Part shown: in pieces, positions 1 through 64,000 of the stretch | Position numbering within the stretch: position 1 is the stretch's first letter | Layout: every line of letters starts with the position of its first letter | Assembly (NCBI RefSeq): GCF_988242995.1 | Contig: NZ_OZ547043.1 | Length of the DNA: 64,000 nt | Direction: 5' to 3' (one strand) | The notes under the pieces: model-generated | What the model saw: the letters and a program-made list of their open reading frames with translations, nothing else | Told to the model about the DNA's origin: nothing | Databases searched by the model: none | Made by a program: the position numbers and the translations under genes

Positions 1-32
1 TAAATGTGGTGATCATGGTTAGTCGTGCTCAA
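1..32 (-). CDS. gntK: gluconokinase, N-terminal fragment (gene continues off the window edge)
   Basis: Reverse complement of 1-32 reads TTG AGC ACG ACT AAC CAT GAT CAC CAC ATT = (M)STTNHDHHI, matching the remembered GntK N-terminus; lies downstream of gntR as in the gntR-gntK-gntU arrangement. Confidence 0.55.
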   Translation of the reverse strand, partial: MSTTNHDHHI

Positions 33-62
33 AGTGGTGCCCCCACAATACAAGAAATAAAA

Positions 63-92
63 ATGTTACGGGTAACTGTTATCGGTAACATT
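63..92 (-). promoter_or_regulatory. GntR operator-like palindromes in the gntK promoter region
   Basis: Two half-palindromes atgttacgggtaac / gttatcggtaacat seen directly between gntR stop and gntK start; resembles the ATGTTACCCGTAACAT-type GntR operator. Confidence 0.5.
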
Positions 93-170
93 GTCCGGCC
101 GGACAATATCAGAAGCAATATCCATCCGTGCCTTAAGTGTATAAGTGTGAGCTACTTCAAATTTGTGGGC

Positions 171-1166
171 TTAAATAGATCCGCCCGGTGACAAGGTGAA
201 ACCTAAATCTAACATTTTCGGTGTCACAGATTCGCCACGAATACGCGCCAGCAGGCGTTCAGCGCCAATACTGCCCATCCGCTCACGCGGCGTCAGTACG
301 CTCGCCAACCGTGGTTCCATCACCTGACCAATGTCATGACCATGGAAACCGGCAATCGCCATATCGTCAGGAACTTTCAACCCCAGACGCTGGCATTCAA
401 ACGCCGCGCCGACCGCCAGGTCATCATTAGTACAGAACACGCCATCCAGCTGCGGATATTCCCGCCTCGCCTGGCGAATCAGTTCAATACCGGAAGAGTA
501 AGAAGAAGATTGCTCAACCATCACGCTATACGGCACCAGGCCTGCATCCAGCATCGCCTGTTCGTATCCCTTCTGTTTGATGATAGTACGTTCGTCGAGA
601 CGTGCGCCGAGATAGGCAATGTGGCGATGCCCGCGAGCAATAATGGCGGTGGTCATCTGGCGTGCCGCTTCAAAGTTATCAAAACCGACGGCAATATCGA
701 GGCACGGCGACTTGCTGTCCATCAACTCCACCACCGGAATCCCCGCCACTTCAATCATCTTTAAGGTGCGTGGCGTGTGGGTACGTTCGGTGAGGATCAG
801 TCCATCGATATTCCATGAGAGCATTGATTCGAGGCGTTCTTGCTCCATTTCCGGTTTATAACCGTAGTGCGCCAGCATAGTTTGATAACCGTGCGCGTCG
901 GTGACGCTTTCGATTCCGCGTAATACTTCCGCGAAAACCTGGTTGGTGAGAGAAGGTAACAGGACGCCAATCGCCCGGCTGGTGGCATTAGAGAGGATAT
1001 CGGGCGCGCGATTGGGAATATAACCCAGTTCATCAAGAGCGGCGGCAATCTTGCCGCGTAGAGCGACGGAAACCTGCTCCGGGTTGCGTAAAAAACGGCT
1101 GACCGTCATTTTGGTCACGCCTACACGGTCAGCCACATCCTGAAGTACGGGTCTTTTCTTTTTCAT
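171..1166 (-). CDS. gntR: gluconate-responsive LacI-family transcriptional repressor
   Basis: 331 aa ORF; N-terminal LacI-type HTH (VTKMTVSRFL) and full-length match to remembered E. coli GntR; synteny with gntK. Confidence 0.93.
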   Translation of the reverse strand: MKKKRPVLQDVADRVGVTKMTVSRFLRNPEQVSVALRGKIAAALDELGYIPNRAPDILSNATSRAIGVLLPSLTNQVFAEVLRGIESVTDAHGYQTMLAHYGYKPEMEQERLESMLSWNIDGLILTERTHTPRTLKMIEVAGIPVVELMDSKSPCLDIAVGFDNFEAARQMTTAIIARGHRHIAYLGARLDERTIIKQKGYEQAMLDAGLVPYSVMVEQSSSYSSGIELIRQARREYPQLDGVFCTNDDLAVGAAFECQRLGLKVPDDMAIAGFHGHDIGQVMEPRLASVLTPRERMGSIGAERLLARIRGESVTPKMLDLGFTLSPGGSI

Positions 1167-1389
1167 CGTCCTGAAGGTACAAAAGAGATAGATTCTCTTA
1201 GTTTAACACGGACGCATCAGAACCTTCCCGGGGAAAACAGTGCTTGTTTACAATTATTAGATATACACTAAATCAATTGCATCGCATTGTGCTAACGACG
1301 CGGCAAAACCCCGGAAGCGTACATCAGCACGCGACCGGAGCGAGTGAGGAAGCCTGCAAAAAGGCAGGCTTCAAAGATGCCGTTGAGTT

Positions 1390-2085
1390 TTAAACCGGCG
1401 GCAGATCGAACAGTAACACTTCGCTGTCGCTATCCGCATGAATGGAGATTGCCTGCTCATCCCAGATTGCCAGACCATCGCTGGTCGAGGCTTTCACGCC
1501 GTTAATGGTGACATTGCCTTTCACCACCTGAATCCAGACGCGGCGTTCAGCGGCAATCTGATGCACCGACTGCTCATCTTTTACCAGCGCCCAGCGGTAC
1601 AGTTCCATATCCTGATACACTTTCAGCGAACCATCACGCGCATCCGGCGAGAGCACCAGCTGTTTGCCCTGTACGGCATCGAAGCGACGCTGTTCATAAC
1701 GCGGCGTAATACCGTTTTCTTCAGGCATGATCCAGATTTGATACAGATGCAGACGCTCGGTGCTGCTTGGGTTGTACTCTGAGTGACGAATACCCGTACC
1801 CGCACTCATAATCTGGAACTCACCCGCCGGAACCTGCTCTTTATTGCCCATGCTGTCCTGATGCTCAACAGTACCTTCCAGCACGTAGGTCAAAATTTCC
1901 ATATCTTTATGCGGGTGAGTGCCGAAGCCCTGCCCTGCTTCAATCACGTCGTCGTTAATCACGCGCAGCGCGGAGAAGCCCATAAAGTTCGGATCGTAAT
2001 AGTTGGCAAAAGAGAAAGTATGCCAGGAGTCCAGCCAGCCATGATTTGCATGACCACGTTCATTTGCTTTGCGTAAGTAGATCAT
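1390..2085 (-). CDS. yhhW: pirin-like quercetin 2,3-dioxygenase
   Basis: 231 aa ORF with cupin/pirin His motifs (GFGTHPHKDMEI); matches remembered YhhW. Confidence 0.9.
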   Translation of the reverse strand: MIYLRKANERGHANHGWLDSWHTFSFANYYDPNFMGFSALRVINDDVIEAGQGFGTHPHKDMEILTYVLEGTVEHQDSMGNKEQVPAGEFQIMSAGTGIRHSEYNPSSTERLHLYQIWIMPEENGITPRYEQRRFDAVQGKQLVLSPDARDGSLKVYQDMELYRWALVKDEQSVHQIAAERRVWIQVVKGNVTINGVKASTSDGLAIWDEQAISIHADSDSEVLLFDLPPV

Positions 2086-2207
2086 TTTTATTCGCCCCCT
2101 GAATGATTTCGATGGGCTTAGTGTGGACCCGATCCGCCTGGGATGATAGAGGGTGAAAATTGACCCCTCTGTTCAAAAAAATTGAACTATTCGAGGGGCC
2201 ATAAAAC

Positions 2208-3245
2208 TTACTTCGCGAGAGTCACTGTGGAGGGAGAGGCTTGCTCAAATCCTCGTTCAAGGATTTCCAGATTGGTAAGAACTTCAGATTCCTTGACGTA
2301 ATTTGGCGCACCGTTGGTGATGGTTTGATACAACGCATCATAAACGCGCCCGTAATCGCCCATCTCCGGCTTCATCTCTTCTCTGACCGTCACACCCTCG
2401 TCATTGACATACTCCAGCACACCGACCGAATCATCCGCTGCGAATCCCGGTTCGCCCGGCATAATATTAGCCTTGAGGCTGGTTTCCTGCTGGTCGATAC
2501 CGTATTTAATAAACGAACCTTTCTTACCGTGAACGATAAATTTCGGATAATCGATTTTCACCAGATGGCTGGTTTTGACGATGGCTTTCAGGTCGCCATA
2601 AAACAGCTGCGCTTCAAAGGTGTCGTCAGGATTGGCTTTATTACGCAGGCTGCGGATGTCATAAGCGACGTGATCCGGGCGACCGAACAGAGAAATAATC
2701 TGGTCCATCGTATGCACACCAAGACCATAGAACGCGCCATCCTGCGGCAGCCCAGGTTTGGTTTCTGCCACCGGGCGGTAATAGTCAAAATGGCTTTCCA
2801 CTTCGACAATCTCTCCCAACTTGCCACTTTCAATCGCTTTTTTCGCTGTCAGGAAGCAGGAATCAAAACGACGATTCTGATACGGCGTGACGGTCAGTCC
2901 TTTGCTTTTCGCCAGCGCAAACAGCTCCTTCGCCTGGGCAAGCGTCGGGGTGAACGGTTTTTCGACCAGCACATTTTTCCCGGCTTCCAGCGCGCGCTTC
3001 GCGTACTCGAAGTGGCTGTCTGCATGGGTGCAGACCACAACCAGCTTAACATCGGGATCGTTTAGTACTTCGTCGAGATCGCTGGTGAAATGGATATGAG
3101 AGTAAATGGGGGCCTGTTCTTCCGGCTTCGCATGGCGGCGAAAAATATGCGCGACATGCCAGCTATCCTTGCGGTTAAGTACATACGGCAGATGGTAACG
3201 GGTGGTGCTTTTGCCGAAGCCAATAAAGGCGCAGTTGATGACCAT
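2208..3245 (-). CDS. yhhX: Gfo/Idh/MocA-family NAD(P)-dependent oxidoreductase
   Basis: 345 aa ORF, N-terminal Rossmann motif (IGFGKS), matches remembered YhhX. Confidence 0.9.
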   Translation of the reverse strand: MVINCAFIGFGKSTTRYHLPYVLNRKDSWHVAHIFRRHAKPEEQAPIYSHIHFTSDLDEVLNDPDVKLVVVCTHADSHFEYAKRALEAGKNVLVEKPFTPTLAQAKELFALAKSKGLTVTPYQNRRFDSCFLTAKKAIESGKLGEIVEVESHFDYYRPVAETKPGLPQDGAFYGLGVHTMDQIISLFGRPDHVAYDIRSLRNKANPDDTFEAQLFYGDLKAIVKTSHLVKIDYPKFIVHGKKGSFIKYGIDQQETSLKANIMPGEPGFAADDSVGVLEYVNDEGVTVREEMKPEMGDYGRVYDALYQTITNGAPNYVKESEVLTNLEILERGFEQASPSTVTLAK

Positions 3246-3367
3246 GATTTCGTCCTTTTTAAGGTGATTATTTACACCTTAGCGCAAAGCGGACGTGGTT
3301 CCTACTGGAGTGCGCATAACGAACACAAGCACTTCCCGTGGATAAATTGAAAACGAAAGATCAAAAA

Positions 3368-3457
3368 AAAAGCCAGCACCCGGCTGGCTAAGTAATACTG
3401 GAAGCAATGTGAGCAATGTCGTGCTTTCAGGTTCTCCGCGAGGGTCTTCCTGATCGC
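3368..3457 (-). ncRNA. ryhB: RyhB iron-sparing small RNA
   Basis: Plus strand carries the reverse complement of the RyhB sequence (gcgagggtcttcctgatcgc ... aaaaagccagcacccggctggc) ending in a Rho-independent terminator hairpin plus U-run; located between yhhX and yhhY as in K-12; ends approximate. Confidence 0.85.
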
Positions 3458-3495
3458 AAGACAATAATAATCATTCTCATTCGCACTTGTCCAAC
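3458..3495 (-). promoter_or_regulatory. ryhB promoter with Fur box
   Basis: Minus-strand sequence GAGAATGATTATTATTGTC immediately upstream of the RyhB 5' end resembles the 19-bp Fur consensus GATAATGATAATCATTATC. Confidence 0.6.
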
Positions 3496-3579
3496 ACTTT
3501 TTGCAAAAAAAATGCATTTGACTCGCATTTGAAAGTCAATGATGTTGAAAGGGACATTTACCCCAAAGAGGACAAAGGA

Positions 3580-4068
3580 ATGAGTGAGATAGTGATACGC
3601 CATGCTGAAACGCGCGATTACGAGGCCATCAGGCAGATTCACGCCCAGCCGGAGGTGTATTGCAACACGCTACAGGTGCCTCATCCTTCCGATCATATGT
3701 GGCAGGAGCGACTCGCCGATCGTCCCGGCATCAAGCAACTCGTCGCCTGTATTGATGGAGACGTCGTGGGCCATCTCACCATTGACGTGCAACAGCGCCC
3801 ACGCCGCAGTCATGTTGCAGATTTTGGTATTTGTGTCGACTCCCGTTGGAAGAATCGCGGCGTCGCCAGCGCCCTGATGCGAGAGATGATTGAAATGTGC
3901 GACAACTGGTTGCGGGTAGATCGTATTGAGCTAACGGTGTTCATCGATAACGCGCCAGCAATTAAGGTCTATAAAAAATTTGGATTTGAGATTGAAGGGA
4001 CTGGCAAGAAGTACGCATTACGTAATGGTGAATATGTCGATGCGTATTATATGGCGCGGGTGAAGTAA
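3580..4068 (+). CDS. yhhY: GNAT-family N-acetyltransferase
   Basis: Internal ATG of ORF 3487-4068 gives 162 aa starting MSEIVIRHAETRDY; GNAT motifs (RWKNRGVASALM); matches remembered YhhY. Confidence 0.88.
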   Translation: MSEIVIRHAETRDYEAIRQIHAQPEVYCNTLQVPHPSDHMWQERLADRPGIKQLVACIDGDVVGHLTIDVQQRPRRSHVADFGICVDSRWKNRGVASALMREMIEMCDNWLRVDRIELTVFIDNAPAIKVYKKFGFEIEGTGKKYALRNGEYVDAYYMARVK

Positions 4069-4303
4069 GATAGTGCCCTTTTTCTGAGATGGAAAAAGGG
4101 TGTCATTCAAAATCGGCATACCTTCCTTTAATGTATTTATTTTCCCAATAAATATATAAGATTTACCTCATAATTACGTCCTAAAGTGTAATATTTTATT
4201 TTTTAATATATACGCCTACAATTTCCTGGAGTAAATAAATAACAATTAACAAGCATAATAGTGCCATTGATAAAATAGCATGCCATAAAAGGACTTTTCA
4301 TGG

Positions 4304-5482
4304 ATGAGTAATATTGTTTACCTGACAGTAACGGGAGAACAACAAGGAAGCATCTCCGCAGGTTGTGGGACTTCTGAGTCTACAGGTAATCGCTGGCAGA
4401 GCGGGCATGAGGATGAAATATTTACATTCTCATTCTTAAATAGTATTACTAATACGGGGCTTGGTTCACAGTTCCATGGTATAACATTTTGTAAATTAAT
4501 TGATAAAAGCACTCCATTATTTATTAATTCCATTAACAATAATGAACAATTATTTATGGAATTTGACTTCTATCGAATAAATAGATTTGGTAGATGGGAA
4601 AAGTATTATTATATACAACTAAGAGGCGCTTTTTTATCGGCTATTCATCATCAGATCATTGAAAATCAACTGGATACAGAAACATTAACTGTTAGTTATG
4701 AATTTATCCTCTGTCAACATCTTATCGCAAATACCGAGTTCAGCTATTTGGCACTCCCTGAAAATTATAACTGTTTGTTTTTACCAAATTCAAAAAACCA
4801 AACAAATAATCGTTTCAAAACGTTAAACAGCAAAGCTATTGGCAGGCTACTTGCTGCTGGTGGCGTATACAATGGGAACATTGAAGGATTCAGAGATACT
4901 GCGGAAAAACTGGGTGGAGATGCAATAAAAGGCTATGATCAAATACTAAATGAAAAAACAGCGGGCATAGCGATAGCAACAGCATCTATTCTTTTAACAA
5001 AGCGTTCTAATGTTGATACATATACAGAAATAAATAGTTACTTAGGCAAACTTAGAGGTCAACAAAAACTTCTTGATGGTATAGACATAATAGAAACAAT
5101 ATACATTAAGAGACCTTCAAAAGACTTAGCTAACTTACGAAAGGAGTTTAATAAAACTGTAAGAAAAAATTTTCTTATCAAACTTGCAAAAACCTCCGAA
5201 GCATCTGAAAGATTCAACGCCGAAGACCTTTTAAGAATGAGAAAGGGCAATGTTCCTCTAAATTATAATGTTCACCATAAACTATCTCTAGATGATGGTG
5301 GTACTAATGATTTCGAAAATTTAGTATTAATCGAAAACGAACCATATCATAAAGTTTTTACTAACATGCAATCACGAATAGCTAAGGGAGTATTAGTAGG
5401 TGAAAGCAAAATCACTCCCTGGGCCATTCCATCTGGCTCAATTTATCCTCCCATGAAAAATATTATGGAACCCACAAAATGA
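4304..5482 (+). CDS. yhhZ: Hcp-like protein fused to a C-terminal HNH/colicin-DNase-type nuclease domain (polymorphic toxin)
   Basis: 392 aa; N-terminal Hcp-like segments (FTF, IDKSTP, FYR); C-terminal HNH motif VHHKLSLDDGGTNDFENLVLIENEPYHKVF resembling colicin E9 DNase; AT-rich. Confidence 0.85.
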   Translation: MSNIVYLTVTGEQQGSISAGCGTSESTGNRWQSGHEDEIFTFSFLNSITNTGLGSQFHGITFCKLIDKSTPLFINSINNNEQLFMEFDFYRINRFGRWEKYYYIQLRGAFLSAIHHQIIENQLDTETLTVSYEFILCQHLIANTEFSYLALPENYNCLFLPNSKNQTNNRFKTLNSKAIGRLLAAGGVYNGNIEGFRDTAEKLGGDAIKGYDQILNEKTAGIAIATASILLTKRSNVDTYTEINSYLGKLRGQQKLLDGIDIIETIYIKRPSKDLANLRKEFNKTVRKNFLIKLAKTSEASERFNAEDLLRMRKGNVPLNYNVHHKLSLDDGGTNDFENLVLIENEPYHKVFTNMQSRIAKGVLVGESKITPWAIPSGSIYPPMKNIMEPTK

Positions 5483-5973
5483 TGACTAAAACCCAAATAA
5501 ATAAATTAAAAAAAATGATGAATGATTTAGACTATCCATTTGAAGCACCGCTCAAGGAATCATTTATTGAAAGTATAATCCAAATAGAATTTAATTCTAA
5601 TTCAACTAATTGCCTGGAGAAATTATGTAATGAAGTTAGTATTCTTTTTAATAATCAACCTGATTATCTTAATTTTTTAAGAGCAATGGATGGATTCGAA
5701 GTTAATGGATTACGATTATTTAGCCTCTCGATTCCAGAACCTTCAGTTAAAAACCTTTTTACCGTAAATGAATTTTATAGAAATAATGATGATTTCATAA
5801 ACCCTGATCTACAAGAACGGTTAGTGATCGGGGATGATAGCATTTCAATATTTACTTATGACATTAAAAGTAACTTTTTTGAAATTAGAGATAATATTGG
5901 CACCGAAAATATATTCAGTTCGTTTAGTGATTTCTCTTCATTCTTAAACGAAATCATGGACAGTTGTTCATAA
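5479..5973 (+). CDS. yrhA: putative cognate immunity protein of the YhhZ nuclease toxin
   Basis: 164 aa ORF whose ATG overlaps the yhhZ stop (ATGA); AT-rich; position matches K-12 yrhA, but here uninterrupted. Confidence 0.7.
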   Translation: MMTKTQINKLKKMMNDLDYPFEAPLKESFIESIIQIEFNSNSTNCLEKLCNEVSILFNNQPDYLNFLRAMDGFEVNGLRLFSLSIPEPSVKNLFTVNEFYRNNDDFINPDLQERLVIGDDSISIFTYDIKSNFFEIRDNIGTENIFSSFSDFSSFLNEIMDSCS

Positions 5974-6422
5974 TAATCAAAAGGTAACAAAAATCATTGT
6001 AAACCATGCCATCTTTTTAGAGATTACCAGCAGAAAATTCCTTGTTCGAAACTTAGCAATGCAAGCTATGGAAAAACTTACAACGGAACTACACTCCTTA
6101 AGTGAGATGGACCGAAGACATGTAATCTCTATTTTAGCCGAAATAGCTAATGGCTATGATGATTTTAGTGACATGTTGATTTAGTTAGAATTTCACCCGA
6201 ATCATAAGATTCTGATATCTTAAATAAGAAAATCCCGTTCGACGTTCTGAAAAAGAAATCACAAAATATTAGCAGATACTTATTTCGTGACTGTATATTA
6301 TCCGATGAACTTTTTTCAAAACCAGCATTTAATAATATCTTTGACGAAGATGAACGCGTCTTTTCTCAAAGTATAACGCAAGAATAATAATATAACGATC
6401 AACAATAATATTTATTATAATT

Positions 6423-6707
6423 ATGATTACTTATCACGACGCATTCGCGAAAGCGAACCATTACCTTGATGATGCAGATCTCCCTGCCGTCATCACTCTG
6501 CATGGACGTTTTAGCCAGGGCTGGTATTTCTGTTTCGAATCACAAGAATTTCTTGAATCTGGAGATGAGGCCGCGCGTTTAGCCGGTAACGCACCTTTTA
6601 TTATTGATAAAGACAGTGGTGAAATTCATTCCCTTGGAACGGCAAAGCCGCTGGAAGAATATCTACAGGTTTATGAAATAAAAAAGGCTACCTTCGGCTT
6701 GCCCTGA
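6423..6707 (+). CDS. yrhB: small heat-stable chaperone-like protein
   Basis: 94 aa ORF at the position of K-12 yrhB upstream of ggt. Confidence 0.75.
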   Translation: MITYHDAFAKANHYLDDADLPAVITLHGRFSQGWYFCFESQEFLESGDEAARLAGNAPFIIDKDSGEIHSLGTAKPLEEYLQVYEIKKATFGLP

Positions 6708-6744
6708 CAATACGGCCCTCTTCCCACGAAGAGGGCCGCTAACC

Positions 6745-8490
6745 TTAATAACCCGCCGTTAAATCATCCACCGAGCGCGGATCGGATGCGCCGTACAACT
6801 CGCCGTCCGGCCCAACCATAATGCTTTGTGTACTACCCATCGCCTCTTTCAGCGCCACTTTCTGACCTTTTGCTTCCAGCAGCTTGAGCGTATCCGGGCT
6901 AAACCCTTTTTCGACACGCAGCTCGTCCGGCAACCACTGATGGTGGAAACGCGGTGCATTGGTCGCTTCGGCGACATTCATACCATAATCGATGCTGTTC
7001 ACCACCATTTGCAGCACGGTAGTGATGATCCGGCTACCGCCTGGGCTACCAGTCACTAACCAGGTTTTACCGTCTTTCACCACAATGGTTGGGGACATCG
7101 ACGACAGCGGGCGTTTATTCGGCCCGACCGCGTTGGCGTCACCACCCACCAGCCCGTAAACGTTCGGTACGCCAGGTTTGGCGGAGAAATCATCCATCTG
7201 GTTATTAAGCAGAATACCGCTCTCGCCCGCGACAATGCCCGTCCCGAAGGTGGTGTTCAGCGTATAGGTCACCGCTACCGCGTTGCCGTCTTTATCCACC
7301 ACTGAGTAATGGGTAGTTTGATTACTCTCATAAGGCGCAAGCTTGCCGGGGCGAATTTCGCTGGATGGCTTCGCTTTATTGATATCGATTTGATCGGCAA
7401 TAGATTTGGCATAGGCTTTATTGGTCAGCGCCTGCCACGGAACTTTGACAAAATCCGGGTCGCCAAGATATTCCGAGCGGTCGGCGTAGGCATATTTCTC
7501 AGCTTCTGCCATGATTTGCATCGCGTCGGCGCTGCCAAAGCCGTATTTCTTCATATCGAAGTTTTCCAGAATATTGAGGATTTGTACGATATGGATCCCG
7601 CCGGAAGATGGCGGTGGCATGGAGTAAACCTGATACCCGCGATAATCGCCGCTAATCGGTGTACGTTCGACCGCTTTATACGCCGCTAAATCTTCTTTAG
7701 TGATCAAGCCACCGTTTTTCTGCATCTCCTGAGCGATCTGCTCCGCTATTGTGCCTTTGTAGAATTCGTCCGGGCCGTTTTCGGCAATCATCTCCAGGCT
7801 CTTTGCCAGGTTCGCCTGCACCAGCTTGTCGCCCTTTTTCAGCGGCGCGCCCTCTTTCCAGAAGATAGCCTTGCTGTTTTCGTGATTCGGCAACACTTCG
7901 CTACCGTAGGTTTTGAGATCGTCAGCCAGCGCGTCATTAACGATAAAACCATCGCGTGCCAGTTTAAACGCCGGCTGCACCACTTTATTTAACGGCATGG
8001 TGCCGTACTTCTCCAGCGCCAGCGAGAAACCTGCGACCGTACCTGGCGTACCGGAGGCCAGATGCGAAGTGAGTGATTTTTTGCTGTCCGGGTTGCCCTG
8101 GTCATCGAGGAACATATCGCGGGTCGCTTTGGCGGGTGCCATTTCGCGGAAATCGATAGCGGTGGTATTGCCATTTTTCGAGCGGATCAGCATAAAACCA
8201 CCACCGCCCAGATTCCCTGCCTGCGGATGCGTTACCGCCAGCGCGTAGCCCACCGCCACGGCGGCATCAACGGCATTCCCGCCCTCCTTTAGAATATCTA
8301 CCCCCACCTGAGTGGCAGTAGCATCTACAGACGCCACCATCCCCTGTTTCGCGCGTACCGGATGAAAGACATCTTCCTCCACGCCGTAAGAAACAGGAGA
8401 CGGCGCAGGTGGCGCGGCTACCGTACTAAAACAACTTCCTGTGAACAGAGCAGCAATGGCCACCCGGCGTAAAAACGTCGGTTTTATCAT
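6745..8490 (-). CDS. ggt: gamma-glutamyltranspeptidase
   Basis: Start refined to MIKPTFLRR (signal peptide) within ORF 6745-8517; 581 aa; conserved catalytic Thr region (NQTTHYSVVD) and GGG motifs. Confidence 0.95.
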   Translation of the reverse strand: MIKPTFLRRVAIAALFTGSCFSTVAAPPAPSPVSYGVEEDVFHPVRAKQGMVASVDATATQVGVDILKEGGNAVDAAVAVGYALAVTHPQAGNLGGGGFMLIRSKNGNTTAIDFREMAPAKATRDMFLDDQGNPDSKKSLTSHLASGTPGTVAGFSLALEKYGTMPLNKVVQPAFKLARDGFIVNDALADDLKTYGSEVLPNHENSKAIFWKEGAPLKKGDKLVQANLAKSLEMIAENGPDEFYKGTIAEQIAQEMQKNGGLITKEDLAAYKAVERTPISGDYRGYQVYSMPPPSSGGIHIVQILNILENFDMKKYGFGSADAMQIMAEAEKYAYADRSEYLGDPDFVKVPWQALTNKAYAKSIADQIDINKAKPSSEIRPGKLAPYESNQTTHYSVVDKDGNAVAVTYTLNTTFGTGIVAGESGILLNNQMDDFSAKPGVPNVYGLVGGDANAVGPNKRPLSSMSPTIVVKDGKTWLVTGSPGGSRIITTVLQMVVNSIDYGMNVAEATNAPRFHHQWLPDELRVEKGFSPDTLKLLEAKGQKVALKEAMGSTQSIMVGPDGELYGASDPRSVDDLTAGY

Positions 8491-8609
8491 CGTTATTCTC
8501 CAGAGATTAAGGGGCAACCCCAGCTAAGCCTGGTATATAACTCTGAATTAATCATCGTTTTGCCGGGAAGCGAGTAAACTTAAAGGATATCTTCAGAGGA
8601 GGATACGCG

Positions 8610-9050
8610 ATGAAACGACTTCTGATTCTTACGGCACTCCTGCCGTTTGTCGGCTTTGCACAGCCCATTAATACTCTGAACAACCCCAACCAGCCGGGAT
8701 ATCAGATCCCCAGTCAGCAGCGGATGCAAACCCAAATGCAAACGCAGCAAATCCAGCAAAAAGGGATGCTGAATCAGCAACTGAAAACGCAAACTCAGTT
8801 GCAACAGCAGCATTTAGAAAACCAGATCAACAATAATTCTCAGCGGGTGTTGCAGTCACAGCCGGGGGAGCGAAATCCCGCCCGGCAGCAAATGCTGCCC
8901 AACACCAACGGCGGGATGTTAAACAGCAACCGTAATCCGGATAGTTCGTTGAATCAGCAGCATATGCTGCCGGAGAGGAGAAACGGCGACATGCTGAATC
9001 AGCCCAGCACGCCGCAGCCTGACATTCCGTTGAAAACTATTGGGCCGTAA
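8610..9050 (+). CDS. yhhA: secreted Gln-rich low-complexity protein
   Basis: 146 aa; N-terminal signal peptide ([17 protein letters not shown]) followed by Q-rich repeats ([12 protein letters not shown]); good SD (GGAGGA) upstream. Confidence 0.8.
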
Positions 9051-9780
9051 AGTTCGGACCAATCACGTCAATCGCATCGGTGCAGATGCAATCCACGCCC
9101 CAGCGCAGCAACTCTGCCGCGCGCTGGGGTTTATTGACGGTATAAACCAGAATCCGTAATCCGGCGTCTTTCAACTGCATCACTCGCGCTTTATCAAGCA
9201 ACTTATGATTGAGATGAATAGAGACGCAGCCCAGCCGCGCGGTCAGTTCTCGCCAGTCGTCGCGCCACTCATCAAGCAATAAACCGCGCGGCAGTTCTGG
9301 TACTGCTTGTTGCGCGGCTTCTAAAGCATCAATCTCAAACGATGACAGCAGCGGCGGCGTCATTCCGGCCCACAGTTCGCGTGCCGCCAGCGCCACCATT
9401 TTGCCCGTTAATGGCCCGGTGCCAGTGGTGGGTTTGATTTCGATATTCGCCATCATCCCGTGTTCGCGACAGCGTTCCGCCACCTGCGAAAGCAACGGTA
9501 GCGGCTCACCTTTAAACGCTTTGCTGTACCAACTGCCTGCATCCACGCGCAGTAAATCCTGCCAGTTCAGATCGCCCGCGACGCCCCAGCCGTTGCTGGT
9601 GCGTTCAAGATTGTCGTCATGGAGCAGGAAGATCTCGCCATCTTTCGATAACTTCGCGTCAAATTCGATCATCTTATGACCGTATTTTGCCCCGACGTCG
9701 ATTGCTGCCAGGGTGTTCTCCGGGGCCAGCTTACCGCCGCCACGATGAGCGACGATGCGGGGATAAGGCCAGTTACTCAT
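9037..9780 (-). CDS. ugpQ: glycerophosphodiester phosphodiesterase (cytoplasmic)
   Basis: 247 aa, GDPD-family motifs ([17 protein letters not shown]); last gene of ugp operon. Confidence 0.95.
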
Positions 9781-10847
9781 ACTCGTTGTCCTGTTTCACC
9801 ATCAAAAAGATGCAGCTGATTTTCCGGCAGATGCAGCCACAGCGTGCTGCCTGCCGTCGGGCGCTCCTGATGCGCCAGTCGCACCACCAGCTTCTGTTCG
9901 CCCCAGCGTCCGTGCGCCAGGTTATCTGCGCCGAGGATCTCCAGCGTGTCCATCACCAGCGGTACGCCGCCTTCTGCCTGCGAGCTTAGCGCTATATGTT
10001 CCGGGCGAATGCCGAGAGTCATTTTACGCCCGGCATACTGACGGTAGCCACCGTTTAGCGGTAGCACGATACCGCCGTCCAGTTCAAAATGCGTGCCTTC
10101 ATTATTCACGCGGCCTGTCAGCAGATTCATCGCCGGACTGCCAATAAAACTCGCCACAAACAGGCTGGCGGGCTTTTCGTAGACTTCAACTGGCGTGCCA
10201 ATCTGTTCGGCAACGCCGCCGTTCATCACCATTACTCGCTGGGCGAGCGTCATCGCCTCAACCTGATCGTGAGTAACGTAGAGTGAAGTCGTTTTCAGGC
10301 GACGGTGCAGCTGTTGCAGTTCAAGACGCATCTGTACGCGCAACTTGGCATCGAGGTTAGAGAGCGGCTCATCAAACAGGAACACTGCCGGCTCACGCAC
10401 AATCGCACGCCCCATCGCCACACGCTGACGCTGACCGCCAGATAGCTCACGCGGGCGGCGCTTAAGCAGGCCGTCCAGCTCCAGAATGCGCGCCGCTTCT
10501 TTAACACGTTCGGCAATTTGTTGCTTGCCCATGCCGCGAATTTTCAGCCCCCACGCCATGTTCTCCTCTACGCTCATATGCGGATAGAGCGCGTAGTTCT
10601 GGAACACCATCGCAATCCCGCGATCTTTCGGCTCCATTTCGGTGACACGCTTGCGGTCGATCCAGATATCGCCCGTCGTTACCCGCTCCAGTCCGGCCAC
10701 CATTCGCAATAACGTCGATTTCCCGCAGCCAGACGGCCCGACCATCACGATAAATTCGCCATCCGCCACATCAAGGGTCAGCGGTTTAATGACCTGGGTT
10801 TTGCCATCCCAGCTTTTGGTTACTGCCTGTAATTTCAGTCCTGCCAT
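9777..10847 (-). CDS. ugpC: sn-glycerol-3-phosphate ABC transporter ATP-binding protein
   Basis: Start refined to MAGLKLQAV; Walker [13 protein letters not shown] signature LSGGQRQR; 356 aa. Confidence 0.95.
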
Positions 10848-10848
10848 C

Positions 10849-11694
10849 TTATTTCTCACTATCGACCAGGCCGCGCACAAAGGCACGCTGCATCACTAAA
10901 ACAATCACTACTGGTGGGATCAGGGTTAACAACATCGCCGCCATCACCGAGTTCCATTCCGTGGTGCCTTCGCCTGTGGCGATCATCCCTTTAATCCCTG
11001 CCACGGTGGTGCCGAGATCCACGTCGGTAATAATCAACAACGGCCACAAATACTGGTTCCAGCCGTAAATAAAGGTGATCACAAACAGCGCCGCCAGATT
11101 AGTTTTGGAGAGCGGAAAAACGATGTCGCAAAAGAAGCGCATTGGTGACGCACCGTCGATCCGCGCCGCTTCCACCAGCTCATCCGGCAGCGTCATAAAG
11201 AACTGGCGGAAAAGAAACGTGGCGGTCGCCGAGGCCATCAGCGGCAGCGTTAAACCGGCGTAGCTGTCGAGCATTTTCAGATTGGCGATCACTTCCACCG
11301 TCGGGAAAATACGCACTTCAACCGGCAACATCAGAGTGATAAAAATCATCCAGAAGAAGAGGTTACGTAGCGGAAAACGAAACCAGACAATGGCAAATGC
11401 CGAAAGCATCGAGACGGTAATTTTGCCGAGCGTAATGCTGAACGCCATCACAAAGCTGTTAAGCAACATCCGCCAGAAAGGCGCACTATTCGTGCCTACC
11501 CCGTTCACCCAGATGTTGTGGATGTTTTCCAGCAGATGTGTGCCGGGGATGAGCGTCATCGGCGCGGCGTAGACGGCCTGTTTATCCAGCGTCGCCGCGA
11601 CAAACGCCACGTACAGCGGGAAGAGGATCACCGCGATCCCGAGGATCAGCATGGTATGGCTGAATATCGTCAGCCACGGACGGTTCTCAATCAT
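10849..11694 (-). CDS. ugpE: sn-glycerol-3-phosphate ABC transporter permease
   Basis: 281 aa polytopic membrane protein, MalG-like; synteny in ugpBAECQ. Confidence 0.95.
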
Positions 11695-12578
11695 TGGTAA
11701 CGCACCTTGCTTTCAACATAGCGGAACTGCACCACCGTCAGCACGATGACGAGGAACATCAACACCACCGACTGCGCGGCAGACGAAGCCAGATCCAGTC
11801 CGGTAAAGCCTTCGCGGTAGATCTTATAAATCAGCGTCGTGGTAGCCTGAACCGGCCCGCCGGACGTAGCGGCGTCGATCACCGGGAAGGTGTCGAAGAA
11901 GGCGTACACCAGGTTCACCACCAGCAGGAAGAAACTCACCGGAGCGATAAGCGGCAGAGCAATCTTAAAGAAGCGGCGAATCGGGCCTGCACCGTCGATG
12001 GCTGCGGCTTCGATCAACGAACGGGGAATGGATTGCAGCGCGGCATAGAAGAACAGAAAGTTGTAGCTAATTTGCTTCCACACCGAGGCAAACACCACCA
12101 GAAACATCGCCTGACCGCTGTTTTGCGCGTGGTTCCAGTCGTAGCCGAACTCAGCGAGAAAATGGGTGATCAGCCCGCGACCAGGGTTAAACAGGAAGAT
12201 CCACAATACGGCGGCAACGGCGGGTGCCACGGCGTAAGGCAGCAGCATTAAGGTTTGATAGAAACGGCTGCCGCGCACGATGTACTCCACCAGCGCCGCG
12301 AAGAACAGCGATACCAGCAAACCGCTGACGGTGACAAAGGTGCTGAATTTTATCGTCGTCCAGAAGGAGTCGAGATAATAGCTGTCATGAAACAGCGTGA
12401 CGAAGTTATCCAGGCCGACAAACTGGCTGGAGAAACCAAATGGATCGACGCTTTGCAGCGAGTACCACAACGCTTCGCCCGCAGGCCAGATAAAAAAGAT
12501 AACGGTGATGATGAGCTGCGGCGCGACCAGCAAATAGGGCAGCCAGCGCGAGCGGAACACCGGACGGGATGATGACAT
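11691..12578 (-). CDS. ugpA: sn-glycerol-3-phosphate ABC transporter permease
   Basis: 295 aa polytopic membrane protein; 4-bp overlap with ugpE. Confidence 0.95.
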
Positions 12579-12589
12579 AGTTAAACTCT

Positions 12590-12740
12590 TCGTGTTGTGT
12601 TCCCCTCACCCCGGCCCTCTCCCCAGAGGGGCGAGGGAGAAAGGCGGTGCATACTTTCCCACCGAGCGAAGTTGCAAACCGACACGGCACCTGGATACCA
12701 CGCCGATCGGTCCCCTCTCCCTTTGGGAGAGGGTTAGGGT
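12590..12740. repeat. GC-rich palindromic intergenic repeat (boxC-like), two inverted copies
   Basis: cccctcaccccggccctctcccc...ggggcgaggg and its inverted partner gggagagggttagggtgaggg seen directly; a related copy occurs at about 30420-30490. Confidence 0.65.
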
Positions 12741-12753
12741 GAGGGTAAGAGAA

Positions 12754-14070
12754 TTAAGACTTCGTAGACTGCTCAAAGCGGCGCAGTAACTGATTCCCAC
12801 GCTCAACGGCGGTATCCAGCGCCTGCTGTGGCGTCTTCTTACCGGTCCACACGCTCTCCAGCTCTTCATCCACAATCACGCGGATCTGCGGCATGTTGCC
12901 CAGACGCAGCCCTTTGGTGAACGGCAACGGCGGCTTATTCAGCATCTGACGCGTCGCGGTATCCGCCCCTGGGTTTTTCTCATAAAAACCCTGCTCACGG
13001 GTCAGGTCATACGCCGCTTTGGTGATTGGCAGATAACCAGTTTTCTGATGCCACTCGGCAGCGTTTTCTGGCTTCGCGAGGAAGTCGAGGAACTTCGCCA
13101 CACCCGTATAAGTTTCTTTATCTTTACCCTGCATTACCCACAAGCTGGCTCCGCCGATAATGGCGTTTTGTGGCGCATCTTTCGCATCGGCGTCGTAAGG
13201 CATCATGCCTACGCCGTAGTTAAATTTGGCGTACTCGCGAATGTTGGCGAGAGAACCGGAAGAGGCGGTGGTCATCGCGCAATCACCGTTATAGAACTTC
13301 TCAGTGGATTCATCCTTACGCCCGACGTAGCTGAAATCGCCCTTCTTGTTCATCTCTTCGAGCATAGCGATGTGTTTCACCTGCTCCGGCTTGTTGAACT
13401 CCAGCACCGCGTCTGTGCCGTCAAAGCCGTTGTTTTTGCTGGCAAACGGCAGACCGTTCCAGGCGCTAAAGTTTTCCAGTTGGATCCAGCCCTGCCAGCC
13501 GCTGGCGTAGCCGCACTTCATGCCGGAGGCTTTCAGTTTTGCGGCATAGTCCGCCAGATCCTGCCAGGTTTTCGGCGGCTGTTCCGGGTCTAAACCGGCT
13601 TTCTTGAAGGCGTCTTTGTTGTAATAGAGAACGGGAGTCGAGCTGTTGAACGGCTGGGAGAGTAAGTGGCCGGTTTTGCTGTCGGAGTAGTAGCCTGAAA
13701 CCGTCGGCACAAACTGCGACTCATCGAACTGAATCCCCGCCTCTTTAAACACGTCATATACCGGTTTAATGGCTTTCGACGCCATCATGGTGGCGGTGCC
13801 AACTTCATAAACCTGCAAAATAGCAGGCGCGTTGCCGGTACGAAATGCGGCAATCCCCGCGCTTAAATTCTGTTCGTAGTTGCCTTTATAGGTCGGTACA
13901 ATTTTGTAATCCGGGTTTTCGGCGTTAAAACGTTGGGCCAGAGAATCCACCTCTTTACCCAGTTCCCCTTCCATAGAATGCCAGAACGGAATGGTCGTCA
14001 CTGCCTGTGCATTCCCCATTAACGCCAGTCCGAGCGCCAGTGCTGAAGCTGTATAATGTAACGGTTTCAT
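12754..14070 (-). CDS. ugpB: sn-glycerol-3-phosphate ABC transporter periplasmic binding protein
   Basis: 438 aa with signal peptide ([23 protein letters not shown]); first gene of ugp operon. Confidence 0.95.
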
Positions 14071-14250
14071 CGTTTATCTCTCTTGTTGTACCGAATGCGC
14101 GAATTCACGCGTTTTATGCTCGCGGGGTAACATGACATGCTCGAATTACAGAAAAATAACTTTTTTGTTACATTTGAAAGATAGTAAGGTGTCAGAAAGA
14201 TGACAAGGCGGTGACGGTACGTGTGAGGGAAAATGGGAGATGGGGCACGG
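14071..14250 (-). promoter_or_regulatory. ugpB promoter region (Pho-regulated in E. coli)
   Basis: AT-rich region upstream of ugpB containing CTGTAAT/TGTCAT-like pho-box half sites; assignment from established ugp regulation, individual sites not resolved. Confidence 0.4.
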
Positions 14251-14304
14251 ATAAGCGGGAAAAATAGAAGGTCTGAATCAAACTCTACAGATTGCTCATC
14301 GTTT

Positions 14305-14410
<106 letters not shown>

Positions 14411-14467
14411 TTACATTTGTCACCTGTCTCAAAGGAGTCTTTTGACTCCTTATCAATCAACGTGTTA

Positions 14468-15181
14468 TTACCCGCCTAAATACGCACTTCTCACCGCTTC
14501 ATTCGCCAGCAGCGTATCGCCGGTATCGGAGAGCACAACATGGCCGTTTTCCAGCACGTAGCCGCGATCCGCCAGCTTTAGCGCCTGGTTGGCGTTCTGC
14601 TCGACGAGGAAGATGGTCATCCCCTGCTCGCGCAGCTGCTCGATGGTGTCGAAAATCTGCTGGATGATAATCGGCGCAAGACCGAGCGATGGCTCATCAA
14701 GCAACAATAAACGCGGGTTGCTCATCAGCGCGCGACCAATCGCCAGCATCTGCTGCTCACCGCCGGACATGGTGCCCGCCCGCTGAACACGGCGTTCATG
14801 GAGACGCGGAAACAGTTCATACACCCACTTTATGCGTTCCTGGAACTGGTCACGTTCAGCAAAAAAACCGCCCATCGCCAGGTTCTCTTCCACCGTCATC
14901 CGCGAGAAAACACGACGCCCTTCCGGGACAATCGCCACCGCTTCGCGCATGATTTTCGCCGTCTGCCAGTCGGTAATGTCTTTATCATCAAACACAATTC
15001 GCCCGCTGGTGGCGCGTGGGTCGCCGCATAACGTGCCGAGCAAGGTGGTTTTCCCCGCGCCGTTCGCGCCAATGAGGGTGACAATCTCGCCCTGATTGAT
15101 ATGCAGGCTCACCTCATGCAGCGCCTGGATTTTGCCGTAGTGGGCGCAGACTTTGTCAAAGGACAACATGACTTTTTCCAT
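14468..15181 (-). CDS. livF: branched-chain amino acid ABC transporter ATP-binding protein
   Basis: Start refined to MEKVMLSFDKV; Walker A GANGAGKTT; 237 aa. Confidence 0.95.
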   Translation of the reverse strand: MEKVMLSFDKVCAHYGKIQALHEVSLHINQGEIVTLIGANGAGKTTLLGTLCGDPRATSGRIVFDDKDITDWQTAKIMREAVAIVPEGRRVFSRMTVEENLAMGGFFAERDQFQERIKWVYELFPRLHERRVQRAGTMSGGEQQMLAIGRALMSNPRLLLLDEPSLGLAPIIIQQIFDTIEQLREQGMTIFLVEQNANQALKLADRGYVLENGHVVLSDTGDTLLANEAVRSAYLGG

Positions 15182-15182
15182 C

Positions 15183-15950
15183 TTATGCCTCACCTAAATA
15201 GGCACGGATCACGTCCGGGTTATTACGGATCTGCTCCGGCGTACCGTTTGCCAGCGGCGTCCCCTGGTTGACCACGTAAATTCTGTCTGAAATCCCCATC
15301 ACCAGCTTCATATCGTGTTCAATCAACAAGATAGTGGTGTTGTGATGGTTACGCAGTTCGGCAATCAGCTCATCCAGCTCTTTCGTCTCTTTCGGGTTAA
15401 GACCTGCTGCCGGTTCGTCGAGCATTAAAATCTCCGGCTGCGTCACCATGCAGCGGGCAATCTCCAGACGACGCTGGTCACCATAGGCCAGGTTACTCGC
15501 CTGACGGTTGGCATGTTCCAGCAAACCAATGCGCTCAAGCCAGGTAGCGGCGCGGTCGAGCGCTTCGCTCTGGGCGCGACGGAAAGAAGGCGTTTTCAAC
15601 AGGCCGGAGAACAGCCCGGTTTTCAGTTGCTGATGCTGTGCCACCAGCAGGTTTTCAATTACCGTCATTTCACGGAACAGACGCACATGCTGGAAGGTAC
15701 GCACCACGCCCATGCGGGCAATTTGCTGCCCCGGTAAACCTTCCAGATGCTGATCGCGCAGTAAAATAGTGCCGCCGGTGGGTTTATAGAATCCAGTCAG
15801 GCAGTTGAAGACCGTGGTTTTTCCGGCACCGTTAGGTCCGATTAACGAGACGATCTCCTGCGGGTACAGTTCAAGATTGACGTTGTTCACCGCCAGCAGG
15901 CCGCCGAAGCGCATCATCAGGCCGTTAACGGATAATAATGGCTGACTCAT
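15183..15950 (-). CDS. livG: branched-chain amino acid ABC transporter ATP-binding protein
   Basis: 255 aa; Walker [10 protein letters not shown]. Confidence 0.95.
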
Positions 15951-17224
15951 GCCTGCTCTCCTTTCGCTGCGCCGTTTTTCAGCTTCAGTTGCGGGCGCGT
16001 CATGGGCAGCAAGCCCTGCGGACGCCAGATCATCATCAGCACCATCAAACCACCGAGCATTAACATGCTGTATTCGTTAAAGTCGCGCATCAATTCGCGC
16101 GACACCACCAGCAGAACTGCCGCCAGAATCACTGCAAATTGCGAACCCATACCGCCGAGCACCACTATTGCCAGCACAAAGGCTGATTCGGCAAAGGTGA
16201 AGGATTCCGGGCTGACAAAGCCCTGACGCGCAGCAAACAGCGTTCCGGCAAAACCGGCAAACGCGGCGCTGATGGTAAAGGCGGTCAGCTTGATACGACG
16301 CGGGCTTAAGCCCAGCGAACGGCAGGCAATTTCGTCTTCACGCAACGCTTCCCACGCACGACCCAACGGCATCCGCAGCAGGCGGTTAATGACAAACAGG
16401 CTTAACACCACCAGCAGCAACGCCACCAGGTAGAGGAAAATGACGCGATCGGAGGGATCGTATTTCAGGCCAAAGAAATTACTGAACGTGTCCCAGCCGC
16501 CTTCACGGGCGGTACGGCTGAACTCGAGTCCGAAGAGCGTCGGTTTCGGGATCTGACTGATTCCGTTCGGGCCGCCGGTGATTTCAGTGTTATTGAGCAG
16601 CAATATGCGCACAATTTCGCCGAAACCGAGGGTAACGATCGCCAGATAGTCGCCACGTAAACGCAACACCGGGAAGCCGAGCAGGAAGCCCGCCGCCGCT
16701 GCCATTAACCCGGCAATGGGCAGACAGGTCCAGAACCCCAGACCGTAATAGTGATTGAGCAGCGCAAAGGTGTAAGCGCCGATGGCGTAAAAGCCGCCGT
16801 ATCCCAGCACCAGCAGACCAGAAAGCCCTACCACCACGTTCAGCCCGAGACCAAGAATAATGTAGATCATGGTCAGAGTGGCGATATCCACCGTCCCGCG
16901 TGAGACCATAAACGGCCACGCCACCGCAAGCACCAGCAGCGCCACGAGAAACAGCTTTTGCTTCACCGTGGAGCCATCAATGGCGGGCAGAATAAACTTC
17001 GGTCCGGAAATGCTTTTCAACCCTTTCTGGAAAGCCGGTCGCAAAAGCTGGAAGAAAAAGACCACCGCCGTGCCGATAAACACCCACTGCCAACGGACAT
17101 CCGAAGCGCTATCGACCACCAGTTTGGTGCCATCCAGCTCCAGTTGCACGCCCATAAAGACGCCAGCGAGGACAAAGAACATCGCGGCAGAAAGCAGCGC
17201 CATTGCAATATGCATCGGTTTCAT
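15947..17224 (-). CDS. livM: branched-chain amino acid ABC transporter permease
   Basis: 425 aa polytopic membrane protein; 4-bp overlaps with livG and livH. Confidence 0.95.
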
Positions 17225-18147
17225 ACTTTCTCTACCTCCGGGCGACCCAGAATACCGGTCGGCATCACCAGCAACACCAGAATCAGCAGGGCGAATGAGA
17301 CCACATCTTTATATTCCGTACTCAGATAGGCAGAAGAGAGCGCCTCCGCAATCCCCAGAATCAGGCCGCCAATCATCGCTCCCGGAATGCTGCCAATCCC
17401 ACCGAGCACCGCAGCGGTAAAGGCTTTCATCCCGGCCATAAAGCCGATGTAGGGGTTAATGACGCCGTAGAACTGACCGAGCAGCACACCCGCCACCGCC
17501 GCCATCGCCGCGCCAATCACAAAGGTCAGCGCAATCACCCGGTCGGTGTTAATGCCAAGCAGACTCGCCATTTTCAGATCTTCCGCGCAGGCACGGCAGG
17601 CGCGCCCCATGCGGGAATAGCGAATGAAAATCGTCAGCGCCAGCATGGCAAGGAAGGTGACAATCCAGATCACCGCCTGCATGGTAGTAATAGAGGCAGA
17701 GAAGTTTTCGCTATGGCCCACCACCCACTGACCGTTAAACAGGCTCGGCAGCGCCACGTCGCGCGAACCTTCAGTCAGGCTAACGTAGTTTTGCAGGAAG
17801 ATGGACATACCGATTGCCGAGATGAGCGCAATCAGGCGCTTAGAGTTACGCACCGGGCGATAGGCTACCCGTTCGATACTCCAGCCGTAGGCGCTGGCAA
17901 TGACGATTGCGCCGACGAATCCCGCCGCCACCAGCAGCCAGCCGGTATCAATGCCCATCATCATCAGTGCGGCGATGATCATAAAGGAGACATAGCTACC
18001 AATCATATAAACCTCGCCGTGGGCGAAGTTGATCATGCCGATAATGCCGTAAACCATGGTGTAGCCGATGGCTATCAGCGCGTAGGTACTGCCCAGCGTG
18101 ACGCCGTTAAACATCTGCTGCAAGAAATACAAAAACTGCTCAGACAT
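17221..18147 (-). CDS. livH: branched-chain amino acid ABC transporter permease
   Basis: 308 aa polytopic membrane protein. Confidence 0.95.
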
Positions 18148-18194
18148 AAGGTAACCTTTCTAAACCCGCCCGCATTTTACGGGCGGTGGGATGA

Positions 18195-19304
18195 TCACTT
18201 GGCTGCCGTGGATGAACCGTCGGCGTGCCACTGGAAGACACCAAAATCAAATCCCTTAAGATCGCCTTTTTCATCCCAGTTCAGCGGCCCAATCACGGTG
18301 TTTGCACCGTTAGCTTTTAAATCTTTCACCAGCGCCAGCGGCTCATCGCTGCCGGTACGCTCAAGGGCAGTCGCCAGAGATTGCACCGCCGCGTAGGTGA
18401 TCCAGACATAAGGCCCGGACGGATCTTTCTTGTCTGCTTTCAGCGCATCAACGATGCCTTTGTTTGCCGGATCCTGGTCATAGCGTTTTGGCATGGTGAC
18501 CAACATGCCTTCGGCAGCATCGCCAGCAATATTCGACAGCGACGCATTACCCACACCTTCCGGCCCCATAAATTGGGTTTTCAGGCCGACAGAACGGGCC
18601 TGGCGCAGCATCTGCCCCATTTCCGGGTAGTAACCGCCGTAGTAAACGAAGTCGATATTTTCTTTTTTCAGGCGGGCGATCAGCGCGGAGAAATCTTTCT
18701 CGCCAGCGGTGATGCCGTCGAAGAAGACGACGTTGGCGTTAGCCGCTTTCAGCCCGTCCTGCACCGAACGTGCCAGCCCTTCGCCATACTGTTGTTTGTC
18801 ATGAATGATGGCGATGCGCTGGGGCTTCACCGTCTCAAGAATGTATTTTGCCGCCGTTGGCCCCTGGGAAGAGTCCAGCCCGGCAGTACGCATGATGTAT
18901 TGATAACCGCGTTGGGTCAGCTCCGGGTTGGTCGCTCCCGGCGAGATCATCAGAATACCTTCGTCTTCGTAGATATCTGATGCAGGTTGGGTAGAGGAGG
19001 AACACAAGTGCCCAATAACGTATTTAATGCCGTCGTTAACGATTTTGTTGGCGACCGCAACGGCTTGTTTCGGGTCGCAGGCGTCGTCATATTCCACGCC
19101 AACCAGCTTATCGCCTTTAATTCCCCCTTTGGCATTAATGTCTTTAATCGCCTGACGCGCGCCGTTAAATTCCATATCGCCCCACTGGGCAATCGGGCCG
19201 GACATCGCGCCGACAACGGCGACTTTAATATCGTCAGCCATAGCGGTGTGTGAAATTGCCAGTGCAATCATCCCTGCGATGATAGGTTTCGCATTCCGTT
19301 TCAT
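18195..19304 (-). CDS. livK: leucine-specific periplasmic binding protein
   Basis: Start refined to [23 protein letters not shown] (signal peptide); 369 aa; close paralog of livJ at 20311-21414. Confidence 0.93.
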
Positions 19305-19727
19305 AGTCAAAAATCCCCATTCGTGATGTTGTGTTGCTTTGTTTTTATGTGTTAACAAATCAGACTGTTCTTTTTTTATACTGCACTGTTTTTGCCTGTC
19401 TGATTAAGGGTTTAGCGCAGTATTTTGTGATAATAGCGATTAAAATCCCTATTTTTCAGTCGATTAAGAACAGATAATATTCTGCATTTATTGATAGATA
19501 AACAGAAAAAAGTGCCGTTGTCAGCATAAAATAACGGCACAAAGGACGGAATAATTCACTACCATTCAGGGGATTATGCTGGGTATTTTTCATTCTCTAA
19601 TGTTTTAACTTTGTAATTATTGCTGTTAAAAAATTAATCACCTGCCAAAAGAAATAAAAAAGAGAAAGCCTCCGATTAAATTATTTCGCTACACTGGTTC
19701 CACTTTTGTGATTTACACGGGTTCCCC

Positions 19728-20111
19728 ATGAAGCTGACCATCATTCGATTAGAAAACTTTAGCGACCAGGACCGGATTGACCTGCAAAAGATCTGGCCGG
19801 AGTATTCCCCTTCCTCGTTACAGGTTGACGATAACCACCGTATCTACGCCGCGCGTTTTAACGAGCGCCTGCTCGCGGCCGTGCGGGTAACCTTAAGCGG
19901 CACGGAGGGCGCACTGGATTCCCTGCGCGTGCGGGAAGTCACCCGCCGTCGCGGTGTGGGGCAATATCTGCTGGAAGAGGTTTTGCGTAACAATCCTGGC
20001 GTTTCATGCTGGTGGATGGCGGATGCTGGCGTGGAAGATCGCGGCGTGATGGCGACGTTTATGCAGGCATTGGGGTTTACGGCACAAAAGGGCGGCTGGG
20101 AGAAGCGTTAA
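19728..20111 (+). CDS. panZ: PanD maturation factor (GNAT-like)
   Basis: 127 aa ORF between livK and livJ, matches remembered YhhK/PanZ (MKLTIIRLENFSDQDRIDL). Confidence 0.88.
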   Translation: MKLTIIRLENFSDQDRIDLQKIWPEYSPSSLQVDDNHRIYAARFNERLLAAVRVTLSGTEGALDSLRVREVTRRRGVGQYLLEEVLRNNPGVSCWWMADAGVEDRGVMATFMQALGFTAQKGGWEKR

Positions 20112-20152
20112 TCGTAAAGTTTGATTTCAAAAGTGATGACCAACGAGAAATT

Positions 20153-20252
<100 letters not shown>

Positions 20253-20310
20253 TGAAGCAACGTACTCGATATTAGCAATTTGGCGGCAACCCAAAGTTGC
20301 CGATTAATGA

Positions 20311-21414
20311 TTACTTCGCATCGGTCGCCGTGCCGTTGGCGTGCCAGTCAAATACGCCGAACTCAAAGCCTTTCAGATCGCCTTTCTCATCCCAGGTCAG
20401 CGGTCCCATCACGGTATCCACGGAGTTCGCTTTCAGGTATTTGGCGATTTCTGCCGGATCGTCAGACTGATTCAGGCCCGCCTGCAAAGATTGCAGCGCG
20501 GCGTAGGTGGTCCAAACGAATGCGCCGCTTGGGTCCTGTTTTTTCGCTTTGATCGCATCAACAATGGGTTTGTTCGCCGGAACCTGATCGTAGTTCTTCG
20601 GCTTGGTCACCAGCAGTCCTTCCGCTGATTCACCCGCAATGTTAGACAGCGAGACGTTAGCCACGCCTTCCGGCCCCATAAACTGAGTTTTCAGCCCTGC
20701 CGCGCGTGCCTGACGCAGGATTTGCCCCATTTCCGGGTGATAACCGCCGTAGTAAACGAAGTCGATATTCTCTTTTTTCAGACGCGCCACCAGCGTTGAG
20801 AAATCTTTTTCCCCAGCGGTGATACCATCAAAGAACACCACGTTAGCATTGCCTTTCTTCAGGCCGTCCTGCACCGCACGCGCCAGACCTTCGCCGTACT
20901 GCTGTTTGTCGTGGACGATAGCAATACGCTGCGGTTTCACTTTCTCAAGAATATATTTCGCCGCCGTCGGCCCCTGGTCGGAGTCCAGGCCGGTAGTGCG
21001 CAGGATCAGCTGATAGCCACGAGCGGTCAGCTCTGGCGCGGTTGCCGCTGGGGTGATCATTAAAATGCCTTCATCTTCATAGATGTCTGACGCTGGCTGC
21101 GTTGATGAAGAACAGAGGTGACCAATCACATATTTAATGCCGTCGTTAACGACTTTGTTCGCCACCGCAACCGCCTGTTTCGGGTCACAGGCATCGTCAT
21201 ATTTCACGATTTGCAGTTTGTTGCCTTTGATACCACCTTTAGCATTGATATCCGCAACCGCCTGCTCAGCACCAGTAAACTCCTGGTCACCGTACTGGGC
21301 CACCGGACCGGACATTGCGCCCACGACTGCAACTTTAATATCTTCTGCCAGAGCCATATTGCTGAATGCCAGCGCGATACATCCTGCCAGTAACGCTTTA
21401 CCCTTCATGTTCAT
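20311..21414 (-). CDS. livJ: Leu/Ile/Val periplasmic binding protein
   Basis: Start refined to [16 protein letters not shown] (signal peptide); 367 aa. Confidence 0.93.
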
Positions 21415-21685
21415 CCTGAGGTTCCCCATTCTTCTGGTTATTACGTGTGTTGTGATGTTGTTGTTCAGCACTTTATTTCGTTTTATGCATGACTACCCGT
21501 GCTTTAGCAGCATACTCTGCTAAAACATACCCGATTTTTATGATATTGGAATAGCTATTTTGACAGTTTATTAACAATCTGCGTGGGGATTGGCGTTTTG
21601 CCGGAGGGGGAAACTGATTATTGCAGAGGCCCAAAAAACAAAAACCCCGGATTCTCATCCAGGGTTCTCTGCTGAGTAGCGGAAA

Positions 21686-22540
21686 TTACGCTTCAATGGC
21701 AGCGCGAAGTTTTTTCATCGCGTTCTTTTCCAGCTGGCGCACACGCTCAGCGGAAACACCGTAACGGTCAGCCAGTTCCTGCAACGTGGACTTGTTGTCT
21801 TCATCCAGCCAGCGCGCGCGGATGATATCCTGGCTACGCTCGTCCAGACCTTGCATCGCGTCGGTCAGACGGTTTGCCGCCTGCTCTTCCCAGTTATCAT
21901 CTTCGATGCCGTCAGCAAAGTTAGATGATTTATCCTGCAGATAGAGCACCGGAGCCATCGGCTGGCTGTCGGAATCGTCGTCGGAAGACAGGTCAAAGGT
22001 CATGTCCTGTGCCGCCATACGCGACTCCATCTCACGTACGTCTTTGCTGGTTACGCCCAGTTCACGGGCCACCATTTCAACTTCATCCTGATTAAACCAG
22101 CCCAGACGCTGCTTGGTTTTACGCAGGTTGAAGAACAGTTTGCGCTGCGCTTTGGTGGTCGCAACTTTGACGATACGCCAGTTACGCAGAACGTATTCGT
22201 GGATCTCTGCTTTGATCCAGTGGACGGCGAAGGAGACCAGGCGCACACCCACTTCCGGGTTAAAACGGCGCACTGCTTTCATCAGGCCGATGTTACCTTC
22301 CTGAATCAAATCCGCCTGTGGCAGGCCATAGCCCGCATAATTACGAGCAATATGAACAACAAACCGCAGGTGAGACAGGATCAGCGTTTTAGCTGCTTCC
22401 AGATCGCCATGGTAATGCAGCTTTTCAGCCAGCGCCCGCTCCTCGTCAGCCGACAACATCGGCCACGCGTTAGCTGCCCGGATGTAAGAATCCAGGTTGC
22501 CAACTGGGGCTAAAGCTAAACTTTGCATTTTGTCAGTCAT
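21686..22540 (-). CDS. rpoH: RNA polymerase heat-shock sigma factor sigma-32
   Basis: 284 aa; sigma-70 family regions; full-length match to remembered RpoH ([24 protein letters not shown]). Confidence 0.97.
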
Positions 22541-22632
22541 TCAAATCCTCTCAATCGATATCTTCTGGCGCTTCAGTGGTAGCAACAACTGTGCCAGAGC
22601 TTAAGAGCAACGAGGTTATCATTCACTGTTTT

Positions 22633-22660
22633 ATCAGACCGTGATTTTATCCACAAGTTC
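22633..22660 (-). promoter_or_regulatory. candidate sigma-E-dependent rpoH promoter (P3)
   Basis: On the minus strand: GAACTT - 16 nt - TCTGAT, matching the sigma-E consensus, in the rpoH upstream region. Confidence 0.5.
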
Positions 22661-22784
22661 AATGCAAGCTTGTGAATAAATTACGCACAAAATATGACAT
22701 AGAGATGAAATACCGGGAAGAGACAACGGGGTCTCTTTCCCTGCTACGGAACCCATTGCAGGGAAAGAGTATAACACGCTTTTA

Positions 22785-23843
22785 TTATTCAGGCGTAAAG
22801 TGGCGTAAATGTTGTACCGTGGCAAGCCACGCTGCCACCCAGCCAATCATCGAGCATACCAGCAGCAACAGCAGGCATTCATCGAACGATAAGCCATTGA
22901 TATCAAACTTCGTTCCGAAAACCTGTGCCACTTCTGCAACCGCCGATGACAAACGCAGTACCAGAATTTCTGACAAAATTAATGACAGCAATGCGCCAGA
23001 AAATCCCAGCAATGCGCCTCCGTACAGGAACGGGCGCAGGATGAAACCATCCGTCGCACCAATCAGTTTTTGTACGTTAATGGAGTCACGGCGAGCAAAG
23101 ATGCTCAGACGCACACTGTTGCCGATGACGAGGAACACTGCTGCCACCATCAACACGCCGATCATCGCGGAAACGCGCCCGACCAGCCCGGTCAACGCCG
23201 CCAGACGGGCAAACCAGCTGTCATCCATCCGCACTTCGTCAATGCCGTTGATCTGGGTGATACGATCACGCAGCGTATTCAGTGATTCCGTCCCCTGAAA
23301 ATCGAGTTTCGGGATCACCACCGCCACTGCCGGAAGCGGGTTTTCTTCCAGCATATCCAGCGCGCCGCCAAAACCAGACCAGTTACGGAACTCGCCCAGC
23401 GCGTCTTCACGAGAAAGATAGTTCACTTTCTCTACGCCCTGCTCGGCCTGTAGCTGTGCCACCACGCCCGCAGCGGCGTCATCGTCCAGCGTTTTTTGCA
23501 GATAAACAGTGATTTGCGGTGACGGATAATACTGCGTCGCCGCCTGGTTAACGTTTTTGTACACCATATAACAGACGCTGGGCAGCGTCAGGGAGATGGC
23601 GATAACCATCACCGTTAAAAACGTGGCGAACGGTTTGCTTTTCAGATCCTGCAATGCGCCGTGGAAGGCATAGCGCACCTGTTCGTTGAAAACGTTGGTT
23701 TTGCGATTTACCGGTTTTGGCGAGGATTTCGCGCGTTTCGGTGCGTTACGACCGCCGTCGCCTGAGCCGCCGACCGATTTACGGAAGCGATCCAGACGCC
23801 CGCCAAACTGCCGAATATGATTGATTGCATCGCGCTTATTCAT
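22785..23843 (-). CDS. ftsX: cell division ABC-transporter-like permease
   Basis: Start refined to [15 protein letters not shown]; 352 aa; overlaps ftsE end. Confidence 0.93.
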
Positions 23844-24504
23844 GGCCCACGCCTCCATGCAAGTGACCATCGCTCAGGGTGAGCATGCGATAGGAACGCC
23901 GCGAAATCAGGTTGATGTCGTGCGTTGCCATCAATACGGTTACCCCAACGCGGTTAAACTCTTCAAACAGACGTAAAATGCCTTCCGACAACGCGTCGTC
24001 CAGGTTACCAGTCGGTTCGTCCGCCAGCAGTACCGCGGGCTTGTTCACCACCGCGCGGGCAATGCCAACACGCTGTTGTTCACCGCCGGAAAGCTGAATA
24101 GGGAAGTTCTTCGCTTTGTCCAGTAGCCCGACTTTATCCAGCGCCGCCGACACCCGGCGACGAATATCGTCACCGCTGGCACCGGCGATAATCAGCGGGA
24201 TCGCCACGTTATCGTAGACAGTACGGTCCATCAGTAGATGGTGATCCTGGAAAATCATGCCAATCTGGCGGCGCAGAAACGGAACTTCACGGTTTTTCAG
24301 ACGCGTGATGTCATGGCCGCTAAACCAGATTTTCCCGGCGCTGGGCCGCTCAATCCCACAGATCAGCTTCAGGAGGGTACTTTTCCCTGCGCCGGAATGA
24401 CCGGTCAGAAACGCCATCTCACCCGGCTGCATATGGAACGTAACGCCCTGCAGCGCCTGTCTCCCACCGAGATAAGCCTTGCTGACATGTTCAAAGCGAA
24501 TCAT
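23836..24504 (-). CDS. ftsE: cell division ATP-binding protein
   Basis: 222 aa; Walker [10 protein letters not shown], signature LSGGEQQR. Confidence 0.96.
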
Positions 24505-24506
24505 TG

Positions 24507-26003
24507 TTAATCCTCTCGGGCAAAAAGTGCCTCTATAAAGTCGTCCGCCTTAAACGGACGCAAATCCTCAATACGTTCGCCGACACCAATGTAGCGGATA
24601 GGGATACCAAACTGGTCAGCCACCGAGAAAATTACCCCGCCTTTCGCCGTGCCGTCCAGTTTCGTTAGCGTGATGCCGGTTAAGCCAACGGCTTCATGGA
24701 ACAGTTTGGCCTGGCTTACCGCGTTCTGCCCGGTGCTGGCATCGATAGTCAGCATAACTTCATGCGGCGCTTCAACGTCGAGTTTCTTCATCACGCGGAC
24801 GATTTTCTTCAACTCTTCCATCAGGTGCGATTTGTTCTGCAGGCGTCCGGCGGTATCGGCAATCAGGACGTCGATATTACGCGCTTTAGCGGCCTGAATG
24901 GCGTCGAAGATAACAGAGGCGGAATCCGCACCGGTATGCTGGGCAATCACCGGAATATTGTTGCGCTGACCCCAGACCTGAAGCTGTTCAACCGCTGCCG
25001 CACGGAAAGTATCGCCCGCCGCCAGCATCACCGATTTACCCTGCTGCTCAAACTGACGTGCCAGCTTACCAATCGTCGTGGTTTTACCCACACCGTTGAC
25101 GCCCACCATCAGGATCACGAACGGCGTTTTACCTTCAACATTCAGCGGCTCATCGACTTTCGCCAGAATCTCGCCCATCTCTTCTTTCAGCAGGCCATAG
25201 AGCGCTTCGGCATCACGAAGCTGCTTGCGGGATGCGCCTTCCGTCAGATTGGTGATAATTTTACGTGTGGTTTCCACGCCCACATCGGCGATCAACAGCT
25301 GTTCTTCCAGCTCTTCAAATAGATCATCGTCGATTTTTTTACCGCGGAACAGGCTGATAAATCCGGAACCGAGATTTTCTTTGGTTTTTAACAGGCTGCG
25401 TTTCAGGCGCGCGAAGAAACCTTCTTTGGTCGGTTTTTCCTGCTCCTGAGCGATTTCTTCCACCGGCTGCTCTTCTTCTGCCGGAGGAACCACCATCACC
25501 GCCTCTTCTGCCGCTTCGGCAGCCAGCGCCTGTGCTTCCAGCTCTTCGTCGGTGATTTCTTCTTTAGCCGCTTCTTCTTCCGCCGCTTCGACAATCTCTA
25601 CGGTTTCCGCTTCGGCCTGCCACTCTTCTGGCGAAACCTCTTCGGCGTTGACGTCCTCCGGCAACGGCAGCTCTTCACGCTCGATAGCCACTGGCTCCGG
25701 CGTTTCTTCTACGACCGGTTCCGGCTGTGCAACGACTTCCGCTTCAGGCTGCGCTTTTTCACTTTCAGCAACCTGTTCAGAGACTTCCACAACGTCGGCA
25801 GCAAAAGTTTCCGCTTCGGCCTCAGTATGCGCCTGCGGCTGCTCTTCAACGGCTTGTTCCGAAGCCTTCGCAGGCTCTTGCGCCTGAACGATTTCTTCTA
25901 CAACCGGTTGTTCATTCTGAACTTCTGTCTCTTTTTCCGGGGTCTGCTCTTTTTGACCAAAGCCCAGCCAGGAAAAAAAGCCACGTTTTTTTTCTTTCGC
26001 CAT
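24507..26003 (-). CDS. ftsY: signal recognition particle receptor
   Basis: 498 aa; acidic low-complexity N-terminal domain plus C-terminal SRP GTPase domain (GVNGVGKTTTIGKLA). Confidence 0.96.
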   Translation of the reverse strand: MAKEKKRGFFSWLGFGQKEQTPEKETEVQNEQPVVEEIVQAQEPAKASEQAVEEQPQAHTEAEAETFAADVVEVSEQVAESEKAQPEAEVVAQPEPVVEETPEPVAIEREELPLPEDVNAEEVSPEEWQAEAETVEIVEAAEEEAAKEEITDEELEAQALAAEAAEEAVMVVPPAEEEQPVEEIAQEQEKPTKEGFFARLKRSLLKTKENLGSGFISLFRGKKIDDDLFEELEEQLLIADVGVETTRKIITNLTEGASRKQLRDAEALYGLLKEEMGEILAKVDEPLNVEGKTPFVILMVGVNGVGKTTTIGKLARQFEQQGKSVMLAAGDTFRAAAVEQLQVWGQRNNIPVIAQHTGADSASVIFDAIQAAKARNIDVLIADTAGRLQNKSHLMEELKKIVRVMKKLDVEAPHEVMLTIDASTGQNAVSQAKLFHEAVGLTGITLTKLDGTAKGGVIFSVADQFGIPIRYIGVGERIEDLRPFKADDFIEALFARED

Positions 26004-26152
26004 TTGCGACTACACTCCTCGCTGTTGCTTCATGGCACAGCGTTAACGCTATGTACATAGCAGCTAAAAAAATGATGAAATAGTCTATCACTTAACTTAA
26101 TTCACATCACCGCCTGCAAGTATGTGTTATCTGGCGGATTGAGCAATTTATC

Positions 26153-26749
26153 ATGAAAAAACCGAATCATTCCGGCAGCGGCCAAATCCGCATTATTGGC
26201 GGGCAGTGGCGAGGCCGTAAACTCCCGGTTCCTGATAGCCCAGGTCTGCGCCCCACCACCGACCGCGTACGCGAAACGTTGTTTAACTGGCTGGCTCCGG
26301 TCATTGTTGACGCCCAATGTCTGGATTGCTTCGCCGGGAGCGGCGCGCTGGGGTTGGAAGCGTTATCGCGCTACGCTGCGGGGGCCACGTTGATTGAGAT
26401 GGATCGTGCAGTTTCTCAGCAGTTAATTAAGAATCTGGCGACACTAAAAGCAGGCAATGCACGCGTGGTGAACAGCAACGCGATGTCATTCCTGGCGCAA
26501 AAAGGCACACCGCATAATATCGTGTTTGTCGATCCACCGTTCCGCCGTGGCTTGTTAGAAGAGACGATAAATTTACTGGAAGATAACGGCTGGCTGGCTG
26601 ACGAAGCCCTGATTTATGTCGAAAGCGAAGTCGAAAACGGTCTGCCCACCGTTCCGGCGAACTGGTCATTACATCGGGAAAAAGTGGCGGGTCAGGTGGC
26701 TTATCGGCTGTATCAACGCGAAGCACAAGGAGAAAGTGATGCTGATTAA
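26153..26749 (+). CDS. rsmD: 16S rRNA m2G966 methyltransferase
   Basis: 198 aa; SAM-binding motif (LDCFAGSGALGLEA) and DPPF motif (VFVDPPF). Confidence 0.93.
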   Translation: MKKPNHSGSGQIRIIGGQWRGRKLPVPDSPGLRPTTDRVRETLFNWLAPVIVDAQCLDCFAGSGALGLEALSRYAAGATLIEMDRAVSQQLIKNLATLKAGNARVVNSNAMSFLAQKGTPHNIVFVDPPFRRGLLEETINLLEDNGWLADEALIYVESEVENGLPTVPANWSLHREKVAGQVAYRLYQREAQGESDAD

Positions 26750-27008
26750 TATTGGTCGTTTGTTAATGCTCTGTGTTTGGGGATTTTTAATCCTCAACCT
26801 GGTGCATCCCTTCCCGCGTCCGCTGAATATTTTCGTTAACGTGGCGCTGATTTTTACCGTGCTGATGCATGGTATGCAACTGGCGCTATTGAAATCCACT
26901 TTACCGAAAGATGGCCCGCAGATGACCACCGCCGAAAAGGTGCGGATTTTCCTTTTCGGCGTGTTTGAACTGCTGGTCTGGCAGAAGAAATTTAAAGTTA
27001 AAAAATAA
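26739..27008 (+). CDS. yhhL: small inner membrane protein (DUF1145)
   Basis: 89 aa from internal ATG (MLINIGRLLMLCVWGF) of ORF 26616-27008; overlaps rsmD 3' end by 11 nt. Confidence 0.8.
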   Translation: MLINIGRLLMLCVWGFLILNLVHPFPRPLNIFVNVALIFTVLMHGMQLALLKSTLPKDGPQMTTAEKVRIFLFGVFELLVWQKKFKVKK

Positions 27009-27010
27009 CC

Positions 27011-27370
27011 TTATTGTTCGCCAACAAAGCTAACAAAGCGCGTTCCTTTATAGCTCAGCGTACCTTTATCGCCCACTGTCAGGGCGTGGTACTGCTGGGC
27101 GTCGAGGCGAAACGTCTGCTCCATTCCTCCGCTTTGCGGTTTGAAGCTTGCCTCATAGCGCATACTGGTGCCTGCCGGAGTTACTTCCTGCTGGCGCGAA
27201 CGGCGATCGTTAATCGGTTTTTCCCGCTTGTTGCTCACCACCACCAGCTTTTGCTGGAGCGGTGCCATATCATTATCAGCTTTTTCCCGTCGTTGTTGCA
27301 TAAAACGAAACGATGCGGCGACGATGATTAAGCCAATGATAACAATAAAGAAAAGAGGTGGTTTGCTCAT
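27011..27370 (-). CDS. yhhM: uncharacterised membrane-anchored protein
   Basis: 119 aa with N-terminal TM helix (MSKPPLFFIVIIGLIIVAASF); K-12 synteny. Confidence 0.85.
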   Translation of the reverse strand: MSKPPLFFIVIIGLIIVAASFRFMQQRREKADNDMAPLQQKLVVVSNKREKPINDRRSRQQEVTPAGTSMRYEASFKPQSGGMEQTFRLDAQQYHALTVGDKGTLSYKGTRFVSFVGEQ

Positions 27371-27510
27371 CTTTATCCCTCATCGGAAAATGCGGAATTA
27401 AGCATACCCTGCCAGTTATGGTGTTGTCATCCGTCCACCCTCGCCACTAAACTGGAAGCAAGACCGTAGGCATTCCGCTTACGAAAAAATAACGAATTCA
27501 AGGAACTAAG

Positions 27511-28137
27511 ATGCTTTGGTCGTTTATCGCTGTCTGTCTTTCCGCATGGCTATCTGTGGATGCATCGTATCGTGGGCCAACCTGGCAACGCTGGGTGTTT
27601 AAACCGTTAACCCTTCTTCTCCTGCTGTTACTGGCCTGGCAAGCGCCGATGTTCGACGCCATTAGCTATCTGGTGCTGGCGGGGCTGTGCGCCTCACTGC
27701 TGGGCGATGCGCTAACCCTGTTGCCACGTCAACGTCTGATGTACGCCATCGGCGCGTTTTTCCTCTCGCACCTGCTGTACACCATCTATTTCGCCAGTCA
27801 GATGACGCTCTCTTTCTTCTGGCCTCTGCCACTGGTGTTGCTGGTTCTGGGCGCGCTGTTACTGGCGATTATCTGGACGCGGCTGGAAGAGTATCGTTGG
27901 CCTATCTGCACGTTTATCGGCATGACGCTGGTGATGGTGTGGCTGGCAGGTGAACTGTGCTTCTTCCGTCCGACCGCTCCGGCGCTCTCTGCGTTTGTTG
28001 GCGCTTCGTTGCTGTTTATCAGTAACTTTGTCTGGCTGGGGAGCCACTATCGCCGACGCTTCCGTGCGGATAACGCGATTGCTGCGGCCTGCTACTTTGC
28101 CGGTCACTTCCTGATCGTCCGCTCGCTGTATCTCTGA
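27511..28137 (+). CDS. yhhN: YhhN-family integral membrane protein
   Basis: 208 aa polytopic membrane protein; K-12 synteny. Confidence 0.88.
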
Positions 28138-28142
28138 TAAAA

Positions 28143-28177
28143 CTTGACTCTGGAGTCGACTCCAGAGTGTATCCTTC
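28143..28177 (+). promoter_or_regulatory. zntA promoter with ZntR (MerR-type) operator
   Basis: TTGACT -35, 20-bp spacer containing perfect palindrome actctggagtcgactccagagt, then TATCCT -10; classic MerR-family long-spacer promoter. Confidence 0.8.
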
Positions 28178-28210
28178 GGTTAATGAGAAAAAACTTAACC
28201 GGAGGATGCC

Positions 28211-30409
28211 ATGTCGACTCCTGACAATCACGGCAAGAAAGCCCCTCAATTTGCTGCGTTCAAACCGCTAACCACGGTACAGAACGCCAACGACTGTTGC
28301 TGCGACGGCGCATGTTCCAGCACGCCAACGCTCTCTGAAAACGTCTCCGGCACCCGCTATAGCTGGAAAGTCAGCGGCATGGACTGCGCCGCCTGTGCGC
28401 GCAAGGTAGAAAATGCCGTGCGCCAGCTTGCAGGCGTGAATCAGGTGCAGGTGTTGTTCGCCACCGAAAAACTGGTGGTCGATGCCGACAATGACATCCG
28501 TGCCCAGGTTGAATCTGCGGTGCAAAAAGCGGGCTATTCCCTGCGCGATGAACAGGCCGCCGACGAACCGCAAACATCACGCCTGAAAGAGAATTTGCCG
28601 CTGATTACGCTAATCGTGATGATGGCAATCAGCTGGGGTCTGGAGCAGTTTAATCATCCGTTCGGGCAACTGGCGTTTATCGCGACCACGCTGGTTGGGC
28701 TGTACCCGATTGCTCGTCAGGCATTACGGCTGATCAAATCCGGCAGCTACTTCGCCATTGAAACGTTAATGAGCGTAGCCGCTATTGGTGCGCTGTTTAT
28801 TGGCGCAACGGCTGAAGCTGCGATGGTGTTGCTACTGTTTTTGATTGGTGAACGACTGGAAGGCTGGGCCGCCAGCCGCGCGCGTCAGGGCGTTAGCGCG
28901 TTAATGGCGCTGAAACCAGAAACCGCCACGCGCCTGCGTAACGGTGAGCGGGAAGAGGTGGCGATTAACAGCCTGCGCCCTGGCGATGTGATTGAAGTCG
29001 CCGCAGGTGGACGTTTGCCTGCCGACGGTAAACTGCTCTCACCGTTTGCCAGTTTTGATGAAAGCGCCCTGACCGGCGAATCCATTCCGGTGGAGCGCGC
29101 AACGGGCGATAAAGTCCCTGCTGGTGCCACCAGCGTAGACCGTCTGGTAACGCTGGAAGTGCTGTCAGAACCGGGTGCCAGCGCCATTGACCGGATTCTG
29201 AAACTGATCGAAGAAGCCGAAGAGCGTCGCGCACCCATTGAGCGGTTTATCGACCGTTTCAGCCGTATCTATACGCCCGCGATTATGGCCGTCGCTCTGC
29301 TGGTGACGCTGGTGCCACCGCTGCTGTTTGCCGCCAGCTGGCAGGAGTGGATTTATAAAGGCCTGACGCTGCTGCTGATTGGCTGCCCGTGCGCGTTAGT
29401 TATCTCCACGCCCGCGGCGATTACCTCCGGGCTGGCAGCAGCAGCGCGTCGTGGGGCGTTAATTAAAGGCGGAGCGGCGCTGGAACAACTGGGTCGTGTT
29501 ACCCAGGTGGCGTTTGATAAAACCGGTACGCTGACCGTCGGTAAACCGCGCGTTACCGCGATTCATCCGGCAACGGGTATTAGTGAATCTGAACTGCTGA
29601 CACTGGCAGCGGCGGTCGAGCAAGGCGCGACGCATCCACTGGCGCAAGCCATCGTACGCGAAGCACAGGTTGCTGAACTCGCTATTCCCACCGCCGAATC
29701 ACAGCGGGCGCTGGTCGGGTCTGGCATTGAAGCGCAGGTTAACGGTGAGCGCGTATTGATTTGCGCTGCAGGGAAACATCCCGCTGATGCATTTGCTGGT
29801 TTGATTAATGAACTGGAAAGCGCCGGGCAAACAGTAGTGCTGGTAGTACGTAACGATGACGTGCTGGGTATCATTGCATTGCAGGATACTCTGCGTGCCG
29901 ATGCTGCAACTGCCATCAGTGAACTGAACGCGCTGGGAGTTAAAGGAGTGATCCTCACCGGCGATAATCCACGCGCAGCGGCGGCAATCGCCGGGGAACT
30001 GGGGCTGGAGTTTAAAGCGGGCCTGTTGCCGGAAGATAAAGTCAAAGCAGTGACCGAGCTGAATCAACATGCGCCGCTGGCGATGGTCGGTGACGGTATT
30101 AACGACGCGCCAGCGATGAAAGCCGCCGCCATCGGGATTGCAATGGGCAGTGGCACAGACGTGGCGCTGGAAACCGCCGATGCAGCATTAACCCATAACC
30201 ACCTGCGCGGCCTGGTGCAAATGATTGAACTGGCACGCGCCACTCACGCCAATATCCGCCAGAACATCACTATTGCGCTGGGGCTGAAGGGCGTTTTCCT
30301 CGTCACGACGCTGTTAGGGATGACCGGACTGTGGCTGGCAGTGCTGGCAGATACCGGTGCGACGGTGCTGGTGACGGCGAATGCGTTAAGGCTGTTGCGC
30401 AGGAAATAA
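28211..30409 (+). CDS. zntA: Zn/Cd/Pb-exporting P1B-type ATPase
   Basis: 732 aa; N-terminal metal-binding GMDCAACARK, CPC motif (IGCPCALVIS), phosphorylation motif DKTGTLT, hinge GDGINDAPA. Confidence 0.97.
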   Translation: MSTPDNHGKKAPQFAAFKPLTTVQNANDCCCDGACSSTPTLSENVSGTRYSWKVSGMDCAACARKVENAVRQLAGVNQVQVLFATEKLVVDADNDIRAQVESAVQKAGYSLRDEQAADEPQTSRLKENLPLITLIVMMAISWGLEQFNHPFGQLAFIATTLVGLYPIARQALRLIKSGSYFAIETLMSVAAIGALFIGATAEAAMVLLLFLIGERLEGWAASRARQGVSALMALKPETATRLRNGEREEVAINSLRPGDVIEVAAGGRLPADGKLLSPFASFDESALTGESIPVERATGDKVPAGATSVDRLVTLEVLSEPGASAIDRILKLIEEAEERRAPIERFIDRFSRIYTPAIMAVALLVTLVPPLLFAASWQEWIYKGLTLLLIGCPCALVISTPAAITSGLAAAARRGALIKGGAALEQLGRVTQVAFDKTGTLTVGKPRVTAIHPATGISESELLTLAAAVEQGATHPLAQAIVREAQVAELAIPTAESQRALVGSGIEAQVNGERVLICAAGKHPADAFAGLINELESAGQTVVLVVRNDDVLGIIALQDTLRADAATAISELNALGVKGVILTGDNPRAAAAIAGELGLEFKAGLLPEDKVKAVTELNQHAPLAMVGDGINDAPAMKAAAIGIAMGSGTDVALETADAALTHNHLRGLVQMIELARATHANIRQNITIALGLKGVFLVTTLLGMTGLWLAVLADTGATVLVTANALRLLRRK

Positions 30410-30419
30410 GGCAAACCGA

Positions 30420-30490
30420 TCGCAACATTGAGCGCGATCGGTCCCCTCGCTCCTCTGGGGAGAGGGTTAGGGTGAGGGGAAAAGGCGGCA
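30420..30490. repeat. GC-rich palindromic intergenic repeat (boxC-like)
   Basis: cgatcggtcccctcgctcctctggggagagggttagggtgagggg closely resembles 12690-12740. Confidence 0.65.
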
Positions 30491-30510
30491 TCGAAGCCAA
30501 TCAGCCCCCA

Positions 30511-30756
30511 TCAACCGCCTTTGCGAATCAAATAACGATAAGGCAGTCCATCCGTCTCTTTAGCAACCAGTTCGTGTTCCATAAAGGTACAAAACCCAGG
30601 AATATCGCGGGTAGTGGCCGGATCGTCGGCGATAATCAGCAACGTTTCGCCAGGCTGCATATTGCGCACGGTTTTGCGCACCATCATCACCGGTTCCGGG
30701 CAGCGCAGGCCAAGCGCGTCGAGTGTGTGGTCAGGGCTGGAAAAGAGATCGGTCAT
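30511..30756 (-). CDS. tusA: sulfurtransferase for tRNA 2-thiouridine synthesis
   Basis: 81 aa; CPxP motif ([17 protein letters not shown]); matches remembered TusA. Confidence 0.95.
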
Positions 30757-30976
30757 TTTCTTCTCATCACTTAAAAAAACGGCGCTAGTTTACGCCCTGT
30801 GAGTCCGTAAGCAAACCAGGTTAACGATTGCGTAAAAATTAACCATTGCATTGTCAACGTAAAGCAGTATCATGCGGCGGCTCGAAAAAAGGGTAAGCAC
30901 GTTATTATGTTAAGGTAACAGACGTGTCGTACGTATTGGGTTCCCTCACCCCAATGGCTAATCAAAAAGGTACAAT

Positions 30977-31642
30977 ATGAACGTTGTCTCGCAAACTCAA
31001 CGCTATAAGGCGTTGTTCTGGTTATCGTTATTTCATCTGCTGGTGATCACCTCCAGTAACTATCTGGTTCAGCTTCCGGTCTCCATTTTTGGTTTCCATA
31101 CCACCTGGGGCGCATTTAGCTTTCCGTTTATTTTCCTTGCTACCGACCTGACCGTGCGTATTTTTGGCGCACCGCTGGCCCGTCGTATCATCTTTGCGGT
31201 GATGATCCCGGCGTTGCTGATCTCCTACGTCATCTCGTCGCTGTTCTATATGGGTTCCTGGCAGGGATTCGGCGCGCTCGCCCACTTCAATCTGTTTGTC
31301 GCCCGTATCGCCACCGCCAGTTTCATGGCCTACGCGCTGGGCCAGATCCTCGACGTGCACGTTTTTAACCGCCTGCGTCAGAGTCGCCGCTGGTGGCTGG
31401 CACCAACAGCTTCCACCCTGTTTGGGAACGTCAGCGACACGCTGGCCTTCTTCTTCATTGCCTTCTGGCACAGCCCCGATGCCTTTATGGCTGAACACTG
31501 GATGGAAATCGCGCTGGTCGATTACTGTTTCAAAGTGTTAATCAGTATCGTTTTCTTCCTGCCAATGTATGGCGTATTACTCAATATGCTGTTGAAAAGA
31601 CTGGCAGATAAATCTGAAATCAACGCTTTGCAGGCGAGTTAA
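30977..31642 (+). CDS. yhhQ: queuosine precursor transporter
   Basis: 221 aa polytopic membrane protein; matches remembered YhhQ. Confidence 0.9.
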   Translation: MNVVSQTQRYKALFWLSLFHLLVITSSNYLVQLPVSIFGFHTTWGAFSFPFIFLATDLTVRIFGAPLARRIIFAVMIPALLISYVISSLFYMGSWQGFGALAHFNLFVARIATASFMAYALGQILDVHVFNRLRQSRRWWLAPTASTLFGNVSDTLAFFFIAFWHSPDAFMAEHWMEIALVDYCFKVLISIVFFLPMYGVLLNMLLKRLADKSEINALQAS

Positions 31643-31714
31643 AGGTTCGTTATCAGAGTTGTGATAAGATGGATGAATGAGCCGTTATGGCCGTTTATCG
31701 AAAGGAAGAAGTCA

Positions 31715-32272
31715 ATGCGCAATCTGGTTAAATATGTCGGAATTGGCCTGCTGGTTATGGGGCTTGCGGCCTGTGATGATAAAGACACTAACGCTACGGC
31801 GCAGGGTTCGGTCGCGGAAAGTAACGCTACCGGGAATCCCGTCAACCTGCTTGATGGCAAGTTAAGTTTCTCGCTGCCAGCGGATATGACCGACCAGAGC
31901 GGTAAGCTGGGAACGCAGGCCAATAACATGCATGTCTGGTCCGATGCCACCGGGCAGAAAGCAGTCATCGTCATCATGGGCGATGACCCGAAAGAAGATC
32001 TGGCGGTGCTAGCGAAGCGTCTGGAAGATCAGCAACGTAGCCGCGATCCGCAGCTGCAAGTGGTAACCAATAAAGCCATTGAGCTGAAAGGTCACAAAAT
32101 GCAGCAGTTAGACAGCATTATCTCCGCGAAAGGCCAGACGGCGTACTCTTCCGTTATTCTGGGTAACGTGGGTAATCAACTGCTGACCATGCAAATTACG
32201 CTGCCAGCTGACGATCAGCAAAAAGCACAGACCACCGCAGAAAACATCATTAATACGCTGGTTATTCAGTAA
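31715..32272 (+). CDS. dcrB: periplasmic lipoprotein DcrB
   Basis: Start refined to [20 protein letters not shown] (lipobox LAAC); 185 aa. Confidence 0.9.
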
Positions 32273-32275
32273 GTT

Positions 32276-33493
32276 TTAAGATGATGAGATGGCCTCAGGT
32301 GCTTCCACCGGAGGCCGTTTTTTTAATCGCCACGTCAGTAATAACGCGATTGCGACCAGTCCCGCCGCCGCCAGATAAATCACCGGTACGCCCGCCCAGC
32401 TCATCACCAGCCCAGCCAGTGGTCCGGTCACGCCAAGCGATAAATCCATAAATACGGTGTAAGTTGCCAGCGCCGCCCCCTGATTTTGCTGCGGAACCGC
32501 TTTTACCGCCACTACACCCAATGCAGGGAACACCAGCGAAAACCCTGCCCCCGCCAGTAAGACGCCGATTTTCGCCATCCACGGCATAGTCGCCACGCCA
32601 ACCAGTAGCAGGCCGATTATCTCAACGCTAAAGCAAATCATCGCCACGTTTAAGCCGCCGATACGGTTAATACCATTAGGGAATAACAAACGCGTACCGA
32701 CAAACGCACAGCTAAACAGCGTCAACGCGAAAGCCGCACCGTCCCAACCTTTAGCGTCATAAAACAGCGTGATAAAGGTGGCGATGACGCCAAATCCGGC
32801 GGAAGCCAGTGCCAGCGCCATACCGTACAGCCAGACGCGCCCAAGCACCGCGCGAAACGGCAGCGGTTTGCCTTTACTGGCTTTTACCGTCGGACGCGGG
32901 ATCGCCAACAAAATGGCCACCAGCGCCACGCCCATAATGATTAACGATAACGCCTGCAAGCCGCCCCAGTGATAAAACACGACACCTAACGGCGCACCCA
33001 TCGCCATCGCCCCGTAAGTGACAATGCCGTTCCACGAAATCACCCGCCCGATATGCAGCGAGCCAACCACGCCAACGCCCCACAGGGTCGATCCCGTTCC
33101 GGCAAAACTTTGCCCAATCCCAAGGATGACGCGTCCCAGGCAAAGTAATAACAGGCTGATGACGGGCAGACTGGCGGTTAATCCTGCCGTCAGATATCCC
33201 AGACCGCTCAAAAAGCAGCCGCATAAACCGAAGACGACAATCTTTTTGGGTCCCAGCAAATCGGCGTAACGTCCGGCATGAGGGCGGCTCAGCAAGGTGG
33301 CGAAATATTGCAGGCTGATAACCAATCCTGCCCAGAAAGCGCTAAAGCCCATCACATCATGGACATAGCCCGGTAATACAGCGAGCGGCAACCCGATGGT
33401 GAGGTAGCTGGCGAAGTTAAACATGACAATGGAGACAATGCGCAAATTCAGGCGCAATCCGTTTAGCGCAGGTTCGGCTACGGGTTCGGGCAT
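32276..33493 (-). CDS. yhhS: MFS transporter
   Basis: Start refined to MPEPVAEPALNGLRL; 405 aa, 12-TM MFS-like. Confidence 0.9.
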   Translation of the reverse strand: MPEPVAEPALNGLRLNLRIVSIVMFNFASYLTIGLPLAVLPGYVHDVMGFSAFWAGLVISLQYFATLLSRPHAGRYADLLGPKKIVVFGLCGCFLSGLGYLTAGLTASLPVISLLLLCLGRVILGIGQSFAGTGSTLWGVGVVGSLHIGRVISWNGIVTYGAMAMGAPLGVVFYHWGGLQALSLIIMGVALVAILLAIPRPTVKASKGKPLPFRAVLGRVWLYGMALALASAGFGVIATFITLFYDAKGWDGAAFALTLFSCAFVGTRLLFPNGINRIGGLNVAMICFSVEIIGLLLVGVATMPWMAKIGVLLAGAGFSLVFPALGVVAVKAVPQQNQGAALATYTVFMDLSLGVTGPLAGLVMSWAGVPVIYLAAAGLVAIALLLTWRLKKRPPVEAPEAISSS

Positions 33494-33624
33494 GAGGATC
33501 ACCACATTTTTACAACAGTGTTTCATTTTTACCACGTGCTGACGTGAAAATCAGCATTAAGAATCAGAATATTGCTGGCGTGACTCCCGCTACACTTAAT
33601 ACAAAAAGTCACAAGGAAGCCCCA

Positions 33625-34674
33625 ATGGAAACCCCTCAACCCGATAAAACGGGCATGCACATTCTGCTCAAGCTGGCCTCGCTGGTAGTGATCCTCGCGG
33701 GCATTCACGCAGCGGCAGATATCATTGTGCAGCTGTTACTGGCGCTGTTTTTTGCCATCGTCCTCAACCCGCTCGTCACCTGGTTTATTCGTCGGGGAGT
33801 ACAACGCCCCGTTGCCATTACGATTGTGGTGGTGGTGATGCTGATCGCACTCACCGCGCTGGTCGGCGTACTGGCGGCATCGTTTAACGAATTTATCTCT
33901 ATGCTGCCGAAGTTTAATAAGGAGCTGACGCGCAAACTTTTTAAATTGCAGGAGATGTTGCCTTTTCTTAATTTACATATGTCGCCGGAGCGAATGCTGC
34001 AGCGGATGGACTCGGAAAAAGTGGTTACCTTCACCACGGCGCTAATGACCGGGCTTTCCGGGGCAATGGTGAGCGTGCTTTTGCTGGTGATGACCGTAGT
34101 TTTCATGCTGTTTGAAGTGCGCCACGTCCCTTACAAAATGCGTTTTGCGTTGAATAATCCACAGATTCACATCGCCGGACTACACCGCGCCTTAAAAGGT
34201 GTTTCGCATTATCTGGCGTTAAAGACGCTACTCAGTTTATGGACGGGTGTCATCGTCTGGCTGGGGCTGGCGCTAATGGGCGTACAGTTTGCGCTGATGT
34301 GGGCAGTACTGGCGTTTTTGCTCAACTACGTGCCCAATATCGGCGCGGTAATTTCCGCCGTACCGCCAATGGTTCAGGTGCTGCTTTTTAATGGCGTTTA
34401 CGAATGTATTCTGGTCGGCGCATTGTTTTTAGTGGTCCATATGGTCATCGGCAATATTTTAGAACCACGGATGATGGGCCATCGCCTGGGGATGTCCACC
34501 ATGGTGGTATTTCTTTCATTGTTAATTTGGGGATGGCTGCTCGGCCCGGTAGGGATGCTACTTTCGGTGCCATTAACCAGCGTGTGTAAAATCTGGATGG
34601 AAACCACCAAAGGCGGTAGCAAACTGGCGATTTTACTGGGACCAGGCAGACCGAAAAGTCGGTTACCGGGATGA
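33625..34674 (+). CDS. yhhT: AI-2E/PerM-family membrane transporter
   Basis: Start refined to METPQPDKTGMHILL; 349 aa. Confidence 0.9.
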   Translation: METPQPDKTGMHILLKLASLVVILAGIHAAADIIVQLLLALFFAIVLNPLVTWFIRRGVQRPVAITIVVVVMLIALTALVGVLAASFNEFISMLPKFNKELTRKLFKLQEMLPFLNLHMSPERMLQRMDSEKVVTFTTALMTGLSGAMVSVLLLVMTVVFMLFEVRHVPYKMRFALNNPQIHIAGLHRALKGVSHYLALKTLLSLWTGVIVWLGLALMGVQFALMWAVLAFLLNYVPNIGAVISAVPPMVQVLLFNGVYECILVGALFLVVHMVIGNILEPRMMGHRLGMSTMVVFLSLLIWGWLLGPVGMLLSVPLTSVCKIWMETTKGGSKLAILLGPGRPKSRLPG

Positions 34675-34728
34675 GGCGACAAGTGATACGATACGCACTT
34701 TCATTTTCCATTATACGTTGGCCCTGAT

Positions 34729-35316
34729 ATGTATCGGATAGTTCTGGGGAAAGTTTCGACCTTAAGCGCAGCTCCTCTGCCACCGGGTTTACGCGAGCAA
34801 GCACCGCAAGGTCCACGACGTGAACGCTGGCTGGCGGGGCGTGCATTGCTTTCGCACACGCTTTCCCCGCTACCGGAGATCATCTATGGCGAACAAGGCA
34901 AACCGGCATTCGCGCCGGAAACGCCGCTATGGTTCAACTTAAGCCATAGCGGTGACGATATCGCCCTGCTGTTGAGCGATGAAGGCGAAGTCGGCTGCGA
35001 TATCGAAGTGATTCGCCCGCGCGCCAACTGGCGCTGGCTGGCGAACGCCGTGTTCAGCCTCGGGGAACACGCTGAGATGGACGCCGTGCATCCTGATCAG
35101 CAACTGGAAATGTTCTGGCGCATCTGGACGCGCAAAGAAGCCATCGTTAAACAGCGTGGCGGCAGCGCCTGGCAAATCGTCAGCGTAGACAGCACCTATA
35201 ACTCCTCGCTGTCAGTCAGCCATTGTCAGCTGGAAAATTTAAGCCTGGCGATCTGCACCCCTACCCCCTTTACGCTCACCGCCGACAGTGTGCAATGGAT
35301 CGATTCAGTTAACTGA
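34729..35316 (+). CDS. acpT: 4'-phosphopantetheinyl transferase
   Basis: 195 aa; PPTase motifs (FNLSHSGD, WTRKEA). Confidence 0.92.
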   Translation: MYRIVLGKVSTLSAAPLPPGLREQAPQGPRRERWLAGRALLSHTLSPLPEIIYGEQGKPAFAPETPLWFNLSHSGDDIALLLSDEGEVGCDIEVIRPRANWRWLANAVFSLGEHAEMDAVHPDQQLEMFWRIWTRKEAIVKQRGGSAWQIVSVDSTYNSSLSVSHCQLENLSLAICTPTPFTLTADSVQWIDSVN

Positions 35317-35361
35317 TCCGCCCACCCGACTGCCCATCTATTGATCCAGAACAGGTAATCA

Positions 35362-35389
35362 GTATGACGAATACTTAAAATCGTCATAC
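35362..35389 (+). promoter_or_regulatory. NikR operator in the nikA promoter
   Basis: GTATGA-16 nt-TCATAC perfect dyad (gtatgacgaatacttaaaatcgtcatac) seen directly, about 40 nt upstream of nikA. Confidence 0.85.
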
Positions 35390-35426
35390 TTATTTCCGCC
35401 ATCTATTTTAATCCATTGGGGTTACC

Positions 35427-37001
35427 ATGTTCTCTACACTCCGCCGCACTCTATTTGCGCTGCTGGCTTGTGCGTCTTTTATCGTCCATGCCGCTGCACC
35501 AGATGAAATCACCACCGCCTGGCCGGTGAATGTCGGGCCACTAAACCCGCACCTTTACACGCCTAACCAGATGTTCGCCCAGAGCATGGTTTATGAACCA
35601 TTGGTGAAATATCAGGCAGACGGTTCGGTGATCCCGTGGCTGGCAAAAAGCTGGACTCATTCAGAAGATGGTAAAACCTGGACCTTCACCCTGCGTGATG
35701 ACGTGAAATTCTCCAACGGCGAACCGTTTGATGCAGAGGCGGCGGCAGAAAACTTCCGCGCAGTGCTCGATAACCGTCAACGTCACGCCTGGCTGGAGCT
35801 GGCAAACCAGATTGTTGATGTCAAAGCACTCAGTAAAACAGAGCTGCAAATCACCCTGAAAAGCGCCTACTATCCTTTCCTGCAAGAACTGGCCCTGCCG
35901 CGCCCTTTCCGTTTTATCGCCCCCTCGCAGTTTAAAAACCATGAAACCATGAACGGGATTAAAGCGCCAATTGGCACCGGGCCGTGGATTTTGCAGGAAT
36001 CGAAACTGAATCAGTACGATGTCTTCGTCCGTAACGAAAACTACTGGGGCGAAAAGCCGGCGATTAAAAAGATCACCTTTAACGTGATCCCGGACCCGAC
36101 TACCCGCGCGGTGGCGTTTGAAACTGGCGATATCGACCTGCTGTACGGAAACGAAGGGTTATTACCGCTCGATACCTTCGCCCGCTTTAGCCAGAACCCG
36201 GCTTACCACACCCAACTGTCACAGCCGATCGAAACCGTGATGCTGGCGCTCAATACCGCCAAAGCCCCCACCAACGAGCTGGCCGTACGTGAAGCTCTTA
36301 ATTACGCGGTAAACAAAAAATCGCTGATTGATAACGCGTTGTATGGCACCCAGCAGGTCGCCGACACCCTGTTTGCTCCTTCTGTGCCCTACGCCAACCT
36401 CGGCCTGAAACCGCGCCAGTACGATCCGCAGAAAGCGAAAGCGTTGCTGGAAAAAGCCGGTTGGACGCTTCCTGCGGGCAAAGACATCCGCGAGAAAAAT
36501 GGTCAGCCGCTGCGCATTGAACTGTCGTTCATCGGCACCGATGCGTTAAGCAAATCGATGGCGGAAATCATTCAGGCTGATATGCGCCAGATTGGCGCAG
36601 ATGTCTCACTGGTTGGCGAAGAAGAGAGCAGTATCTATGCTCGTCAGCGCGACGGTCGTTTTGGCATGATTTTCCATCGCACCTGGGGCGCGCCATACGA
36701 TCCACACGCCTTCCTGAGTTCAATGCGCGTACCGTCGCACGCTGATTTCCAGGCACAGCAAGGATTAGCCGACAAGCCGCTGATTGATAAAGAGATCGGC
36801 GAAGTGCTGGCAACCCATGACGAAACGCAACGTCAGGCGCTGTATCGCGACATTCTGACCCGTCTGCATGACGAGGCGGTTTATCTGCCTATCAGTTACA
36901 TCTCGATGATGGTGGTATCAAAACCGGAGCTGGGTAACATCCCCTACGCGCCGATCGCCACCGAAATTCCGTTCGAACAGATTAAACCGGTGAAACCTTA
37001 A
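35427..37001 (+). CDS. nikA: nickel ABC transporter periplasmic binding protein
   Basis: 524 aa with signal peptide; matches remembered NikA. Confidence 0.96.
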
Positions 37002-37941
37002 TGTTGCGTTACGTATTACGCCGCTTTCTGCTGCTGATCCCGATGGTGCTCGCCGCCTCGGTGATCATTTTTCTGATGCTGCGCCTCGGCACCGGCGACC
37101 CGGCGCTCGATTATCTGCGTCTGTCTAACCTGCCGCCGACGCCGGAGATGCTGGCCTCTACACGCACCATGCTGGGGCTGGATCAGCCGCTGTATGTCCA
37201 GTACGGCACCTGGTTGTGGAAGGCGCTGCATCTTGACTTTGGTATCTCATTCGCCAGCCAACGCCCGGTGCTGGACGATATGCTGAACTTCCTGCCCGCC
37301 ACGCTGGAACTTGCAGGTGCCGCGCTGGTATTAATTCTGCTCACTTCCGTACCGCTCGGTATCTGGGCGGCGCGCCATCGCGATCGTCTGCCGGATTTCG
37401 CCGTACGTTTCATCGCGTTTCTCGGCGTGTCGATGCCCAACTTCTGGCTGGCGTTTTTGCTGGTGATGGCGTTTTCGGTATATCTGCAATGGCTACCCGC
37501 GATGGGCTACGGCGGCTGGCAGCACATCATTTTGCCTGCGGTTTCCATTGCCTTTATGTCGCTGGCGATTAATGCACGGCTACTGCGCGCCAGCATGCTG
37601 GACGTCGCCGGTCAGCGTCACGTCACCTGGGCGCGGCTACGCGGCCTGAATGACAAACAGACCGAGCGTCGTCATATTCTGCGCAATGCCTCGCTGCCGA
37701 TGATCACCGCCGTGGGGATGCACATTGGCGAACTGATTGGCGGGACGATGATTATCGAAAACATCTTTGCCTGGCCGGGCGTCGGGCGCTATGCGGTGTC
37801 GGCGATTTTTAACCGTGACTATCCGGTGATCCAGTGCTTTACGCTGATGATGGTGGTGGTTTTTGTGGTCTGTAATTTGATTGTTGATTTGCTCAACGCC
37901 GCGCTGGACCCGCGCATTCGTCGTCATGAAGGAGCCCACGC

Positions 37942-37945
<4 letters not shown>
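37001..37945 (+). CDS. nikB: nickel ABC transporter permease
   Basis: 314 aa; DppB-like permease. Confidence 0.96.
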
Positions 37946-40749
<2,804 letters not shown>

Positions 40750-40947
40750 CACCTACCAACGCGCCGTTATTTCCTGACGGCGCAGTAAATTCCTGCCAAA
40801 TATCGACTCACGTCACATTTTTTTGATCACGATTTGGTCCCTCAAAATGTGAGACGCTTCGATCCTCTTTTTCTCCCGTTCACCTACTATACGCTTGAAG
40901 TTGTCCATGATTGTCCATAGACAACTGTAAATGTTCAGGTGCGCGCC

Positions 40948-41694
40948 ATGAAATCATTAAGTAAGTCGTCACAAATACCGCTCTATCAACAAGTGGTGGA
41001 GTGGATAAGAGAAAGTATTTATACCGGGGATTTGGTGGAAGACGATCGCATTCCTTCGGAATACCAGATTATGGATATGCTGGAAGTGAGTCGGGGAACC
41101 GTTAAAAAAGCAGTCGCCCAACTGGTAAAAGAAGGCGTGTTGATTCAGGTCCAGGGGAAGGGAACATTTGTCAAAAAAGAGAACGTGGCATATCCGTTAG
41201 GTGAAGGATTATTGTCATTCGCGGAATCGCTGGAAAGCCAGAAAATACACTTTACCACTGAAGTTATTACGTCACGGATTGAACCGGCTAATCGTTATGT
41301 GGCAGAGAAATTAAGAATAACGCCCGGTCAGGATATTCTTTACCTTGAGCGTTTACGTTCAATTGGTGATGAAAAAGCGATGCTGATAGAGAACCGTATC
41401 AATATTGAGCTATGCCCCGGCATCGTGGAAATCGATTTTAATCAACACAATTTATTTCCAACAATAGAAAGTTTGTCGCAAAGAAAAATTCGTTACTCGG
41501 AAAGTCGCTATGCCGCGCGATTAATTGGTAATGAACGCGGTCATTTTTTAGATATCAGTGAAGATGCACCCGTTTTGCATCTGGAGCAGTTAGTCTTTTT
41601 CTCCCGAGAGTTACCCGTTGAGTTTGGCAACGTCTGGTTAAAAGGAAATAAATATTATCTGGGTACCGTGCTGCAACGGCGGGAATTGAGTTAA
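40948..41694 (+). CDS. GntR/HutC-family transcriptional regulator (HTH + UTRA effector domain)
   Basis: ATG at 40948 with upstream AGGTG (track start 40939 is GTG); N-terminal GntR HTH (IPSEYQIMDMLEVSRGTVKKAVAQLVKEGVL...GKGTFV); not part of K-12 at this position. Confidence 0.8.
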   Translation: MKSLSKSSQIPLYQQVVEWIRESIYTGDLVEDDRIPSEYQIMDMLEVSRGTVKKAVAQLVKEGVLIQVQGKGTFVKKENVAYPLGEGLLSFAESLESQKIHFTTEVITSRIEPANRYVAEKLRITPGQDILYLERLRSIGDEKAMLIENRINIELCPGIVEIDFNQHNLFPTIESLSQRKIRYSESRYAARLIGNERGHFLDISEDAPVLHLEQLVFFSRELPVEFGNVWLKGNKYYLGTVLQRRELS

Positions 41695-41718
41695 ATACAC
41701 TTTTTTATGAGGAATAAA

Positions 41719-42192
41719 ATGCAAGGCATACAGTTTCAGGAAAATTATATTCAACGACTTCCGGCAGGGTTAAGCGTTGAACAGATCATCCGTCAGTTAG
41801 CGCAACCGTTGGTTGCTGCTGAGCTGGTGGTCCCTGATTTTGCCGATCACGTACTGAAACGTGAGGCGACGTACCCAACAGGGCTGCCTACCGAACCGCC
41901 GTGCGTCGCTATTCCGCACACGGACCATAAACATGTCAGGCACAATGCAATTGCCGTCGGCATCCTGCCGGAACCGGTAGAGTTTGCCGATATGGGCGGC
42001 GATCCTGACCCCGTACCTGTCAGGGTGATTTTTTTGCTCGCCTTAAGCGAAAGTAATAAACAATTAAATGCCCTGGGCTGGATTATGGAGATGATTCAGG
42101 ATACGCCCTTTATGCGCGCCCTGCTTACGATGGAAACAACAGAAATACACACAGTAATCTTAAACAAAATGAAAGAACGAGGTGAAATATGA
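41719..42192 (+). CDS. PTS EIIA component, galactitol (GAT) family
   Basis: GatA-like motifs (YPTGLPTEP ... VAIPHTDH); start taken at ATG after GAGGA (track start 41707). Confidence 0.75.
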   Translation: MQGIQFQENYIQRLPAGLSVEQIIRQLAQPLVAAELVVPDFADHVLKREATYPTGLPTEPPCVAIPHTDHKHVRHNAIAVGILPEPVEFADMGGDPDPVPVRVIFLLALSESNKQLNALGWIMEMIQDTPFMRALLTMETTEIHTVILNKMKERGEI

Positions 42193-42470
42193 GTCAAACC
42201 ATTTTATTTGTCTGCGCCACGGGTATTGCCACATCCACGGCGGTAACAGAAAAAGTCATGGAATATTGTAAAGAGCACGGTCTTAACGTCAATTATTCCC
42301 AAACCAACGTTGCCTCTTTACCTGGAAATACTGACGGCGTAGCACTGGTAGTCTCAACGACTAAAGTGCCTTATGAACTCGACGTCCCGGTGGTTAACGG
42401 CTTGCCGATTATTACCGGTATTGGCGAAGAGAAAGTACTGGCGCAAATTGTTTCGATCCTTAAAAAGTAA
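42189..42470 (+). CDS. PTS EIIB component, galactitol (GAT) family
   Basis: 93 aa; phosphocysteine motif near the N-terminus (ILFVCATGIATST) like GatB; 4-bp overlap with EIIA. Confidence 0.78.
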   Translation: MSQTILFVCATGIATSTAVTEKVMEYCKEHGLNVNYSQTNVASLPGNTDGVALVVSTTKVPYELDVPVVNGLPIITGIGEEKVLAQIVSILKK

Positions 42471-42546
42471 TTAATAATAATTAATTTCAACCCACTCCAT
42501 CAGGCGCTAACGCGAGGTGCGCTCTCGCCTGAAAAAGAGGTTTATT

Positions 42547-43905
42547 ATGAACGATATCGCGCATACCCTCTATAATATTGTGCAATATATATTGGGATTT
42601 GGTCCCACGGTAATGTTGCCGTTGGTGTTATTTATTCTTGCTCTCTTTTTTAAAGTAAAACCCGCTAAAGCCTTACGTTCGTCATTAACGGTCGGTATTG
42701 GTTTTGTCGGTATTTATGCCATTTTCGATATTCTTACCAGCAATGTCGGGCCAGCGGCCCAGGCGATGGTTGAACGCACCGGAATTAATTTACCGGTGGT
42801 GGATTTAGGCTGGCCGCCGCTTTCCGCTATTACATGGGGTTCGCCAATTGCCCCGTTTGTTATTCCCCTGACTATTCTGATTAACGTGGCGATGCTGGCG
42901 TTAAATAAAACCCGCACCGTTGACGTAGATATGTGGAACTACTGGCATTTTGCCCTTGCCGGTACGCTGGTTTATTACAGCACCGGCAGCCTGTTCTTTG
43001 GTTTGCTGGCAGCGGCGATTGCTGCGGTGGTAGTACTTAAACTCGCCGACTGGTCTGCGCCACTGGTACAAAAATACTTTGGCCTGGAAGGGATCTCTTT
43101 GCCGACGCTCTCTTCGGTGGTGTTCTTTCCGGTCGGTCTGTTGGTCGACAAAATCATCGACCATATCCCCGGCCTCAATCGTATTCATATCGATCCGGAA
43201 ACCGTACAGAAAAAGTTTGGCATATTCGGCGAACCGATGATGGTTGGTACTATTCTGGGCATTCTGCTCGGCGTAATTGCCGGATACGATTTCAAAAAAG
43301 TCTTGCTGCTTGGCATCAGCATTGGCGGTGTGATGTTCATCCTGCCACGCATGGTTCGCATTCTGATGGAAGGTTTATTACCGCTGTCTGAAGCCATTAA
43401 AAAGTATCTCAATGCCAAATACCCTGACCGTGACGATCTCTATATCGGCCTGGATATCGCCGTTGCCGTAGGTAACCCAGCGATTATCTCCACCGCCCTG
43501 CTGCTGACGCCAATCTCGGTCTTTATCGCGTTTGTCCTTCCGGGTAATGAAGTCCTGCCGCTTGGCGACCTTGCCAACCTGGCGGTAATGGCGTCGATGA
43601 TTGCTTTAGCCAGCCGTGGCAACATTTTCCGCACCGTTCTGGCGGCGATTCCGGTGATTATTGCCGATCTGTGGATTGCGACTAAAATCGCGCCGTTTAT
43701 TACCGGAATGGCGAAAGACGTTAATTTCAAATTTGCCGAAGGCTCCAGCGGCCAGGTCTCCAGTTTCCTTGATGGCGGTAACCCGTTCCGCTTCTGGCTG
43801 CTGGAAATCTTCAACGGCAATCTCATCGCCATTGGTCTGGTGCCGGTTATTGCCCTGGTACTGTATGGTATTTTCCGAATGACGCGGAGCACGGTTTATG
43901 CCTGA
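42547..43905 (+). CDS. PTS EIIC permease, galactitol (GAT) family
   Basis: About 452 aa polytopic membrane protein; ATG at 42547 preceded by AAGAGG (track start 42517 is GTG). Confidence 0.75.
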   Translation: MNDIAHTLYNIVQYILGFGPTVMLPLVLFILALFFKVKPAKALRSSLTVGIGFVGIYAIFDILTSNVGPAAQAMVERTGINLPVVDLGWPPLSAITWGSPIAPFVIPLTILINVAMLALNKTRTVDVDMWNYWHFALAGTLVYYSTGSLFFGLLAAAIAAVVVLKLADWSAPLVQKYFGLEGISLPTLSSVVFFPVGLLVDKIIDHIPGLNRIHIDPETVQKKFGIFGEPMMVGTILGILLGVIAGYDFKKVLLLGISIGGVMFILPRMVRILMEGLLPLSEAIKKYLNAKYPDRDDLYIGLDIAVAVGNPAIISTALLLTPISVFIAFVLPGNEVLPLGDLANLAVMASMIALASRGNIFRTVLAAIPVIIADLWIATKIAPFITGMAKDVNFKFAEGSSGQVSSFLDGGNPFRFWLLEIFNGNLIAIGLVPVIALVLYGIFRMTRSTVYA

Positions 43906-45406
43906 TAACAGCGCAGCTATCGTTATCGATATTGGCACCACCAATTGCAAAGTCACCTGCTTTTCCTGCCTGGACGCAACGACGTTGGGCGCGCATAAAT
44001 TCGTGACGGCAAAACAGATCTCCCCACAGGGCAATGTCGATTTCGATATCGACGCCCTCTGGCAGGAGGTCCGCCAGGCGATAGCGCAACTGAACGCCGC
44101 TTCGCCGCTGCCAGTCAGGCGGATAAGCATTGCCAGTTTTGGCGAGTCAGGCGTGTTCCTTGACGAGCATGGCGAGATCCTGACGCCAATGCTGGCATGG
44201 TATGACCGTCGCGGTGAAGAGTATCTGGCTACACTTAGCGAGGCAGACAGTGCGGCACTTTATGACATTTGCGGGTTACCGCTGCACAGCAATTACTCTG
44301 CCTTCAAAATGCGTTGGTTGCTGGAACATTACCCACTGCGTAATCGCCGCGGCCTGCGTTGGCTACATGCGCCGGAAGTACTGCTCTGGCGGCTGACCGG
44401 CGAACAGCGCACGGATATCACCTTAGCCAGCCGCACGCTGTGTCTGGACGTGCGCAAAGGCGCATGGTCAGTGAAAGCGGCGGCGTTGTTACACGTTCCC
44501 TGTTCAGCATTTGCGCCATTGGTGCAGCCAGGCGAACACGCCGGATGGGTCAGCGAGTCGCTCTGCAAAACGCTTGGGTTCTCGCAACCGGTCAGCGTGA
44601 CGCTGGCCGGACATGACCATATGGTGGGTGCGCGAGCGTTGCAGATGATGCCGGGCGATATCCTTAACTCGACGGGGACCACAGAAGGTATTCTGCAACT
44701 GGATACACAACCGACGCTGGATGAACAGGCCAAACGTGACAAGCTGGCAAACGGCTGTTATTCGCTTGCAAACCAGTTCACCCTGTTTGCGTCGCTGCCC
44801 GTGGGCGGTTTCGCTCTGGAGTGGCTGCGTAACACGTTCCGGCTAACCGATGAGGAGATCGCCGCATCACTTACTCGCGGACATGCGGATTACCTGGCGG
44901 GGAACTGGTCGCTCGATGACATTCCCCTCTTTATTCCACATCTTCGCGGTTCGGGTTCGCCCTATAAAAATCGCCATACTCGTGGATTATTTTATGGGCT
45001 TGGCGATACGTTAAATATCGACATGTTAATTGCCAGCGTCTCACTGGGATTAACCATGGAATTTGCCAACTGCTTCGCCTGTTTTAATGTGCCTGGCACC
45101 AGCGCGTTAAAAGTGATAGGTCCGGCAACCCAAAATCCCCTTTGGCTGCAATTAAAAGCGGATATTTTACAGCGTCCGGTTGAAGCAATTGCATTTAACG
45201 AGGCGGTTTCTGTCGGAGCATTATTAACTGCCGCACCGGATATTCCACCGCCGCAAGTTACCATAGCCCAACGTTTGTTACCGAATCGGGCGAGATACCA
45301 TCAATTACAGCGTTATCAGCACAAATGGAAAAGCTGGTATCAGTTGAAATTACAGCAAGAAGGCGTGATGCCATTACACCATCGGGAGGAGCACTATGTT
45401 GAGTAA
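43898..45406 (+). CDS. FGGY-family carbohydrate kinase
   Basis: 502 aa; N-terminal actin-fold phosphate-1 motif (AIVIDIGTTNCKV) and FGGY-type glycine-rich segments; 8-bp overlap with EIIC gene. Confidence 0.7.
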   Translation: MPDNSAAIVIDIGTTNCKVTCFSCLDATTLGAHKFVTAKQISPQGNVDFDIDALWQEVRQAIAQLNAASPLPVRRISIASFGESGVFLDEHGEILTPMLAWYDRRGEEYLATLSEADSAALYDICGLPLHSNYSAFKMRWLLEHYPLRNRRGLRWLHAPEVLLWRLTGEQRTDITLASRTLCLDVRKGAWSVKAAALLHVPCSAFAPLVQPGEHAGWVSESLCKTLGFSQPVSVTLAGHDHMVGARALQMMPGDILNSTGTTEGILQLDTQPTLDEQAKRDKLANGCYSLANQFTLFASLPVGGFALEWLRNTFRLTDEEIAASLTRGHADYLAGNWSLDDIPLFIPHLRGSGSPYKNRHTRGLFYGLGDTLNIDMLIASVSLGLTMEFANCFACFNVPGTSALKVIGPATQNPLWLQLKADILQRPVEAIAFNEAVSVGALLTAAPDIPPPQVTIAQRLLPNRARYHQLQRYQHKWKSWYQLKLQQEGVMPLHHREEHYVE

Positions 45407-45665
45407 AACCGTGGAGGTCAGAAACAGTACTGGCCTGCATGCACGTCCGGCGGCGTGTCTGGTGAAAGCCGCCAAAAAGTTTAGCTGTAAAGTGACGCTG
45501 CATTATGAGGGTAATGATATTAATGCCACCAGCATGATGAATATTATGCGCGCCGGAATAAAAGGCGGCAAAACGGTGGAAATACGCTGCGAAGGCGATG
45601 ATGAAAATGAGGCAATACAAACTCTCACTGCCTTATTTCGTGACCGCTTCGGTGAAGCTGAATAA
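45396..45665 (+). CDS. HPr-family phosphocarrier protein (operon-specific paralog)
   Basis: 89 aa; active-site His context GLHARPAA identical in pattern to HPr His15; strong SD GGGAGGAG. Confidence 0.8.
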   Translation: MLSKTVEVRNSTGLHARPAACLVKAAKKFSCKVTLHYEGNDINATSMMNIMRAGIKGGKTVEIRCEGDDENEAIQTLTALFRDRFGEAE

Positions 45666-45695
45666 TTAACTGATATTAAAAGATGAGGTTTTCAA

Positions 45696-46547
45696 ATGCC
45701 ATTAGTTAATGGACGGATACTGCTCGACCGCATTCAGGAAAAACGGGTATTAGCGGGCGCGTTTAATACCACCAATCTGGAGACGACGATTTCAATTTTA
45801 AACGCCATTGAGCGTTCAGGATTACCCAACTTCATTCAGATTGCGCCCACCAATGCACAACTCTCGGGATACGATTACATTTATGAAATCGTGAAACGTC
45901 ACGCCGATAAAATGGATGTTCCGGTCAGTCTTCATCTGGATCACGGGAAAACTCAGGAGGATGTTAAACAGGCGGTGCGCGCGGGCTTTACCTCGGTCAT
46001 GATTGACGGTGCCGCATTATCTTTTGAAGAGAATATCGCTTTCACCCAGGAAGCTGTCGATTTCTGTAAATCCTATGGCGTACCGGTTGAAGCGGAGCTG
46101 GGGGCGATTCTCGGCAAAGAAGATGATCACGTCAGCGAAGCCGATTGCAAAACGGAACCGGAAAAGGTGAAGACCTTTGTCGAGCGCACCGGTTGCGACA
46201 TGCTGGCAGTTTCTATTGGCAACGTTCATGGCCTGGACGATATACCGCGTATCGATATCCCCCTGCTGAAGCGCATTGCCGAAGTCTGCCCGGTGCCGCT
46301 GGTTATTCACGGCGGCTCCGGTATCGCCCCGGAAATATTACGCAGCTTTGTTAATTATCGCGTCGCTAAAGTAAATATCGCCAGCGATCTGCGCAAAGCG
46401 TTTATCACCGCCGTCGGCAAAGCGTATGTGAATAATCACAACGAGGCGAATCTGGCACGAGTGATGGCATCAGCAAAAAACGCCGTCGAGGAAGATGTGT
46501 ATAGCAAAATCCTGATGATGAATGAGGGGCATCGGTTGGTTAAGTAA
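45696..46547 (+). CDS. class II ketose-bisphosphate aldolase (GatY/KbaY/FbaA family)
   Basis: 283 aa; metal-binding His motifs (HLDHG, VIHGGSG) typical of class II tagatose/fructose-bisphosphate aldolases. Confidence 0.8.
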   Translation: MPLVNGRILLDRIQEKRVLAGAFNTTNLETTISILNAIERSGLPNFIQIAPTNAQLSGYDYIYEIVKRHADKMDVPVSLHLDHGKTQEDVKQAVRAGFTSVMIDGAALSFEENIAFTQEAVDFCKSYGVPVEAELGAILGKEDDHVSEADCKTEPEKVKTFVERTGCDMLAVSIGNVHGLDDIPRIDIPLLKRIAEVCPVPLVIHGGSGIAPEILRSFVNYRVAKVNIASDLRKAFITAVGKAYVNNHNEANLARVMASAKNAVEEDVYSKILMMNEGHRLVK

Positions 46548-46640
46548 ATCTTCGCCGGATGCGGCGTAAAACAACTACAATTCAATAAATTGTACCGATG
46601 CGTAGACCCTATAAGCTTACGCATCGGGCAACTGTATTTA
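46548..46640. repeat. REP-like palindromic elements at island/core junction
   Basis: gccggatgcggcgtaaa and cgatgcgtagaccctataagcttacgcatcgg palindromes between the aldolase gene and yhhJ. Confidence 0.7.
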
Positions 46641-47765
46641 CGCCATTGTCCCAATCGTCTTCCTGAATCGCAGCAGTGCGATGGTGAAAAACGCGCCGCC
46701 AATTGCCATCAGCGTCAGGAACTGCGGCCAGACGATTTCGAATCCGGCACCACGGTAGAGAATGGCTTGCGCGAGGCTGACAAAGTGTGTCGTCGGCATG
46801 GTCAGCATAATGTCCTGCACCGTCTGCGGCATACTTTCGCGCGGCGTGGATCCACCGGAAAGCATTTGCAGCGGCAGCAGCACCAGAATCACCAGCAGCC
46901 CCAGTTGCGGCATTGAACGCGCTATCGTCCCCATAAAAATGCCAATTGACGTGGTGGCAAACAGACTGAGCGCCACGCCCAGCATAAATAGCGGGATCGA
47001 GCCTTCAATCGGTACGCCCAGCACGCCTTTCACCATCAGTACCAGCGATAATCCCGACACCACCAGCACCACCAACCCCATCGACCAGACCTTCGCCATC
47101 ATGATCTCAAACGGCGTTATCGGCATCACCAGTAAGTGTTCCACCGTGCCGTGTTCGCGCTCGCGGATCAGCGCCGATCCGGTCAGCACAATCGCCAGCA
47201 TGGTAATGTTGTTGATGATCGCCATCACCCCGCCAAACCACGCGGGATCGAGGTTCGGGTTAAAGCGCATCCGGGTTTCCAGCGATACCAACGGTTCGCT
47301 ATTATCACGGTAGCGCGCGACAAAGCTGTTCACTTCACCGTTGATAATATTCTGGATATAACCGTTGCCAGTGAATGCCTGGCTCATGCGCGTGGCATCG
47401 ACGTTCACCTGAATATCCGGCTGGCGTCCGGCGAGGACATCACGCTGAAAATTAGGCGGAATATTTATCGCGAAGGTATAGCGTCCGGCGTCCAGTCCGG
47501 CATCCATCTCATCGGCGGTGATCATCTCCGGTGGCAAAAACCACGGGCGATAGAAGCTGTTAACGATCCGGTTCGACAACTGCGATTGATCCATATCGGC
47601 TATGGCGATCGGCGCGAGGTTCAACGATCCTGGCGTGACGGTCGCTGACGAATACACCGATACCGTAAACGAGAAAACAATCAACGTCAGCATCGCTTTA
47701 TCACCGAGCAGACTGCGCAACTCTTTGATACCCAGATTAAAAATATTGCGTAAATGGCGCATCAT
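46638..47765 (-). CDS. yhhJ: ABC-2 type transporter permease
   Basis: Start refined to [12 protein letters not shown] (4-bp overlap with rbbA); about 375 aa membrane protein. Confidence 0.9.
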
Positions 47766-50497
47766 CCCTCCTGTTTTTTCAGCAGCAGGATGCTTAAGCC
47801 CATCACCAGCGGGATGGCTATCAGCAGCGGGATAAAAAGTTGCCACAAATCAGTCAGATCCAGCGCTTTCGAGAACGTCCCGCGGGCGATAGTCAGAAAA
47901 TGACTGGTCGGGTAAACCTCGCCGATCCAGCGTCCTGGACCTTCCAGCGAAGCTACCGGATCGATCATCCCGGAAAACTGTGTCGCCGGGATCAACGTGA
48001 TAATCGCCGTACCGAAAATGGCGGCAATCTGGCTTTTCATAAAGGTGGAGATCAGCAGCCCCATTCCGGTGGCAATGATGATATACAGCAGCGCCGCCAG
48101 GGTGAGCGTCAGGAAACTACCTTTATGCGGTACGCCAAACACAAACACCGACAGGCCGCAGAGCAGGAAAAAGTTCAGCATCCCCAGCGCGATGTACGGC
48201 AGCTGTTTGCCAAGCAAAAATTCGCTACGGGTGGTGGGTGTCACGTAAAGGTTGATAATCGACCCTAGCTCTTTTTCCCGCACCACGCTAAGAGCGCTTA
48301 GCATTGACGGGATCATCATCAGCAGAAGCGGGATCACCGCCGGAACAATCGCTGGCAGGCTTTTTACATCCGGGTTATAGCGATAGCGCGTCTCAATATT
48401 CATCAGCCCGTTTTGGCTGGCGGGCGTGGATTGTCGGCTCGCTACATCCTGTAACCAGCTCTGGTGCATAGCCTGCACGTAGCCTTTTACCGTTTCGGCG
48501 CGGCTCGGCATCGCACCATCGATCCAGACACCGAGTTCCACGGGTGTACCACGCGCGATATCGCGCCCGAAATTGGGAGGGATCTCAATCGCCACCGTGA
48601 TATCGCCCGCACGCATTCGACGATCAAGCTCGTCATAACTGGTGAGCGGCGGCTGTTCGATAAAGTAACGGGAACCGGAGAGATTGAGCGTCCACGCCTG
48701 GCTACTGACGGTCTGGTCGCGGTCAAGCACCGCAAAGCGCAGGTTTTCCACATCCATATTGATGCCGTAACCCATTATCAGCATCAGGATCACCGTTCCC
48801 ATCAGCGCCAGCGTCGAACGTACCGGATCGCGTCGCAGTTCCAGCGCTTCGCGGCGGCTGTAGCTAAACAGACGGCGCAGGCTAAATCCCTGACGCGGCG
48901 CGTGGGTGGTGTCGTGTATCACGGGCGGCGCTTCGGCTTCGTTGCTCTGCCCTGCCGCTTCCTGCAAATAGGCGATAAATGCCTCTTCCAGACTTGCGGC
49001 TCCGCGTTTCTCAACCAGTTCCTGCGGTGTACCGCTGGCAAGCACTTTTCCGGCGTGCATCAGGGAGATGCGGTCGCAACGTTCCGCTTCGTTCATAAAG
49101 TGGGTGGAGATGAAGATAGTCACTTTGTCCTGACGCGAGAGATCGACCATCAACTGCCAGAACATATCCCTCGCCACCGGATCGACACCAGAAGTAGGCT
49201 CATCGAGGATTAACATCTCCGGGCGATGAATCACCGCCACCGCCAGCGAAAGCCGCTGGCGAATGCCGAGCGGTAATGACTCAGGCAATACATCTTCAAC
49301 GTCGTTGAGCTTAAAACGCTCGCTCATTTCAGCCACTCGCGCGGGAATTTCCGCTTCCGGGATATGAAACAAACGGGCATGTAACTCCAGGTTTTGCCGC
49401 ACGGTGAGTTCGTTATAGAGCGAAAACGCCTGCGACATATAGCCCACCCGACGGCGGGTATCGATATCTTTTGGATCAACCGGTTGCCCGAACAGCCACG
49501 CCTCACCTTCGCTGGCAGGCAGCAGTCCGGTAAGCATTTTCATGGTGGTGGATTTACCGCAGCCGTTCGAACCGAGGAATCCAAAAATCTCCCCGCGTGG
49601 AATGCGGAAATTGACGTGATCAACGGCAATGAAGGAACCAAAACGCATGGTCAGATCGCGCGCTTCGATGGCAATCTCTGCGTTTTCCGGTTGATATGGT
49701 GGGATCACTACCGCCTGATGCGCCTGGCGTTGCGCTTGCGGTAACAGATTTATAAACGCCTCTTCCAGCGTCGCACTTTGCGTTTGCTGCCGCAGCTCTT
49801 CGGCGCTGCCGGTTGCCAGCACTTCTCCGGCATTCATCGCTACCAGCCAGTCGAAGCGTTCGGCCTCTTCCATATAGGCGGTGGCGACCAGCACGCTCAT
49901 ATTGCTCTGCCGCTGGCGAATACTGTCGATCAGATCCCAGAACTGGGCACGGGAGAGCGGGTCAACCCCCGTTGTTGGCTCATCAAGAATCAACAGTTCC
50001 GGGTCGTGGATTAACGCACAGCACAGCCCAAGTTTTTGCTTCATCCCGCCGGAGAGTTTACCTGCCGGACGATCGCGAAACGGTGCTAACCCGGTGCTGG
50101 TCAGCAGCTCATTAATTCGCACTTCCCGCTCCGCTTTGTCGTGACCGAACAGGCGGGCGAAAAAATCGACGTTTTCATACACCGACAAGGTGTGGTAGAG
50201 GTTTTTGCCCAGCCCTTGCGGCATCCAGGCGATGCGCGGGCAAACGTCACGGCGATGCTTCGGGTCGCGCATATCGCCGCCCAGCACGATCACATTGCCC
50301 TGCTCAATGACACGAGCACCGGAAATCAATGACAATAAACTCGACTTCCCGACGCCATCCGGACCAATCAGCCCAACCATGCAGCGGGCCGGAATATCGA
50401 GAGTGATATTGTTCAGCGCAACGGTTTTTCCATAATGCTGGCTCACGCCCGCCAGTTGCGCGACAGGCGGGACGGGAACCAGTTCCAGATGCGTCAT
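47762..50497 (-). CDS. rbbA: ribosome-associated ATPase, fused tandem ABC ATPase plus permease domain
   Basis: 911 aa; two Walker A motifs ([18 protein letters not shown]), two LSGG signatures, C-terminal ABC-2 membrane domain. Confidence 0.95.
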
Positions 50498-51561
50498 TGC
50501 GGCAACCTCACCACCAGGTCGTCAGGCCACGGAAGTTCTTCATTCACCCGCACCCACGCTACGCCCGGCAAACCGGTTTTGACATATTCCAGATGCTGCT
50601 GGAGTAATTCCGGTGGGATACGCGCTTTGACGCGGAACATCAGTTTCAGCCGCTCATCGCTGGTTTCGACGGTTTTTGGCGTGAACTGGGCGACGCTGGC
50701 GACAAAACTGATGGTTGCAGGAATACGCAGATCTGGCGCGGCATCGAGGATCAGCCGGGCTTCACCGCCCAGTTTCAGCGTGCCCGCCTGTTCGGTTGGC
50801 AGGAAGAAGGTCATATAGACGTCGCTCAGATCGACCATATTCAGCACCCGACCGCCTGCCGCCAGCACTTCCCCTGGCTCGGCAACCCGATACTGCACGC
50901 GTCCGTCACGCGGGGCTTTCAGTTCGCTGTCATCGATATCTGCGGCAATGCGCCGTTCAGTGGCTTGTGCGGCTTCGACGCGTGTTTGCGCCTGAATGAT
51001 ATTGGTGCGTGCCGCTTCTATAGCGGCTTTAGAAGCCGAAACCTGGGCTTTTGCTGATTCCAGCGCAGCTCGGGCGCTCTCAGCGGCGGCGCGATCGTCA
51101 TCCAGCTGTTGCGCAGAAATAGCCCCTCGTTGGGCGAGCGAGCGGGAACGCGTATGACGTTTGGCAACGGAGTCCAGTTCGGCCTGGCGTTGATTGACCA
51201 GCGACTGTGCGGCACGAGTTTCGCTTTGGCGTTGCTCCAGCAAAGCCTGCGCGGCGGCAACGGCGCTTTGTGCTTCTTTGATTTGCGCGATGGCTTCCAG
51301 TCGCTGTTCCTGCAACACGCGAGTATCCATCTTCGCCAGCACTTCACCTTCGCGAACAAACTGGCCTTCTTTCACCAGAATGGTGTCGATACGCCCGGCA
51401 ATTTTGCTGGCGATATCCACTTCCGTCGCTTCAATGCGCCCATTGCTGACGGCAAAGCCTTCCGGCACACCCGCTGGGCGCAACAGCCACCACGCCACGA
51501 TAGCGGCCACCGCCAGTAACCCGACAACCCACCACGCCAGATGGCGCTTACTCTTATCCAT
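50494..51561 (-). CDS. yhiI: HlyD-family membrane fusion protein
   Basis: 355 aa; N-terminal TM anchor then long coiled-coil; 4-bp overlap with rbbA. Confidence 0.92.
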
Positions 51562-52029
51562 AATCGACCCGCCATAATCCCTGTAAGCAAACGACGCGTG
51601 TTACAACTGCCGCCGAACGACGTTCAGCGGATTCTTCCATCCGGGATAAGAAGGAAACGGCAAATACGACCAGCGCGCAGAGCATTGAGCGCCAACGTGG
51701 AAGGCTTAGTGAAAACGGGTAGTAATGTTGTCATCATCAGCATTCCTGGCCGTAAATGAAACACGCATACTCATAAGTGTGATCTATAAAACTGGCTGAC
51801 AAAACGGTATCCATCCTGTTGGATAGCGTTTCACGCCTGTTCAGTTGCAGGAACAGAGCATTCCTTATTACGTTTTATCAACAGTCTCAACCAGATAGTA
51901 ACATTAATATTCATGTTGTCTATGGTTCAGAGCTGTAACATTGTGCGCCTTCTAATCAAAGGCATAAGTCCATTTTTGTTTTTTTCATGCTGGTAAGACT
52001 TCCAGGGAGTGGTTATCTCAGGCCCTGCA

Positions 52030-52745
52030 CCAGGGTTAATTTGGCAATAAATATCCTCCGGCATAGCCGGAGGTTTTTCAAATGCGCCTATAAGGCTCTC
52101 TTACCAGCCGCGCCCTAACAGGCGCACACGATCTGACATTTGCATCCAACTTCGTTACTTACGGCCCGTAAACGGGCTGCCCGGATAGGGAATCGATAAC
52201 TGCTCTCCCATTTTATCCTCTTCAAGCTGGTGCTTTATGTAATCCTGTATCTTCGCCGTGTTCTTACCCACTGTATCGACGTAGTACCCTCTGCACCAGA
52301 ACTCCCTGTTCCTGTATTTGAATTTCAAATCACCAAACTGCTCGTAAAGCATCAGACTGCTTTTCCCTTTCAGATATCCCATAAAGCCGGATACGCTCAT
52401 TTTGGGCGGGATCTCCACAAGCATATGGATATAATCTGCACAGCATTCAGCTTCCAGAATCCGTACGCTTTTCCACTCACACAGCTTTCTCAAAATACTG
52501 CCTATTGCTCTACGCTTCTCTCTGTAGAACACCTGTCTTCGGTATTTTGGCGCAAAAACTATGTGATATTTACAGTTCCATCGGGTGTGCGCTAAGCTCT
52601 TTTCGTTCCCCATTGGGACCCCCTTTTGATTTCTTGTTTGACACTTGCAGTTGCCAGACCGCAAAGTGTTTTAACAAATCAAAAGGGGTTTTAATAACTG
52701 GCTCAAAGCTGAAAGCTTTCCGGAACCCCCAGCCTAGCTGGGGGT
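52030..52745 (-). mobile_element. IS200-like insertion sequence (IS200/IS605 family, tnpA only); boundaries approximate
   Basis: About 0.7 kb element containing a Y1/HUH transposase gene, with a perfect GC-rich hairpin (aacccccagc cta gctgggggtt) at the tnpA-upstream end as in IS200 left ends; absent from the K-12 arrangement. Confidence 0.7.
52155..52613 (-). CDS. tnpA: IS200/IS605-family Y1 (HUH) transposase TnpA
   Basis: 152 aa from MGNEKSLAHTRWNCKYHIVFAPKYRR; HUH-type motif (YIHMLV) and catalytic Tyr region; start refined from ORF 52155-52664. Confidence 0.85.
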   Translation of the reverse strand: MGNEKSLAHTRWNCKYHIVFAPKYRRQVFYREKRRAIGSILRKLCEWKSVRILEAECCADYIHMLVEIPPKMSVSGFMGYLKGKSSLMLYEQFGDLKFKYRNREFWCRGYYVDTVGKNTAKIQDYIKHQLEEDKMGEQLSIPYPGSPFTGRK

Positions 52746-54260
52746 TTTCTGTGCACAATTATGCATGCTGAACATTCTTCCAGCATGTTTACTGTCACGG
52801 GCGTTAAGACCTAAAACTGTCCCCGTTTCACCTATGCGTTCTCTTCCACCATTACCGTTATGTGCAACAACTTGATTTATACCTAACATTTGTGAGCATG
52901 CTAATAGTTCTTCAAGTTTCGGTCTGTAATCTGTCGAAACAGAAAAATAACGATTAAAGGATCGACAAGAGATAGCCCGGCTAGTTTTAAACTTTTTACC
53001 ATTAATGATGGCATGATGCTTCTTATTAATAATTGCCGCTAATTCGACCGGATCGAGAGCATTGGTCATTTCATCAATAGAGACTGTTATCGGTCCTATA
53101 ATGTAACGTTTTCGCTGATCATCAAAAGTTATCCCATGATGATTTGCCATTATTTTGTATTTGGGGTCATAGAAACATACAGGATAATCTTTTATCCCAG
53201 CGTAGGTATCCTCATCAAGTGGTTTCATACGCGTGAAGTTCTGCATATAGTTACCATTGCAATTCGTTTCATGATTACCAGCTAATACATGAACATTTTT
53301 ATTAATACTCATTATGCGTTTTAACAAATCGATGATAAATTGATCGCCACAGATATTACTAAATCGATCGCCGGTTTGGTCACCCAGAAACGTACATGGC
53401 GTCACTGCGCCCTGATTAATAACTAAATATGGCTGAAGACTTTCTAAAACCACATCTCTTCTGTTCAGAATACTGATTATTGTATTAACATTAATGTCTA
53501 GTTCCTCATTAATTTTTTCCCTTAATAAAACGTTGAGAACTTCATCTTCTATATTAAGCAACTGGCTAAGAAAATTTACTTCTTCAGCCATAATTCCCAA
53601 ATGTCCCGTTGCGAAAAGCGCGTACAAAACTGCACCGACTGAGCCATCGGTATCACCAAAATAGGTTGGTCTGGTACTTGTGGGATCAACGGGTGAACAA
53701 TTGGAGAAATAGATTCTGTCAGCGAACTGGGGTTTTATAATTGTTTCGAATTTAATATCAGATACATTGTATTGCGATATTTTCCAGTTCCAGATGGGTT
53801 TGTACGACTCAGTAACTGCAACATCATTAGCATTATCATTTACTGTCATATTATTAAGTAAATAAACAATGCTGCACCAATTAATATCGGTATCATCAAG
53901 AGGGCAACCGTAATTTTTACTATTAATTGTCACAATAAACTGATAACTATTATTCCTACGTAGAATATGGGCACGCATGCCCGATAGCATACTATATTTT
54001 TCTGAATGATTCGTTTCTATGGTAAATGAAATTTTGTCATCTTGAAAAGATTGTTGGAAACGTTCTATTTGCCAATCATCAATTTTTTCCACAACTTCAC
54101 CGAGCATTGTCCTGGCAATACTTGATATATCATCACCTATACCATTTGCAATATACCCAAACAGTTCTTTAGTGAAGTTAGTAACATGCTCTTGCACCAT
54201 ATCATTTGTTGCGATAGTCGTTATACTGTCGTTAGTACCTGCCACAGTTCCAATTTTCAT
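52734..54260 (-). CDS. yhiJ: DUF4049-type protein with C-terminal PPP-like metallophosphoesterase motifs; 3' end abuts or is altered by the IS200 end
   Basis: 508 aa; motifs GDTDG, GDQTGDRF, LAGNHE in PPP order; SD GAGGT upstream; paralog of the next gene; AT-rich. Confidence 0.8.
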   Translation of the reverse strand: MKIGTVAGTNDSITTIATNDMVQEHVTNFTKELFGYIANGIGDDISSIARTMLGEVVEKIDDWQIERFQQSFQDDKISFTIETNHSEKYSMLSGMRAHILRRNNSYQFIVTINSKNYGCPLDDTDINWCSIVYLLNNMTVNDNANDVAVTESYKPIWNWKISQYNVSDIKFETIIKPQFADRIYFSNCSPVDPTSTRPTYFGDTDGSVGAVLYALFATGHLGIMAEEVNFLSQLLNIEDEVLNVLLREKINEELDINVNTIISILNRRDVVLESLQPYLVINQGAVTPCTFLGDQTGDRFSNICGDQFIIDLLKRIMSINKNVHVLAGNHETNCNGNYMQNFTRMKPLDEDTYAGIKDYPVCFYDPKYKIMANHHGITFDDQRKRYIIGPITVSIDEMTNALDPVELAAIINKKHHAIINGKKFKTSRAISCRSFNRYFSVSTDYRPKLEELLACSQMLGINQVVAHNGNGGRERIGETGTVLGLNARDSKHAGRMFSMHNCAQKTPS

Positions 54261-54521
54261 CTTTTACCTCATATAATTCACCGCGAGGAATACATAGTTA
54301 TCATTTAATCTTATGACAAACACCTCATGTTCGATGGAAAAATAATTATATTTTGCACAAATCATTCAGCCTTAAAGCATAATATGAAATTTCTTATCTC
54401 ATAGTAGAGAAAGTCCCTAAAGATTGTAGAGGCGTCATCAGAACATGCCTCTACAATCGATTAAGAAAAACTATGAAATACTGGCAGGATTAAAAAGATA
54501 TACCACCGTATTCATGGAGTT

Positions 54522-56111
54522 TTAATGAGATTGAAAACAACTAAGCCCTGGGACACCTTTTTTATCACCACGTTCGTTAGGTGCTATCTTCCAGGAATTT
54601 AGCCCCATGGTATAATTATCAATTTCTTGATGCTGATCTACCCCTAATCCATAATGGCCATATTTCTGTTTACTTTTTTTGAGCGCCTGTCCACATTTGA
54701 AGATATCTTCAGGTTTTGGTCTGAAAGCAGTAGTGTTATTAAAATAATTGTCATATACAGGTGTGGATGCTATAGCATTGCTTCTAATTAGATGGATAAG
54801 ACGATCATCCATGTGTTGCTTATGTTTTTTATTAAATATATTTGCTAATTCCTCAGGATCAATTGGGTCTTTCATCTGATTAAATGGAACCTGCAAAGCA
54901 CCTAGACAATAACATTCATTTTCTTCATTTCTTATTATTCCGTGATGACTGGTTAAAACTTTCGTTTCTGAGTCATAATTACAAACATCGAGCGTTTTAA
55001 TTAAGTTATATCTATCACCGGAAGAGAGTTTATGATTTGCTAGTCGTGCACTATAGTTACCATTAAAATTGATTTCATGATTTCCAGCCAGAACGACGAC
55101 ATTTTTATTTATACGACTATCTTTATTACCCTCCATATTTCGCATAGAATTTAGCAAAGTAAGGATATATTTATCACCAAAAATAGTACTAAATCTATCG
55201 CCTGTATGATCCCCAAGGAAGATACAAGGGGTAATCGCATCGCCTTTTAAAAAAACATGTTGATGCAACTCATTCAAGATCATGTCTCTCGTATCTAATA
55301 AAGTGAAAAGTTTTTTCAATTTTTTATTTTCATATGCGAATGAAGCCATGTCTTCGTGTTTTAATAATTGACATAATAAACTCCACCCCTCTCCCCTGAT
55401 GCCTATATGCCCTGAAACGAGCAATGCATAAAGTACAGCGCCCACTCTTCCATCTGTATCGCCAAAATAAGCCGTGTTGGGATTTTTTGGGTTAATCACA
55501 CCACACTGTTTATAAAAGTCTATTTTTGAAAAAACAGATTCAACATAGCTATCAAACTTTTCCTTAGTAAACGTCTCTTTAGAGACAGCCCAACGCCAGT
55601 CAGCTTTAAAATTACCGCTAAGAAGAGTAAAAAAATTTTCAGGTATGATAGAAAACCCATCAACTTTATAAATTATGTCTGATTTATCCCCGGAGAAATT
55701 AATAAAATAATAACCGTCCTTACGCTCAATCGTAACGGTAATGGGAGACGATAATTTTATCACATGGTTATTGTCTGGTATAATTGTAAAGATAAACGTG
55801 TCAGTAGTATTATCGGCGAAACTATTATATTCTTTAATATCTATAGATGGCTCACTATTGTAAAACCACAGTTTTTCTATCTGAGGACTATGTTCAGTTA
55901 CGTTCCAGCAGCCATGTTGCAGGAAATAGATGATATGCAGGCCAAAATCGTTATCTATTTGCGAATGTTTATCCAGCTTATCAATTTCAACTATCTTTGA
56001 ACGATGTTTTTTATCAACATTGCCATGGTGTTGATGACTGTTAACTTTATCTGAATGCTTATCTTGATGGTTTGAAGAGAAGTGCTTAAATATATTGTGA
56101 AATACTTTCAT
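54522..56111 (-). CDS. yhiL: DUF4049-type paralog with PPP-like metallophosphoesterase motifs (intact here)
   Basis: Motifs GDTDG, GDHTGDRF, LAGNHE; His-rich N-terminal segment; start uncertain (56111 chosen, longest ORF reaches 56195). Confidence 0.7.
   Translation of the reverse strand: MKVFHNIFKHFSSNHQDKHSDKVNSHQHHGNVDKKHRSKIVEIDKLDKHSQIDNDFGLHIIYFLQHGCWNVTEHSPQIEKLWFYNSEPSIDIKEYNSFADNTTDTFIFTIIPDNNHVIKLSSPITVTIERKDGYYFINFSGDKSDIIYKVDGFSIIPENFFTLLSGNFKADWRWAVSKETFTKEKFDSYVESVFSKIDFYKQCGVINPKNPNTAYFGDTDGRVGAVLYALLVSGHIGIRGEGWSLLCQLLKHEDMASFAYENKKLKKLFTLLDTRDMILNELHQHVFLKGDAITPCIFLGDHTGDRFSTIFGDKYILTLLNSMRNMEGNKDSRINKNVVVLAGNHEINFNGNYSARLANHKLSSGDRYNLIKTLDVCNYDSETKVLTSHHGIIRNEENECYCLGALQVPFNQMKDPIDPEELANIFNKKHKQHMDDRLIHLIRSNAIASTPVYDNYFNNTTAFRPKPEDIFKCGQALKKSKQKYGHYGLGVDQHQEIDNYTMGLNSWKIAPNERGDKKGVPGLSCFQSH

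Positions 56112-64000: not shown

Follow-up and report, generated by a model that had tools for sequence, protein, structure and literature searches.

The spacer between the aldolase gene and yhhJ

The DNA analyzed here is a stretch of 64,000 nucleotides of contig NZ_OZ547043.1 (the window), in which a strain-variable PTS cassette lies between nikR and yhhJ. The genes of the cassette are, in order, those for a GntR regulator, IIA, IIB, IIC, an FGGY kinase, HPr, and a class II aldolase (Table 1). The aldolase gene and yhhJ are convergent and are separated by a 90-base spacer. An initial annotation had placed REP-type palindromes at the junction of the cassette and yhhJ, and the ORF ends bore out this position: 46548-46637 is the whole intergenic spacer. 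An Rfam scan of the spacer and its flanks found nothing near gathering scores (best score 22.4 bits, compared to a gathering score of 80), and a consensus scan for promoters and terminators found neither in 46548-46637.

By alignment, the spacer is a single decayed BIME-1, consisting of a z-type REP, an L linker with an IHF-like site, and an inverted y-type REP. A BIME-1, as defined in PMC3333891, has z1 and y REPs, occurs in single copy, and contains an L linker that is long and conserved and often includes an IHF site. As internal references we used two canonical copies in the window, both intact and each with a z-REP, a linker of roughly 34 nt containing AAATTCAATATATTGCA, and an inverted y-REP. 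The spacer was identical to these copies at 54-55 of 76 aligned positions and was collinear with them column by column (alignment A1), indicating that the first motif and the second palindrome reported at the junction are not independent of each other and are parts of one decayed element. The 34-nt linker aligned with both canonical L linkers, and its core matched 15 of the 17 positions of AAATTCAATATATTGCA, the canonical core at 14352-14368. One unit fills the 90-bp spacer, in agreement with the single-copy, extragenic nature of BIME-1. The REP pair is represented in the window by the y-REP homologue and by a z-REP of which half is deleted; the full pair is present in orthologous loci. In strain M-17, the orthologous spacer was identical to the canonical copies at 76 of 95 positions and has a complete z-REP (GCCGGATGCGGCGTGACGCCTTATCCGGCCTAC).

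The window copy shares with other BIME-1 elements of E. coli (extragenic mosaic elements, also named RIP/RIB) the order and orientation of the parts, the L core ATTCAAnnnnTTG, GTAG beside the y-REP, its single copy, and its seat between convergent genes. It differs from them in that the right arm and CTAC tail of the z-REP are missing, the y-REP has two stem-breaking substitutions (GGCCTGAT to GACCCTAT), and the stable hairpin uses the end of the linker rather than the canonical y-REP stem.

The likeness to REPs was not due to chance. Short motifs can match without any relation to the REP family, and the shortness of the motifs was the one point in favor of this explanation. However, the first motif is an exact 14-mer match to the arm of complete REPs, and when up to two mismatches were allowed it had seven matches in the window compared to 0.88 expected, a count that was not reached in any of 100 shuffles. 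The collinearity of the whole spacer with two canonical copies and the full orthologous BIME-1 in other strains and species also argue against chance. Based on the shuffles, the alignment, and the orthologous copies, we rejected coincidence as an explanation and consider it to have virtually no probability.

Table 1. Positions of features in the 64-kb window.
Feature	Position	Strand	Basis or remark
Canonical BIME-1, internal reference	14308..14405	+	Sequence; alignment A1
Second canonical BIME-1, internal reference	20154..20251	-	Sequence; alignment A1
nikR	40348..40749	+	Pfam NikR_C, RHH_1
nikR stop codon	40747-40749	+	Left edge of the strain-variable segment; five arrangements diverge there
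PTS cassette	40939..46547	+	ORFs; Pfam GntR/UTRA, F_bP_aldolase; RefSeq annotation of matching loci (L001, L062)
Class II aldolase gene, last of the PTS cassette	45696-46547	+	ORF; Pfam F_bP_aldolase
Left (head) arm of z-type REP, GCCGGATGCGGCGT	46554-46567	+	Exact 14-mer in two complete window REPs
Deletion junction GGCGT[AAACGCCTTATCCGGCCTAC]AAAAC	46565..46571		20 nt lost, AAA microhomology; comparison with M-17, E. albertii, E. whittamii, and K-12-type sequences
L linker of BIME-1	46568..46601	+	Aligns with canonical L linkers (A1); 34 nt
IHF-like core ATTCAATAAATTG in the L linker	46580-46592		Consensus match; candidate site
Second palindrome	46595..46627		Inverted-repeat search; RNA folds of both strands
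Degenerate y-type REP GTAGACCCTATAAGCTTACGCATCGGGC	46602..46629	-	Head towards yhhJ; aligns with GTAGGCCTGATAAGCGCAGCGCATCAGGC of canonical copies
yhhJ stop codon	46638-46640	-	Right edge of the variable segment in hicAB and empty-site genomes
yhhJ (ABC-2 permease)	46638..47762	-	Pfam ABC2_membrane_3

The half z-REP and the second palindrome

The first motif is one arm of a z-type REP. The sequence gccggatgcggcgt had been described as a REP palindrome, which proved incorrect: it is the left z-REP arm alone, and the right arm is deleted. This arm, GCCGGATGCGGCGT, was an exact match to the left arm of the complete REPs at 14308-14337 and 20222-20251, and the partner arm, ACGCCTTATCCGGCCTAC, was missing at 46554, leaving a half-REP and no palindrome. 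In a z-type REP, GCCGGATGCGGCG..CGCCTTATCCGGC form an imperfect palindrome that is accompanied by a CTAC/GTAG tetranucleotide. All of these parts are found in the orthologous spacers of M-17, E. albertii, and E. whittamii, and the window has the left arm only. We conclude that the z-REP of the window is a truncated relic and not an intact member of the REP family.

The missing part corresponds to a 20-column gap relative to the canonical copies in alignment A1 and to 19 nt relative to strain M-17; with it, the z-REP lost its right arm and CTAC tail. The half-REP allele was found in 184 of 5,426 complete E. coli genomes, all within the 1,055 genomes that have the PTS cassette together with the BIME, and its carriers include strain 042 and an ST69 strain. 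Because a full BIME-1 is present between the aldolase gene and yhhJ in M-17, E. albertii, E. whittamii, and one MAG, and because the allele of the window is limited to 184 of the 1,055 genomes, the half-REP is, judged from this distribution, a derived and lineage-restricted deletion. The 20-nt deletion is flanked by AAA microhomology and would most likely have arisen by replication slippage in the lineage of the window; the half-REP that remains cannot fold.

We considered whether the half-REP might instead be the scar of an enzyme activity, either insertion of IS1397 followed by its imprecise loss or the action of TnpA-REP (RAYT). One end of the deletion is in the REP loop, the target of IS1397, and the other is right after CTAC, overlapping a TnpA-REP cleavage site (PMC3333891). 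Several strains with the half-REP allele (for example, EcPF15, AST262, JNE25-001, JNE12-007, and M7424) are also among those with 8-25 IS1397-matching places per chromosome. However, the window has no IS1397 sequence, the AAA microhomology at both ends of the deletion fits slippage, an IS is normally kept in IS-mediated adjacent deletions, and the reported TnpA-REP cleavage is between the C and T inside CTAC and not after it. We consider an enzymatic origin to be quite improbable and favor slippage.

The 181-bp junction of the window is 100% identical to that of strain 042 and at least 31 others. Over the region as a whole, no genome of the collection was closer to the window than about 98.5-99%. 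By these comparisons, the window is from a mosaic or unsampled lineage.

The second palindrome, reported as spanning 30 bp, is real. It has perfect 10-bp arms (46595-46604 and 46618-46627) and a 13-nt loop; in RNA the stem is 10 bp, or 11 with a G-U pair, and the loop is 11-13 nt. The minimum free energies of the spacer were -28.7 and -32.5 kcal/mol on the two strands (z -3.9 and -4.2), none of 200 shuffles folded as well, and the second palindrome dominated the predicted folds of both strands. On the minus strand, the hairpin begins 10 nt past the yhhJ stop codon. It is built from the end of the linker and the head arm of the degenerate y-REP, of which E. albertii and E. whittamii have a better preserved version (GTAGGCCCGATAAGCTTACGCATCGGGC). 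Despite its mutations, the y-REP still supplies this arm, and the pairing gives the stem-loop of 10-11 bp found downstream of yhhJ. The same hairpin was predicted for the M-17, K-12-type, E. albertii, and E. whittamii sequences. We dropped the idea that the shifted stem is an E. coli compensation for the lost y-REP stem, because the E. albertii and E. whittamii RNAs were predicted to form the same extended hairpin via G-U pairs.

The hairpin could act as a 3'-end stabilizer or a weak terminator. The consensus scan of 46548-46637 found no intrinsic terminator (a G+C-rich stem with a U tract), and the tails 3' of the hairpin were moderately U-rich at most. Its most plausible role would be that of a 3'-end hairpin that stabilizes or weakly terminates the convergent transcripts. 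A stronger version of this idea is that the spacer is mainly a selected bidirectional terminator or mRNA-stabilizing element and that its REP likeness is incidental. The stable hairpin was kept in M-17, K-12-type, E. albertii, and E. whittamii sequences despite the drift of the y-REP, it is located 10 nt past the yhhJ stop codon, and REPs are reported to be terminators and mRNA stabilizers (PMC3333891), all of which fit such selection. The lack of a detectable U-tract terminator in the spacer does not, and neither does the loss in the lineage of the window of the z-REP hairpin beside the aldolase gene, which has no visible replacement. In addition, about 41% of genomes (the hicAB-type and empty-site genomes described below) lack the element entirely, indicating that yhhJ does not need it. 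We regard primary selection for such a function as possible, if somewhat doubtful, and prefer to view the spacer as a decayed BIME-1.

Alternative contents of the nikR/yhhJ slot and their breakpoints

The slot between nikR and yhhJ has five alternative contents in E. coli. We searched 5,426 complete E. coli genomes with a separate diagnostic junction query for each class (at least 80% coverage); the end of yhhJ was matched in 5,413 of them. The PTS cassette together with the BIME was found in 1,055 genomes, RhsB-yhhH-ISEc1 in 2,113, and an empty site, in which 8 bp separate the stop codons of nikR and yhhJ, in 166. In 2,064 genomes hicA adjoined yhhJ. These comprise 1,491 genomes with hicAB only, in which nikR adjoins hicB, and, by difference, about 573 with the PTS cassette and hicAB. 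The classes (PTS with BIME, hicA adjoining yhhJ, RhsB, and empty) sum to 5,398 of the 5,426 genomes. The BIME was missing in the hicAB-type and empty-site genomes, about 41%. The BIME is thus no conserved flank of yhhJ and itself belongs to the variable segment.

Several details of the alternative alleles were noted. In the approximately 2,064 genomes, the HicA/HicB toxin-antitoxin pair (L004, L005) fills the slot by itself or follows the PTS cassette. Genomes with PTS and hicAB have an annotated aldolase gene that exceeds that of the window by 9 nt (3 codons). The empty alleles (L007, L008, L017) read nikR TAA, 8 bp, and TCA, such that the stop codon of yhhJ is TGA and not TAA.

The arrangement with the PTS cassette and a BIME-1 is probably ancestral in Escherichia, because it is common to E. 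albertii and E. whittamii. When a single genome of each species was scanned, E. albertii, E. whittamii, and one MAG had the aldolase gene, a full BIME-1 with a better preserved y-REP, and yhhJ. Escherichia sp. E1V33 and E. coli E69 had hicAB in the slot, and one E. coli-labelled genome of this species-representative set, in addition to the 166 in the census, had the empty site. In Citrobacter and Salmonella (L014-L061), nikR and yhhJ converged directly, and the interval between them had 0-4 REPs of a type specific to the species. Two Citrobacter genomes had other contents at this junction: an aldolase gene followed by a plain hairpin in C. amalonaticus S646, and a hicA-like gene and a REP in C. 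sedlakii.

Most of the breakpoints between these contents were outside of the REPs. We aligned the junction across genomes, as the initial annotation had proposed, and the expectation that breakpoints would coincide with the REP units held for the right breakpoint of Rhs versus PTS content, which is in the z-REP loop, and failed for the hicAB, empty-site, and nikR-side edges. On the nikR side, all five arrangements began to differ at the second stop-codon base (TAA versus TGA), and no REP was found at that boundary. In the hicAB and empty-site genomes, homology to the window started only at the yhhJ stop codon. In the genomes with PTS and hicAB, hicAB replaces 46543-46637 of the window, with breakpoints 11 nt and 8 nt outside of the REPs, indicating that the whole BIME is in the variable segment. 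The Rhs type alone breaks inside a REP; of the BIME it retains the right arm of the z-REP, the linker, and the y-REP. Thus, one of the four boundary classes maps to a REP.

The divergence between closely related alleles also changed abruptly near the spacer. We compared the window to strains 042 and Ecol_316, which have the same half-REP allele. There were 0-8 differences in the cassette (43000-46636), and divergence of approximately 2.5-3% began at 46637-46727 and extended into yhhJ-rbbA; divergence also rose leftwards into nik. These steps (42999-46727) resemble the borders of a tract of homologous recombination, and one of them is no more than approximately 100 bp from the spacer. The same two strains lack an insertion of approximately 707 bp at 52049-52755 that encodes a Y1 transposase on the minus strand (Pfam Y1_Tnp, E 5e-37), marking it as an IS200-type element.

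It had been suggested that the REP cluster is a recombination and insertion hotspot and may explain why the site alternates between Rhs and PTS content. This held in one respect: the Rhs boundary is in a REP, by way of IS1397 (see below). The broader claim, that the cluster by itself drives all of the alternation in content (Rhs, PTS, and others), is in our view unlikely. The breakpoint of the Rhs type (2,113 genomes) in the z-REP loop, the rise in divergence from strains 042 and Ecol_316 from approximately 0 to approximately 3% at 46637-46727, and the 0-4 REPs at the Citrobacter and Salmonella junctions, where REP content is unstable, are consistent with it. However, the hicAB and empty-site breakpoints are at the aldolase, nikR, and yhhJ stop codons, outside of the REPs, the left boundary at nikR has no REP, and the BIME itself is absent from the approximately 41% of genomes noted above (a second figure puts this at about 3,700 genomes). 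Even the Rhs breakpoint has its explanation in one specific insertion, that of IS1397, and not in generic REP-REP recombination. The REP cluster is thus not supported as a general explanation of the variants. A REP at the edge of a cassette should not be taken as the cause of a swap without a check of the breakpoints.

Integration hotspots that lie between core genes, with contents that are exchanged by homologous recombination in the flanks, are a general concept in pangenomes. The nikR/yhhJ slot resembles them in that one pair of convergent core genes encloses five alternative contents, the edges of which are at the stop codons, and in that flanking divergence changes abruptly at the edge. 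It differs in that there is no integrase or attachment site at nikR/yhhJ and in that the history of one allele is traceable to a REP-targeting IS. We infer that hicAB in place of the BIME, hicAB only, and the empty site would be old alternative alleles of this hotspot that were swapped by homologous recombination in the flanking core genes.

The Rhs-type boundary and IS1397

The boundary between Rhs and PTS content is, on the evidence of its junction sequences, the scar of an IS1397 insertion in the BIME that was later truncated by ISEc1. The last base of ISEc1 (H-rpt) in the K-12-type locus is L002:11923; the element is 1,291 bp long, and its inverted repeats are CAGGGAAAGATCA and CAGGGCAAGATTA. 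The 64 bp that follow it (L002:11924-11987) were identical at 62 of 64 positions to the right end of the intact IS1397 in PD23, and they have the IS1397 terminal inverted repeat with its CA end. They also matched IS1397 copies in other genomes, with annotated IS1397 transposase genes under the matches. The 64 bp are followed by TAA and then by the right REP arm, and the IS1397 end (...GGGGGTCAGTTCA) leads directly into that arm (TAAACGCCTTATCCGGCCTA).

The position of this remnant was that expected of an IS1397 insertion. According to PMC1525189, IS1397 inserts specifically into REPs. In PD23, the intact 1,432-bp copy interrupts the z-REP loop of a different BIME-1 and is accompanied by a GTGA duplication, and its geometry (GGCGTGA, the IS, then GTGAACGCC) is the same as that of the K-12-type junction (...GTCAGTTCA followed by TAAACGCCTTATCCGGCCTA). 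The IS1397 copies listed among the genome matches were followed by BIME-1-like sequence for about 86 nt. The diagnostic IS1397/REP junction was covered in all 2,113 Rhs-type genomes, and the point at which the IS1397 end meets the REP loop is the same as that of the deletion junction in the window. To the right of the scar, the linker and y-REP of the Rhs type were identical to those of the window at 59 of 62 positions and are orthologous to them, indicating that IS1397 was inserted in place. The Rhs-type site thus shares with known IS1397 elements (IS3 family), which have as their specific target the loop of REPs in BIMEs, a right end that abuts the z-REP loop and right arm, as in PD23, and differs in that the last 64 bp alone survive, truncated by ISEc1 (H-rpt).

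Other sequences related to this insertion were not found. None of the 5,426 genomes had an intact IS1397 in the yhhJ-side BIME (searched with a chimeric 500-nt query), there was no IS1397 end or sequence within the 64-kb window, and there were no remnants of the PTS cassette in the Rhs segment. ISEc1 itself was considered as the REP-targeting element and rejected, because 64 bp lie between the end of its right inverted repeat and the REP remnant and because it is not flanked by a direct repeat.

We infer the intermediate steps as follows. In an ancestor of the Rhs type, IS1397 would have inserted into the z-REP loop. RhsB-yhhH-ISEc1 would then have replaced the left REP arm, everything leftward, and IS1397 itself except for the last 64 bp. 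Judging from the outgroups only, the leftward content that was replaced was most likely the PTS cassette. The nikR-yhhJ position is Rhs locus 9, one of 11 conserved rhs positions (PMC2935791, Table 3). The cassette of the window is in the same chromosomal slot as the RhsB and H-rpt (ISEc1) of that locus, but the window has the PTS cassette in place of RhsB.

Based on these results, we believe that the best explanation of the whole, with a probability of about 0.8, is that the spacer is a decayed BIME-1 that suffered a slippage deletion in the lineage of the window, that the Rhs type bears the scar of IS1397, and that the other alleles were swapped by flanking recombination. A more far-reaching possibility is that a REP-targeting IS seeds the turnover of cargo: the BIME-1 would have recruited IS1397, which would have provided the homology or target for RhsB/ISEc1 to displace the ancestral PTS cassette in approximately 39% of E. 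coli, and the half-REP would be a variant in which the target is destroyed. We hold this to be rather unlikely. If true, the half-REP would make the site refractory to further IS1397 insertion in a lineage that includes IS1397-rich strains.

The element, the IS that targets REPs, and the Rhs locus each belong to a known kind (PMC3333891, PMC1525189, and PMC2935791), and the spacer, as an ordinary BIME-1 relic, has little significance beyond bookkeeping. One by-product of the analysis is the census of the five alternative contents at the nikR/yhhJ hotspot. Another is that the 64-bp IS1397 remnant and half-REP mark the right end of RhsB in K-12-type genomes; the remnant is the one detail that is apparently unannotated. 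The K-12 RefSeq record (NC_000913.3) has no REP or mobile-element feature annotated between yhhI and yhhJ, and the remnant and half z-REP between ISEc1 (yhhI) and yhhJ correspond to the MG1655 intergenic region L009:8516-8679.

Follow-up and report, generated by a model that had tools for sequence, protein, structure and literature searches.

The yhiY upstream open reading frame of the yhiI-rbbA-yhhJ operon: a translated small gene conserved at its start, and its candidate role in Rho-dependent control

Locus organization

The window, which is the whole stretch of 64,000 nucleotides of contig NZ_OZ547043.1 (RefSeq assembly GCF_988242995.1) that was analysed, carries the genes yhiI and rbbA of the yhiI-rbbA-yhhJ operon on its minus strand, preceded by a leader with a promoter, a short upstream open reading frame (uORF) and several predicted RNA elements. 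The coordinates of these features are summarized in Table 1.

Table 1. Features of the yhiY-yhiI leader and of the adjoining operon genes, in window coordinates
Feature	Position	Strand	Basis and remarks
Predicted sigma-70-type promoter of the yhiY-yhiI transcript	51895..51922	-	Promoter scan; homologous ATAGACA-N17-TAGTAT kept in other genera
Leader insert of ~103 nt, directly after the -10 hexamer	51792..51894	-	Genome comparison, folding
Conserved block 1 (yhiY SD, start codons and first 7 codons)	51717..51776	-	Nucleotide-level identity across genera
Start-codon hairpin (predicted)	51725..51764	-	RNAalifold consensus; GUGU.UCAUU pairs with GAUGA..ACAU
C-rich, G-poor zone, yhiY codons 1-20, candidate Rho-loading (rut) region	51679..51738	-	Composition scan: C 30-35%, G 12-17%
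yhiY CDS, 37 codons plus UGA	51624..51737	-	ORF reading, RefSeq, Pfam, start profiling, mass spectrometry
Hairpin P1, 3' part of yhiY (UUUCC.UCU / GGA.GGAAG)	51634..51657	-	95.8% of cells paired; one pair changed on both sides
Hairpin P2, encloses the yhiY UGA (CCGCUGAAC / GUUCGGC.GG)	51610..51630	-	9 pairs, 96.3% of cells paired
yhiI translation-initiation region	51559..51573	-	Weak SD-like GGCGGG 51573-51568, ATG 51561-51559
Third hairpin, yhiI codons 5-10	51534-51547	-	Same 16-sequence pairing test as P1 and P2
yhiI, HlyD-family membrane-fusion protein	50494..51561	-	ORF list and RefSeq; first large gene of the operon
rbbA, next in the operon after yhiI	47762..50497	-	ORF list, RefSeq

The leader reads gccAGGAatgctgATGATGaca... 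on the minus strand. ATG ATG at 51737-51732 is separated by a 6-nt spacer from AGGA at 51747-51744 and opens a frame that encodes MMTTLLPVFTKPSTLALNALRAGRICRFLLIPDGRIR and closes with TGA at 51626-51624. The sequence-only reading had reported a 37-codon minus-strand frame with an ATG-ATG start behind AGGA, and its coordinates, 51737..51624, proved exact on re-reading. It had also placed the end of the frame about 60 nt before yhiI, in good agreement with the measured distance of 62 nt to the yhiI ATG, on the strand shared by yhiI and rbbA. Further in-frame starts lie upstream, namely a third ATG at 51743 and a GTG at 51764, the latter giving 46 aa.

The predicted promoter consists of a -35 hexamer TAGACA, a 16-nt spacer containing TG, and a -10 hexamer TACTAT. 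The primer used for a published yhiI 5'UTR fusion starts with GAGACTGTTG (PMC7815308), which corresponds to window position 51888; this position lies 7 nt past the predicted -10 hexamer, and the transcription start is therefore put at approximately 51888.

The leader insert listed in Table 1 has self-pairing ends and a predicted fold in the form of a closed multi-branch stem; with it, the yhiY 5' UTR measures about 151 nt instead of about 45 nt. Of 5426 E. coli genomes, 4282 have the insert, each in one copy, and it is missing from E. coli 19AR1724 and from E. albertii. An interpretation of the insert as a mobile miniature repeat was rejected, as it occurs once per genome and only together with the yhiJ configuration.

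The yhiI initiation region is nearly invariant in the clade of Escherichia, Citrobacter and Salmonella, and is predicted to be mostly paired in Escherichia.

Identity and expression of yhiY

Taken alone, the yhiY ORF is not above chance expectation: 56 ORFs of at least 20 aa were counted within 3.5 kb, and three others, of 43-72 aa, overlap the yhiY leader. It is raised above chance by external evidence, namely the RefSeq annotation, a Pfam family, ribosome profiling, mass spectrometry and a start region conserved across genera. A megablast search with window positions 51450-52000 gave matches in 5412 of 5426 complete E. coli genomes, one apiece, and the matched feature was 'yhiY: protein YhiY' in 29 of 30 sampled rows. 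The RefSeq yhiY CDS, at 1764..1877 of the locus in strain 7/2 and K-12, corresponds to 51737..51624 of the window. The DNA of strain 7/2 is 100% identical to the window, and the window peptide agrees with RefSeq WP_001315057.1 of that strain in 37 of 37 residues. Against Pfam PF23514 ('YhiY') the peptide scored 98.7 bits (cutoff 27), with residues 1-37 aligned on profile positions 1-37, while a scan of the peptide against NCBIfam matched no family. The exact peptide is publicly catalogued as 'protein YhiY' on at least 1000 contigs. The gene is the same as yhiY of E. coli K-12 (PF23514, YHIY_ECOLI, ORF9) and has the identical position relative to yhiI. The UniProt entry YHIY_ECOLI represents the K-12 allele with P14; the window differs from it in one residue, T14, and additionally has an IS200 element inside yhiJ, 127 bp upstream of the -35 hexamer of the promoter.

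The gene was found as ORF9/yhiY by Weaver et al. in 2019 (bioRxiv 10.1101/511675) by ribosome profiling with Onc112 and retapamulin, which assigned initiation to the second of the three in-frame AUGs; in the same study, 36 of 38 chromosomally SPA-tagged candidates were detected. Initiation-site profiling of this kind had been named as a check in the sequence-only reading. A proteomic study of 2025 (PMC12529367) observed YhiY by top-down mass spectrometry, in intact form, as well as by DIA and PRM, and estimated its abundance at approximately 1000-3000 copies per cell.

Identification of the 37-codon frame as yhiY, a genuinely translated small gene, is essentially certain. The finding is real and already known, with a Pfam family and with annotation since 2019. 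The sequence-only reading had left the choice between a regulatory leader peptide and chance; the annotated and experimentally detected gene, which that reading had not recognised, removes chance, and the regulatory half stands as plausible in view of published work on Rho in this leader. Adams et al. (2021, PMC7815308) mapped by Term-seq an RNA 3' end at -43 from the yhiI ATG, scored as Rho-dependent and flagged 'uORF', and a second one at -65. Their yhiI 5'UTR+ORF-lacZ fusion increased more than 2-fold in rhoR66S. In their list of nine uncharacterised uORFs that are followed by a 3' end at a distance of less than 200 nt, yhiY-yhiI appears as a candidate uORF-dependent site; a regulatory link from yhiY to yhiI, which is plausible, has already been suggested in print.

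Conservation of the upstream reading frame

The comparative set consisted of yhiI loci from one genome per species, comprising 24 Enterobacteriaceae leaders (the window included) and Hafnia. An SD followed by AUG-AUG and ACN-ACN, encoding MMTT, was found in 23 of the 24 Enterobacteriaceae leaders, and the start is followed by an open frame of at least 37 codons in 22 of these 23. Kluyvera has ACG-AUG-ACC-ACA-UGA, a uORF of 3 codons, and Hafnia carries a uORF of 50 codons (MKTSIV...) at the position equivalent to yhiY.

What is conserved is the start of the uORF, not its frame, length or sequence. The 37-codon form is that of Escherichia. The uORF has 45 codons in S. diarizonae, C. amalonaticus and Pseudocitrobacter, with the C-terminal F(L/P)LIP(D/E)G..R retained despite a 24-nt in-frame indel, and 46 codons in six species of the C. 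freundii group, where a 1-nt deletion leads to a different C-terminus (...SRMESPAE) and the nucleotides encoding FLLIPDG are still present, out of frame. Escherichia sp. E1V33 has a frameshifted uORF of 45 codons. In the Klebsiella oxytoca group, Raoultella and Enterobacter sp. 10-1 the uORF comprises 78-98 codons and ends 67-131 nt past the yhiI ATG; the peptides of Klebsiella and Raoultella are unrelated to that of yhiY beyond residue 5. Where the uORF ends before yhiI, its stop is 59-64 nt from the yhiI start. The only motif common to all uORF peptides is MMTTL(L/I). Four lineages (Escherichia, S. diarizonae, C. amalonaticus and Pseudocitrobacter) have kept the motif FLLIP(D/E)G in frame; the C. 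freundii group and E1V33 carry it out of frame, and Klebsiella lacks it. Within E. coli, a frameshift allele of 63 aa was found on 52 contigs. In one E. coli strain, IS1 is inserted in yhiY, and rbbA is a pseudogene there as well.

Only Escherichia peptides pass the PF23514 threshold. Those of Citrobacter, Salmonella and Pseudocitrobacter reach 10.9-24.4 bits, mostly over residues 1-15, and those of Klebsiella, Raoultella and Hafnia give no score. Between Escherichia lineages, ω (Nei-Gojobori) is 0.26-0.70 for yhiY, an estimate that rests on 8-10 substitutions per pair, versus 0.01-0.03 for yhiI. This comparison of synonymous with non-synonymous changes, of the kind that the sequence-only reading had proposed, shows far less constraint on the YhiY peptide than on YhiI. 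The first 39 nt of yhiY are invariant between Escherichia lineages, and the substitutions cluster in codons 14-22. Across eight other genus-level lineages, identity to the window is 0.81-0.95 in block 1 (51776-51717); it drops to 0.24-0.36 in the middle of yhiY and returns to 0.5-0.8 between 51656 and the start of yhiI. In the same comparison, identity at codon positions 1, 2 and 3 of yhiI is 0.85, 0.87 and 0.54. Identity is lowest in the middle of yhiY, and in several lineages the frame is broken or altered in length with the nucleotide blocks kept; the constraint therefore acts at the nucleotide level, on the two end regions of the ORF, and not on the protein. Of the conservation in relatives by which the sequence-only reading would have judged the frame, the start was confirmed and the frame and peptide were not. 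The lack of a conserved frame argues against a conserved function of the peptide, not against translation or a role in cis, and the pattern as a whole fits a cis-acting uORF better than a conserved protein.

These data bear directly on the view that YhiY functions by itself as a small protein, perhaps as a basic partner, 37 residues long, of the ribosome or of the YhiI-RbbA-YhhJ complex, for which the leader position would only ensure co-expression. The protein accumulates and is intact in top-down spectra (PMC12529367), it is represented by a curated Pfam family and annotated in 29 of the 30 E. coli genomes sampled, and its F(L/P)LIP(D/E)G motif has stayed in frame across the 24-nt indel. However, ω is far above that of yhiI, genera share 24-36% identity in the middle part of the peptide, and the frame leading to the C-terminal motif has been lost in six species of the C. 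freundii group, in E1V33 and in the 63-aa allele of E. coli. The Klebsiella and Raoultella peptides diverge after five residues, that of Kluyvera has only three codons, the Pfam threshold is not reached outside Escherichia, and a hydrophobic helix is absent from the YhiY peptide. A stand-alone protein function is on this balance considered unlikely.

RNA elements of the leader

Block 1 is conserved in all three reading frames and reaches about 25 nt upstream of the SD. A consensus hairpin is predicted within it: UCAUU is paired to the last base of the first AUG, the entire second AUG and the following A, and the SD AGGA (51747-51744) comes to lie in the apical loop. Single-sequence folds of this start-codon hairpin give -10 to -11.7 kcal/mol, no better than shuffled sequences (z about -0.7), and no covariation was seen in the RNAalifold consensus, the element being invariant. 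All eight variable columns fall among the 16 unpaired positions and none among the 24 paired ones (hypergeometric P about 1.7e-4), a test in which the SD and AUG are also constrained for other reasons. It is proposed that the non-coding 5' arm is frozen because it is paired to start-codon nucleotides that cannot change.

The same block is an argument for regarding translation of yhiY as non-functional noise from a fortuitous SD-AUG, the conserved leader serving instead, for example, in protein or small-RNA binding: conservation in every frame and upstream of the SD, a poorly conserved peptide and an ORF size that is not unusual in this sequence all speak for it. Such a view has to contend with the retention of SD, spacing and AUG-AUG in 23 of 24 leaders, nearly always ahead of an open frame, with translation strong enough for detection by mass spectrometry, and with a C-over-G zone that falls in the uORF in every leader with a located uORF start. 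That the 5' arm does not vary can be accounted for by its pairing to the start codons. Noise is accordingly rated a quite improbable explanation. No claim is made for CsrA-type GGA motifs or for a complementarity of ACAACAUUAC to the GcvB seed.

Pairing further downstream was tested in 16 sequences of the clade formed by Escherichia, Salmonella, Citrobacter and Pseudocitrobacter. For three hairpins (P1, P2 and the one inside yhiI), 97% of cells are paired, versus 33-50% when the partners are slid, and exchanges occur at several pairs; in P2, GC/GU/AU exchanges were found at three pairs. The published 3' end at -65 corresponds to 51626, 8 nt past P1, and that at -43 to 51604, 6 nt past P2. Ends just past P1 and P2 would be the pattern expected of Rho-terminated RNA trimmed back to a protective stem. 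P2 is directly followed by CAGUUGUAAC, with no U-tract, and a terminator scan detected no intrinsic terminator between 51888 and 51561; its sole match, at 52055-52073, lies inside the IS200 element. Classical attenuation of the trpL/thrL type was rejected, the leader being without an intrinsic terminator and the peptide without a codon run. In a search of Rfam 15 the best scores were 17.6 bits for AdoCbl-II, against a gathering score of 36.5, and 13.2 bits for RefA5, against one of 91; both are chance-like. A structural-entropy riboswitch prediction that names yhiI was set aside as irrelevant, its site being about 6.6 kb away.

Positions 51738-51679 are the only C-rich, G-poor stretch of the leader, the spacer and the yhiI start being G-rich. 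The 60-nt window with the greatest excess of C over G lies within the uORF in 23 of 23 leaders in which the uORF start was located, even when the sequences cannot be aligned. The zone lies ahead of the published 3' ends, which, like the lack of an intrinsic terminator, is consistent with Rho-dependent termination. A rut role of this zone may be inferred from its composition, C-richness being required for a rut site, yet not specific to one.

A predicted long-range interaction was also considered. In the minimum-energy fold of E. coli, sequence internal to yhiY pairs with the yhiI start region, and in three Escherichia leaders the yhiI initiation region has a predicted probability of being unpaired of 0.20-0.36, which goes up to 0.43-0.46 once the uORF is masked. 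Together with the weak yhiI SD (GGCGGG), this would fit translational coupling, in which ribosomes on yhiY would melt a structure that hides the yhiI ribosome-binding site, and Rho-dependent termination would be secondary to poor translation of yhiI; topAI/toiL offers a literature precedent for the mechanism. However, no consistent opening is predicted in Salmonella, Citrobacter or Pseudocitrobacter, the pairing segment of E. coli belongs to the non-conserved middle of yhiY, and the consensus fold consists of local hairpins with no long-range clamp. The 59-64 nt between stop and start, and the Klebsiella uORF that runs well into yhiI, also speak against it. Because the modelled effect is confined to Escherichia, coupling is kept as a rival and not as the main model, and it is doubtful that it explains the leader.

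Proposed mechanism

Others have shown that yhiY is translated and its protein present, that the leader has Rho-dependent 3' ends, and that a rho mutation de-represses a yhiI fusion. Taken with the comparative data, these findings lead to the best-supported model, to which we give about an even chance of being correct: yhiY would be a cis-acting uORF whose translation shields a Rho-loading zone and thereby helps to set read-through into yhiI-rbbA-yhhJ. Transcription would start at the conserved promoter, near 51888, and ribosomes would initiate at AUG-AUG inside the conserved, weak hairpin, which would set the initiation rate or permit its modulation. Ribosomes translating yhiY would occupy the one stretch of the leader that is rich in C and poor in G. 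Poor translation of yhiY would let Rho load there and terminate transcription around or just inside the yhiI start, and the short terminated RNAs would be trimmed back to P1 or to P2, which holds the stop codon; when yhiY is translated well, more polymerases would proceed into yhiI-rbbA-yhhJ. We infer, in other words, that translation of yhiY controls the access of Rho and that the hairpins protect the resulting 3' ends. A trimmed short RNA carrying yhiY only would also account for the comparatively high abundance of YhiY. Overproduction of CspD leads to higher expression of the yhiY-associated operon (PMC9765468), an effect compatible with a structure-limited step.

Some observations speak against the cis-acting uORF. 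The approximately 1000-3000 copies of YhiY per cell may be above the expectation for a pure by-product. The F-L-L-I-P-D/E-G motif in frame in four lineages, across an indel whose 24 nt are a multiple of three, hints at some constraint on the peptide. The Rho effect in the published fusion could originate within the yhiI ORF, in which a BCM-sensitive 3' end has also been mapped (PMC7815308). A start-codon or stalling mutant of yhiY was not found in the papers searched.

A more far-reaching version of the cis-acting uORF would make the leader a composite RNA-plus-uORF sensor across Enterobacteriaceae, composed of the start-codon hairpin, the uORF-embedded Rho-loading zone and the stop-codon hairpin, in which ribosome occupancy of MMTTL reports translation stress. 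The stress could be, for example, that of ribosome-targeting antibiotics, or cold and RNA-chaperone status, and the response would be induction of an ABC-type exporter with RbbA, itself a ribosome-associated protein, as its ATPase. This extension is speculative and regarded as quite unlikely; if true, it would make yhiY a toiL-like, stress-sensing uORF for a translation-linked transporter.

Comparison with known leader systems

Like trpL, thrL, hisL and pyrL, yhiY is a leader peptide ORF upstream of an operon on the same transcript; unlike them, it lacks a terminator of hairpin and U-tract, has no regulatory codon run in MMTTLLPVFTKPSTLALNALRAGRICRFLLIPDGRIR, and is associated with termination that is Rho-dependent. 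In tnaC-tnaAB of E. coli, the leader peptide stalls at its UGA stop codon and in this way denies Rho access; the arrest sequence of TnaC is strictly conserved, and the rut/boxA site is located at and after the stop codon. The two leaders have in common a short ORF ending in UGA, Rho-dependent termination in the spacer and no intrinsic terminator. In yhiY, by contrast, it is the 5' half of the ORF that holds the C-rich zone, the UGA is part of a hairpin, and no arrest motif is clearly evident across the lineages.

The mdtU-mdtJI system of E. coli resembles yhiY-yhiI in its small validated uORF, long 5' UTR, transporter operon and downstream Rho-dependent 3' ends, and in a reporter that is de-repressed in rhoR66S (PMC7815308). 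For mdtU, start-codon mutants and the ligand spermidine have been tested, and the C-terminus of MdtU is conserved in at least 17 genera (PMC7815308), whereas conservation in yhiY is confined to the first 7 residues, and frameshifts alter the C-terminus of some lineages. The uORF toiL, upstream of topAI in E. coli, is reported (eLife 2025, PMC12121999) to sense ribosome-targeting antibiotics and to control Rho termination. Like yhiY, toiL is a short uORF before an operon under premature Rho termination, with the beginning of the uORF as its conserved part; stalling in toiL unmasks a downstream ribosome-binding site there, whereas for yhiY an unmasking model is unsupported across genera.

By analogy, yhiY most resembles in function the uORFs mdtU, tnaC and toiL, which gate Rho-dependent termination, and it differs from them in three respects: conservation is limited to its first few codons, its C-rich zone is internal to the ORF, and a conserved hairpin holds its stop codon.

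Biological significance

As a discovery, yhiY matters little, and its candidacy for uORF-linked termination had been proposed before. A modest addition made by the comparative data is that conservation attaches to translation as such and to its location, together with features of the RNA (the start-codon hairpin, the C-rich zone in the ORF, and the ORF-end hairpins at which the mapped 3' ends fall), and not to the peptide. If the proposed mechanism holds, yhiY would be one more case of Rho-coupled control by a uORF, and would help to establish when the poorly understood YhiI-RbbA-YhhJ system is expressed in E. coli.

Mobile element and leader insert upstream of yhiY

Comparison with the otherwise near-identical E. 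coli strain 7/2 showed that the 3' end of yhiJ is interrupted by a copy of IS200, which breaks the yhiJ frame at codon 508 of 540. The element lies upstream of the promoter of yhiY, the 37-codon upstream ORF in the yhiI-rbbA-yhhJ leader, at a distance of 127 bp from the -35 hexamer, and the terminator-like hairpin at 52055-52073 is part of the IS200 end. Downstream of the promoter, the 5' UTR of yhiY is lengthened by an insert of about 103 nt, whose two ends, GAGACUGUUGAUAAAACG and CGUUUUGUCAGCCAGUUUU, are complementary to one another. The insert is carried in one copy each by 4282 of the 5426 complete E. coli genomes searched, and is missing from E. albertii and from the E. coli lineages without yhiJ-yhiL. 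Coordinates are shown in the table below.

Features of the yhiY-yhiI leader and the adjacent yhiJ region
Feature	Window position	Strand	Remarks
IS200 copy, 707 nt	52049-52755	minus	tnpA 52613-52155; Y1_Tnp, PF01797, E = 5e-37
Leader insert, ~103 nt	~51792-51894	minus	immediately 3' of the -10 hexamer
25-codon ORF, MDTVLSASFIDHTYEYACFIYGQEC	51737-51814	minus	stop overlaps yhiY start codon (UGAUG)
CA-rich motif, ACAACAUUAC	51721-51731	minus	directly 3' of yhiY start codons
Antisense ORF, 72 codons	51541-51759	plus	covers yhiY and the entire yhiY-yhiI spacer
Motif, UACAGGGAU	51575-51585	minus	5' of yhiI SD
Hairpin, GCGCC AUCU GGCGU	51534-51547	minus	yhiI codons 5-10, just within the gene

Small ORFs, motifs and hairpin

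The UGAUG stop/start overlap is a typical layout for translational coupling. The 25-codon ORF that shares it with yhiY is probably due to chance, because its ATG lies inside the E. coli-specific insert and a spaced SD is absent. The antisense ORF would also be broken by the mid-yhiY indels of other genera. The two short motifs resemble GcvB-type and CsrA-type target motifs, a likeness which may be coincidental. In the 16 leaders of the Escherichia, Salmonella, Citrobacter and Pseudocitrobacter clade, the small hairpin within yhiI displays a compensatory UA/CG exchange as well as GC/GU variation; it could act as a pause site or affect yhiI initiation.

Distribution of the operon and examples of decay

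Among the 80 yhiI loci listed, close orthologues (L003-L039) were found in Escherichia, Citrobacter, Pseudocitrobacter, S. diarizonae, Kluyvera, the Klebsiella oxytoca group, Raoultella, Hafnia and Morganellaceae; K. pneumoniae, the Enterobacter cloacae complex and S. enterica subsp. enterica had no locus among the 80. The distribution of the yhiI operon is patchy. Inside E. coli there are examples of decay: strain E423 (locus L084, 792-1598) carries IS1 within the first yhiY codons, with rbbA being a pseudogene in the same strain, and a frameshifted YhiY allele of 63 aa (peptide P0003), present on 52 contigs, reaches the yhiI start.

Follow-up and report, generated by a model that had tools for sequence, protein, structure and literature searches.

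Does the tnpA gene that separates yhiI from the body of yhiJ in this Escherichia coli DNA belong to an element lying beside yhiJ or inside it, and can that element still move? The gene sits in the order yhhJ-rbbA-yhiI-yhiY-yhiJ-yhiL on contig NZ_OZ547043.1 (RefSeq assembly GCF_988242995.1), of which we analysed a stretch of 64,000 nucleotides, referred to below as the window. A first-pass annotation of the same DNA had read the locus as an IS200-like element inserted at or within the 3' end of yhiJ.

Identity and exact ends of the element

Comparison of the window with empty sites revealed a complete 711-bp copy of IS200C at positions 52048-52758, with tnpA on the minus strand (Table 1). By the convention of the family, in which the target TT stands outside the left end (LE) and the final TT is counted in the right end (RE), the span becomes 52046-52756; the junctions carry a TT(G) ambiguity of 2-3 nt, the side to which the TT belongs being unassignable from sequence alone. 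Where the first-pass annotation had placed an element at 52030-52745, its presence stood, but its bounds ran 16-18 nt over one end and 11-13 nt short of the other.

In the orientation of the element, every copy reads flank-TT, then GTGCACAG...GGATATTTA, then TT-flank, and the ends were the same in 24 other IS200C copies. Subtracting the empty from the filled site leaves exactly 711 bp and no target-site duplication; because TT stands at both junctions in 24/24 copies, it represents the target motif or the end of the RE rather than a duplication specific to this site. The two termini (TTGTGCACAG... and ...GGATATTTA) are not mutual inverted repeats: terminal inverted repeats are absent, and both ends carry subterminal hairpins.

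Relative to eight annotated copies, the window element showed 2-6 differences per 711 positions, its ends and interior being 99.2-99.7% identical to theirs, and the label assigned to the matching copies by PGAP is IS200C. The transposase matched the Pfam family Y1_Tnp (PF01797) at E = 5e-37 and 127 bits (cut-off 23) and the NCBIfam equivalog transpos_IS200 (NF033573) at 142 bits (cut-off 55), and its homologues in the PDB (2ec2, 2f4f and 2a6m) are IS200/IS605 transposases of solved structure, IS608 TnpA among them; these matches bear out the earlier reading of a 152-aa Y1/HUH enzyme in an IS200-like element. It is encoded by the sole ORF with protein-family support in the 711 bp, and no tnpB was present. 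A resemblance of the ends to IS200 had also been claimed, and was corroborated by an Rfam match to STnc490 (144.6 bits) and by IS200C copies with identical ends.

Judged by these matches, the element is the catalogued E. coli IS200C, of the IS200 group within the IS200/IS605 family. Its transposase carries a substitution, H61Y, which bears on activity and not on identity, since the DNA is more than 99% identical to IS200C. A search of the 64-kb window for the LE hairpin found no second IS200 copy, as that hairpin occurs only once.

Table 1. Coordinates of the features described at the yhiJ locus (window positions)
Feature	Position	Strand	Basis or remark
IS200C copy, 711 bp	52048..52758	-	Empty sites in K-12 and Ecol_316; LE is the high-coordinate end
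tnpA, 152-aa Y1 (HUH) transposase	52155..52613	-	Pfam PF01797, NCBIfam NF033573, PDB
Codon 61, TAT (Tyr) for CAT (His), H61Y	52431..52433	-	SNP at 52433
Truncated yhiJ, 508 aa	52734..54260	-	Native residues 1-502 plus IS-encoded AQKTPS
New yhiJ stop TAG, loop of the LE hairpin	52734..52736	-	ORF list and sequence
Stranded yhiJ 3' remnant, native codons 503-540 and native stop	51927..52047	-	Collinear with K-12 L001 8969-9089
LE perfect hairpin, 10-bp stem, 3-nt loop	52724..52746	-	Folds as RNA and DNA
tnpA 5'UTR stem-loop pairing the Shine-Dalgarno sequence	52620..52688	-	RNA fold, STnc490, IS200 nt 69-138 (PMC4513863)
Putative antisense sRNA art200, ~90 nt (inferred position)	52605..52695	+	Homology only; opposite the 5'UTR and first tnpA codons
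RE subterminal hairpin, 8-bp stem, 3-nt loop	52055..52073	-	DNA fold
yhiJ target site	52759..52787	-	DNA fold -6.3 kcal/mol, 7-nt tail

Insertion within the coding sequence of yhiJ

Alignment with the empty site placed IS200C inside the yhiJ coding sequence and not in intergenic DNA, as a clean 711-bp insertion relative both to K-12 and to a 99.5%-identical strain. At the empty site K-12 reads ...ttaatttggcaa followed directly by ttatgcatgc..., where the window has 711 additional bases; likewise, the K-12 flanks that meet across the insertion point (...caccagggttaatttggcaa and ttatgcatgctgaac...) are both present in the window, 711 bp apart. The insertion point falls at yhiJ codons 501/502, and K-12 and the best-matching genomes read through it, in agreement with the proposal of an insertion within the 3' end of the gene.

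K-12 YhiJ has 540 aa, in agreement with the approximate length given in the first-pass annotation, against 508 aa for the window product. The two proteins are identical at 478 of 502 positions (95%; BLASTP), and the alignment stops at C502, after which the window protein continues as AQKTPS. These six codons and the stop belong to the IS and are shared by all IS200C copies, so the suspicion that the final yhiJ codons were IS-derived and the native C terminus displaced was well founded; the new stop, expected inside the LE hairpin, proved to be exactly its loop. Beyond the element, where an alignment had been advised to look for further yhiJ codons at about 51930-52040, codons 503-540 were recovered at 51927-52047 in an orphan 3' fragment of 121 nt, the translation of which ends ...CQINPGAGPEITTPWKSYQHEKNKNGLMPLIRRRTMLQL followed by the stop. 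As the alignment shows, six IS-encoded residues take the place of the native 38 C-terminal residues of YhiJ.

DUF4049 (Pfam) spans residues 194-502 in window YhiJ and 194-503 in K-12 YhiJ. Because the domain ends at residue 502/503, the loss is limited to a 38-residue tail outside it, and the phenotypic effect may therefore be small. For purposes of annotation, yhiJ is here an interrupted gene, and the IS200C copy should be flagged for its active-site substitution; the locus adds another IS polymorphism of the strain-specific kind, in a functionally uncharacterised gene.

Several further features of the neighbourhood were recorded. An ATG in the loop of the RE hairpin opens a 45-aa ORF (MPEDIYC followed by QINPG...; 51927-52064, minus strand) in frame with the stranded yhiJ codons, which is probably a chance product. 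The adjacent yhiL (54522-56195, minus strand) is an intact ORF that encodes 557 aa when read from a TTG start, the gene call in a related contig giving 529 aa; it is a DUF6860 plus DUF4049 paralogue of yhiJ and is annotated as a pseudogene in K-12. Motifs in YhiJ (K-12 L001 8969-10591) and YhiL recall metallophosphoesterases (GDQTGDR ... GNHE), with sub-threshold Pfam matches to Metallophos (E = 0.0065) and WipA_Phos (E = 0.031), and a PDB sequence search with YhiJ returned no homologue. GC content is low across yhiJ-yhiL (37.5% at 52001-56000) and at 4001-8000 (39.8%), versus about 47-58% elsewhere in the window, which suggests that these stretches are horizontally acquired DNA.

Structures at the two ends

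The perfect hairpin aacccccagc-cta-gctgggggtt, previously described as being of the kind found at IS200 left ends, is unique in the window (0 chance matches expected) and lies at the same end as the STnc490 match (RF01405, IS200 5' region), which covers 52623-52746 at full length (1-124) and well above the gathering score of 56. STnc490 was the only RNA family detected when 51500-53300 was scanned against Rfam at E <= 1. Folding of the 159-nt left end as RNA (-61.5 kcal/mol, z = -4.6) produced the terminator hairpin, a small hairpin and a long stem-loop pairing the Shine-Dalgarno sequence, which reproduces the published IS200 layout. The Shine-Dalgarno sequence itself (AAGGGGGU, 52618-52625) lies a few bases ahead of the AUG and matches the published IS200 one exactly.

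The LE hairpin of IS200 is a bidirectional rho-independent terminator that stops ~85% of incoming transcripts, and the stem-loop represses translation ~20-fold, with further repression by the 90-nt art200 (PMC4513863, PMC5435999); in Salmonella, the 5' end of art200 lies at nt 153/154 and the RNA is 90 nt long (PMC4513863). By homology, the window LE hairpin would be the terminator found at nt 12-34 of Salmonella IS200, and is presumed to be the subterminal hairpin bound by TnpA as well, while the 5'UTR stem-loop would be the translational repressor element. Because yhiJ and tnpA are co-oriented, yhiJ transcripts would run into the LE terminator at the new stop codon, meeting it immediately as they leave the gene. 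If the IS200 literature holds for this copy, any tnpA mRNA would be silenced further by the stem-loop that hides its ribosome-binding site and by antisense art200.

At the opposite end, the RE hairpin (cctccggc-ata-gccggagg) and an adjoining TTTTT occupy 52055-52078; on the IS top strand ATATTTATT comes directly after the hairpin, and on the other strand TTTTT does. It is terminator-like on both strands and folds as DNA at -13 kcal/mol (z = -3.6). A second hairpin with a T-run had been reported at 52062-52085; the structure exists, but its true position is ~7 nt to the left. A promoter scan found no sigma-70-like site within the IS, and its one match, at 51895-51922, was no more than shuffled sequences give.

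A substitution in the HUH motif

The catalytic residues by which members of the IS200 group are recognised are only partly intact in the window TnpA: Tyr125 is present and the HUH motif is changed. The tyrosine is essential, Y125F being catalytically dead in IS200 (PMC4513863). The HUH motif binds the catalytic metal; in the window, ADHIHML has become ADYIHML, so that the first His is lost and HUH reads Y-I-H. H61Y is the sole amino-acid difference from WP_000526135.1 (in a comparison with 8/8 other copies), and a His occupies the HUH position in 8/8 other members of the protein cluster, which include Salmonella, Yersinia, Tatumella and Kosakonia homologues. Residue 61 aligns with H64 of IS608 TnpA, an enzyme that is inactivated by mutation of H64 (as H64A), H66 or Y127 (PMC3597680).

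The allele is also very rare. A 55-nt probe for the SNP matched perfectly in 1 of 2186 records (7515 places), that record being a plasmid, and in a large protein collection the exact H61Y protein occurred in 36 index blocks versus 21,686 for the wild type; it is nevertheless on record in dozens of independent assemblies. Given this rarity and the inactivating effect of the equivalent IS608 mutation, the window copy is probably unable to catalyse its own movement and hence non-autonomous. It would be movable, or precisely excisable, only by means of wild-type TnpA from another IS200C in the same cell. As a natural variant of the HUH motif, H61Y could serve to mark dead copies.

Two observations concern the SNP itself. 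The wild-type sequence at 52433-52436 is GATC, a Dam site within codons D60-H61, which the SNP at 52433 destroys. The only complete-genome record with the SNP is plasmid NZ_AP026938.1 (L011, 54601-57655), where the annotation gives the IS200-like tnpA a CDS of 507 nt (168 codons); this gene adjoins a group II intron ltrA and has no recognisable full IS end.

Occurrence of the insertion

We searched positions 51300-53500 of the window against 5,426 complete E. coli genomes. The yhiJ flanks were found in 5,419 of these, with the best-matching genomes carrying a contiguous site of 1490 bp versus 2201 bp in the window; no genome covered >=80% of the query, and the yhiJ insertion was present in 0 of the 5426. 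Because K-12 and the listed genomes have an empty site, and the insertion occurs in none of the set, the insertion is the derived state, and the genome comparison shows it to be recent and lineage-specific. The same yhiJ-LE junction, together with the exact 508-aa product, was present in Logan contigs of two independent runs (ERR15423959 and ERR15422818), which argues against an assembly artefact. Overall, the insertion is an ordinary strain-specific IS polymorphism, already understood in kind.

Orientation and target choice

Elements of the IS200/IS605 family transpose as single-stranded DNA, insert 3' of a short target motif and prefer the lagging-strand template (PMC3597680, PMC5027513). 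The tnpA-sense strand of the window copy is the minus strand, the plus strand of the window has negative GC skew, and in K-12 yhiJ lies on the minus strand at 3.63 Mb. Together with the position of the E. coli oriC, which we take to be near 3.9 Mb, the skew and the K-12 location make the tnpA-sense strand the lagging-strand template. The orientation of IS200C here is that preferred by the family, a preference and not an absolute rule. IS200C would have entered the lagging-strand template by single-strand 'peel and paste', immediately 3' of a small yhiJ hairpin followed by CATAATT.

Why the element should have landed at this spot was addressed with 24 distinct IS200C sites, yhiJ included, of which 9 came from BLAST matches, 5 from contigs encoding the H61Y protein and 10 from contigs encoding the wild-type protein. 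All 24 had T at -5 and TT at -2/-1, mostly with T at -4, giving the motif T(T/A)NTT, which is also fitted by the right end of IS200C itself (TTATT). In 24/24 sites the motif was preceded by a hairpin, usually the intrinsic terminator of a gene, that ended 0-7 nt (mostly 3-7) before the junction. The 42-nt flanks of the real sites had a mean dG of -10.4 kcal/mol, and 75% had dG <= -8, compared with a mean of -2.8 kcal/mol and 3% with dG <= -8 among 1,635 pentamer-matched control sites (Mann-Whitney p = 4e-16). The T-rich pentamer alone was considered as the source of the hairpin association and rejected, given the 3% of controls against 75% of real sites at dG <= -8.

The yhiJ target fits the same pattern. 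On the IS top strand it reads CATGCTG-n10-CAGCATG (52764-52787), then CATAA, then the junction TT (52757-52758), so that its last five bases, TAATT, fit T(T/A)NTT, and just one other hairpin-plus-TT site exists along the sense strand of the entire yhiJ gene. A rule combining a hairpin with T(T/A)NTT would explain the landing of IS200C at this spot in yhiJ. The three intragenic sites also have hairpins, albeit weaker ones (yhiJ, -6.3; barA, -8.3; dgcN, -5.3 kcal/mol). A hairpin followed by a T-rich target mimics the right end of IS200C, where the hairpin is followed by ATATTTATT. Just 5' of the hairpin foot, each end has an A-rich run, GAAAA in the LE and AAAAA in the RE, and these runs could pair with T-rich targets in the manner of the IS608 guide sequences.

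We therefore put forward only tentatively, and as somewhat less probable than its opposite, the view that IS200C picks its targets by structure as well as sequence, inserting on the lagging-strand template 0-7 nt past a hairpin and after T(T/A)NTT, with terminators as its normal landing pads and the yhiJ site as a coding mimic of one. The hairpin may be recognised as such, may merely keep the T-rich tail exposed, or may be enriched through harmless terminator-adjacent insertions, a survivor bias that could account for part of the association. An explicit IS200 target rule was not found in the literature searched; the nearest account is a 2025-26 preprint describing terminator-like sequences upstream of IS200/IS605 elements. 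Such a rule would predict the landing sites of the widespread IS200C and explain its near-constant position just past terminators. With the H61Y variant, it makes a modest addition to what is known of the element.

Alternative explanations

We consider it very likely that IS200C arrived here by peel and paste and truncated yhiJ in a recent, lineage-specific event, with a copy that is most likely not self-mobile. A wholly intergenic element beside a 508-aa YhiJ whose TAG is native to the lineage is next to impossible, even though DUF4049 is complete (residues 194-502) in the shorter protein: K-12 and the best-matching genomes read through to a 540-aa product, 38 native codons and a stop lie in frame beyond the IS, and the last six codons and stop recur in every IS200C copy. 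The empty-site alignment refutes this reading. An error of assembly or sequencing, such as a misplaced collapsed repeat, is extremely improbable as the source of the junction or the SNP. IS200C is indeed multi-copy in many strains (up to 36 places per genome), and short-read contigs with this yhiJ allele break within the IS, but the 508-aa product and its junction came from two independent runs, each flank follows the empty site base for base, and the H61Y protein recurs exactly across independent assemblies. The insertion might instead have been kept for a benefit to the host, either because yhiJ is silenced or shortened or because the IS200 5' tnpA and art200 RNAs are supplied. A dead transposase beside intact RNA elements is how such a domesticated copy would be expected to look, and IS200-derived RNAs do regulate Salmonella host genes (PMC5435999, PMC12594629); we nonetheless regard domestication as very unlikely, with the insertion absent from the complete genomes, present in only a few read sets and bearing no sign of spread or selection.

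The remaining question is whether TnpA with H61Y has kept its activity, the Tyr binding metal in place of His; such a copy would be autonomous, and its own enzyme would have carried it into yhiJ. An identical 711/711 H61Y haplotype occurs at yhiJ and, in other strains, at rplT-pheM (L012) and icd-ymgL (L014/L017), and seven assemblies with longer contigs, of 14 kb to 3.9 Mb, contained a single H61Y copy each; the same haplotype at three loci could reflect either retained activity or mobilisation in trans. However, the SNP is found on at least four haplotype backgrounds, the local one included, and at kdsA-ldr the SNP is all that separates the H61Y copy (L016) from a wild-type copy in that same position (L032), while the wild-type version of the local haplotype occurs in about 137 records. 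These patterns make recurrent in-place mutation at least as likely as movement and, set beside the rarity of the allele and the effect of the equivalent His mutation on IS608 TnpA, leave an active H61Y enzyme unlikely. A copy that is most likely not self-mobile may still have been mobilised in trans, or its product may act as a dominant-negative subunit: TnpA is a dimer with shared active sites (PMC3597680), and so, more speculatively, a mutant subunit could poison the wild-type enzyme.

At icd-ymgL (L014/L017/L033) and kdsA-ldr (L016/L032), IS200C copies occupy the same intergenic positions in strains with divergent flanks and different IS haplotypes. These positions are either insertion hot spots or the sites of old insertions.

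Comparison with known elements

The window copy is the same element as the IS200C of E. coli (WP_000526135.1, 'IS200/IS605-like element IS200C family transposase'), from other copies of which it differs in occupying a yhiJ site that is unoccupied in 5426 complete genomes and in carrying the rare H61Y. Salmonella enterica IS200 (707 bp; named IS200F by PGAP) shares the single tnpA, the LE terminator hairpin, the stem-loop hiding the Shine-Dalgarno sequence, art200/STnc490 and the RE hairpin, and its TnpA is ~94% identical; its length departs from that of IS200C by a few nucleotides and its sequence by several percent. For IS200 the regulatory roles were demonstrated in Salmonella and, in E. coli, on plasmids, whereas for the window copy they are assigned by homology. 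In Yersinia pestis, IS1541 is an orthologous element of the IS200 group whose transposase shares the 90% protein cluster of the IS200C enzyme and carries His in the first HUH position. It has been reported between pheL and pheA, a region that elsewhere holds attenuator terminator structures (PMC3082878), but it belongs to a different species lineage and is likened to the window copy by protein only.

The mechanistic paradigms of the IS200/IS605 family, IS608 of Helicobacter pylori and ISDra2, encode a homologous Y1 HUH transposase (PDB 2a6m, E = 3e-18) and share subterminal hairpins, insertion 3' of a short motif with no duplication, and a top strand on the lagging-strand template. Unlike these elements, IS200C has no tnpB, and its target is the T-rich T(T/A)NTT in place of TTAC or TTGAT. 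The hairpin that precedes the target in 24/24 IS200C sites likewise has no counterpart in the IS608 model, in which recognition goes no further than base-pairing between the LE and 4 nt of target.

Follow-up and report, generated by a model that had tools for sequence, protein, structure and literature searches.

A perfect 12-bp hairpin in the yhiL–yhiJ spacer of Escherichia coli and its possible role at the 3′ end of the yhiL transcript

The REP elements in the malE-malF spacer are intercistronic stabilizer hairpins, which block 3′-to-5′ decay of the message. In Rho-dependent Escherichia coli transcripts, the steady-state 3′ ends lie just past stable stem-loops that have no U-tracts (Dar and Sorek 2018, PMC6061677), and such U-less stem-loops protect against the exonucleases PNPase and RNase II (PMC6061677). 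Here we describe a hairpin in the spacer between yhiL and yhiJ, found in a stretch of 64,000 nt of DNA (the window), and compare it with these systems. The source of the window is E. coli; specifically, the 401 bases around the hairpin are 100% identical to those of strain MEI003 and show 95-99% identity to most other E. coli strains.

Position, structure and chance occurrence of the hairpin

The hairpin and the features that surround it are as follows, in the direction of transcription.

54522..56111, minus strand: yhiL-like gene, 529 aa, with DUF6860 and DUF4049; stop codon at 54522-54524
54459..54521, minus strand: 3′ untranslated stretch of yhiL, U-rich, between the stop codon and the hairpin
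54422..54458, minus strand: hairpin with a perfect 12-bp stem and a 13-nt loop, from inverted-repeat reading and folding
54345..54375, minus strand: candidate sigma-70 promoter of yhiJ, TTAAGG-19 nt-TATAAT, read from the sequence
52734..54260, minus strand: yhiJ, with DUF4049, ATG at 54260, 508 aa here

The spacer between the two minus-strand genes is 261 nt long, and the hairpin lies within it 64 nt past the yhiL stop in the direction of transcription, with 161 nt between its end and the yhiJ ATG. This agrees with the first-pass annotation, which had placed it in the yhiJ-yhiL spacer downstream of the yhiL stop. Read on the plus strand, the hairpin is the inverted repeat GATTGTAGAGGC-N13-GCCTCTACAATC, with 12 perfect pairs, the arms at 54422-54433 and 54447-54458 and the loop at 54434-54446; as minus-strand RNA it reads GAUUGUAGAGGC-AUGUUCUGAUGAC-GCCUCUACAAUC. 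The upper half of the stem is G+C-rich and the lower half, toward the base, is A/U-rich, and the loop could hold an optional 3-bp inner helix, leaving 5 nt unpaired. The perfect inverted repeat had previously been recorded as a 10-bp stem at 54423-54457, which is the correct place; the stem is, however, 12 bp long, and those coordinates span only 11 of the 12 pairs. A further 7-bp helix outside the stem, UUCUUAA/UUAGGGA, was considered as an extension and rejected, as it is broken by an N96-type variant without compensation. The copy in K-12 MG1655 is identical (NC_000913.3, 3632752-3632788).

Folding bears out the stability that had been ascribed to the hairpin. The 35-nt segment 54423-54457 folds with −16.9 kcal/mol as plus-strand and −15.4 kcal/mol as minus-strand RNA, corresponding to z scores of −6.5 and −5.2 (about −5 to −7 overall), and 0 of 200 shuffles were as good. 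The complete 37-nt hairpin folds with −19.8 kcal/mol (plus) and −18.3 kcal/mol (minus). When composition-preserving shuffles were used as the chance model and perfect stems were counted if they had 12 bp or more and a loop of 3-30 nt, 0.12 such stems were expected per 64 kb, and 0.06% of shuffles of the 261-nt spacer contained one. The hairpin is therefore real and non-random. The window contains four such hairpins, and A- and T-tracts are present on at least two of the other three. Among these perfect stems, the one at 22733-22769, CTCTTTCCCTGC-N13-GCAGGGAAAGAG, again combines 12 bp with a 13-nt loop and has no U-run; it stands 16 nt past the stop of a minus-strand ORF (22785..23870) and upstream of another minus-strand ORF (21686..22540), an architecture that is the same as that of the yhiL hairpin.

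The sequences that flank the stem were examined on both strands. On the minus strand the sequence after the stem is UUUAGGGACUUUCUC, in which UUU gives way to AGGGAC, with U at 3 of the first 8 nt, and the sequence before it is UUCUUAAUC, which has no A-tract; the plus-strand tail, GAUUAAGAAAAA, contains zero U. An intrinsic terminator has a short loop (3-8 nt), a G+C-rich stem and at least 5 U in 8 nt, whereas the yhiL hairpin has a 13-nt loop, a stem with an A/U-rich lower half, and 3 U (minus) or 0 U (plus). Consistent with this, a terminator scan of 54100-54700 returned 0 sites. The earlier statement that the hairpin has no flanking U-run is thus essentially right, and a canonical intrinsic terminator is ruled out by the missing U-tract, the 13-nt loop and the empty scan.

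Other element classes were also considered. A scan of 53800-55000 against Rfam 15, with E values up to 10, gave only chance matches to eukaryotic snoRNAs and miRNAs (E 0.6-9). No further copies of the arms or of the whole hairpin are present in the window, and in 4170 of 5426 complete E. coli genomes the hairpin occupies exactly one chromosomal place per genome; it is never plasmid-borne. Being single-copy per genome, it is excluded as a REP/BIME element, a dispersed repeat or the end of a mobile element. It is likewise excluded as part of the IS200 element of this region, which is 1.7 kb away and unrelated in sequence.

Neighboring genes and the candidate yhiJ promoter

The window and many strains carry an intact yhiL gene, whereas the annotation gives a pseudogene in K-12 MG1655 (b4660) and a frameshifted gene in strain JNEC-KY180. 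The candidate yhiJ promoter lies 46 nt downstream of the hairpin, and its −35 element reads TTGAGG in K-12. Genomic SELEX studies reported a constitutive RpoD promoter, TTGACG-19-TATAAT, together with H-NS binding, in the yhiJ<yhiL spacer (PMC3946193). We infer that this promoter corresponds to the 54345-54375 block, which is the closest match visible in the sequence. The block is kept in E. albertii and in locus L097, a deletion-bearing locus described below. "Promoter islands" have been reported at yhiL; after the shift between coordinate versions, these fall inside yhiL and in the yhiL/yhiM spacer and not here. Two short reading frames were also rejected, a mini-ORF (AUG-UUC-UGA) in the minus-strand loop and a 26-codon plus-strand ORF from the ATG at 54445; common variants lack the start codon of the first as well as that of the second.

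The far end of yhiJ has been altered in this genome. IS200C, of the IS200/IS605 family, spans 52037-52770 and is inserted in the 3′ end of yhiJ, where it replaces the last codons; its Y1 transposase is encoded by the minus-strand ORF 52155..52664. As a result, yhiJ is shortened to 508 aa, compared to 540 aa in K-12 and MEI003, and homology to K-12 yhiJ ends left of ∼52757. A 10-bp hairpin at 52724-52746, AACCCCCAGC-CTA-GCTGGGGGTT followed by TTTT (plus strand), overlaps the new yhiJ stop codon and lies inside the stretch that matches IS200C, not in yhiJ. Beside the IS200 junction, inside yhiJ at 52768-52783, the sequence CTGAACATTCTTCCAG has the spacing of a LexA box (CTG-N10-CAG) and may be regarded as a candidate only.

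Both genes encode DUF4049 proteins, which share GDxxGDR and GNHE motifs (LGDQTGDRF and LAGNHETN in YhiJ; LGDHTGDRF and LAGNHEIN in YhiL). These motifs are reminiscent of calcineurin-like metallophosphoesterases. Homologs with E values of at most 1e-5 are found almost only in Escherichia.

Natural variation in the spacer

We compared ∼90 hairpin-spanning copies from E. coli genomes and metagenome contigs, 53 of which cover the whole spacer ungapped. In these 53 gap-free spacers, 5 of 24 stem positions are variable versus 34 of 224 positions in the rest of the spacer, and there is no sign of selection on the stem sequence itself. That the stem is as polymorphic as its flanks argues against a protein operator. 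As a DNA element, the palindrome would serve as a symmetric operator bound by a dimeric regulator of yhiJ, as some other site of protein binding, or as a cruciform. It is perfect and stands 46 nt before the candidate −35 element, in a spacer for which SELEX reported binding of RNA polymerase and H-NS (PMC3946193), and the genes on its two sides, yhiJ and yhiL, are among the listed SOS-responsive genes (PMC11002266). We nevertheless consider this reading very unlikely. The half-sites of an operator would be conserved above the spacer background, and those of the hairpin are not; the substitutions found in them are asymmetric as DNA and sensible only as RNA wobble pairs; and E. albertii retains the yhiJ promoter block without the palindrome. 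Moreover, the half-sites are 25 bp apart center to center, a spacing that is unusual for a dimer. The spacer contains no LexA-like CTG-N10-CAG box, and the SELEX and ChIP papers that name yhiJ, among those searched, place transcription factor sites elsewhere and none here.

The substitutions within the stem are informative as to strand. Four transitions were found, T54424C, G54429A, G54431A and G54447A (plus strand), and each of them yields G·U, a wobble pair, in minus-strand RNA but C·A, a mismatch, in plus-strand RNA. Specifically, as minus-strand RNA the transition variants retain the full 12-bp stem and fold with −13.7 to −16.9 kcal/mol, whereas as plus-strand RNA they fold with −7.9 to −15.5 kcal/mol, a loss of up to 12 kcal/mol. 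The sole disruptive change in the stem, a C-to-A transversion, is a singleton (L091). Transitions in the spacer outside the stem divide about 10:9 between the same two classes, in a hand tally that takes the majority allele as ancestral; compared to this background, the 4:0 division in the stem has a p of about 0.07, on four substitutions only. The G·U-preserving transitions thus weakly favor an RNA structure in the yhiL transcript, and are suggestive, not conclusive. The strand-specific G·U test is a cheap means to discriminate an RNA hairpin from a DNA palindrome using population data, although four substitutions are too few to decide the matter here.

The same data bear on transcription of the opposite strand. 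An RNA structure antisense to yhiL could be produced from either of two plus-strand promoter-like matches located just upstream, at 54277-54304 or 54354-54383, and the reference sequence folds slightly more stably as plus-strand RNA (−19.8 versus −18.3 kcal/mol). However, promoter-like matches are no more frequent here than in shuffles (3 found versus 2.9 expected), the plus-strand hairpin loses stability with each of the natural stem transitions, in the extreme case to −7.9 kcal/mol, and neither the Rfam scan nor the published tables searched yielded a match or a plus-strand feature. We therefore regard a plus-strand origin as highly improbable.

The hairpin is perfect, or altered by wobble pairs only, in E. 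coli lineages that have diverged by 14% in the YhiJ protein. The spacer that carries it is structurally unstable across strains. Of 5426 complete E. coli genomes, 1256 lack the region altogether. Locus L097 has lost the hairpin along with most of yhiL, and homology to the sequence upstream of yhiJ resumes immediately past the hairpin position, which indicates that the hairpin travels with the 3′ end of yhiL and not with the yhiJ promoter block. In another locus (L103) the spacer is gone, and a YhiL-YhiJ fusion of 555 aa is encoded. Strain ZH142 (locus L003, 3195-4099) has an IS1 insertion between the hairpin and yhiJ, ∼28 nt from the former.

In E. albertii, which was reached together with divergent E. 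coli lineages via protein look-ups, no stable hairpin occupies the corresponding position: the sequence inside the alignable flanks (CTTAATCGAT ... TTAGG) folds like shuffles (z = −0.4). By alignment by eye, an imperfect version is present there, in which 8 of 11 positions are complementary, and the differences between E. albertii and E. coli are clustered. The E. albertii spacer (L095, 3645-4000) is 356 nt long compared to 261 nt in E. coli; the extra sequence consists of ∼80 bases after the yhiL stop and 12 bases before the yhiJ ribosome-binding site.

Several of these observations would fit a neutral palindrome that arose in the E. coli lineage by a template-switch mutation (quasi-palindrome correction) and persisted in a weakly constrained, H-NS-silenced, AT-rich spacer. 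A template switch would give clustered differences such as those seen against E. albertii, where the imperfect 8/11 version folds no better than shuffles; the stem is no less variable than its flanks; and the region is dispensable, as the 1256 genomes that lack it, the L097 deletion and the L103 fusion attest. A neutral origin keeps some probability because the stem shows no extra conservation and E. albertii has no hairpin, although on balance we judge it rather unlikely. Against it, all four of the stem transitions keep the pairing of the transcribed strand, the only change that disrupts the stem was seen once, and the stem has stayed perfect or wobble-only between lineages that differ by 14% in YhiJ.

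The end of the yhiL transcript and comparison with known hairpins

Published transcript data for K-12 bear on where yhiL transcription ends. In supplementary file 2 of Adams et al. (2021, PMC7815308), one Rho termination region of the MG1655 minus strand has its best coordinate at 3632784, with a Rho score of 2.77 and p = 5e-6. This coordinate falls four bases inside the hairpin (3632752-3632788), but the coincidence is coarse, as the Rho score was computed from 800-nt windows with few reads. In the underlying DirectRNA-seq data, the reads upstream and downstream numbered 73 and 36 without bicyclomycin, and 182 and 249 with it (PMC7815308). The bicyclomycin effect could instead reflect induced firing of the H-NS-silenced yhiJ promoter, ∼80-110 nt further on. 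That the bicyclomycin-sensitive boundary coincides with the hairpin also speaks against the neutral palindrome described above, whereas that reading is in keeping with the lack of a mapped 3′ end: the curated MG1655 Term-seq list (PMC7815308) has no 3′ end anywhere in 3631xxx-3634xxx. The missing Term-seq end is, however, uninformative, because expression there is very low, at only 73 and 36 reads per 800 nt, and yhiL is a pseudogene in K-12. The TRS supplement likewise has no entry at the hairpin.

The drop in untreated coverage could also be produced by the hairpin itself, if it were a weak or factor-assisted intrinsic terminator of yhiL that uses the UUU tail to release a fraction of polymerases, perhaps with help from NusA or NusG. 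The stem is stable, with a G+C-rich upper half, three U follow it directly on the transcribed strand, it is located 64 nt past the stop and before the promoter of the next gene, and coverage falls two-fold across it, from 73 to 36 reads. We consider such a terminator unlikely, however, since bicyclomycin relieves the coverage drop, which points to Rho. In addition, there are only 3 U in 8 nt before the tail turns to AGGGAC, a loop of 13 nt tops a stem with an A/U-rich base, no terminator-like site came out of the consensus scan, and the Term-seq list contains no sharp end.

The base composition around the hairpin was examined for the mild, rut-like excess of C over G that U-less stem-loops of this kind would be expected to have on their downstream side. 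On the transcribed strand, the U-rich stretch between the yhiL stop and the hairpin (54459..54521) is the sole part of the spacer in which C slightly exceeds G, and 80-nt windows upstream of the stem contain C 14/G 9 and C 16/G 12. Downstream, 80-nt minus-strand windows show no C-over-G enrichment (C 8-10 versus G 13-17).

The most likely reading, which we hold tentatively, is that the hairpin is a 3′ UTR stem-loop that caps and protects a Rho-terminated yhiL transcript. RNA polymerase leaving yhiL would not be halted by the hairpin itself, because no U-tract follows it. Instead, Rho would halt the polymerase in the untranslated spacer, around the hairpin or past it, and the 3′-to-5′ exonucleases PNPase and RNase II would then shorten the heterogeneous ends until they reach the foot of the 12-bp stem. 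There the stem would block the exonucleases and so yield a stable yhiL 3′ end, and termination at this position would shield the yhiJ promoter, 46 nt further, from read-through. The data themselves give the structure, its non-randomness, its place between the yhiL stop and the yhiJ promoter block, its strand-specific tolerance of variation and the bicyclomycin-sensitive boundary at this coordinate in K-12; we infer the release by Rho around or beyond the stem, the pausing of the exonucleases, and an effect on yhiL stability or yhiJ insulation; the trimming and stabilizing steps are modeled on the known U-less stem-loops. The reading of the hairpin as a 3′ stabilizer is weakened by the lack of extra conservation in the stem, by E. 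albertii and several E. coli lineages, in which the hairpin is absent, by the lack of a recorded 3′ end, and by the lack of a C-rich tract downstream.

The first-pass annotation had considered the hairpin more likely to be an RNA-stabilizing or processing structure than an intrinsic terminator. The contrast with a terminator agrees with the lack of a U-tract, the 13-nt loop and the 0 scan sites, and a structure that acts as RNA is consistent with the pairing kept in the minus strand and with the Rho coordinate inside the hairpin; the stabilizing or processing function is deduced from these features. The interpretation is therefore partly supported and, while unproven, the best available. A bolder proposal, which we consider a long shot, is that the hairpin is a recent, E. 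coli-specific regulatory element that, from a distance of 46 nt, ties the yhiJ promoter to the end of yhiL transcription, as a Rho/exonuclease checkpoint or a site for an RNA-binding protein that would set the relative expression of the two DUF4049 paralogs once H-NS silencing is lifted. If the stabilizing role is confirmed, the hairpin would mark where one transcription unit, yhiL, gives way to the next, yhiJ, in an H-NS-silenced island of horizontal origin that encodes functionally uncharacterized DUF4049 proteins. Beyond annotation it is of little consequence.

Two hairpins in the window itself offer points of comparison. One is the IS200 end hairpin (52724-52746), which, like the yhiL hairpin, is short, perfect and near a gene boundary; unlike the yhiL hairpin, it belongs to a multi-copy mobile element, has a T-run and is unrelated in sequence. 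The other lies between convergent genes.

57563-57598: yhiM/yhiN hairpin, between the convergent genes, 12-bp perfect stem, AAAACCAGCGTT-N12-AACGCTGGTTTT, with an A-tract and a T-tract

From its sequence, this hairpin looks like a classic bidirectional intrinsic terminator, and the inverted repeat that a study of yhiM depicts (PMC6604978) is probably this one. The yhiL hairpin resembles it in having a perfect 12-bp stem of similar energy and an intergenic position after a gene. However, in place of the A-tract and T-tract the yhiL hairpin has UUU only, and it has a 13-nt loop, which is longer than in typical terminator-like hairpins, and fails the terminator scan.

Compared to the REP elements, the yhiL hairpin is single-copy, with no similar sequence in the window, and is not G+C-rich throughout. 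It shares with REP stabilizers the arrangement of a stem-loop between same-strand genes, which would shield the upstream message from exonucleases. The closest likeness is to the stem-loops of Dar and Sorek (2018). The yhiL hairpin differs from these in that no C-over-G enrichment is found downstream and no 3′ end is mapped at its base. Like them, however, it is stable, follows soon after a stop codon and has neither a U-rich tail nor an A-tract, and it belongs to a poorly expressed gene; in K-12 a bicyclomycin-sensitive boundary, coarsely placed, may coincide with it. The hairpin is most likely an ordinary example of an element type already known, unannotated in a genome that has been well studied, and, if confirmed, would be one more U-less stem-loop that defines the 3′ end of a Rho-terminated message.
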